DNA of 64,000 nucleotides from Eledone cirrhosa (Eukaryota), in the NCBI GenBank assembly GCA_964016885.1, contig OZ024740.1:113460001-113524000 (forward strand), written 5' to 3'. The notes under the pieces were generated by a model. It saw nothing but the letters and a program-made list of their open reading frames with translations, searched no databases and was not told the DNA's origin. The position numbers were made by a program, and so were the translations under genes. Each line of letters opens with the position of its first letter. Positions within the stretch are counted from its first letter, which is position 1. Of the stretch, positions 1-64,000 are shown piece after piece.

Positions 1-915
1 TTGTGCAAATTCTTCTTGCTAGGTTAAAAGGAATGTTCGTCTTTGTGTGCTTTGGATGGTTGGAGGTGAATAGCAGATATTGTTTGGAATCTGTTGGTTT
101 GTAGTGTATGTCAGTTTCGATATTTATGTCTTTTTTTAAGATTAAGATGTCCAGAAATGGGAGTTGATCTTGGCTGTATTCCATTGTGAATTGGATGTGG
201 TTATTGATGCCGTTTATTAAGTTTTTGAAATCCTTCAGTTGGTCGAGTGTGTGGGACCAAAGAATGAGGCAATCATCCAAGTAGCGTTTCCAATTCTCTG
301 ATAAATATTTGTGGAAGTTCAATGCGTATTTTGATTTGGACTGTTCATATATCTGGACTTCTAAGTATCCATGACCAATTTGGCATAAGTTGGAGCGGCT
401 TTTGTACCCATCGCAGTCCCCGATATTTGCTTGTAAGTATTACCATCGAAATCAAAAAAGTTGTTCTGTATGATGAATTTTAATCCCCCGGTGATGAATC
501 TTTTTTCTATTCTATCAGGTATCTCATTGGGATCTTTCTCTAGCCAGAATCCTATTGCTTCTAGTCCGTATTGGTGTGGGATCGTTGTGTAGAGATTCAC
601 TACATCGAATGACACAATAATAGTGTCGTTGTTGACATGTTTCGGGAGGTGGTTTAAGAGGTCCAGATCGTCTCTTACAAGGCTTGGTATGTGATTCAGA
701 ATTGGTTTCAGTAGTATGTCTATAAAGTTGCTCAGTCTGTGTGTTTCGCATTGTGGGCCCGCTACAATTGGTCTTAATTGTAGGTCTGCAGTGGTATTGT
801 GTGTTGACGCAGGCTGTTGTGGATTGTTTACAGGCATCGTGGATTATTTTACACTTGTGGATCTTCGGAAGTCCGTAAAGGTTGCTGGTATTGTATTCAA
901 ACTTTGTTAAATAAT
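1..915 (-). mobile_element. Penelope-like element RT fragment, same family as 40738-46935; runs off the window edge
   Basis: ORF 361..837 (SFDVVNLYT, QISGTAMGTKAAPTYA) is near-identical to the reverse complement of ~43690-44605; its 5' end is truncated at a (TA)n tract. Confidence 0.95.
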
Positions 916-924
916 ATATATATA

Positions 925-980
<56 letters not shown>

Positions 981-1203
981 TATATATATATTATTTAACA
1001 AATTTTGAATACAATACCAGCAACCTTTACGGACTTCCGAAGATCCACAAGTGTAAAATAATGCACGATGCCTGTAAACAATCCACAACAGCCTGTTATT
1101 AATTCTGGCAATATTACGCAAATATGACCCTCCCCAAATATAACAATATCTGTTTCGACACACGATTTCATATAAAAAACCTCGCAAAACTAATTCATCG
1201 CCG

Positions 1204-1270
<67 letters not shown>

Positions 1271-1292
1271 GTATAACAATCAATACAATATA

Positions 1293-1370
1293 ATTACCTC
1301 ATTACCAGAGATTTCCCGAATGAGGCGAATACGAAAGAAACGTCTTCATTCGTTCGTCAGACGAGGCAAT
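1293..1370 (-). ncRNA. Type I hammerhead ribozyme
   Basis: Minus strand: ttgcctcgt-CTGACGA-(gaatga..tcattc stem II)-GAAA-tctctgg-TA-atgaggtaa; stem I pairs over 9 bp; GUA site. Confidence 0.75.
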
Positions 1371-1493
1371 ATAAAACATGGCTAAATACTTGGAAAGTCT
1401 CATCAAGATAAGCAAAAAAAAAAATTATATAAATATAGACAAATGAATTACAATAGCCATATGAAATATACGAAAGAAACGTCTTCATTCTCG

Positions 1494-1545
<52 letters not shown>

Positions 1546-1551
<6 letters not shown>

Positions 1552-2596
1552 AAATAACAGGAGGCTGGAATGGTGTAAATCCTTGAAAAGTTTATTATAC
1601 TATGATCATTTCAATGACCGGGTTCCGTATGAATCCGGTGATATCATAAGGTATTCGAATTCGAAATATAACAAAGGAATATATAAAATCCATCTTCCGA
1701 AAATCAGAGACAGAGAGGAAGACAGACCAACTAGCTGCTTTCACCTCGGTCAATCGCCCTCAATTGATGGCAACTCGGTCTACTAATGACCATCTGGTGA
1801 GGGGGCGAAGGCTTATAATGTACTACCACTTCTCCGTCAGAGAATAAAAAAAAGAAAGAAAAAAAGAAGAAAAGTCAGCGTAAGGGTCACACTACAGTCA
1901 TGCTAGAAGACGCCGCGAAAAATGTTATTCCAAAGAACCCATATTTTTACAAAGGCATATATATGGGTGTCTGTATGGTATAATGTGTGAACAGAAAATT
2001 GGAACGTAAACTTATGTTAAGAGTTATAGGATGAAATTAAATTATTAGAAAATTAATAGAAAATTAAAGGTTTGTGTTGCGAGATTTATTTAATGAAATT
2101 ATATAAAGAGTATTATATGAAAAAGTTTAAGTGTATTATAGGGAATCTCGATAAATTATCAAGGTGGGATATAGAGTAAAGATAAAAGCCTTCGATTGTA
2201 AATCCCAGCCAGCACCTCCTAACCACGTGTTAGCCAGTATCGAGTGGTATCGTCTAGCGAAATAAATGGAAATTAATTTTTCCGAGTATAGAATATCTGT
2301 TCTATCTCTAATGTCATTAGAGATAGAACAGATACTCTATACCATTTCCTGTCAGCATGACTTGGCAAGCTATTTAGAACACTGGTTTAACCGCTTTACT
2401 TCCCTCCGAAGAAGAGATATTATCACGGAAATTAAGGACATTTAAATAAATCTAAGGTAAAAGACTAATTGCCAACAATATCTTTTGCGTTTGCATTCTT
2501 TTTTCTATGTCCATACCTGCATTGTTTTGGCTTTATTATACATATACAAACGTTTATACCTCATTACACAATGCTTCAAGTGAACTATAACCTCCT

Positions 2597-2600
<4 letters not shown>
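1546..2600 (-). mobile_element. Non-autonomous PLE-like element, family A (pLTR with degenerate HHR at 1597-1654)
   Basis: Terminal segment shared with 2810-2945, 3038-3190, 8011-8184, 9989-10162 and 63880-64000; 1985-2070 resembles the reverse complement of 9300-9400; flanked by (TA)n. Confidence 0.65.
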
Positions 2601-2663
<63 letters not shown>

Positions 2664-2853
2664 TTGTTTGTTCACCACTGGATAGAACTGGTCCTTCCGT
2701 ATGGTCAACCTCGATGTAGTACTATGGAGAGCACTCAACGTAATGCAACTCACCCGTCTTCGTTTGCGTAGTTGGTGTTGCGAGTACGTAGGTAATTATT
2801 ATAAAATAAAATAACAGGAGGCTGGACTGGTGTAATTCACTAAAAGTTTTGTT

Positions 2854-2911
2854 ATACTATGATCATTTCAATGACCGGGTTCAGTATGAATCCGGTGACA
2901 TCATCAGGTAT
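2854..2911 (-). ncRNA. Minimal hammerhead ribozyme (family A pLTR)
   Basis: atac-CTGATGA-stem II (accgg..ccggt)-GAAA-TGATCA-TA-gtat; palindromic stem III. Confidence 0.8.
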
Positions 2912-2970
2912 TCGAAATATAACAAAGGAATATAATAGACGAAATAGAATTTGTCTATTATATTCCTTTG

Positions 2971-3039
<69 letters not shown>

Positions 3040-3092
3040 GTAAAATGACAGGAAGCCGGACTGGTGAAATTCCTTGAAAGATTTGTTATTTC

Positions 3093-3154
3093 AAGCACTA
3101 TGTACATTTCAGTGACCAAGGTACCTACGAACCTGTTGATATCATCAGGTGATT
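3093..3154 (-). ncRNA. Minimal hammerhead ribozyme (diverged family A)
   Basis: aatcac-CTGATGA-...-GAAA-TGTACA-TA-gtgctt; palindromic stem III. Confidence 0.7.
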
Positions 3155-3281
3155 ATTGCATAAAAGTTATATAATAAAGGAATAATGGCAAACATAATCC
3201 AAGAGACTAAAAAGACAGAGAAAATGTTTAAGACTCGAAAGCGCTCTGGGCCTGCTTTGCCAGTTTGGTAATCCAGCAAAC

Positions 3282-3313
<32 letters not shown>

Positions 3314-3911
3314 CGGGTCACTCTTGAGTGCTACTGGTAACATGTAACCCAGTACAACCTGTCGCATGGTCGGGTGGTCGTCGACTAAACCGGCAACCCC
3401 ACCAAGTTTACTTGGTGAGGAGGGTGATTTTGGACACCCTGCAGGACAAAAAACAAAACCTGACAAAGGGCGGAAGAATGTGTGTAAATATCTATATACA
3501 CATGTACATATGTATGTATATGTATATGTGTATATACATGGGTGCATGTGTATGTATATGCGCGAGGACATAGAAATAGTCGTGCTGGACAACCGATCAC
3601 GCGGTTAAACCACTGGGAGTGAAGGACCACTAGTCTTTGTCAGGGCATTCTTCTAGGAGAAAGCAAATCAGGAAACTTGGATAACTCCGATATAATACCT
3701 GCGGCTCAGTATTTACCGATGAGGTTGATCTTTTCTTCTTTTTGTGTTATAGCTACTGTCGCTGAGAGAGTGGGATTGGCTCAGTGCACAGTCTTTCCTT
3801 ATTTAAAAATAAATATCTTCACGCACAGGCATTGCACGATAGAATTAATTAATAATTATTAATAATGTTATATCGTGCAATCGCTAAAATCGATAACGAG
3901 GGGGCAGCCAT

Positions 3912-3981
<70 letters not shown>

Positions 3982-3983
<2 letters not shown>

Positions 3984-5611
3984 ATGTATTTTGCAATACA
4001 CTTTATGCTTAATTAAAAGCATTTTGAAGACCGTAAGCTATTGTTTTAAAGTAGTGACAAATTCACTTACTTTGATCTCAGCAAACAGGGGAGATAAGCC
4101 GACAAGTCTTGTTTCGCTTTGGTTGAAGCTTATCAAGGCCAACTACCCCTCCTGTCTACCGAGATCATTGATGTTATATTCTTATAGAAATCTAGTAAAT
4201 AATCAGGAGCTGATTATGCAGAGCGGTTGTTGGTCAGGCAGAAATTAAAAATTAGAATTGGAGCTCTGAAATAGCAATATATATATGGATGTATATATAA
4301 TGTATTTTGCAATACACTTTATGCTTAATTAAAAGCATTTTGAAGACCGTAAGCTATTGTTTTAAAGTAGTGACAAATTCACTTACTTTGATCTCAGCAA
4401 ACAGGGGAGATAAGCCGACAAGTCTTGTTTCGCTTTGGTTGAAGCTTATCACGGCCAACTACCCTCCTGTCTACCGAGATCATTGATGTTATATTCTTAT
4501 AGAAATCTAGTAAATAATCAGGAGCTGATTATGCAGAGCGGTTGTTGGTCAGGCAGAAATTAAAAATTAGAATTGGAGCTCTGAAATAGCAATATATATA
4601 TGGATGTATATATAATGTATTTTGCAATACACTTTATGCTTAATTAAAAGCATTTTGAAGACCGTAAGCTATTGTTTTAAAGTAGTGACAAATTCACTTA
4701 CTTTGATCTCAGCAAACAGGGGAGATAAGCCGACAAGTCTTGTTTCGCTTTGGTTGAAGCTTATCAAGGCCAACTACCCCTCCTGTCTACCGAGATCATT
4801 GATGTTATATTCTTATCGGCTTATCTCCCCTGTTTGCTGAGATCAAAGTAAGTGAATTTGTCACTACTTTAAAACAATAGCTAACGGTCTTCAAAATGCT
4901 TTTAATTAAGCATAAAGTGTATTGCAAAATACATTATATATACATCCATATATATATTGCTATTTCAGAGCTCCAATTCTAATTTTTAATTTCTGCCTGA
5001 CCAACAACCGCTCTGCATAATCAGCTCCTGATTATTTACTAGATTTCTATAAGAATATAACATCAATGATCTCGGTAGACAGGAGGGGTAGTTGGCCGTG
5101 ATAAGCTTCAACCAAAGCGAAACAAGACTTGTCGGCAATCTCCCCTGTTTGCTGAGATCAAGTAAGTGAATTTGTCACTACTTTAAAACAATAGCTTACG
5201 GTCTTCAAAATGCTTTTAATTAAGCATAAAGTGTATTGCAAAATACATTATATATACATCCATATATATATTGCAATTTCAGAACTCCAATTCTAATTTT
5301 TAATTTCTGCCTGACCAACAACCGCTCTGCATAATCAGCTCCTCATTATTTACTAGATTTCTATAAGAATATAACATCAATGATCTCGGTAGACAGGAGG
5401 GGTAGTTGGCCTTGATAAGCTTCAACCAAAGCGAAACAAGACTTGTAGGCTTATCTCCCCTGTTTGCTGAGATCAAAGTAAGTGAATTTGTCACTACTTT
5501 AAAACAATAGCTTACGGTCTTCAAAATGCTTTTAATTAAGCATAAAGTGTATTGCAAAATACATTATATATACATCCATATATATATTGCTATTTCAGAG
5601 CTCCAATTCTA

Positions 5612-5615
<4 letters not shown>
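3982..5615. repeat. Retrozyme-like tandem array of ~315-bp units folded back into a large inverted repeat
   Basis: Direct units start at 3982, 4298 and 4613; orientation flips at 4816/4817; reverse units continue to 5615; one HHR per unit; (TA)n on both sides. Confidence 0.9.
4088..4149 (-). ncRNA. Hammerhead ribozyme with U3-A8 core (further copies 4404-4464 -, 4719-4780 -, 5085-5145 +, 5399-5460 +)
   Basis: ggggtagttggcc-TTGATAA-gctt caacca aagc-GAAA-caagacttg-TC-ggcttatctcccc; stems I, II and III all pair; GUC site. Confidence 0.8.
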
Positions 5616-5695
<80 letters not shown>

Positions 5696-5869
5696 ATATA
5701 AGTATATTTGGTGTGAGAAGTAAGATGGAAGGCTCAAAGAACGTGTAATAACATTGAAATTCAAGAGTACGTTTTATTTTTATTTTTGAAAAGGATTCTG
5801 CAATGCATAAGCACTATGATATAGTTAAATAAAACAGGGCATAAAACCCCCCGAGACAAAAAATAGTGA

Positions 5870-7877
5870 ACATATTGGCCTGCAGGAATCGAACCACAAA
5901 ACTGCTGCTGTTGTTTCCGAAACATATCTGAAAGTCATTGCAGAAAGTTCTTATTCAATGAAATTTGATCCTACATAGTTCCATCATTAACAGAAATATT
6001 TACAATTGTTAGATAAATTGTATTGACTTTGGAAGCTGAAGAAAAAAAACCCCCGGAGAATAGACCTTCCTTTGGAAGAAAGTCTCATAAAGCTATGACA
6101 AAGCAGCTACCAAGGGAGAATGAAAGTAAAGAGCAGCGACAAAGATAAAAACCATCTAAATGAATCAAAAGAACAAAGATCAAAAAGCCTTGCTCGGTGA
6201 TAGGGAAAGGAAAGCAACTTTACGAACATCAAAACAGCAAATGGAGAGAAATAGAGCTGCTCAAATGTGGCATGACGTCACTGAAGTCCAAACAACTCAA
6301 AGACTATGCGAACATAGAGTAAGAACAGAATATTTATAATTTTAAATGGTTGCCGAATGGAACTTTGCTGCTTTTACGATCCTCATCATAACCACGCCTC
6401 AGAAATTTTATTTAAATTTCCTCAATGTTTGTCCAAATTGTTGGGCTAAAAATTGGAATTTTGAGTCAACTGGATTATGTTGTTAGAAGGGAAAGATCAA
6501 GTTGAATCTATTACCTGAACCAACAATATCCTTGAGGGGATCGCTAATTAGTTCAACTACTGAATCAAAACACTTTCTTCAAAATAAGTAAAATAATGCA
6601 TTCTAATTGACATAATTTGCTGCAAATGTCCCCATGGAAGGTGGCTTTATGCCTATTTTCAAGATCAAACGGCATATGTACCATAGAATTGAGTCATTTC
6701 AGCCACTTCCAGAAGAAGAATCAAAATCTTTCAAACTTATATTCATCATTGTCACGAAAAACCAAACACAGACAAGATATGAAAATAATCAAGAAATAAG
6801 ATATGAAATCAAATTGCAATTAAAAGAAATCTTAGAAGAAACAGAGAAATTTGAAATATGTCCTAGAAAATGCACCTGTACAAGAACTCAAACTACTGAT
6901 AAAAGCTGAGAGCATTCACGCCACAATAATGCAGCACCTGAATGTAATGAAGTTACTCTTGTAATATCTGCAGTAGGGCATGCTAAACGTGAAGAGATAA
7001 GCAATTACAGAGAATAAATGAAACACATCACTCTTACGATGCTTTCCAATATCGTTTTATTTATATGAATGGAGAAGATGTATACCATTTCAAAATACCG
7101 CAAAAAGATAAAAATAATAATACCAGGAAGACCGTTTGATATATGAACTTTTACGCCTACCATTTTATGGTTAATCAAGACAATTTCAATTCACTTTACA
7201 AAATGCAAAATCTGTTCTATCAATTTGCTGTGAACATGTATGCAAAAGTTGAGGCAGAAAGATTAGCATTCATATGATCCTACCAGAAAGAATTACGAAA
7301 AAAGGATGACAGCATGACGCCTGTGTGCGAAGTGCAATGCTGCATAGTAGTGAACCATGGGCTTTGACTGCGGATGACATGCGTAGGTGATAGAAATAGA
7401 GCAAACATGCTTCGTTGGATGTGAGAGAAAGGCTGGGCTTACATGGGCTGAAGGAGAAGTTTAAGAGGAATTCGAATTGTGTGCAGGAAAGAACATTACG
7501 TTGGTATAGACACTTGATGATCGCTGGATCAAAAATACAAGGAAATACCAGTGGAAGGAAGCTGCAGTGGAGGTAAGCCAAGAAAGATCTGGGCAGAGGA
7601 GATAAGAACTGATCTGAAATCGTTGCGACTCATTGAGGAAAATATGAAGGAACGCGTCAAGTTGAGATAGGATGTGCTGGAAAGGACTCATCCAACCCAC
7701 GCAAGCGTTGAAAAGCAGACGGAAAACGGTAATAATGATGATGATGACCTCACTGAATTTGTTATACCGGTATTGTTAGAATCACTAATCACAATAAGTT
7801 TTTTAGAAAATATATCAAATTTCAAATAAAATTTAATTATTTCGTTCAACCCTGGTAACGACAGGTACTTCTTCTAG
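5870..7877 (+). mobile_element. Degenerate, internally deleted Helitron with RepHel remnant; interrupted by an RTE LINE piece
   Basis: Translated remnants CPNCWAKNWNFESTGLCC*KGK, GFMPIFKIKRHMYHRI, HHSYDAFQY..GEDVYHF, FYQFAVNMYAKVEAERL; 3' hairpin cctggtaacgacagg followed by CTAG-T at 7874-7878; 5' boundary approximate. Confidence 0.85.
7276..7748 (+). mobile_element. RTE-type LINE 3' fragment
   Basis: Remnants DACVRSAMLHSSEPWALT and CVQERTLRWYRHLM; (TGA)n tail. Confidence 0.75.
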
Positions 7878-7901
7878 TATTTATATACATATATACATGC
7901 A

Positions 7902-11010
<3,109 letters not shown>

Positions 11011-12796
11011 TATACCATGCCACCTCTAGTTTTTCCCATTATAAGTTATTCCAAAAGAACTCTACCCGACCCTCAGGCGCTTCTGTATCATTCTTAGACA
11101 ATCACAGAAACCAGTGAAAACCAATGCGTATTTAAAGACGGATCTAAGGAATATAGATAATAGATAATTAAAGACATGACTAACACAATGTTACACATAT
11201 TTACACACGCACAGCCTCACACAGAACCGTACATACACGTACAGAGAGAAGCACACACACACAGAACCTAATATATACACACACAATCACTCATTTGTAC
11301 ACCCACATATATATATACATATCATTTGCAAATAGCTTTTTCTAAGGTAAAATCAGTGTATATTTTAGTTTTTACTATTTTGCGTCGCCTTTCTACAATT
11401 TAATCCGAATTATTTGTTGTTTTTCTTTTCATTTCATTTTTATTTAATTATTTTTTACGTTTGACATATTCCCATATTATTAACAATCGAAATGGTAACA
11501 TCAAAGAGAATATTTTGGATCGATTCACTTGTAGTAGAGCTTTTAATATCTGCTGCATTCATTACGTACGAATGCTTTCGGTGATATTAGCATTTGTTTG
11601 TATAGTCCTGAAATGTCAGAGAAATCAATTTAAAATAAAATAATATAATGGAATGAAGAACTGTGAAAAACAAAGAGCGCAAGGAGTAGAGTAAAAGAGA
11701 GAAAATACGATGGAGATAGTTAGAAGAGAATAAATCTTTCTCTGTATGTCTGTGGGATGGAGATAAAAGCAGGGGAAAAGAGAAATGCATAGATAGAGAG
11801 AAAGAGAGAGATGTGGGAAGTGAGTGACTGGAGATTTTTCAAGAATTTATACATTTGGTAAGCGACAAGTGTGTAAAAACCGATTAGAAGAATTGCTAGT
11901 TTTATGTCAATAGATTTGTATGGAATGTTTGCTAAACCCTTCTAATGTGCTATTAAGTTCGATAGATGTTATCACATTCCACTGAATTGCTTTAATGAGA
12001 AATGACAAGCCTATAGCTTTTGCTGTTGTTGTTTACTTTTTACTTTAATTCTTACCGAGTATCTGAAAGCATAAAAATGAAAAAAATATAAAATGTCTGC
12101 GTCAAATTTGTAGACTTATAATGATCCGACATATCATAATGATCCAACATATCTGCTGGGAGTAAATGTATTCAAAACATTTTCATAAGTAAAAAATGAA
12201 TCTGCGGTCATCAAAGAACCCTAATTGATATTATGAGGTTCGAATATATCTGACTATTACATGATATAAACGTGAAGCAACAGCCAAGCCGTACCAAGCC
12301 AGAAAGAGATTATAAATACAACTGATGTGTTTACTCAATATTTTAGTTAAATGTCACCGAAGAGACTACCTACTTTCATTCATATTTCTGTAAGAATTGT
12401 ATGTGTATATTGGATATCAGTTGGTTTGGACGGTTACTGTTCCAGTTGTTTTGACCAAAGGAAAATACATTTTCGTCTGTTTAATCTCATTTAATATATT
12501 GAAGATGGATTTGAATAAAAAAAGGAAGTTATAGAATAAGATTTTTTATCACATTATGCTTTAGAGTGCGGCTATTGTTAAAAAAGATATACGATTTAAC
12601 AATTGGTATGGATTTTGCATGTTTCATCCATTTTGATAATAAATCTCTGTTTCTTTGTGATGCTGAATAGCAAGAAAATCGGTATGCGAAAATTACTGAA
12701 CGCTCAACCTTAGTTGTTTAACGGACTGGCGCCAATGCTATTTAACATATACAAACCACAAAACGGAAGATGTTAATAGAAACATTACACACACAT

Positions 12797-12950
<154 letters not shown>

Positions 12951-13096
12951 GTAGGTGTATGTGTATGTGTGTAGGTGGGTGTGTATGTGTGTCGATGATT
13001 TACACACAGCGTGTCAAAGAGGAAGTTACATCGACATCGGTACAATATTCAGTGTAATCTAAGCTATAACTATTAAGATAATCATTTTATTGTGAA

Positions 13097-13935
13097 CTAG
13101 CAGTAAAGCCCGGCGTTGCTCGGGGTCGCTCAGTAGCTGTGTTAAAGTTACAATGTTAAGTTTCTTTCTTGGCTTAAAAACTGTAGTGTCTACTGTGCAG
13201 ACTTGCATGTGGTGTTTTTGATTAATATTCCCTCAACCAACAATATGCCTTATGAAGTTAAGAAAACATAACGATAACCCGAATGTTATAACAAAAGAGG
13301 ATGCTGGGGATAGAAACTGCACTGGTTATTTATTAACAAAGATCGAAAATGTAAACACTGCAACGCAGAGAAAAACATTAGCGTAACCAAATTATCAGTT
13401 ATGTCTGTCTGCACGGCCTATATCACCTCTCTGCACGACTGTCTGTCTGCACGCCTATATCACCTCTCTGCACGACTGTCTGTCTGCACGCCTATATCAC
13501 CTCTCTGCACGACTGTCTGTCTGCACGCCTAACGACGAAATATTTGCTTGTTTTACGTAGTCTTTAAATAGACTTGTTTTCAAGTAAAAATATTGTTTTA
13601 AAATGCTTTTAAATGGAAATGAAGCAAAAGGGAAGCTTCGTGTATTGTGTTAATGTCATTTTAAACGCTGAGAAAGCCAGCGTAATTTTTTACGTAAGAC
13701 GCTCAATGTAAACAGAACAAAGGGAAATAACTGATAACTTACGCTCAAAAATCGATACATTATATTCGATTTCGTCACATAGGGTGGGTCAATTTGAAAT
13801 TTTTTTTTCCGATGTCTTCGCTAGGGCTCAATGTACAAGTATAGCAATTTCGGTGCAATTCCGTGAGAGATTCTAAGAGGAGATGTGTGCCAAAAATCGA
13901 TAGACAGACAGACAACCACAGTTTTATATATATAT
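13097..13935 (-). mobile_element. Non-autonomous Helitron with a 37-bp internal minisatellite (13403-13530)
   Basis: Minus-strand 3' end ccccgagcaacgccgggctttactgCTAGt; 5' end tatataaaactgtggttgtctgtctgtc typical of Helitron non-autonomous elements. Confidence 0.75.
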
Positions 13936-14151
13936 ATAAACCAATTTCTGAATCCAATTTAATGAAAAAGAGAGCAAATATAAATTACGGAACAAAGGTG
14001 GAACACTGCCAGGAATTCAAATATTTTCCTGTTTTATTAAACCCCAATCCAACATTGAAGAACCTCTTAAATAATTAAATAATCTAAAGCACAGTATATC
14101 ATTATCAATGTGGCTAATAAAGAAACCATTATTATCATTATTATTGGTGGT

Positions 14152-14369
14152 GGATTGGCAGTATCGGTAGAGAGTCGGACACCATGCTTCGCGGCATTGA
14201 GTTACGGTCCTTTGCGTCTAGAGTTCTAATCCCCACCAAGTTTAGCTTTGCTTTCATCCTTGCGGGGTCGATAAAATAAAGCACCAGTAATGCACTAGGG
14301 TATTTTAATCGACACACGCCACTTCAAATTGCAGACCTTGTGTTTAAGATAGAAACAATTATTATTATT
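14152..14369 (+). mobile_element. SINE family 1 (tRNA-like head, ttcatcct..ggggtcgataaa core, ATT tail)
   Basis: Same sequence at 19655-19850, 21127-21311, 48890-49062, 52578-52765 and 58407-58586. Confidence 0.8.
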
Positions 14370-14419
14370 TGAAACTTTGTAACTTCTTTTGAATTCTGCT
14401 TCTTTTCCAAACCATGCCG

Positions 14420-15660
14420 AGTATTAAGTTGACACATGAGGCAAAATTTGATAAAACACACATTCTACGATCAATTGTCATACAAATGGTTCCACAAGGA
14501 CACAAACAACTCTTAATACTTTTGCAAGGGTTTTACATTCTCAGGTCATCGGCAGTGCCAGTCAACTCTATTCTCTGTATCTCTTGCAGATATGGCTTTC
14601 CTGTACCGGTCCAAATATTTTTCTGTTTCCTTTTTTATCATTCCAAATGCGCCGACTAGCACTGGTGTTATACAAACCTAAAGATGCCACATTTTCTCAA
14701 TTTCAATTGATAGATCTTTAGACTTATTGAGTTTTGCAAACTTTTTCAAGATGTTAATGATCTGATGGAATGCTCATGTCAATTAAGTAACATGTTTTCT
14801 CTTTATGGTCCTTCACAATTATATCAGGTCTGTTGGCCTTGATTATTCTGTCAGTGTTCACAGGGTAATACTGTCAAATTCTCGTCTCCTGGAACTGCAT
14901 CTGTGTGATGGTTGTAACCCGCCCTCCCCATTTCCGACCATAAAACCTGCACATTACACATTGTAAATATAACCCCACTCTATTATACCTCGTTTCATAT
15001 TTCTGGTGAGCTAATGCTTAGCAGCCTGAAACCAGGTGGTTTGGTTTAATTCCATTTCTGATCAATTTAGCTTGAAAGTTGCTCGCTGAAAAGCATTGGT
15101 TTAGTGCAGCCAAAATGAATCCCTCACTCTCTTCTTTTAACCCAGAACTCCACAGTCACTGATGGATAGGAACTTGATCTATGTCAATTTTGTTTTGCTA
15201 CGGAGCACATACTGCCCATGCAGTGGGCTTTTCTCCCATTTAGTGCACAGTCTCTGTTAACCTTCATGTTTTTCCAACACTTTAATGTTGTTTGCGGTTT
15301 CAATTGCAGAATCGCCATCATTTTCAAAATGTATTCCCAGTTCTTCCGCAAACGTCCTACTTTCTTTAATGTAGTCTCTTCTTTATTTTGTGATCTGCAA
15401 CCATTTTCATTATCCAGTCATCTGTGTTTTAAGGTACTGATCGAGTCCAATGTTTGATATCCTGTATGATAGCTTAGGCAGGATCATTCATCTAAATCTG
15501 TTTTTTCTAGGGAGATAAAGACGATTCCCATCTTTGGCTGATTTATTTTATTACAGTTCAAACGTTCCAATTTATGATTTTGAAACTTTAGGCTTATTTT
15601 TCGAGTTAAACTCAGTTTTCAAGTTGGTTTGTACTCTTATGTACACATTTTTTTCTAAAC
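14420..15660 (-). mobile_element. Degenerate RLE-type non-LTR retrotransposon (R4/NeSL-like) 3' part
   Basis: Minus-strand remnants HGQYV..LKEESEGFILAA, ANRPDII, IDMSIPSD, SKDLSIEIEKMWHL. Confidence 0.75.
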
Positions 15661-16041
15661 ATGCCGATCTTATTTAAGCTCTTTCTTTATACGTAATTAT
15701 ATCTGTTCTTTTATTAAAATTTAAATACTCCCTACTTTAAATAGGCTAACACTAATTTCATTATATAATAGAATCTCCGGACATGAGAATTAATACCTTT
15801 ATTATGTCCGTGTTCAATTGAAATCCTACCATGGTCAACGTTGCTTCTCATCCATTCAGTGGCCAATAATATAATCAACTAATGTGTAAATTTAATCGAC
15901 TTTCCACTCCTCTCAAATGTCTAATTTTGTCTTAATTTCTACAATTCAACGGCGATAAACACATTTAAATGTAAACATAGGTATTCAATCTATTCAGTCC
16001 TACGATTTTCTGCATATAATTATTGTATACTTCGTACCATA

Positions 16042-16842
16042 CGAGCAGCGACTGAAACGTTTTGAGCCTCTAGGAAACGGTAGCATATACAAATATTTTC
16101 TTGTTTTATTTGTCAATATAGTCTCCCTTTGAGTCCACATACTTCTTCCACCGGCGCAGAAGTGCCTAGATCAAGCTAAAGTAGAAATCTTTAGTCTGGT
16201 CTTCCAGGTCGGTGTCGTCCCTGGTTACAAATCGTGCCAGAAAACCTTCCGGATCAGCTTCAAAAAGATCCAAATTATTGGAGAACATGGTGCAATGAGT
16301 GTGTTTTTGTTCCTCGCCCCAAATACCTGGAACCCAGCGTGCAAACCAAGCTCCTTTGTCCGAATATTATTGGCTCGCTCGTGGCAGATGCCTAACATGT
16401 TTGCTATCTGACGGGAGGATAGTCATCGATCCTGTATCACCTTCCCAAAGACAGGGTTAATGTTCTCTGTGGTGGTCAATTCTGATGGCCTCCAACACCT
16501 CGGGTCATTTTTTATATCTTCACTGTCACGCTTGTGTTCAATCATCGTATATGACTGGGCATCTTCCCCTAATGTGTCTTGCTAGTTCTTTTGGATCTTA
16601 TCACGAGTCATGCCGTTCAACTGCAGATAATTGGTCACTGCTCAATACTCGAGTTTCTTCAATTTTCATTAAGAGCCTGAGTACATCAACTTTAAGAATT
16701 TGCGAAAATAAATTAAAAAAATGTTTAGACCAGGAAACCTGGCTAGCACGGTCTGAAGGTCTCACAAATATCACAGACGAAATTTAATTTGCATAACTAT
16801 TTATATTCTGTGTGAGGCTCAAAACCATTCAGTCGCCCCTCG
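16042..16842 (-). mobile_element. Internally deleted mariner
   Basis: TIRs ta-cgagcagcgactgaaacgttttgagcct and aggctcaaaaccattcagtcgcccctcg-ta; TA target duplication; remnants FARWVP and FVTRDDT (degenerate first catalytic Asp motif). Confidence 0.85.
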
Positions 16843-17654
16843 TATTTTAGTAATATCAGCAGACCGATGAATATTTAGTTACGTTCTAAATACGTGTCAT
16901 ACCGAGTTTGAATTTATATTTCATTCTTTCTGAATTATTTTGAGTCGTAATTCTACCCTTATTGAATAATACCACTATAGATAGCAGTCCAATTGGAATT
17001 ATCTCTTTTAAGAATTATATACAACTACATATATTATCAAATGTGTCTTTTCTTTATTCAAGATATGAGGGTGATGTGTCTATTGGACCTATCAGGCCGA
17101 AATACCACTTAACGGATTCTTCCTTGAAGAGTACACAAAATAAATACTGATGAATATAAACGTCATTGAATACAACCAAATATCTGTCTTAGAAATGTTA
17201 AATTATAAGGAAAGTTCCTCCAATATCATTAAATCTTTAATAATTATTTTGCTTTTAAACTGATTTTTATATCTTTGATTTTTTAATTTTTTAATTAAAC
17301 TTAGTCAATCTTAAACAGACAGTTAGATTTCTCAAAGTGAAATTCATAAGGAAAAAACAAGAATTATTTTTGACATTCGGAATAATGTGTGACAAGCAAA
17401 ACTGAATAATTTATCAAAGTTGAATATATATTTTTTTCAACTGTTGTATAGGAATTTCATGGTTCTTATAAATCACTACTATATTGGAACACTGCTTGCT
17501 TGAATTATATATTTACAGAAGCACTGACGTGCTCACTCATATATATATATATATATATACACTCACGCCTAAATACATTCATGAAGAGATACATACTTGC
17601 ATACACATATTCATACATACGTGTATATATATATATATATATAGTAATAATAAT

Positions 17655-18781
<1,127 letters not shown>

Positions 18782-18844
18782 GTGTGTGTATATATATATA
18801 TATATATGATAAAGAACACAAGAGCGTCTACAACATCAAAAGAT

Positions 18845-18900
18845 TTTTATTGGCTTACAATGTTTCTTCCTTACGTAACCGTAGGATTCGTCAGAGCTAT

Positions 18901-18904
<4 letters not shown>
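18845..18904 (-). ncRNA. Hammerhead ribozyme in a short element between (TA)n tracts
   Basis: gct-CTGACGA-atcctacg gtta cgtaagga-a-GAAA-cattg-TA-agc. Confidence 0.7.
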
Positions 18905-18939
<35 letters not shown>

Positions 18940-19272
18940 CGTAAACTTTTTAACTAATTGATATAGTCTAATAATAGCAAGGCATATAATATCACTACTG
19001 AAGTGAAAAACATGAGTACCGGCATATAATGAGAGTCACATCCACACCTCCTGGTTGCCGGACTATTATGCCACAATCACGGTAAGGAATGTGCATATGT
19101 ATAATATATATAATTAGATTATTCTCTGCAAAATATTATTTATGTGGTTTCCAATGGTATTGGCAGCGTGAGAAGCTCTGAGATCTTGAATTGTTAACCC
19201 TTTTCCTCTCATAGAACTATTATAAAATGACCTACCCGTCACACACACACACTCACATACACACGCACACAC

Positions 19273-19320
<48 letters not shown>

Positions 19321-19325
<5 letters not shown>

Positions 19326-20012
19326 TGTACGTACTGTATATTTAATAATATACTGTATGTATATATAAAAACATTTTAAAGGCTTTTCGCTATAAATTTA
19401 AGGTAGTGACTATTGTCACATACCCAGCATCAGCAAAAGGGAATAACCGACGCGTTTCTCGCTGCTTAGCAGTTATTAAGGTTATATACCCCGCTGCCTT
19501 TGATTTAAGCTGTAGAAGCTGGATTCTTATAGGATACCGATTATGATTATGAGCTGTTTAAACTACAGAGCGTTTGCCGGCCCAGCAACAATTAGGAATT
19601 TGTGTTGGAGCTCTGAAATAGCAATATACATATGAATGTACGTATTGTATAATAATTGTTTCTACTTTAGGCACAAGGCCAGCAATTACCCAGTGTATTA
19701 CTGGTGCTTTATTTTATCGACCCCGTAAGGATGAAAGGCAAAGTTAACCTCGGCGGGATTTGAACTCAGCGGGATTTGAACTCAGAATGGCAAGGGCCGT
19801 AACTATGCGTTTAAGCATGGCGTCCGACCCTCTACCGATACTGCCAATCCACGTATTGTATAATACTTGTTTTGTATAATAATATACTGTATGTTTATTT
19901 AAAAACATTTTGAAGGCCTTTCACTATGAATTTAATGTAGTGATTGGGTATGGGACTATAGTCACTACATTAAATTCATAGCGAAAGGCCTTCAAAATAT
20001 TTTCTAATAAAC
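19321..20012 (-). repeat. Diverged relative of the 315-bp retrozyme (311-bp unit), interrupted by a SINE and ending in a fold-back
   Basis: Shares ggagctctgaaatagcaatat and aacatttt..gtagtgac; degenerate HHR 19443-19485 (ataacc-TTAATAA..GAAA-cgcg-TC-ggttat); 19895-19944 inverted at 19961-20012. Confidence 0.7.
19655..19850 (-). mobile_element. SINE family 1 with 15-bp target-site duplication
   Basis: TSD acgtattgtataata at 19640-19654 and 19851-19865. Confidence 0.85.
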
Positions 20013-20719
20013 ATCGAGTATTGTGCGTGTGCGTGCATTTGAAGATGAGTATCCATTTCATCAGGTGACAAAAATATCTCGAGTGAAGGATCGTCCCCAG
20101 CTAGATTACTCAACGTTTAAATGGAATAAACCATTATCTTCGAACGGATCCATCCACTTTACAGCATGTATTTATTACTCTTACAAGCCTGCGTATACAT
20201 ATTGACCCACTTTATTAATTATTACAATTTAACAAAATGATACTATATAGAACGTTTAAGTATGTATGTATGTATGTATGTATGTATGTATGTATGTATG
20301 TATGTATGTATGTATGTATGTATGTGTATGTATCTATGTATTTGTGTACTCGTAACATCTAATGAAGGTGTGCGCATCCTAGTGATATACGGCGTGCCTT
20401 GAGCATTTAAAATCTGGCGAGAATCCTACGTGTAGACCCCGAGCAAGCTGATTGGATAACATCCATGAGCTTGGCTGGTATCGCTTAAGGATCCAGCCGG
20501 ATCAGTTGGAGACGGTTGCTTCTGAAAGGACCCGTTGGAAGGAGTGTTTTAGGACTCTGCCCCGATGACACTCAGGAATAAGTGGTCCAATTTAGAAGAA
20601 GGAGCCCATACCTCTCCAGGTCTGAACAATCCCGCTATCTTCTTAAGAAGAGAGACAGGGAGAGAGAATAAGTTAGTGGGAGAGAGAGAGAGGGGGAGAG
20701 AAAGAGAGAGAGAAGGAGA

Positions 20720-20822
<103 letters not shown>

Positions 20823-21126
20823 ATAGAGAAGAAACGAAAGGAAGAGATATAGAGGAAGAATCGGATCCATTACTGGTCTGGTACTTCTTTATTGAACTTT
20901 AAAAGACGAATAGCAATATTCATTTCAGCAAGATCTGAATTCAGAGTGCAGAGTGCCGAAAAGAATAATGTAAAACTTTCTATCCAAGGAATATTTATGG
21001 TTTCGTCATATTATACGATCTTTTGTTGTTGTAGCAGTTGTTTATTTACAACATGACTTGTAGATTTTTAATCAAAGGCATGTTTTGTTTCGAGTGCTTC
21101 TTTGACGACATTGTCTACTAATGTGT

Positions 21127-21311
21127 GGATTGGCAGTATCGGTAGAGGATCGGACGCTATGCCTTGCAGCAAAGAGTTACGGGCCTTTATGGTCTGAGTT
21201 CAAATCCTGCTGAGGTTAACTTTGTCTTTCATCCTTACGGGGTCGATAAAATAAAGTACCAGTAATACACTGGGAGTATTTGCTGGCTTGTGCAAAAAAT
21301 AGAAACAATTA
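21127..21311 (+). mobile_element. SINE family 1
   Basis: Family match; TSD tctactaatgtgt. Confidence 0.85.
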
Positions 21312-21656
21312 TCTACTAATGTGTCTTTCGATATTTTAAAACAGTAGTGTATCAATGAACACGTTCATTGCCATAGTTCTAATGAAACACTTTCAGATTT
21401 TTCGAAAATATTGAATAAATGAATTTTCTTATTAAGCTGGCATTTGAAAAATATCTTACGAAATGTTTTTACATAAACTTATCATGGAAGATATTTTAGA
21501 TAATTATGAATACTGTGAAACAATTTTGTATCATAAAACATCGAGCAATTTGGGGATGTTTAGTAGCAAAAGGACCAAGAGAGTAAAAGAAAGAATGAAA
21601 GAAATAGAGGAAAAGAGAGTAAATAGGTGGATAGATAGACAGACAGACAGATAGGC

Positions 21657-21696
<40 letters not shown>

Positions 21697-21959
21697 TGAT
21701 AAAGAGAGGGAGTGAGGGAATAATTTTGCTGCTACTTTAGTAGGTCGAACGACAACTTAGATATTCCACATTTTAGAAGCATTGGCCTACCGATAAAAGT
21801 CTGCTGCAATCTCGGTTGTCCCGAATCTAATTCTGTAGTCACTCAGCAAATTTATATTCAATGATTAACAATTCATTAACCCCTACCATTAGTCAGAACT
21901 CCCAACTATTGAGGTACAAGCTCAAAGATACGTATTATATAACTATACATACATACATT

Positions 21960-22455
21960 TTTTTTAAGTAAAAAGAAATTCAAACTCAAACTGGCGCGAA
22001 AGCCGATATGCTTATTCACGTGACTGCATCAACCATACAAACTTCACTCATATATGAAAAAACAACCTGAGTCCTCCCTCCCTTTTTTTTTGAAGGCAAA
22101 TATAATAAGTACTTTGTAACGCCAACTGGCGCGAAATTTATTATACTAATTCACCAACCAACCAAATTACTTCTATAAAAACCTAGCATTTCAAGCCACT
22201 TTTTTCCATATAAAACAGAAGTAACATTCAAAGACCAAACAGATGTGAAAAAAACCACAAACCCTCCATCTCAATTCTACATTTGAAAAGCAGAAGAACT
22301 GGGAAACCGGTAAAGGAACCAAATACATATCTATTTAAAACAAAAAAGACTCCAGTTGCATTTTCGATTTCATATTTTTTCCTTATACTTTCACTCGTGT
22401 AGGACACCTCGTTTTTTTTTTTTCATTTTGTAAAAAAACCTCACTTTCTAATATA
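21960..22455 (+). mobile_element. Solo pLTR/3' end of the 40738-46935 PLE (degenerate HHR 22279-22316)
   Basis: Matches 46580-46935 plus the 41860-41925 extension. Confidence 0.85.
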
Positions 22456-22461
22456 TATATA

Positions 22462-22680
22462 TAGGAACTATCGACTTTCGTAAAATCGGACCGAGGAAAC
22501 AAGGTTTCCTGTGGTCTTTCCAGTTGGTAGTACGATCTATCGCACGCAACTCCAGGTAGAAGGAGCAGCGTGAAATGAAGTGTATTGCTCAAGGACATAA
22601 CGCATCGCCGGGTCCAGGAATCGAACTCACAACCTCAAGATTATGAATCCAATTCTCTAACCACCCAGCCACACGCCTCC
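22462..22680 (-). mobile_element. SINE family 2 (tRNA-derived head)
   Basis: A box TGGCTGGGTGG and B box GTTCGATTCC; related pieces at 28987-29058, 32595-32670, 34906-34950, 48664-48870 and 57778-57927. Confidence 0.8.
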
Positions 22681-22698
22681 AATATATATATATATATG

Positions 22699-23822
<1,124 letters not shown>

Positions 23823-23845
23823 CTATATATATGTATATATATATG

Positions 23846-25656
<1,811 letters not shown>

Positions 25657-25914
25657 TATACACTTTAGAAATTAATATATAAACTGTTTTTAATTTAGTT
25701 ATCCTACATAAATTTATTTAACCTACATAATTTTACTTTCCTTCTTACAACTATCATTTCCTGAAACTGATACCATTAAGTAAACATATATAATGCTTTA
25801 ATTTCAGGTTATGAATCTATGTTCCTTGAAATCTCTATATATCTATTATTTCTCACTAATAAATTTAATCCCACCCCACCCCAATAATTATATGTATATG
25901 TATGTATGTATGTA

Positions 25915-26103
<189 letters not shown>

Positions 26104-27097
26104 ATGTGTGTGTGTATGCATATAAATATATATATATATTATTTTTATATTCTTTTAATTTCCCCTCATCTTAAACAGCACGCTTCAACTACATCTAACT
26201 CTTATTTATCATATCTATATGCATTAGTATAATTTTATCAATATAAATATACCCATCAATTAAATTAATTGAAAAAAGTGAAAAAAGTACATCTATGAAA
26301 AGAATTTTTCATAGATGTACTTTTTTCACTAACACTCTTATAGTAACATTTTAGTCTCCTTAGATATTTGCATTGGCATTACTATTTTATAACAGCAACT
26401 GCTCGTATATCTTTTACTGACCTGACGTATTTTCACCCCTAAAATAACCTTCTCATTCTTCACACTCCATTCAAATCTGAAATCTGCCTTATTCTACCCC
26501 TAAAATAAACTTCAATTACTACTATTTTACCATTTGGCCGATTATTAACTTTCTATTGTTTAACTCTAAACCTCTTACCAAACAGACAGACTATATTAGA
26601 TCTTTGTTTGTTTTATTCAATGAACAAACATAATTATTTCTGAGGTCAGCATACGACCTATTTTCATCCCTAAAACAATCTTTCATTCATAATAATCTTT
26701 TCCATCTAAAACTGAAATCTACCTTCCTCTACCCATAATTTAAGGTTCTTCTACTACTATATTACTATCTTGACCCTCACTATCTTTCTATTGGTCAATT
26801 CAAAACCTGTTCCCAAACAGACCTATTGTATTGAATCTTTGTTTTTTTCAATAAACAAATATCATTATTTCTGAAGACAGCATATATATGTGTAGGTATG
26901 TATATTCCCTCTGATAATTTGTATAAATATTTTACATAGATCTATAGAATATGCATACCAACACTAACACATATATATCCTAGAAACGATCGTATGATGA
27001 ATTTTTTCAATATAAGGAACTGTTTCTTTGTTTATTCATTATTATATATATATATATATATTTTTATTTTTTTTTATTTTTTTTATTTTATAGAAGG

Positions 27098-27148
27098 AGC
27101 TTCTACAGGACTAGTACTGTTTCATTCAGATGAAATCTTCAGGAAGCT
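27098..27148 (-). ncRNA. Hammerhead ribozyme near the end of a non-coding element (~27060-28110)
   Basis: agcttc-CTGAAGA-tttc atct gaat-GAAA-cag tactagtc ctg-TA-gaagct. Confidence 0.8.
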
Positions 27149-28107
27149 GGGTGTCATATTAAGTTCTGGTATTTATACATTTAGGTAGTGGTAAGGGAGG
27201 GGTGGTGGAAGGGGGGGGGGTATTTAGGACCACTTCATGGCACAGGCCGTTTTTTCTTTGGGGGAGTGGTCAATTAGCCAGAGTGCTTTTTGAAATAAAT
27301 AAATAAGTAAATAAATAAATAAATAAATAGATAAAAAAATAAATAAATAAAATAAATAAAAAATAAATGAATAAAAATAAATAAATAAAAACCCCAAGAA
27401 TAGTAATTCAACAGATATATAGTAGGGAAATTTAGGTGGGTTGGTAATAATAGAAATTAAACATTTAACAAGACTGAATCATGGCACAGACTGGGGTGAG
27501 TGGTCAAGTTAACATACAAGCCACAGGTGGCCAGAGTGTTTTTGTAGGATGGAAAGAATAAATTTACATACTCACAGCCACATACAAAAACACTTAGTAC
27601 GGCTGTTACTTAAATATAAGTATGTACACGTACATACATATATGTATACAGACGTACAGTAGTATGTATATATATATATACATACATGCACACATATATA
27701 TCTGTACGTATGGATTCACCGAACATTTATTATAATGCTCGTTGTGTTTGTAAACAAACATCCCATATTAAGCCGTAGTGTCCAGCAACCATCGTTGTAT
27801 ATCCCATTCATGATTATTAACATTTCTAATTTTATTTATTCATTTCATCTCAATTGTTAAGTTAACTCAACAAGATATGACTTAGAGTTTTTGGTTCTCT
27901 TTCCTTTTCTCTGTCTCCCCCCCCCCCCCCCTCCCTCTCTCTCTCTCTGTTGTTCTGGTCTTTCTCTCTCTTTCCTTCTCTATCTTTCTCTTTCTCCGTA
28001 ACCCAACGGCTTATTTTAAAAATAAAAATATACAATACTAATAATATAATTAAAGCTACAACTCCACTATCCGGGAGCTTCCAACAGTAATGGTTGCATT
28101 CTTTAAG

Positions 28108-28209
<102 letters not shown>

Positions 28210-28210
28210 C

Positions 28211-28401
28211 AGGAACGAGTAGGACCCCGACGGTTGACCTCAAGCCGTTTCGACGGTTAATTCTACCCAGAATTAGCCGTCGAAACGGCTTGAGCTCAGC
28301 CGTCGGGGTCCTACTCGTTCCTATTACCCACTCTACTACCCTAAGTATTGAGTACTTTGGTGCGTTATGTTCCACCTGGTTCCGTAACACATTTCCTTCG
28401 T

Positions 28402-28405
<4 letters not shown>
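28211..28405. repeat. 54-bp-arm hairpin plus tail; same family as 40106-40655; contains the 3' half of an HHR
   Basis: 28211-28264 is the reverse complement of 28269-28322; GAAA-cggct..agccg-TC-ggggt. Confidence 0.8.
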
Positions 28406-28446
<41 letters not shown>

Positions 28447-28487
28447 CATACATACATACATACATACATACATACATACATACATAC

Positions 28488-28915
28488 GCACAACCGGCCT
28501 GATATTGTAGTTTGGGACCACACATTGAAAACGTGTTCTGTTGTGGAGATCAGCTGCCCACTTGATGTAAACGTTGTCAGAAAAATACAGGAGAAGGAGG
28601 ACATCTACGGACCATTGATGAGGAGTTTACAAATCCAGTATCCAAGATACACTGTTAGCTTCATACCCATCATTATTGGTGCTACGGGTTATATACCAAC
28701 CCGCTTGGACCAAAGTATGACTGAACTTGGATTTGCGGACAAAAAGCGCAGATCCCTAATTCATAGTCTACAAATGGCTGCGATAGCTGGCACCTTCAAA
28801 ATTTGCAAAACATTCTTGCGATTCAAGGGATGACAATTTCTTTTCTTTTACAACCTTGCCAGCAGGAAGGTGGCCGGTCAAAAAATTATACTCGAAATTA
28901 AGAGAAAGAGAAAAC
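28488..28915 (+). mobile_element. 5'-truncated RLE-type non-LTR retrotransposon (restriction-like endonuclease domain plus 3' UTR)
   Basis: HNRPDIVVWD..VVEISCP..KIQEKEDIY..PIIIGATG, open to the stop at 28833; (CATA)n on both sides. Confidence 0.85.
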
Positions 28916-28942
28916 ATATATACATATATATATATACATATA

Positions 28943-28976
<34 letters not shown>

Positions 28977-29549
28977 CATATATAGTGAAGGCGTGTGGCG
29001 GCTTAGAGAATTCGATTCATAATCTTGAGGTTGTGAGTTCGATTCCTGGACCTGGCGATATATATATATGTAATAGAATAAATATAGTTTCCATTTATTT
29101 AATATCATTAGATATATATATATTTATATATATATATATATCGAATGATATATAAATATCCAATTGTATATATATATATATATATTTATATCCAATTGTA
29201 TATATATATATCTATATTTATATCCAATTGTATATATATATTTATATCTATAACCAATTGTATATAGATATATATACAATGATATTAAAGAAATGGAAAT
29301 TATATTTATAAAATCATATTTATTCTATTATATATAGTCAAGGGTACCAAGACACATTGGTACACTTTCATCAGATAAAATGCAAATTTTGTTTTATAAA
29401 TAGAGACATACCCATGAAAATCATACCTTATCGGTTGGAAATTCACTGGATGGTCCATATATCTTGTCTCTAACGCGAAGAAATACCCATGATTCCTGGC
29501 AGACAACTGACGATGGATATTACCCTCTTTCGCCCGAAGTTTTATTTTC

Positions 29550-31362
<1,813 letters not shown>

Positions 31363-32424
31363 AGTATGGTTGCTAGGATGCGTCCATAGGCGGTATGCCG
31401 GTTAGTACTCTATGCTCCTTCGGAGGAGAGTATGATAATATGGAAAACGAAGAAAGTGTGATGCATCGGAAAACAATTTATTACGTATTACAATTGTTTC
31501 TCCGGCGAACAGCTCGAGGTGCGATCTGTTTGTTGATCTTTGAAAGAGATTTTGCTTCGAAACCACTAGACGTATTTGAGGAACTTGCAAATCCAGAGTC
31601 AGGTTCGATCCACAAACAGATCGCACCTCGAGCTGTTCGCTGGAGGATCACTTATATATATATATATATTCATAAGCATATATGAAATATACATACGCAC
31701 ATAATAATTCGGACACGTATCTCAGAAGATTAAAGAAGATTAGAATAATACATTAAACCAGTGTTGTTTTATTTTTAATTCTGTGTACTAAATAAAAATT
31801 CTTATTTAATCATTCATTAGAAAAGAGATTTACTTCGGAAACTTTTATATTAAAAAATGTAAATTTGTGTCTTCTTTTTGAAAGATTAGCAAAGGAAAGC
31901 AGGAGAAAGAGAATAAATAAAGAATGAGATTAAATAGGCGAATGTTTACTTTCTCCCACGTTCTTCTTTCTTTTCTGGCCTTGATTTAGCTAAAGTTTTG
32001 CTTTATTTGTTGCATATTTGTCTCTTCACTAATTCTTCCAAACTTCACAATGAAGGAATTGATTTTGTTGCTTGTTGCTACTTTGGGAAGGGCATCGGCG
32101 TAAAAATGAATAAATAAATACACAAGTAAACCTAATAAAATGTGTAAAAATTTAATCCTTTCGTGAATCACACGAATTCATAGAGCTGGTAATGATCATT
32201 CCCGTTTTTGGTGCATTAAGCGGATAATAGACATTTCATCACCCCGACCACTAAAAACATTTCTCAACAGGCTGGCAGAATAGACATTTACACACCGACT
32301 AAAACTCAAACCGGGAAACACCTATACATGCGAAAATGCATGCACAAACATGCACAATGTAAATAGGTATATAGTTATACATATATATACGTACACATAC
32401 ACAAACAAACCAAACACACACACA

Positions 32425-32494
<70 letters not shown>

Positions 32495-32706
32495 TATATC
32501 TCTCTATCTGTCTATCTATCAATTTCTCTCTATCTCTCCTCTCTCTCCTCTCTCTCCCTCTCTCTCTATATATAGATATATAGATATATCGACAGTCGAT
32601 CGACTTTCGTCAACTCGGACCGAGAAACCTATGCATCCATTGGTCTTTCCAATTGGTAATACTATCTATATATATGTATATATGTATATATGTATATATA
32701 TATGTA

Positions 32707-32788
<82 letters not shown>

Positions 32789-32871
32789 GGAGGTGAGTTT
32801 TATTGTAGTACAATAAAGCAATGCAGATATCGGATAAGAAGCACTCTACAGTTGGTAGGACTGGAGTATAC

Positions 32872-34631
32872 ATAATATAAGATCAAAAGATGGTTAAAGG
32901 AGTTCCATGTATTTTATTATGCGCATTTCAAAAACAAACATCATCATGCAATAATATTTGTGTTTTCATCAGATAAAACAGGAGAATATGATATGAAGGC
33001 TAAAAAACACTTGTGGATAGTGCAGTTTTAAATCAACATATGAAAAGTGGTTTTAGATTGATGTGTGATATTGGGAAAAATATTTTATTTACATTCATAA
33101 ACTTAATTCATGAATGTAAAGTTATAACTAGCACCAATTCCTTCACCTATTTTGGCTCCACTTCCACCTCTTTTAAAGCTCGTCTCTATAATCACCATTC
33201 ATCTTTCAAATACAAACTTAAAAGAACCAACACGGCTCTCTCAGAACTCATATGGTCCTTGAAAGACAAAAACATTAAATATACCATCTTTTGGAAGAAG
33301 GTTTCTTCTGCATCCTCATACTTGAACAGCTCTCTATCTAAAATCTGTAATCTCTGCCTAAATGAAAAATTTACCATTATCTCTAATCTAGATTCTATAA
33401 TAAATAGACGTACAGATTTGTTTTCTATCTGCCTGCATAAATTCCATAGGACTTTTCACAAAGTATACAGTTAATATTCAATTCTTTATCAATTTAGAAT
33501 CTTTTCTCAAAGGCACATATACATACACCTCTTTAAAATATACCCATCTTCCTACCTTACTTTAAAGGGCATTATACACTCTATAATACTTGTTTACTCA
33601 TTACCCTCTTTCTATCTTCACCTTGTAAAATCCTTCATAACATATACATTTGTTTTTTTGACGTTAGAATATTCATCCGCAATTATTATTATTTTTTCTC
33701 TCTATCATAAAACTTTTAAATCTCAATTTCATCCTTAATTTATTATTTTTTTCTCCCCATCAACGAACTCATTCTTAATACACATTAACTCGTTCTTCGC
33801 ACATATTATCAATTCCTTCAATATACAAACTTTAACTTCACATTATTTTTCTCAAATACTTCTACACACAAACCTTAATAATTTTTTTTTTCTCTTCGTT
33901 AATTTTGAAATTGCCACAATACTTATCAACATACACCTTTTTCACGTTAGAATATTTATCCACAATTATTATTTTTTTCTCTCTATCTTCATACATAAAC
34001 TCCCTCTCTTTCCTCGCAAATATTTTTCCCTTCGCTAATTTTCAAATTCTTTTAATTTATACATTATCTTCCAACGGTTCTCAACCTCTCTATGTAAAAC
34101 AATATATCTTTTCTCAGTTATAAAAACTACCTCTTTCTCTCTATCACCCATCTCTCCCTCTCCACCTTCACACTCATCTCCTCCCCCTTTTTTCATCCTT
34201 TCCACCCCCCTTCCCTAAATAAAATATTTTTTCCTCGTACATATCTTTCCCTTCGCTAATTTTCAAATTCTTTTAATTTATACATTATCTTCCAACGGTT
34301 TTCAACCTCTCTATGTAAAACAATATATATTCTCTCAGTTATAAAAACTATCTCTTTCTCTCTATCACCCATCTCTCCCTCTCATCTCCTCCCCTTTTTC
34401 ATCCTTCTCCCCCCCTCTCTAAATAAAATATTTTTCCCAATATCACACATCAATCTAAAACCACTTTTCATATGTTGATTTAAAACTGCACTATCCACAA
34501 GTGTTTTTTAGCCTTCATATCATGTTCTCCTGTTTTATCTGATGAAAACACAAATATTATTGCATGATGATGTTTGTTTTTGAAATGCGCATAATAAAAT
34601 ACATGGAACTCCTTTAACCATCTTTTGATCT

Positions 34632-34639
<8 letters not shown>
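32872..34639 (+). mobile_element. 5'-truncated Naiad-type PLE with inverted pLTRs (~220 bp)
   Basis: 32872-33090 is the reverse complement of 34422-34639; GIY-YIG remnant 33091-33474 (YFGSTSTSFKARLYNH, CNLCLNEK); (TA)n flanks. Confidence 0.9.
34532..34600 (+). ncRNA. Hammerhead ribozyme (mirror copy 32911-32979 on -)
   Basis: ttttat-CTGATGA-long stem II-GAAA-TGCGCA-TA-ataaaa; palindromic stem III. Confidence 0.85.
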
Positions 34640-34710
<71 letters not shown>

Positions 34711-34739
34711 TATATATATACATACACACATATATATAT

Positions 34740-34803
<64 letters not shown>

Positions 34804-34838
34804 TGCGAGAGAGAGAGAGTGCGAGAGAGAGAGTGAGC

Positions 34839-34910
<72 letters not shown>

Positions 34911-35092
34911 CGTGGCTTAGTGGTTAGAGAATTAGACTCACAATCATGCAAAACTGTTGGTGCTGGCATTTTGTGTGTGATTTGTTTTTAGAAAAGTGAT
35001 GTCAACATGAATGGACCTGTTATTTTTATCTAAAGTCATTTTTTCCAATTCCAGCTCGCCCGTCCCCTCAATCTATGTTATTTCTTATTCTT

Positions 35093-35128
35093 TTTTCTGA
35101 TGAAGGACTAGCATCCGAAACGTTAAGA
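35093..35128 (+). ncRNA. Minimal hammerhead ribozyme
   Basis: tttt-CTGATGA-a-gga ctagca tcc-GAAA-cg-TT-aaga. Confidence 0.6.
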
Positions 35129-35585
35129 CCCTCTTCCTGCTATATCAAGCGTTAACCTAATATATACCTTCCATATACTGTACCGATTGTGTTGTTATTT
35201 CTGTTTACCTTTTACACACACACACAATCTGAAGAGCAAATCGATAATGGAGTCTGGTCAATAAATTCTGTGGGTGAACCTGAGCCAACCCTCTGCAAAA
35301 CGCGCGTAACAGGTCGATGCACAATAAAAATATAAATACATGTAAAGAAAGCTTCATCGTTGGTATTAATATATACACTCTGCCTGTGCATCGAATACTT
35401 GTTTTAGTAGCAACACCAGTAATTCACTGAATCACATATACTATATATATATATGTAAAAGTTCTATTTAAATTGTTGGGATACAACAAGCAAATATTTT
35501 TATAACTGATATAAAGCACTCAACAAATAATTGGAGTAAAAATACGATATTAACAAATGGAAACTAGATTTATAAAACCATATTT

Positions 35586-35648
35586 ATTTCATTATACATA
35601 TTTCAAGGACACCAAGTTAAATTATGGTGTGCTTTCATCAGATAAAAT
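35586..35648 (-). ncRNA. Hammerhead ribozyme in a short inverted-repeat element (35543-35808); related degenerate copy ~29325-29380
   Basis: attttat-CTGATGA-aagcacacca..tggtgtcctt-GAAA-tatgta-TA-atgaaat. Confidence 0.75.
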
Positions 35649-36689
35649 ATAATATAGAGCAGTTTTATAAATAAATATTGACATACCCTTAAAGAATGCA
35701 ACCATTACTGTTGGAAGCGCCCGGATAATTTAACTTTGTGTCCTTGAAATATGTATAATGAAATAAATATGCTTTTATAAATATAGTTTCCATTTGTTAA
35801 TATCGTATATATATATATATATATATTGGAAAAGTAAATAAGAACAAGGAGTACAGTTACGAAAGGTGTTGACTCTATTATATCCAGCTTAGAATTTACT
35901 TCATTTAATTATAATCGCTGTTAAACATATTTCAGTGATAACTGTTATGCAACAGTTATTACCTCATAAGACAGCTAGAAGTTGAACAGAAAAATACAGA
36001 AAACATATAGAAGAAGTAAAAATTGGTCATGTTGTTTCGCTTCATTGATATCTCTCGGGTTGATACTATACTTGGTGTTGCTTTCTGAAAGCACGGTGAC
36101 ATATAAATATAATTGTTCGTTTGTTTGTCTGTTTGTCTACTATGCTCTTCAAATTTGGCCGGTGAGATCCTTAAAGTCAGGAATAGGTTTTCCTGATATT
36201 AGAATCCATATTCATTTGTTTATATGTTTGTTTGTCTGTTTCGGATTGGAAACATTATATTTTTAGTCATTGAGAGAAAGACAGAGATAAAGAAAGTCAG
36301 CGATACGCCTTCAAACATCCTTTCAAATAGCCCTCCCTCTCTCCTACGTTCAATAAACATATTAGCCGTCTTCTCCTCTATCAGCAGCAGCACGTTTGAT
36401 CATACATTTTTATATCTCTACAATGTGTTTATATCCACTTCATATTTAGCCCGTATGTATATATATATATATCTTCTTCATAGCTTTCCCGTGCCTGCCA
36501 ATATATGCCACACCTTCTGATGTAGCTTTCGATGTAAAAGATGCAATTAAAGAAGTACGTTAACAATGAATGAATGTGGAGAGAAAGAAACAGTGATAAA
36601 GAAAGCGAAGAAACTGAGTGACACACCTTTTGCTTTATGGAAACACTACTAAAAATAACATTTGTGAAACCTGGAATATTTTTTTCATA

Positions 36690-37150
36690 TTCATTTCCGC
36701 TAGTTTTCTGTTGTTGTTTCCGAGTAATAACTGAAAGTTAATGCAATGAGTCATTCATTCAAAGAATATTTGGCGCAAACCTTAGCATTTCGCTGTTGTA
36801 TCCGAAAAATACCTGAAAATTAATGCAGTAAATTCATAATCAAGAAAATTTGACTGGACTTAGACCCATCGGTAACAGAAAGTTGTACGATTTTTAGATA
36901 AACATTATTGACTTTGGAAAGTGCAAGCAAAACATGCCACCGCAGAATAGAGCTTTATTTGGAAGAAAGTCACGTAAAGCTATGGCAAAGCAGCTACAAA
37001 GGGAGAATGAAAATAAAAAGCAGCGACAAGACAGATTCCAAAAATAAAGAAGAACCACAGCCAAATAGAGGCGAACTGTATCAACAGAACATAGATAAAA
37101 AATCCTTGCTAATGAAAGCAACTATTTCTCAAGATGAAGCCGATGTATGA
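36690..37150 (+). mobile_element. Helitron 5' region remnant related to 5870-6240
   Basis: ttgactttggaa..ttggaagaaagtc..aaagctatg..aaagcagctac..agggagaatgaaa shared with 6022-6130. Confidence 0.65.
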
Positions 37151-37255
37151 TATATACATGTATATATACCAAGATATTAATAAATGGAAACTATATTTAA
37201 AAAAACATATTTATTTTATTATATATATTTCAACAAATTAAATATAACTTCTACA

Positions 37256-37396
<141 letters not shown>

Positions 37397-37462
37397 CATA
37401 TATATATATACATCATATCCATAGATTAACAATCAATGTATCTATCTGTCTGTCTGCTTAAA

Positions 37463-37497
<35 letters not shown>

Positions 37498-38390
37498 ATA
37501 TCTAGAGGTGCTCTACCCCAGCAAGTTTTATGAAAGGTGGGTGAAAGTGGCGAGAATGGAGCGACTGAATGGGCCTTCTCTCTATATCAGCCTGTAGGTG
37601 AGAGAGGAGAAGAAGGAGGAGAGGAAGGGAATACCGCTCTTTGTGCTCCTGAGGAGGAGGGTTGCACATGTTTTCGACTATTGAGGGCTTCGATTGTTGA
37701 ATTTTATTTGTTATATGCTTTTACACGTCCTTTGAAATGTATGTAAACCCCCCCCCCCTCTTGTATTTGTCCCAATCTTTGATGCCCTGGTGGCAAATAA
37801 ATAGAAAGTTATCTATCTATCTATATACGTGTACATATATTTATAAATGTTGACCAATTACACGTGTTTGTGTTGTCGATCACAAAAAAAAAAAACAGGA
37901 GGAAAAATCTAAGAACAGAAGCTAAAAGAGGGAGCAGTGAAAAATAAATATTGCAAATTCAGTATTCTGGTGTGACATACTAGATTGGAAATACGAAATC
38001 TAGTTTAGTCTGTTTATCATTGGTAATTTCTCAATAAACTTTCAATCGTAAAAGAGACATTCCTCCTTGTTGCTACAATCGATAGAAATAGTAGTAGAAA
38101 TGCCTCGTCAAATCATGAGTTCGCAAAAATATTCATATTTTTGGATAGATTAATAAGCTTTGGACACATTTTAGGAAACGGAAATATATCTGTGTGTGTG
38201 TGTGTGTGTGCGTGTGTGTGTGTGCGTTTTACAAAGAGAGAGAGAGAGAGGTATTTCTGGCTGAATAGGAAAGAATATTAAAATTGTGTACATCAGAATA
38301 AGTCAAAGAGTGATTTGTGTATGAGAGATGTTAGGAGAGGAAAATACAAGTTGTGTGTCAGAAAAGATTTTGATATATATATAACAACAT

Positions 38391-38483
<93 letters not shown>

Positions 38484-38485
38484 AC

Positions 38486-38521
<36 letters not shown>

Positions 38522-38569
38522 GCGCGTGTGTGTGCGCGCGTGTGTGTGAGCGCGCGTGTGTGTACATAT

Positions 38570-38624
<55 letters not shown>

Positions 38625-39004
38625 TGAAAATTAAGATGGGCGATGAGAGAGTATCTTTAAATAAAAAAGAAAGTTGTGTGAAGGAAAAGATATCAATCTA
38701 TAAAAGGTTGTGGCATGCAACAAAGTAAAGTTTAGTTTAAAATTTCAAACATTAATCATCCGCCATTACTGACACATCATATAAGCCATGCAGCAGCGGT
38801 GTATGAATGATTTCTCAACGATAAATCTATGAGTGCCGGAAAGATGCAGTCTTGATGAAAGGAACATGAAAAAACCAAAGCGCTAAGAGGAATGATAACG
38901 TAATTCTTTGATGCTGTTGCCAGTTAGATACCTGTGCTAAACCTCTTATACTTGATGTACTTAGCATTGCCTGCTTTCTTTGTGTTGTTATATTAAAACC
39001 AATT

Positions 39005-39057
<53 letters not shown>

Positions 39058-39123
39058 AATATAAATTCATTATATATATATATATATATTTAATGAGAAA
39101 TTGAATAACACAAAATATCAGTA

Positions 39124-39191
39124 CTCCATTACCAAAGGTTTCTGGATCCCTGAAAATAATAATATACGTCTGGATCGGTCATCAGACAGAG
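39124..39191 (-). ncRNA. Hammerhead ribozyme
   Basis: ctctgt-CTGATGA-ccgatcc..ggatcca-GAAA-cctttgg-TA-atggag. Confidence 0.7.
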
Positions 39192-39412
39192 ATGTCATGT
39201 ATAAAAGATATGAAATGTGATTTAAAATCTGTTAAAAATTGGAAGTGAGGCTGGAAAGATAACGTGAAATATACATAAGAAAAGAAGGGTAAGAAAAATA
39301 ATGTATAAAAATATATAGCAATATAGAAAAAGACATATGTGTGCATACATATGCACACATATCCACACATTCAGATAAAAGTAAAATATATATATATGTA
39401 TATATACACACA

Positions 39413-39550
<138 letters not shown>

Positions 39551-39774
39551 AACATACATATGCACGGACATACACATATACATATACAAACACATATATA
39601 TACACACACACATAAATACATATACAGACATACATACAGACATATATCATGTATATATATATATATATAGTGGAAGAATGAAGAGTAACATATTTGGCTG
39701 TACAACAAGAGTACACAGAACCTCTAACTGGATTACCCATAACGATAACTTGTTACCCTATATATATATATACC

Positions 39775-39859
<85 letters not shown>

Positions 39860-39863
39860 TATA

Positions 39864-39896
<33 letters not shown>

Positions 39897-39953
39897 AGTC
39901 TCTGAAACCATCAACACCAAAAACACAGAGCTGGCACATCTAAGAACTGACTA

Positions 39954-40009
39954 ACTGCCTGATGAGGTCATAGCCATTCAATGGCTATCATCGAAATATA
40001 TATAGCAGT
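39954..40009 (+). ncRNA. Hammerhead ribozyme in a ~160-bp element between (TA)n tracts
   Basis: actgc-CTGATGA-ggtcatagccat tca atggctatcatc-GAAA-TATATA-TA-gcagt. Confidence 0.85.
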
Positions 40010-40050
40010 AAATAAAGGATTATGAGTTCATGTAATTGACTTATGTTTCG

Positions 40051-40103
<53 letters not shown>

Positions 40104-40105
40104 AT

Positions 40106-40655
40106 AACGAAGGAAGTGTGGTAAGGAACCAGGTGGACCATAACGCACCAGAGTATTCGATACTTTGGGTAGCTCCAGCCGTTTCGACGTCTATTTCAAG
40201 ACTAGATTAAACTTTTAGCGTGGTGTAGATATAGTCGAACTTTTAGAGGGGTAATTCCATATATGGGCATGCAATACTCAGGGATTTCTGAAGGTTGTAG
40301 TTATCAAAAATAATGGTCGAAGTTCTTGTAAACACAGTTAAATCTTTCATGGCGGCGGGTATAGAATTTACTTTTAACGCTTGACCGGCTTCACCTACTC
40401 CCTCTTTGTTCTACAGGAAAGTTCAGTCACTCCCACCCTAGCCGCTGTCATGAAAGATTTAACTGTGTTTGCAAAGAATTTCGATCACTCCTTTTGATAA
40501 CTACAACCTTCAGAAATGCCTGACTATCGCATATATTGAATTACTCCTTGAAGAGTCCGGCTATATCAACACCACGCTAAAAATTTAATTTAGTCCAGAA
40601 ATAGCCGTCAAAACGGCTTGAGCTCTGCCGTCGGGGTCGTAACACTTCTCCAATA
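40106..40655. mobile_element. Fold-back non-coding element with a degenerate HHR (40543-40637 +)
   Basis: ~40175-40360 inverted at ~40440-40620; actcc-TTGAAGA-..ggctat..atagcc..-AAAA-cggc..gccg-TC-ggggt. Confidence 0.7.
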
Positions 40656-40678
40656 CATGTATACATATATATATATAA

Positions 40679-40744
<66 letters not shown>

Positions 40745-41949
40745 GTGAGGTTTTTTTTACAAAATGAAAAATAACGGAGGTGTCCTACACGAGGGAAAGT
40801 ATAAAGAAAAAGAGATGAAATCGAAAATGCAACTGGAGCCTTATTTAAAAAAAAATATACATATATTTATTTGGTTCCTTTACCGGTTTCGCAGTTCTTC
40901 TGCTTTTCAAAAGGTGAGTTGAGATGGAGGGTCTGTGGTTTTTCTTACATCTGGTTGGTCTCTGAATGTTACCTGTTTTATATGGAAAAAGTGGCTCGAA
41001 ATGCCAGGTTTTTCGAGAAGTAATTTGATTGGTTTGTCAATAATTATAATAAATTTCGCGCCAGTTCGCGTTATAATAGTTCTTCAAATAAGAGGGGGGG
41101 GTGTTGTCACAGGTTGTTTTTTTCATATATGAGTGTTTGAATTTCTTTTTACTTGAAAAAAGTGGCTCACGAAGGCTTTTTTTTGGTTGGTTATAAATGA
41201 AATTATTGCTGTCACGTGAACAAGTTTTCATTAAATTTTCGTGCCCTTATTTGGAAATCCATTCTGTAGCCTTTTTAGAGAATTTTATGATAAGTGAAAG
41301 ATAATGGTCAAGAGAAAGGGATGGGAGAATTGTTCTGGTTCAGTGAATATGGTTAGTTCGCTGGGGTATCAGAATTCAGATTTTCTATTGAATAAAGAAA
41401 GTAAAGATATGTATGTTTATTTGTGTGCTTGTGTGTGTGTGCGCGCGTGTGTGTGTGTGTGTGTGTGTGTGTGTTGTGTGTGTGTTTGAATTTCTTCACT
41501 TAAAAAAAGGTGGCTCACGAAGGCTTTTTTTTAATAAACGTGATTTGATTGGTTATAAATGAAATTTGGCTGTCACGTGAACAAGTTTTCATTACATTTT
41601 TGCGCCCTTATTTGGAAATCTATTCTGTAGCCTTTATAGAGAATGTCATGACAAGGGAAAGACAGGGGTCAAGAGAAATGGGATTGGGAGAATTGTTCAG
41701 AGACCAACCTGATGTGAGAAAAACCATAGACCCTCCATCTCAACTCACCTTTTGAAATGCAGAAGAACTGCGAAACCGGTAAAGGAACCAAATAAATATA
41801 TATATTTAAAAAAAAATAAGACTCCAGTTGCATTTTCGATTTCATCTCTTTTTCTTTATACTTTCACTCGTGTAGGACACCTCGGTTATTTTTCATTTTG
41901 TAAAAAAAACCTCACTTTCTAATATATACCCACCACACGAAGACCGAAA

Positions 41950-44900
41950 ATGCCACCAAAGTCTCAACAAAACAACAACTCACTGAACCAGGACATCTTA
42001 AATGAACTCAAAGAGATTTCCTCTAAACTCTCAATTGTGACCAACAAAGTGGACCAAATACACATCTATAAAAAAGGACCCCACAAAGAAACAGAAAATA
42101 CCCAAGAGACGAATATTACTCCAGTATTAACTAAGCTAATCGAAACCATTGAAACAGCAATGCTCCAAAAGCTGGAACAACCGTTAGAACCCAATCTACG
42201 AGATGTCCACTCAGTGAAAAACACCCTAATCAACATATGGACTCAAAAGCTCACAGCCCGCAAATTCGCCCTTTGGAATCTCCTAAAAAATAATGGCAAG
42301 GCAGACATATATGAAAAGTTGCTAAACTCTACCCCAATCATCCTCCCAAATAAACTCCAAATAAAACCCATCCCGAATGAACCAGAAAACCAACAAAGAT
42401 TTAGGGAAAAGATGGCATTGGAAACATTTAAAACAGAAATAGAACTGTTGCGATTAAGAGCCAACTCCAACGAACAAAAATTCAAGTCACTCGACCAACA
42501 GATGGACACATAAATCTCAAAGCACTCTGAAGGCCTACTCTACAAAAAAAACCTAAAACTTTGGAAAGAAAACTGCGAGGATGAAGAACTAACATCCCTC
42601 CAGCGATGGGAAAAAAACGCCACCTGGTTCAACAACTACGAAATGGACTTCAAAAATGAACAACATACAGGTAACCCATTTTAAAAACAAACTAAAACTC
42701 ACACACGACATGCACAACAAATAACAAAAAAGTAACAACACGTCCAACATACCCCCAGCAAAACTATAACGATAATCCCAGAAACCGTAGACAAAACTAT
42801 AACCCTACTAACAAAAACCAAAGATCCCCGAACACAAGACAGGACCTGATCTGCAGATCACAACCCACACAAAACCTATTCCCAAACCGTAGACCCCTGC
42901 CCACACAGAGCCTGTTCCAAAACCGTAGATCCCAACCCACACAAAGGAACAAAATCTAAAACCCGGACTATCAACGAACCGAACCTCAATACGTCCGAAA
43001 CGTCTATACAAGACCACACAACAACAGGGGAAATACCATTAGATATAATAATACAATTGAAAAAACATTCCAGAAAAATCATTTTTTAGACCAAGGCTAC
43101 ACGACTCACGACACCCGGTGGCACAAACCGATTTTGAAAAACCGAAAATAATTAACCTTTCAAAAAAAAACCTCTCAGCCCAACAAGTAAAAATTCTCTC
43201 CAAAGGACTTAAATTCACACCAACACTACAATACTCTAACCCCAATGAGATAAATGACGATATCTCACACTTCTGTAGAAAATTACGTCTCACAGAGGAA
43301 TTCTTTGACAAGGAGAATAACAACGAATCAATTGTACGGAATAAAAGCAGCTACAACCCAACAAAAGGTAGAAACAGAGTTCTGGACAAATTTTGTGACC
43401 ACATAGCTACCTTCCCATACCATGAACTACCGCAACCTAAACCCAAACCCAACAAGAGTCGAAGGGAATGGGAGATTATCCATGAACTAAAAAACAATAC
43501 GGACATTATAATTAAGAAGCGGACAAGTTGTCATTATGGAGGCAGAAAAATATGAAAATGCTATGTTCTCTCTCTTACAAAATACTAATTACTATGAAAG
43601 AGTAAAAAACTACCAGCAATCAAAAATAATGACCAAATTAAACACACTGATTTATCGATACCAGGAAGACCTAACTAAAAAGGAACGCGATTATTTAACA
43701 AATTTTGAATACAAAACCAGCAATCTTTACGGACTTCCGAAGATCCACAAGTGTAAAATAATCAACAATGCCTGTAAACAATCCACAACAGCCTGCGTCA
43801 ACACACAATACCCCACAGACCTTAAATTAAGACCAATTGTAGCGGGCCCACAATGTGAAACACACAGACTGAGCAACTTTATAGACATACTACTGAAACC
43901 AATACTGAAAACACATACCAAGCCTTGTAAGAGACGATCTGGACCTCTTAAACCACCTCCCCAAACATGTCAACAATGACACTATTATTGTGTCTTTCGA
44001 TGTAGTGAATCTCTACATAACGATCCCACACCAATACGGACTAGAAGCAATAGGATTCTGGCTAGAGAAATATCCCAATGAGATACCTGACAGAATAGAA
44101 AAAAGATTCATCACCGAGGGATTAAAATTCATCTTACAGAACAACTTTTTTGATTTCGATGGCAATACTTACAAGCAAATATCGGGGACTGCGATGGGTA
44201 CAAAAGCCGCTCCAACTTATGCCAACTTAGTCATGGCATACTTAGAAGTCCAGATATATGAACAGTCCAAATCAAAATACGGATTGAACTTCCACAAATA
44301 TTTATCAGAGAATTGGAAACGCTACTTGGATGATTGCCTCATTCTTTGGTCCCACACACTCGACCAACTGAAGGATTTCAAAAACTTAATAAACGGCATC
44401 AATAACCACATCCAATTCACAATGGAATACAGCCAAGATCAACTCCCATTTCTGGACATCTTAATCTTAAAAAAAGACATAAATATCGAAACTGACATAC
44501 ACTACAAACCAACAGATTCCAAACAATATCTGCTATTCACCTCCAACCATCCAAAGCACACAAAGACGAACATTCCTTTTAACCTAGCAAGAAGAATTTG
44601 CACAATTGTCTCCAATTATGAAACGCGAAATGAAAGACTTCAAGAATTAAAGGAAATTCTACTCGAGAGAGAGTACCCACTATTACTAATAAATAATGGA
44701 ATAGAAAGGGCTAAAGCAATAGGCATTGATGAATTACGGAAACAGAAACAAATTCAAGGTACGTCCAATATTCTATCATATATCTCAACACACAACCCAA
44801 GAAATGCGGAAGCTTACAACACTATTCACAAGAACATCCCACTAATAAAACAAAACCCAAGAATGAAAAAAGCCCTCGAAACACACAAAATAATTAAAAG

Positions 44901-45378
44901 CAAAAGACAACCAAATTCACTGAAAACGTTACTCACCAATGCCAAATTACCTACCACAAACCCACAACCAAGTATCAAAAAATGTGGTCGCTCTAATTGT
45001 GGAACCTGCACTCACCTCATTGAAGGCAACACGTATACATTTAAATCAGGACAAAATTTTACTGTAAAAAATCACTTCACTTGATCATCAAAAAATCTAT
45101 TTTATGCCATTAAATGTATAGGATGCAATGAAGATTATATAGGACAAACTAAACTCACACTCAGAAACAGAATGACAGTTTATCGCCAACAATTAGGAGA
45201 TCCAACCACGAGACAGATACCACTAAGTGCACATCTAGACATTTGCGCAAGTAATAAGACACCCAAATTCCAAGTCTTCCCATTTTACCTTTGCGCTAAT
45301 AATACAACAGAACAAATACGAATAAATAAGGAAAATATGTTTATTCAAAAATTTAGACCAGCATTAAATATGGTTTAA
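41950..45378 (+). pseudogene. PLE polyprotein (N-terminal region, RT, Zn-finger linker, GIY-YIG endonuclease), broken by stops and frameshifts
   Basis: INLSKKNLS..LSKGLKFTP, LYGLPKIHK, LRPIV, SFDVVNLY, GTAMG, RYLDD, LPFLD, CGRSNCGTC, NLFYAIKCIGCNEDYIGQT..R. Confidence 0.95.
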
Positions 45379-45579
45379 TATACATTATGTCAACACCATA
45401 ATATGACATACACACACACATAACACCTTCTATTTCAGAAAATAAAAAAACCGAACTAAATAAACCTTAACATACGTTTGCACTGACAATACAACAGAAC
45501 AAATACGAATAAGTAACGAAAACATGTTCATTCAAAAATATTCCTACTAAAGGAATCATTTTCCTACACACACACACAC

Positions 45580-45620
<41 letters not shown>

Positions 45621-45862
45621 TCTTCATCTTAACATGCTAACCATACTCCCACACACATAACACCCATACACACACATAACAACCCCCACACACACAACTC
45701 CCTCCCCCATTTCTACTAATAGAACCACTTTCCTACACACATATATACACACACACAAAATATATATTCTCTCCATCTTAACATACTCGCACACACACAT
45801 AACACCCATATACACACACACACAACTCCCTCCCCCATTTCTACTAATAGAATCATCTTCCA

Positions 45863-45975
<113 letters not shown>

Positions 45976-46824
45976 TAAACATACATATCTTTACTTCAAT
46001 AGAAAATCTGAACTCTGACACCCCAGCGAACTAACCATATTCACTGAACCAGAACAATTCTCTCAATCCCATTTCTCTTGACCACCTCTTTCCCTTGTCA
46101 TAACATTCTCTATAAAGGCTACAGAATAGATTTCCAAATAAGGGCGCAAAAATGTAATGAAGACATGTTCACGTGACAGCCAAATTTCATTTATAACCAA
46201 TCAAATCACGTTTATTAAAAAAAAGCCTTCGTGAGCCACCTTTTTTTTAAGTGAAGAAATTCAAACACACACACACACAACACACACACACACACACGCA
46301 CACACACACAAGCACACAAATAAACATACATATCTTTACTTTCTTTATTCAATAGAAAATCTGAATTCTGACACCCCAGCGAACTAACCATATTCACTGA
46401 ACCAGAACAATTCTCCCATCCCTTTCTCTTGACCATTATCTTTCACTTATCATAAAATTCTCTAAAAAGGCTACAGAATGGATTTCCAAATAATGACACG
46501 AAAATTTAATGAAAACTTGTTCACGTGACAGCCATAATTTCATTTATAACCAACCAAAAAAAAGCCTTCGTGAGCCACTTTTTTCAAGTAAAAAGAAATT
46601 CAAACACTCACATATGAAAAAACAACCTGTGACAACCCCCGCCCCTCTTATTTGAAGACCTATTGTAACGCGAACTGGCGCGAAATTTATTATAATTATT
46701 GACAAACCAATCAAATTACTTCTCGAAAAACCTGGCATTTCGAGCCACTTTTTCCATATAAAACAAGTAACATTCAGAGACCAACCAGATGTGAGAAAAA
46801 CCACAGACCCTCCATCTCAACTCA

Positions 46825-46862
46825 CCTTTTGAAAAGCAGAAGAACTGCGAAACCGGTAAAGG
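46825..46862 (+). ncRNA. pLTR hammerhead ribozyme with U3-A8 core (copies 40877-40914 -, 41748-41785 +, 22279-22316 +, 57598-57635 +)
   Basis: cctt-TTGAAAA-gcag aagaa ctgc-GAAA-CCGG-TA-aagg. Confidence 0.8.
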
Positions 46863-47325
46863 AACCAAATAAATATGTATATTTAAAAAAAAAATAAGAC
46901 TCCAGTTGCATTTTCGATTTCATCTCGTTTTCTTTATATATATATATATATATATATATACATGGCATAGACAGAAGTGTATTAACACACTATGTATTAT
47001 ACATACACAAATACAAGGGAAAAAATATAGAATAAAAGTATAGATAAGCGGTCGGATGGAATGATACGAAGACGTTGCACACATAATGATAGGCTTCTAC
47101 ATAAATACAATCACATACGCAAAACTACATATAGATACATACATGCATGTGTCCAGTGGAAATATAAACATATCGAAGCATGCAAAAATACAAATGAACT
47201 CACGCAGATAACCACATACAGAAATACATATATGCACACACACGCATGCACATATATATATAAATATCTCTCTCTATATATATACATACATATACGTACA
47301 TAAACACACACACACACACATATAT

Positions 47326-47359
<34 letters not shown>

Positions 47360-47384
47360 CTGGTTCCTTACCACACTTCCTTCG

Positions 47385-47430
<46 letters not shown>

Positions 47431-47851
47431 CCTCACAAATGTGGATAGTTGTGTTTTATACACCTGTCTATATGCATCCATAAATAGGGGAGCAGCAATA
47501 AACCGGTAAAGGAAGTTACTGCTGCTGTGATAAGTGCCGCAGTGGACCAGAGCCCTGGGCAGCAAGAATCATTTTAACATACAACGTTTTTGTCCGTGTG
47601 CTAGCCTGTTTCTGGTCAAAAGAAATTTATATTAGGATAGACAATATATATAAAATGATTATTCAGAATCCTATAATTAATCTGGATAGATAATTCTTAT
47701 GTGTAACGTATAGACAACAATAAAACTGCATCTTTATGAGTATTGTATCCATGTTATCTGTCCATATATGAACAAATATATCGACATCTGAATATATACT
47801 TATATATATACATATATATATATATATACAAATATATACATATATATATAC

Positions 47852-47943
<92 letters not shown>

Positions 47944-48889
47944 AACTTGTTTTTAATCTGATTTGCTGCAGCATCCACACTAATTATCATATTTTATTTT
48001 TATGTGATCATTTGTACGTGATGTCGTTTTATAGCGATTATTAACTGTCTGTTGCAGAAAACAATTATATACTATAGTTTCTGAAAGACATGTAAATGAT
48101 GATACATTTTTAATGATCACTTTGAATCAGGTATAAAAAAAAGAACACAAAAAATAAACAATAAACGAAATGATATATATGAATGTTATCAGAGCAGCTC
48201 TAACTGTACAACGACCAGTCATAAAACGTTTTATGAGATTGGTGCACGAATTGTGTCCGCACTCTATGAAGACATGTGTAAGGTTATGCTACCATTTGAA
48301 AACGTAAAACCGCTTAAAACAGCTATATCTAGTGCTAGAAGAAAGAAGAAATATAATTGACTCTTTCTTTCTTTATGCTAGATTGTAATTCATACTGGCA
48401 AATGGTACATCATCGTTGTAGACGATATAAAAGAATGATTGAAGTCAGAGAAATTGAAGAAAGTCGTATAGAATCTGGCATCAAATAGTATTTCGTCTGA
48501 GTGAAGAACATTTTATTTATTTTACCCGTGGCAATTTTAATCGTAATACTTCTATCACGATGTCTTGGGAAGTAATAGCAATGTCAGACAGTACACATAC
48601 ACACGCGCAAACACCGATACACATACCCCCCCCCCCACACACACACACGCGCACACACAATTCTAGTGGTTAGGATGTTGGGCTTATGATTGTAACGTCG
48701 TAGGTTCGATCCGTGGAGTGGGTATCGCAGTGAGCAAAACATATTTCACGTATAAGTACCAACTGGAGATTATCTCCGTCCAGGGGCATGAATTATATGC
48801 ACAGTCAGATGATTAATGTAAATGAAACTGGATAAACTCCGACCTAGTGAGACCCCGGGCTTGAGACAATTTAGCACACACTTATATTA

Positions 48890-49062
48890 TCGGTAGAGGG
48901 TCGGACGCCATGCTTTCCAGCATAGTTACGTCCCTTTACGATCTGAGTTCAAATCCCGCCGAGGTTGACTTTGTCTTTCATCCTTACGGGGTCGATAAAA
49001 TAAAGTACCAGTAATGCGCTGGGTAATTGCTGGCCTTGTGCCTAAAGTAGAAACAATTATTA
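48890..49062 (+). mobile_element. SINE family 1
   Basis: Family match. Confidence 0.8.
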
Positions 49063-49070
49063 CATCATAT

Positions 49071-49127
<57 letters not shown>

Positions 49128-49159
49128 AGTTTTCGCTCTACATGACTTAATACAATAAA

Positions 49160-49602
49160 TGTGATCTGAGTTTTTCGAATATTAATAATAACATTCGATT
49201 CGTTTGTAATTATACAAACAAGCCTCAATTTTATAGCCATGTCAGTAGAATGAACCCTTCATTCATGCTCTTGTGTTGGCAGAAAAGGAGACAGAAATGG
49301 AGACACTAATGTCTCTGGGTATCACCCTTCTGCTGGTATGCAGATCAGGCGGATCAGACACTCTATATTTTAGAAAATAGCATATATTTTCACTAGCTCT
49401 GGCAGTTGGCAGGTGAACAGTGAGCTGTACTGATAAAGGGTAATACCCAGAAACATTAGTGTTTGCAGTTCTGTTTACATGCCAACACAAGAGCATGAAT
49501 AAAGGGTTCATTCTATTGACATGGCTATAAAAATGAGGCTTGTTTGTATAATTGCAAACGAATCGAATGTTATTATTAATATTCGGAAAACTCAGATTAC
49601 AT
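49160..49602. mobile_element. Fold-back element with ~120-bp inverted arms and an internal HHR (49422-49471 +)
   Basis: 49160-49281 is the reverse complement of 49480-49602; gagctgta-CTGATAA-agggt aat accca-GAAA-cattagtg-TT-tgcagttc. Confidence 0.75.
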
Positions 49603-50282
49603 ATATATATGTATGATGATGTAATAATAATTATATATATACATGATTATCGAGCGAATTTTATCGAATATAATGGAAATAGCTTCGCTCGTTTCCTCTC
49701 TCTCTCAAAAATTTAATTAAGTCCGTATTATTAAAATTCAAATCGATCCGATTAGAGTGTACTATAATATATTAATATTTTAGGAAAACGACTTCCTCTG
49801 GGGAAGGACATTTGAATTACCTGGACCGATGCACCATTTACTAGATTCCGGTCTTTCTGCGGAGGTCCGAATGAAAGCACAATAAGCAGAAATTAGGTAA
49901 TGTTAGTAGACATTGTGTAAGTTTGCAGAAACCGCTACCTCAGTGGAAGATCCCCTACCTGGAATATAATGATCCGTTGCTGGATACAAATGACTGTAGT
50001 AGTAGTCCTCACATTTCAGTGACGTGTGAGGTCACATTAAGAAGAAGGTAATCCAGGCTTGAACATTTACAGGGTCAGTATAATTCTATGATGGTGCTGT
50101 TAAAGGGAAAACAAAGACAGAGTAGCAAGCGCTAAATAAATTGAAATAGAATAAAGTAAGCAATTTTACCATAAATATAAATGCAGGTTAATCCGCAGGG
50201 TGTTTAAAATAAATATGGAACGAAGCTTCGGTGGTTTCCTCACCTTATGCATATATATATATATGTATGCACACATACAAAC

Positions 50283-50423
<141 letters not shown>

Positions 50424-50819
50424 GATGATTGCAAATTCTGCCAAGAGTAATGCAATCGCTTGTCAGATGATAGAGTTTGGTGCAGTTTTAGGGTATGGCC
50501 AGCCACACGAAACTGAATCATATCCTGTGCTTTGAAGGTTTTTTAAGTGGGAAAAGGCCTTGCATACGACCAATCCCACTCTCTGTGCATCGAAAACACT
50601 ATCCGAAAAGGAAAACGAGTCAACATCATCGGGTGCTTCCGGAGGCGCAGGTTTTTTTTCAGAGTTTCCCTCACCTAGTAATGTGTTGTGACAACAACTG
50701 GGGGCCTATCACTCTCAGGTAAAAAAAAGTACTATTTGGATGGCGTTGACTCTGCTGAGTTCCTTCGCCCTTCGTCGGGTCTTGTATTTCATACCACCGG
50801 GTGTCCAAATATCACCATC

Positions 50820-50925
50820 AACACCAAGCTAGCTCGGTGGGTTGCCGATTTAGTGACCGACGACACAACCATGAGACAGGTTGTACTGGGTTACATGTTA
50901 CCAGTAGCACTCGAGAGCGATCTCA
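50820..50925. repeat. Dispersed repeat; inverted homolog at 3311-3415
   Basis: accatgagacaggttgtactgggttacatgttaccagtagcactc is shared with 3311-3415. Confidence 0.75.
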
Positions 50926-50953
50926 CACACACAAACACCCACACACACACACC

Positions 50954-50995
<42 letters not shown>

Positions 50996-51239
50996 CCATA
51001 AAATAGAGGATCGTCTTATACTCCAGGTATAAAATGTGAACCTTAAATCCTGTGGTTTACGGTAAGTTGTTAGCGGGGAGGTTTTTGTGGGTAGGCTAAC
51101 CCCTGCCTTGAAAATTATCGACACATATTTTATATTGAAACAATTTATTTCACATTATTATAATAAGATAATAAAATTATCTTGTAATAAAAGCAATCTT
51201 ACCTTATATAATATATTCTATGATTACACGACAATAATA

Positions 51240-51920
51240 AAACACACCTTTGTGAAGAGAGACATGCGCAGCAGAGTTGGAAGTGATATAATGACTGGCA
51301 GGTGTGAAATCAGTTAGCTGGAATTTGCAGACGACATGCTGTCTTTTAACTCGACAGAAGGGGGTTCCGACTTGCACTGGTTAAATCTGATGCCGCGTGC
51401 TGCATGGCTATAATGAAAATCAATGCTGCGATACAATCATCCTCTCAAGGAAGCCTGCGCAGTGCCCTCGAGATGTGAATGGAGTTCCACAGAAGCAGGT
51501 AGAAGAGTTCAAGTATCTAGCGGCCGTGTGCACGAATGATGGAAGGCAGGTGGCTGAATTAATTGCAAGTATTACAGTAGCTGGTGCAGTAATGCGCGAG
51601 GAAAATGATACAGAAAAAGAGAGTAGGCGTAAAAGTTAAACTCACTATCGATTCGGAAATTCGTGCCAACACTATGGTTATGAATCTTGGGTAATGACTG
51701 AAAGAATACGATCGAGAATACAAGCGGCCGGAATCGGGTTCCTTGGAAGGGTGTTTGGAGTAACGGTACTCAATAGAGTGCGTTGCTCGGAGATCAGAGA
51801 ACCACTGCAGGTAGAGCCACTAGTTCTGTGAATTTAAAGAGCACAGCTCTGATACTAAGGGCATGAGGTTAGAATGTACCAGGAAATATTCACTGGACAG
51901 ATTTTACAGGCAAAGCCAAG
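51240..51920 (+). mobile_element. RTE-clade LINE RT/3' fragment, degenerate
   Basis: LEFADDML, KQVEEFKYL, YGYESWVMTERIRSRIQAA, RCSEIREPLQVEPL. Confidence 0.85.
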
Positions 51921-52066
51921 AAGAAGGAGAAGAAGTAGGAGGAGGGATTGGTACAGGAGGAGGAAGAAGAAGAGGACAGCTAGGAGGAAGAAGGGGAGGA
52001 GGAGGAGAAGAAGGAGGGGGAGATTATTTTGAATAAAACATTCCCACATCACCTTTATTATAAAGA

Positions 52067-52536
52067 CTAGCAAAAAAAAACACCCTCGGGTGGTTTCTGC
52101 TAGCATGTTTAGTGTGCATATTGATATTATACGCAGGTATATACATAAAATAAAATCATAATTGACAATATATAATACATAGAAATTGAACGAAGACTGT
52201 GTTACACTGTCTTATTTAATCAGTAACGTAATCCATGATACATTAAAAAAGACGATATTATATATAAACTGCATTAGGAGAAAATTAGTGACAGAAAATT
52301 AGTATGTATATTTAAGCGATGGCCAACCGGAAGTGTTGACATGTCAGAAAGTTTAAAGAAGTGAAGTGAATCTTTAAATAAACAAATATATTTAAATCAA
52401 CAGTCACGAAATTTAGTACATAAATTATGTAATATTCATTCATTATTTATTCAAATAATGCAACTTATTTTACTAATGTGATAAAAAATTATAAACCGTA
52501 CGCAGTCCCGCGCTCCTTACTTTATTATAGTTTAGA
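52067..52536 (-). mobile_element. Non-autonomous Helitron
   Basis: Minus strand starts A|TCtaaactataataaa and ends hairpin (cacccgagggtg)..CTAG|T; AT target. Confidence 0.6.
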
Positions 52537-52577
52537 TTGTTTTGGTTTTCAACTCTCATATCCAGAAAATATTTCGA

Positions 52578-52765
52578 TGGATTGGCAGTATCGGTAGAGG
52601 GTCGGACGCCATGCTTTGACGCATAGAGTTACCGCCCTTGCCATTCTGAACTCAAATCCCGCCGAGGTTAACTTTGCCTTTCATCTTACGGGGTCGATAA
52701 AATAAAATACCAGTAATGCACTGGGTAGTTGCTGGCCTTGTGCCAAAAGAAGAAACAATTATTAT
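52578..52765 (+). mobile_element. SINE family 1
   Basis: Family match. Confidence 0.8.
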
Positions 52766-53559
52766 TTCCAGATCGTTCTATTTGGAGAATGTTTCCATTT
52801 TATATAAGAAATGTTTTATAACATATTGGGACGGATATATTTATTAAGAGTTCTTTTTCTTTAATAGCTTTGTGTGATTATTGGCTCATCCCAGAATATG
52901 GTTGTCATTGACTAAACACTTTTTCGAGCTTATGCCTCCACCATCTCATTTCTGTCGGAATAACATAAAGCCGGCATAGCTTCAAGTGTATGAAGGCCTC
53001 TAACCCTGGTATGCCTGTAGATGTTTTTCTTTCTTATGTAAGACTTGGAGGCCAGTGGACAATGTCAAATAATGTTTCTTTACTATCTCCACATATTCTT
53101 CAGTAGCCTTATGTATGCTGCTTTATCGTTGCTTTTGATACTTGTACTACTGCTTATAACTTTCATAACGATGGAAAGTATTATTATCTCATCATGATAA
53201 ACATCACCATCATTTATAAGCACCAACATGATTGCTCAAACGCATAAAAAATATGAAAGAAAATATGAAATAAAAAATAATTAAACTTTATCTCAAAATT
53301 GAACAGTAAATTAAGCATGCGCATTGTTGACCAATGATATTAGTTAGCATTTAAAGCCCAATTGTAAATCGACTTAAATCTACACAATCTGGAATAAAGA
53401 TAATATTTATATCAGCTAGATTGCAATTAGTCACGTAACTGTGTGGCAGTAAAACAAGAATTATTGATTCTGCTGCCACGTGAGCAACAAAGGGTAAAAA
53501 TATGTAGCGAAACATTTCTAAACTAACTTAATTCTATGATTTTATCGTTGTTAGCTTTT

Positions 53560-53614
<55 letters not shown>

Positions 53615-53793
53615 AATATGTATATGTATATATACTCACACACATTAATGTATATATATGTGTGCGCGCGTGTGTGTGTGTACATATTTCTACATATGTG
53701 TTTGTGTATGTATAAATGTATGTATGTTTTTTATGTATGCCTTTGTTTCTCTATCTATCAGAGATAGCATCTTTGAGGGATTTTTGTCATGGC

Positions 53794-53898
<105 letters not shown>

Positions 53899-54077
53899 AT
53901 TTACGCACACACACACACACTCATTTACGCACACACACACATGCGCACGCGCAAACAAACAGGGCTAGGCACAATGAGATAATACACAACACGCCTGTTC
54001 TGCATCCTGTACCATAGAACGAGAAACTCCTTGTATAAATCCAGCTCTAAATAAATAATTTTAGATATATGCATGTA

Positions 54078-54112
<35 letters not shown>

Positions 54113-54164
54113 GTGCGTGTGTGTGTAAAATTACACGTACACACATACATACACAGACATATAC

Positions 54165-54246
<82 letters not shown>

Positions 54247-54701
54247 TTATCCCGTGTTCAATCGGGGGTAACGACAGTAAATAAGGTACTCAATACATAC
54301 ACCATATATATGTATATATACACGTTACTGATATATGGACGTAATTTCACGTAAATTAGCAAAAAATAAAAGAATCAAAAATAAAATACATGAAAAAAAC
54401 AACATAAAAGAAAGAAGAGAGAAACTTGTTATCGGCATCTCAGAAATTTCTTTTGCATGGGGTGAACAGGAGAAATTATTCCTCTCATTTTTTCCGTAGT
54501 TGCGTACGTTTGCTTCATACCACTGAAATTAGGCAAATGAGAAACACACTACCATTGCACCATGGCAGTCTTTTCTTCTAAACCGTTGACGTTAATGCGG
54601 AAAACTACTGATCAAATACTGTATGGCATCCTGTTAATGCTCCACCTTATTTATGGATCCCATCGTCTATATGTATGAATGTATGTATGAATGTATGTAT
54701 G

Positions 54702-54732
<31 letters not shown>

Positions 54733-54740
<8 letters not shown>

Positions 54741-55926
54741 CGTAAAATAAGAAAATTATAAAATTAACTTACTTACAAAAATATCACAACCAACTAATTA
54801 GTTTCTGGAATGGAGTAAATATATTTTCCGAAGAAGATATAAAGAAACATTCCGTCGTCAGGGAAGTCTATTCTCATCTAAGTTTCCAGGCAAAGCGAGG
54901 ACTCTGGAAAATTATTAAAAAATAATTCAGTGGATAGGAAATAGCAAAGCGTGGACTGAATTCCTAGCCATTGAGAAAATCACTGCCTCTGCGTCTGTGG
55001 CAAATTCAAAAAGAATCAATCACGTGACATCGAGGTCAATCAGTGGAAAGTGGTTTACTAATAAGACAGCGGCCTGCCTACTGCCATAGCAGCAGTCATG
55101 GCCAATATTGCTCGACAAATAATTTGGAGATAATTATAAAGAATTAATATCTAGTAACATATATATACATACAGATGCATATCAATGCTAGCAAATATAT
55201 AGGTTTTGTCTTAGTAACATTGTGGTTCAATGCACGGGGTTGCAGAACAATAATATGAGAGACGTAAAATAAGAAAATTATAAAATTAACTTACTTACTA
55301 AAATATCACTTCCAACTAATTAGTTTCTGGAATGGAGTAAATATATTTTCCGAAGAAGATATATATAAACATTCCGTCGTCAGGGAGATCTGTTCTCATC
55401 TAAGTTTCCAGGCAAAGCGAGGACTCTGGAAACTTATTAAAAAATAATTCAGTGGATAGGAAATAGCAAAACGTGGACTGAATTCCTAGCCATTGAGAAA
55501 ATCACTGCCTCTGCGTCTGTGGCAATTCAAAAAGAATCAATCACGTGACATCGAGGTCAATCAGTGGAAAGTGGTTTGCTAATAAGACAGCGGCGTGCCT
55601 ACTACCATAGCAGCAGTCATGGCCAATATTGCTCGACAAATAATTTGGGGATAATTATAAAGAATTAATATCTAGTAACATATATATACATACAGATGCA
55701 TATCAATGCTAGCAAATATATAGGTTTTGTCTTAGTAACATTGTGGTTCAATGCATGGGGTTGCAGAACAATAATATGAGAGACGTAAAATAAGAAAATT
55801 ATGAAATTAACTTACTAAAATATCACTTCCAATATTGCTCGACAAATGATTTGCTAAGACAAAACCTATATATTTGCTAGCATCGATATGCATCTGTATG
55901 TATATATATGTTACTAGATATTAATT

Positions 55927-55932
<6 letters not shown>
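54733..55932 (-). repeat. Retrozyme-like tandem array of ~522-bp units with a terminal fold-back
   Basis: Units start at 54733, 55255 and 55776; HHRs at 54787-54866 and 55309-55388; 55854-55932 is the reverse complement of 55657-55735; (TA)n flanks. Confidence 0.88.
55309..55388 (-). ncRNA. Hammerhead ribozyme of the 522-bp unit
   Basis: tcc-CTGACGA-cggaatg..cattcca-GAAA-CTAATTAG-TT-ggaag; the two-copy consensus stem I is cttcc/ggaag. Confidence 0.8.
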
Positions 55933-56003
<71 letters not shown>

Positions 56004-56236
56004 AGTGGAAGTTAGTAACATCGAAATTGCGGCGCTCGGCCAGCATCCACGAAAGATACAATTCGGAGCTTTTCACGAAGCACTCAATAAGAAGATATCG
56101 ATAAATTGGTAAGTTATATCTTAGAGTAATAAACATACGTTAAATGGCATGACATCTTGAAAACTGTGGTTAAGGGGCCGACGCCACAGAAGCCACCACA
56201 ACAACGAATATACAATCAGGTTAAAATAACAAACCT

Positions 56237-56282
<46 letters not shown>

Positions 56283-56285
<3 letters not shown>

Positions 56286-57106
56286 CCCACTGTACTAATA
56301 GGAAATGTGTTATATGTAAATTAAACCCCCGGGTAAACTGTAAAACTAGAAACGTAGTCTATAGCATAAGATGTACAGAGGGTACTTGCAGAAACAGGAC
56401 AACAAGACAGCTCGCAGCATAGGAGAAAGGATAGACCAACACTGGGAGGAACTAAAAGGACCATAGAACGGTCCATTACTATACGAACACGCCAGACAAC
56501 AACATGACGGTAACATAGACAACATAGAAATTAAAATAATATCTAAACATAGGAATGACACAGCAGATAGGCAAATCAGAGAGGCAAGCGAAATAGAGCC
56601 TAGAAGGCCAAAGCTAGACAGAAAAAATGAATGGAATAACAACAACACCCAAATAAACAATAGTGATTTAGGAGAAATATAGATAAATACATAAATAAAT
56701 AAATATATATACAAGCACAATAACAACAAACACATATAAACACACACTAGTAAACTAAGATAGAATACAATAACCGAAACACAGTTACCCAAACGCGAAC
56801 ACACACCAAACACTATACACACGCAAACGCATGCGCAGAGAAGAAGACAACAGGAGGAACATAATAGTACCACTGATGATGTTGCAGATGTGCAACGAAA
56901 GAACTTTGTTAGACTAGATATATATGTTTATATCTATATTATATCTGTATTTTTGAGTCGGTCTGTCAATGGTAAACATTGAGGACCAAATGAATTAACT
57001 GCGGAGATATAAAAGATATAGAAGCGAAAACCAACCAAACAGTGACTGCGTTCTGTTATTATTTCTGGCAATATTATTACAACAATATGACCCTCCCCAA
57101 GTATAA

Positions 57107-57110
<4 letters not shown>
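56283..57110 (+). mobile_element. PLE 3' remnant (GIY-YIG C-terminus, 3' UTR, degenerate HHR 56865-56916)
   Basis: NVVYSIRC..RSIGERIDQH..LYEHARQQH..RQIREASEI..RPKLDRKNEW; CTGATGA-t-gttgca gatg tgcaac-GAAA. Confidence 0.75.
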
Positions 57111-57159
<49 letters not shown>

Positions 57160-57161
<2 letters not shown>

Positions 57162-57775
57162 AAAATTAAGATAGATTAAAAGAATTCAATCAGAATCGAA
57201 ATTATTGTCTTAAAATTCTCTAAAAGGCTAGAAAATAAATTCCCAAATACGGGCGCGAAATTTAATGAACTTGTACATATGACAGAAATATTTCGTTTAT
57301 AACCAATCAAATTACCTTTTTAAAAAAAGCCCTCGTGAGCCACTTTTTTAAAGTAAAACGAAATTCAAACACTCATATATGTAAAAACAACCTGAGCCCC
57401 CCCCCCCCCCCCCACACCCCTTTGCTTGAAGAACTTTGTAACGGAACTGGCGCGAAATTTATTATACTTATTGACCAACCAATCAAATTACTTCTCTAAA
57501 AACCTGGCGTTTCGAGCCACTTTTTTCTATATAAAACAAGTAACATTCAAAGACCAACCAGATGTGAGAAAAACCACAGATCCTCCATCTCAACTCTACT
57601 TTTGAAAAGCAGAAGAACTGCGAAACCGATAAAGGAACCAAATAAATATATATATTTAAAAAAAATAAGACTCCAGTTGCATTTTCGATTTCATCTTTTT
57701 TCTTTATACTTTCACTCGTGTAGGACCTCGGTTTTTTTTTTCATTTTGTAAAAACACCCCACTTTCTAATATATA
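57160..57775 (+). mobile_element. Solo pLTR/3' end of the 40738-46935 PLE
   Basis: Matches 46455-46935 plus the 41860-41925 extension. Confidence 0.85.
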
Positions 57776-57976
57776 TAGAGAAACGATCGACTTTCGTCAA
57801 ATCAGATCGAGAAAACAAGGTTTCTGGTAGTTCCTTCCAGTTGGTAGTACTATCTATCGCACGCAACTCCAGGTAGAAGGAGCAGCGTGAAATAAAGTGT
57901 CTTGCTCAAGGACATAACGCATCGCCCGTTGCATTTTCGATTTCTTTAAATATATATATATATATATATATTATAT

Positions 57977-58041
<65 letters not shown>

Positions 58042-58406
58042 CATTCTGATCTGTACTACCCCAAAACGACTGACTAAACATCCACGATCTTTTCCCCTAT
58101 AAAGAGTTTTCTTTTCCATTTCTCACGCTTTTCAATATCTTAATCTGTATAACTTATGTGGAAGAATGAACGTCCAAAATATTGCGCCACTTTTCGTTCT
58201 ACCTCTAAACTCATACCTTCTTTGTAATGTATTGTCCCGCTGAGATAGTTTTCTTCGTTGACATTTCTCGTATATATGTATATATATTTACACACACACA
58301 CACACAGACACACATATATATATATATGTATATATATAATATATATATATATATATAAAGTGCATGTGTCTGTTTTTAAAATGTTTTGAACATGTCAGTA
58401 GATAAC

Positions 58407-58586
58407 TGTTTCTACTTTAGGCACAAGGTCAGCAAATCCCCAGTGCATTAGTGGTACTTTATTTTATCGTACCCGTAAGGATGAAAGGCAAAGTCAACCT
58501 CGGAGCGTTTTGAACTCAGATCGTAAAGTGACGTAACTATGCAGGAAAGCATGGCGTCCGACCCTCTACCGATAATGCCAATCCAC
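58407..58586 (-). mobile_element. SINE family 1
   Basis: Family match; TSD atgtcagtagataac. Confidence 0.85.
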
Positions 58587-58619
58587 CGCCATATGTCAGT
58601 AGATAACATGCCGGAAAAT

Positions 58620-58620
58620 T

Positions 58621-58663
<43 letters not shown>

Positions 58664-58754
58664 CAGCAGTAGCACTAGTAGCAGCAGCAGCGGTAGTAGA
58701 AGTAGTAATAGTAGTAGTAGTAGAAGTAGTAATTGTAGTAGTAGTAGCAGCAGC

Positions 58755-58812
<58 letters not shown>
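58620..58812. repeat. (GTA/GCA)n trinucleotide microsatellite
   Basis: Direct reading of the sequence. Confidence 0.95.
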
Positions 58813-58815
<3 letters not shown>

Positions 58816-59083
58816 AGTGCAAGTAAAACAAAACATTTAAGATGACATCATCAAGATGAACATCATCATGGTTGTGATGGTGAATATCAGATGATCATCA
58901 TAATCATCGTTAACCTTATCGAAAACAACAACTGAAATAGCAATAATCAAACTAAAAATTCAATAAGAACAATAACATGGCATTCATCTGGTTTATATCA
59001 ATAGTCTTCTGGGAACATTGCAAAAGAAAAAAAATACATATTTGATGCTGCAAATAAAACAAATAACTTATATAAAACATCCA

Positions 59084-59131
<48 letters not shown>

Positions 59132-59266
59132 ATAATAATAATATATATGTATATATACACACACACATATATATATATATATATTTCCTATATACATATA
59201 TATATATATATACACACATACATATATGTATCTATCTATCTATCTATCTATCTATCTCTCTCTCTA

Positions 59267-59300
<34 letters not shown>

Positions 59301-59339
59301 CACATATATATATATATACATATATATATATAAACACAC

Positions 59340-59444
<105 letters not shown>

Positions 59445-59483
59445 TATATATACATATATATACACACACACACACACACACAT

Positions 59484-59532
<49 letters not shown>

Positions 59533-59868
59533 CTATACATAATAAACAAAATCCAAATGTAACAAGGAAAGGACGCACACCAGTATTGTCACCAGCTCCA
59601 CGGAATCGGCTTGACATTTATTCACGATAAGTACTTTCGGTTAAGTCAATACGTTCTACTGATATGGGTAACTTATATAACAGACATTCATATGGCATTT
59701 TTGTTATTTTGTGCGTGCTTGCAGGTCACAGAAGATTAATTCACAGCAAGATATTCTAAGTGAACCATGTTTGGAAATGACTGGCAATGCCATGCTCTAC
59801 ATACATACATGTATACATCGTAGTATATGCGTATATGCGTATATATATATATGTATGCACCCAGTATA

Positions 59869-59906
<38 letters not shown>

Positions 59907-60053
59907 TATATGAAGGAGAGAAGTGGCTGTGTAGTTGTTAGATAAGGTATGCTTAAAAATAAGAAGAGACCAAGAACGGGAGAAGTTATCCCCCATCAGT
60001 TGTCTACTGGGGTTCTCGGATTTATCTACGCATTTATATATATGTATATATTA

Positions 60054-60127
<74 letters not shown>

Positions 60128-61155
60128 TTATATTATATATATATATATATTTAAATATATGTGTATGCGAGTATGTGTGTGCGTGTGTGAATGTATATAT
60201 ATCTCTCTATATATACACAGTTCAAGAGTAAATTATCTTAAATAGAGAGATGGAGATAGGAGAGGAGAGATTGGTGAAGGTATATATATATATAACTGGA
60301 ATTTGACTACTATTCTGTTATTTTATGTATTAATCCAATGAAGCAATGCTCAGCTGTTCTCTCAAGAAAGAAATATTCCCACCGAGGCGACTACTATTGT
60401 ATTATTTATAGAAGTTAAATATGTTTAGGCGGCAGCATATAAACATCATCTAAAATCAACCCAGATGTATTGATTGGTGAGGAAGTGGGGTCTGTGAAGC
60501 TAAATTGACCCTAACGAAATTGCACGAAATGCTCACGTGAGTAACTCTTCCGAGGGTAGAACATTAACCAATTGATTACAAGTCATTAATTTAACGTTCG
60601 CATAAAAGTGAGCTATGTTAAAAATAAAAATGAAGAATTATCCCCAGCTTTACATATTTTCTCAAGTCCAATACACAAAGAGTTACACAGAGCCAGAAAT
60701 ATTCAGATGAACGTAAACAAGCATATAATTATAAAAGTTCCAATCATCTCACAACAGTTTAAATCAATTTATCGTGCACCGAAATTGTAAAAAACAGCAA
60801 CAACACCGACAACAAAAATAACAGCACACATAGGAAAGGGTTTAATTTATAAAAGCCTTTAACTCTCACTGAAATGTATTTCATTTATCGAACGAATTCA
60901 AACATGACGGCCACATCCAAATGATCATTTTATAAATCTCCGTTATATTTCCATAAATAATAGTCTCTGCACGAATAAGATAGTCAACGTTTTCAGTTTC
61001 TGCTCTTTGTTTTGCCTATTTGTTAGTGTTTTCTCCCTAACACCAAAATGACATGTAATAATTTATTAGAAATATAAAAACCACCAAGCTGAAAAATGTT
61101 TACAGAAAAAAACTCCTGAAAGAATTTCTTTAATAATACACACACATATATATAT

Positions 61156-61252
<97 letters not shown>

Positions 61253-62874
61253 TTGTTATGCATTTTCACTAATTTACTAGATCCCTTGACGCAAATTATG
61301 CGAGTAGTATAAGGCCACACGGCTCATGTATGATAGTACTACACCACACTCTTAATTCAATTTGACAAACTGTCCGATTGTCTATGAAATATATTTAACT
61401 ACTTCTTTCAGTTCAGGGCTCTGCATACAAATCATTCCAGACACTCGCATGTCTACCATAAACAATGATAACAAATATAACAAGAACAACTGCCATCATC
61501 TCAAACAATATGAAAAGAAAACCAAAAACAAAATTCAATCCCCCAAATAAAAAATTCATGTCGGTGATGATGATGGATACTCTATCCTTCTCGACGATGA
61601 ACATTCAGATTTGGTTTCTTGAACGTCATTCTCGGATATTATCGTATTAGTGTTTGAATATTCCTCAGCCAAGTGTACCCATCATGTTACTTCTCAAGCC
61701 GAATCAGCGTAACAGAGTAGACTGGCCCTTTACAGCTATTATTCATCTAACGAGTTTCCTAGCAGGATACATCTCCGGAGTTTCACTTAAAAGATTTCAA
61801 TGGATCTGCGGCTATGGTAAAAACACTTGCCTAAGATGCCAGGCTGTGAGTTTGAAGGCAGGATCTCATGATTACGAGGTGAACGTCTTACTCCAAACTG
61901 GCCTGCCGTTGGAAAGATATAGTAGCCGGCTGTTATACAACCAAAGACCAAAGTTAATGCCATGGGAAGCAGGGTGGGGGATGTATATTGTCAGTGAAAT
62001 AGCCATGCATTTCCCAACGGTGGTAGTGCAGTAAGACAATGAATCAAGAAAGCAGAAGCTATCTAAGGTTATGGCCTGTCTTTCAAACTTCTCCAAGTGC
62101 ATTTCTGCTGACATCTATACATCAGAAATGTATTTAAACTACCGAAGGATGTTAAAAGTACCAATTATTATTATTAACAAAAGTAAAATTACAAAAGAAA
62201 TCTATAACAGTAAAAGCGATCCCCCCCCCCCCCAAAAAAAAAAATAGACTGCGTAGTTATGTATATTTTAAATTTTAATTTTGTATTGTTAATTGTAATA
62301 CTATTTGCATGTTTGTTACTGTTGTTGCTGTAATCGTTTATTACAAATATTTCATCATTACAACTACAAAAAGAAAATAATAATAATAATTGAAAAATAT
62401 GCATTGATGACACTAGCGCTTTATAGGAAACATTTACAGAAATGTGGTAATGAATCAATTGAATTCTTTTACTTAAAGCGTTGGGAAATAATACCGAAGA
62501 AATGAAAGAGAATCTTTATGAACGCAATGAACGAAAATAGAATAATTATTACAATATCACTATACATTAACAATCAGATGTATCTAAAAATATACATTGA
62601 ATTCACAAGGAGACAAATATAGTTTAGTTGTGTGTATTCAATCAAATTTACTCAATCACAAAGTAACACTCCAAGAGATTTCTTCGAATGTAATAAAACA
62701 GCGACATATTTAAAGAAATATTCCTCAATTGAAATACAGTTACATGTATTATTACAACACAATTGCTTAGTTATATGAGAGGATGTTTCTTCTCTTCTAA
62801 ATGTAATATCTAAAACTTTTTACCTTCAAAAACGAAAACACATGTATATATGCGGTGGGGGGAATTATTTGTAT

Positions 62875-63017
<143 letters not shown>

Positions 63018-63719
63018 TACACACACACACACACATATATATATATAAATATGAAATATATATATCCATACATAAAATATTCTTCGGAGTATTAACATCG
63101 AATATGAATCTCAATTGTGTTATCATAACAAGAACATAGACAGTGCAACATTTTGATATGTGAAAAGAACTATATTTTTAAACTCAATTCTATAAAACTA
63201 TATAATCAAATGCCAATTGTTTGGGAACACAGATATTTGATAACATTTAGAATGTATTTGATGAAAGGAGATATTATTTATGAATCCAAACCAATACATA
63301 TTTCAACACACTTTTATAAGGTATGTGGAATTAGAACATAAATAACGAAGTCTTAAAACAATATAAATTCACACTGCCACGGCTTCTGCTAAATTTAAGT
63401 GTATATGTTTTGTTCATGGACGGCATGATATGTCGTGGAGTGAAATATTTAAATGTAACATAGAACATGTGACCTTCGCTCACTGCGGAGTTTAAACAGT
63501 TAAATATAAAGAAATATATCCAATTATTCACTGAATCACATATAAGCTATGCTGGTGCAATCACGTATTCATATCAGAAATTGAATTTTTATAGAACTTA
63601 AACTTATCCGCAGTCGTTGTAATATCACTCATTCTAACCATTCTTTTCTTTTCTCTGTATGCAATCTTAAATACTTATATACACACACAAAGACACACAC
63701 ACATACATATTATATATAT

Positions 63720-63802
<83 letters not shown>

Positions 63803-63915
63803 AAGATATATCAGGATTAAACCAACAGAGTACGCGATACATGAGATAGTAGTGCGATTATAGTAGAGAGCCAGGGCCTGATGGCTGGACTGGTGTAATT
63901 CCTTAAAGGTTTATT

Positions 63916-63973
63916 ATACTATGAACATTTCAATGACCGTGTTCAGTATGAATCCGGTGACATCATCAGGTAT
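63916..63973 (-). ncRNA. Family A hammerhead ribozyme (pLTR 63880-64000)
   Basis: atac-CTGATGA-..-GAAA-tgttca-TA-gtat. Confidence 0.75.
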
Positions 63974-64000
63974 TCGAAATTTAATAAAGGAATATAATCC

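Follow-up and report, generated by a model that had tools for sequence, protein, structure and literature searches.

A young hammerhead-bearing repeat of Eledone cirrhosa with a PLE-type insertion footprint

The window analysed here, a stretch of 64,000 nucleotides from the Eledone cirrhosa genome (contig OZ024740.1, positions 113,460,001 to 113,524,000), contains a copy of a retrozyme-like repeat, here called family A, which is young and non-coding and carries a ribozyme. The anatomy of its insertions, a palindrome with one short and one tailed end set in (TA)n, is a signature of Penelope-like elements (PLEs). This anatomy is a stronger finding than the U3-A8 core of the hammerhead itself, a variant that is genuine but already known. 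That PLE machinery moves family A is, in our view, very likely. Our best reading, which we hold to be probable, is a non-autonomous PLE retrozyme whose insertion involves paired priming at two sites of uncleaved RNA.

The element in the window and its hammerheads

The element comprises 5.2 copies of a 316-nt unit (numbered from the predicted cut; 34% GC), split over two inverted tandem arms with 97-99% identity. The hammerhead sense is minus in the left arm and plus in the right, so the arms meet at their 5' ends. The parts are as follows, in window coordinates:

3917..3983, left target microsatellite, (CA)n then (TA)n, merging with the short end of the left arm
3984..4816, minus strand, left arm, 2.7 units (tandem array called at 3961-4816, period 315)
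4073..4168, minus strand, hammerhead with extended stem I and U3-A8 core (U3 at 4136), predicted cut 4101/4100
4389..4483, minus strand, hammerhead with G3-A8 mismatch (G3 at 4452), predicted inactive
4704..4799, minus strand, hammerhead with U3-A8 core (U3 at 4767), predicted cut 4732/4731
4811..4817, head-to-head junction of both 5'-truncated arms, with short microhomology
4817..5615, plus strand, right arm, 2.5 units with a tailed (T) 3' end (tandem array called at 4818-5615, period 314)
5067..5160, plus strand, hammerhead with G3-A8 mismatch (G3 at 5098); the 3' strand of its stem I is damaged
5381..5475, plus strand, hammerhead with U3-A8 core (U3 at 5412) and GUA site
5588..5615, plus strand, tail, unit positions 141-168, at the right-arm end only
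5616..5700, right target microsatellite, (TA)n

The left arm is 5'-truncated at unit position 232, and its 3' end is of the short (S) type, lying in the unit's TA-rich tract. Five copies of a non-coding hammerhead unit of about 315 bp had been claimed from the letters of the sequence, and five cores in a 316-nt unit bear this out. The longest ATG-started ORF in the unit encodes 28 aa, and the RT and GIY-YIG ORF of an autonomous PLE is lacking. The unit is thus short, non-coding, low in GC and tandem, with one hammerhead each, as in non-LTR retrozymes.

Rfam HH9 matches all five cores (E 0.0032 to 0.49, below the gathering score of 52 bits), the 96-nt hammerhead domain folds at z = -7.7, and the hammerhead descriptor gave 2 matches among 20,000 dinucleotide-resampled units; the five hammerheads are therefore not due to chance. 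The type I core residues U4, G5, A6, A9, G12, A13, A14, A15.1, U16.1 and H17 are all in place. The core reads UUGAUAA instead of CUGAUGA, as originally described, in three of the five, which have a Watson-Crick 3-8 pair, and the change to GUGAUAA is indeed seen in two units, one per arm (at 4452 and 5098). Stem II (gctt/aagc) and the near-palindromic stem III (caag-a-cttg) were described correctly; stem I is longer than was thought, at about 28 bp with internal loops. The GUC site holds for the other copies, but the one at 5412 has GUA in its place.

Folding predictions give a minimum-energy monomer that differs from the active fold. With U3, the core can also form a predicted helix with the 5' arm of stem III (probability 0.97 in the window haplotype). 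Relative to the minimum, the predicted active monomer costs 3.9-6.5 kcal/mol in three family A haplotypes and 0.7 kcal/mol in a sister family, C. A strand-swapped dimer is predicted within 0-4.1 kcal/mol of the best dimer fold; for the window haplotype it is still 1.9 kcal/mol above two misfolded monomers. At the centre of the stem III palindrome (unit position 310), family A carries A 106 times and U 69 times, and a mixed A/U dimer would pair perfectly (predicted -14.1 versus -8.7 and -10.1 kcal/mol). These energies suggest that cleavage by the family A hammerhead may depend on dimers, and we consider it likely that the ribozyme is active.

The family in the genome and the ends of its insertions

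A DNA search of the 3.0-Gb genome, which is rich in microsatellites, gave 1,119 candidates; the 40 that were scored are nearly all 96-100% identical. An exact 33-nt core pattern with positions 3 and 8 left free has 600 genome matches (control 0), which makes family A a dispersed one, and its copies range from dimers to multimers as in retrozymes. Among the first 100 pattern matches listed, 97 have U3, 3 have G3 and none has C3, all with A8. Since arms aligned in register differ at only 156 of 9,920 sites (1.6%), the family is young. Our set comprises 78 distinct insertions. The best BLAST matches supplied 38, after 10 overlapping loci had been dropped, and the largest contig supplied 40, where a positional list had 47 clusters, minus 2 left out and 5 already in the BLAST set. 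One duplicated insertion (L051) was counted once.

The unit is wholly or partly present in 15 public runs from 12 studies with 12 coded organism labels, none of these 15 being listed as RNA. Four runs were compared: X3 spans most of the stretch, shows the same polymorphisms and has no change listed at positions 3/8, X6 and X11 match parts of it, and X18 matches none of it. Within the genome, a single-armed array of 26 units with a six-unit higher-order duplication (L087-L089, G000:C1:293635236-293643479) is a candidate source locus; because of these higher-order repeats, we conclude that arms can expand locally. A 12-nt stem I deletion common to three successive units at L083 (2549-3460) shows local duplication as well.

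Head-to-head palindromes account for 54 of the 78 insertions and single arms for 24. Their 3' ends fall into two classes: S ends lie within the TA-rich tract, at unit positions about 117-140, and T ends at about 166, 26 nt further. Leaving out 10 of the 54 palindromes with one end of neither class, we could classify both ends in 44: there are 22 S/T and 22 T/S, with no S/S and no T/T (p = 6e-14), so that the tail stands at one end in 44/44. Of 118 S or T ends, 105 are followed within 14 nt by at least three TA repeats. Overwriting toward pure TA is seen in 12 of 57 S ends, compared with 0 of 165 other units, and later microsatellite slippage could be an alternative source of this overwriting. 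Two arms, at L003 and L033, stop at unit position 187, possibly a minor third start site. For older sister families (68 loci), a crude tally gives 15 S/T, 2 T/T and 1 S/S; a further 15 have an end of neither class, and 35 are single-armed. At least one T/T (L111) came from wrongly paired matches.

These are the hallmarks of PLEs, which have an inverted head-to-head copy, a one-sided tail of 30-40 nt and a (TA)n bias (PMC3846280, PMC8557442; here and below, comparisons refer to those parts of the cited papers that we drew on). Arkhipova (2013, PMC3846280) describes inverted head-to-head pLTRs with an optional tail and proposes self-priming for palindromes; Craig (2021, PMC8557442) describes one-sided tails, the (TA)n bias and non-autonomous Chlamys tandems. 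Like Neptune, Hydra and Naiad PLEs in these papers, family A has partial tandems, an inverted 5'-truncated head-to-head copy, a tail at one end, (TA)n targets and a hammerhead near the 3' end. It differs from them in having no ORF, a 26-nt tail strictly once per palindrome and no homologous pLTR that we could find, and its one-tail rule is stricter than the 'optional' tail of PMC3846280. The footprint supports the original prediction that PLEs mobilise such units.

Coding PLEs, both Neptune-like and Hydra-like (clade names assigned from motifs in PMC8557442), are present in the window and in fetched loci. The relevant window features are:

361-1095, Neptune-type RT fragments
19313-19650 and 19881-20011, old sister retrozyme (family E) with a degenerate U3-A8 core
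23724-25656 and 33004-33474, Hydra-type PLE fragments (CxCx5C linker)
40737-46936, broken Neptune-like PLE (RT 43909-45081, GIY-YIG near 45085-45375)

The coding Neptune-like PLE has the same layout as the family A insertions: its inverted pLTR ends in a tail of about 60 nt, its short 3' end lies in (TA)n, and it carries a minimal U3-A8 hammerhead (U3 at 46829 plus and 40910 minus). No coding PLE with a pLTR homologous to family A was found in a small sample of 3' regions (tblastn, 3' UTR comparison), nor in 30 loci drawn by a hairpin shared with sister families. At L075 (1911-4234) an S-ended family A arm stands head-to-head with a 5'-truncated Neptune-type RT-EN element with a T-like end, a single case that is possibly a two-RNA insertion. 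Two other candidate chimeric palindromes (L026, L034) were rejected: they adjoin Hydra-type copies whose matches among the loci reach only 70-82%, and may be put down to deletions or chance.

Several other structures in the window are recorded here in passing. A perfect inverted repeat of 143 nt, with (TA)n at its centre, lies at 810-1095, the 19881-20011 piece of family E is itself a small head-to-head palindrome, and a canonical minimal hammerhead stands at 35097; the fetched loci contain several more minimal hammerhead families, which are unrelated and have canonical cores. An element at 8008-10165 has 184-nt inverted arms starting from (TA)n and internal duplications of 228-250 nt, with related copies at 1540-1688 and 2797-2945. 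A degenerate reading frame at about 6500-7300 resembles a Helitron Rep protein, and an ORF remnant at 28345-28833, with no Pfam match, resembles the restriction-like endonuclease domain of non-LTR elements.

Evolution of the core pair

Within family A the core decays at 16 of 2,285 sites (0.70%) and the flanks at 255 of 29,623 (0.86%; p = 0.48). Stronger conservation of the core inside the family is not seen, as expected for dead copies. Loss of the core as fast as the flank had been named at the outset as evidence against a working ribozyme; this loss is seen inside the young family, but structure is selected between haplotypes and families. The stem III palindrome survives a double change in one family A sub-haplotype, and in stem I three polymorphisms switch between wobble and Watson-Crick pairs.

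Colinear sister families exist, and the common hairpin has 3,041 genome matches. In family C, which is about 86% identical, all 29 cores found read CUGAGGA; cores are UUGAUAA in families D and E and CUGAUGA in families B and F. A genome search with family B gave no match, although a copy of it is present in L014. The covariation check that had been proposed was run, and stems I, II and III all vary in sequence yet stay paired across families A to E. The pairs were counted by script; the MAFFT alignment put the stems out of register. Among 199 superfamily cores with an intact UGA, 155 have U-A, 40 C-G and 4 a mismatch, and the Watson-Crick 3-8 pair in 195 of the 199 supports U3-A8 as a compensated core. 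A tree of 27 selected rows, built with the ribozyme excluded and rooted at the midpoint, requires at least two flips of the 3-8 pair on well-supported branches, and family A nests among C-G families in it.

The rarity once ascribed to U3-A8 does not hold: the variant is in print, makes up those 155 superfamily cores and occurs also in the unrelated Neptune-like PLE of the window. U3-A8 hammerheads are reported as natural and active in vitro (Perreault 2011, PMC3088659), and about 1,300 Schistosoma PLE matches carry them (Cervera 2014, PMC4209133). The Cercyon PLE hammerheads of Schistosoma resemble family A in having the same core covariation and a palindromic stem III. Cercyon motifs are mostly single and heterogeneous, whereas the family here is homogeneous and tandem, with long stems I and III, and, unlike the Cercyon hammerheads, this lineage shows the 3-8 pair flipping both ways (PMC4209133). 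The expectation that canonical searches would miss the family was correct, as CUGANGA descriptors do not see U3-A8 cores.

Template, rival readings and implications

The diagnostic haplotype is common to both arms in 28 of 33 comparable loci (null 17%). The 5' reach of paired arms is uncorrelated, the S arm being the longer in 23 palindromes and the T arm in 21 (n = 44), and it differs by more than 100 nt in 31 of the 44. Arms therefore share a source but neither contains the other, and one arm was not simply copied from the other; the original suggestion that one arm was templated from the other keeps its common source and loses its copying step, neither arm being a subset of its partner. Inner ends occur evenly along the unit with no position avoided, and 0 of 108 lie between -2 and +5 relative to the cut site. 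BLAST had split matches at the unit boundary and so produced an apparent peak at position 1; this peak was absent after refinement, so enrichment at the cleavage site was rejected. Microhomology of at least 2 nt (extension allowing mismatches) is found at 30 of 54 junctions versus 18.6% expected, inserts occur at 10 of 54, and the junction is different at each of the 54 loci.

Unit-specific rare variants appear in both arms in 3'-end register at L001, L045, L054 and L056, with none off register. Variants private to a locus are present in all units at 4 loci, and variants in part of one arm at 9. L045, L054 and L063 fit the 3'-end register better than centre-out conversion; the window's own G3 pair fits both a shared template and gene conversion between arms. 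On balance we lean slightly towards a linear multimer rather than a monomer circle as the template.

The same PLE machinery could instead have used a hammerhead-made monomeric circle, with arms produced by rolling-circle RT and unit differences arising after insertion. This is a published model (PMC7229834), a ligated circle also gives junctions indifferent to the cut site, each insertion is nearly homogeneous in haplotype, the private variants fill every unit at those four loci, and the core pair is maintained across families. We nevertheless find it unlikely: the variants in 3'-end register (L063 included) recur unit by unit in both arms, the register of L045, L054 and L063 differs from that of a centre-out hairpin, and L035 has two haplotypes within one arm. 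Copying of one arm by the other, through cDNA fold-back or a self-priming antisense template, is the explanation of the original prediction and of Arkhipova (2013, PMC3846280). It would account for shared haplotypes, private variants and junction microhomology, but it does not predict strict pairing of one S with one T end, and it sits badly with the S arm reaching further 5' in those 23 of 44 palindromes, though only the T arm has the tail, and with the large gaps in reach. We regard it as improbable and largely refuted, unless the extra units are all post-insertion duplications.

Another possibility is that the hammerhead is carried along silently, U3 locking an inactive fold via stem III and the element spreading uncut. 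The alternative helix predicted above, inner ends free of any cleavage footprint and neutral decay of the core among family A copies would all agree with this, as would the 8 of 9 Xenopus dimers that did not cleave (Li et al. 2026, bioRxiv 10.64898/2026.07.22.740005) and the dispensability of cleavage for PLE insertion in vitro (PMC11167929). We think it rather doubtful, since U3-A8 in family A needed two changes from a C3-G8 ancestor, the double stem III change keeps the palindrome, the stem I polymorphisms alternate between pair types, and U3-A8 is reported active in vitro (PMC3088659). Long inverted arms and TA flanks might also recall a foldback DNA transposon or MITE, a folded-back satellite (compare the 26-unit array with its higher-order repeats) or an assembly artefact. 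Instead of identical terminal inverted repeats and a fixed structure, however, we find unequal ends, variable 5' truncation, a variable centre and a new junction at each locus; the arms are 1.6% apart, the hammerhead is under selection and the unit is present in runs of other organisms. We give these readings almost no weight. Classic LINE-1 twin priming gives non-overlapping arms, unlike the palindromes of family A.

Under our preferred reading of paired priming on uncleaved RNA, a PLE protein supplied in trans would nick both strands of a (TA)n target. Reverse transcription would begin twice, at S and at T, with either a single uncleaved multimeric RNA or sister transcripts as template; the S start would probably be aided by pairing of the target TA with the RNA's UA tract. 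The two cDNAs would end independently and then be joined through microhomology, and some arms would expand locally afterwards. The hammerhead would cut as a strand-swapped dimer and be selected on the active lineage, without setting the insertion ends. Paired S and T priming itself we consider likely. More tentatively, and with somewhat less than even expectation, we propose that PLE integration is obligately asymmetric: a single RNP would start two cDNAs at points 26 nt apart on the same uncleaved RNA, one per target strand and never twice from one site. Animal retrozymes would then use linear multimers, circles would not be transposition intermediates, and the hammerhead would still be selected as its core pair flips from U-A to C-G and back.

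The closest experimental parallel is Poseidon PAc of Anolis (Frangieh 2024, PMC11167929), in which the tail is the distance between two RT start sites, both target strands are nicked and extended in vitro, and insertion does not require hammerhead cleavage. PAc shares with our model adjacent internal starts, an AT-rich target, extension of both strands and an uncleaved RNA substrate. Its starts are AC-rich and non-homologous to the target, with no strand difference; the S site of family A, in contrast, is a TA tract resembling the target, and each site is used once. Metazoan non-LTR retrozymes, for which Cervera and de la Pena (2020, PMC7229834) proposed circle templates and PLE helpers, and which Li et al. 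(2026) tied to pLTRs by homology, resemble family A as non-coding low-GC tandems of about 300 nt with one type I hammerhead per unit, dispersed copies and PLEs as proposed helpers. Family A is set apart from them by its U3-A8 core and its head-to-head (TA)n palindromes with S and T ends. The main text of PMC7229834 does not contain the words 'inverted', 'microsatellite', 'target site' or 'head-to', the first three of the five parts of Li et al. (2026) do not describe a palindromic (TA)n architecture, and the portions of PMC8969392 and PMC13282606 that we drew on have nothing on this structure. Across the literature searched, mostly the texts of open papers as distinct from supplements with their possible drawings, we found no palindrome architecture in retrozymes.

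Co-occurrence and homology have so far been the basis for arguments on the moving enzyme and the circle template of animal retrozymes; in family A it is the insertions that bear the PLE footprint. Because family A is both short and young and has copies at hundreds of loci, the rule of one short and one tailed end can be counted, and it becomes a requirement for models of PLE integration that is testable in the existing in vitro system. Searches with CUGANGA descriptors give too low a count of retrozymes in genomes of this kind, and natural U3-A8 and C3-G8 sister ribozymes are now available for direct comparison. The value of family A lies in its strict one-short, one-tailed palindrome together with the flips of its core pair.
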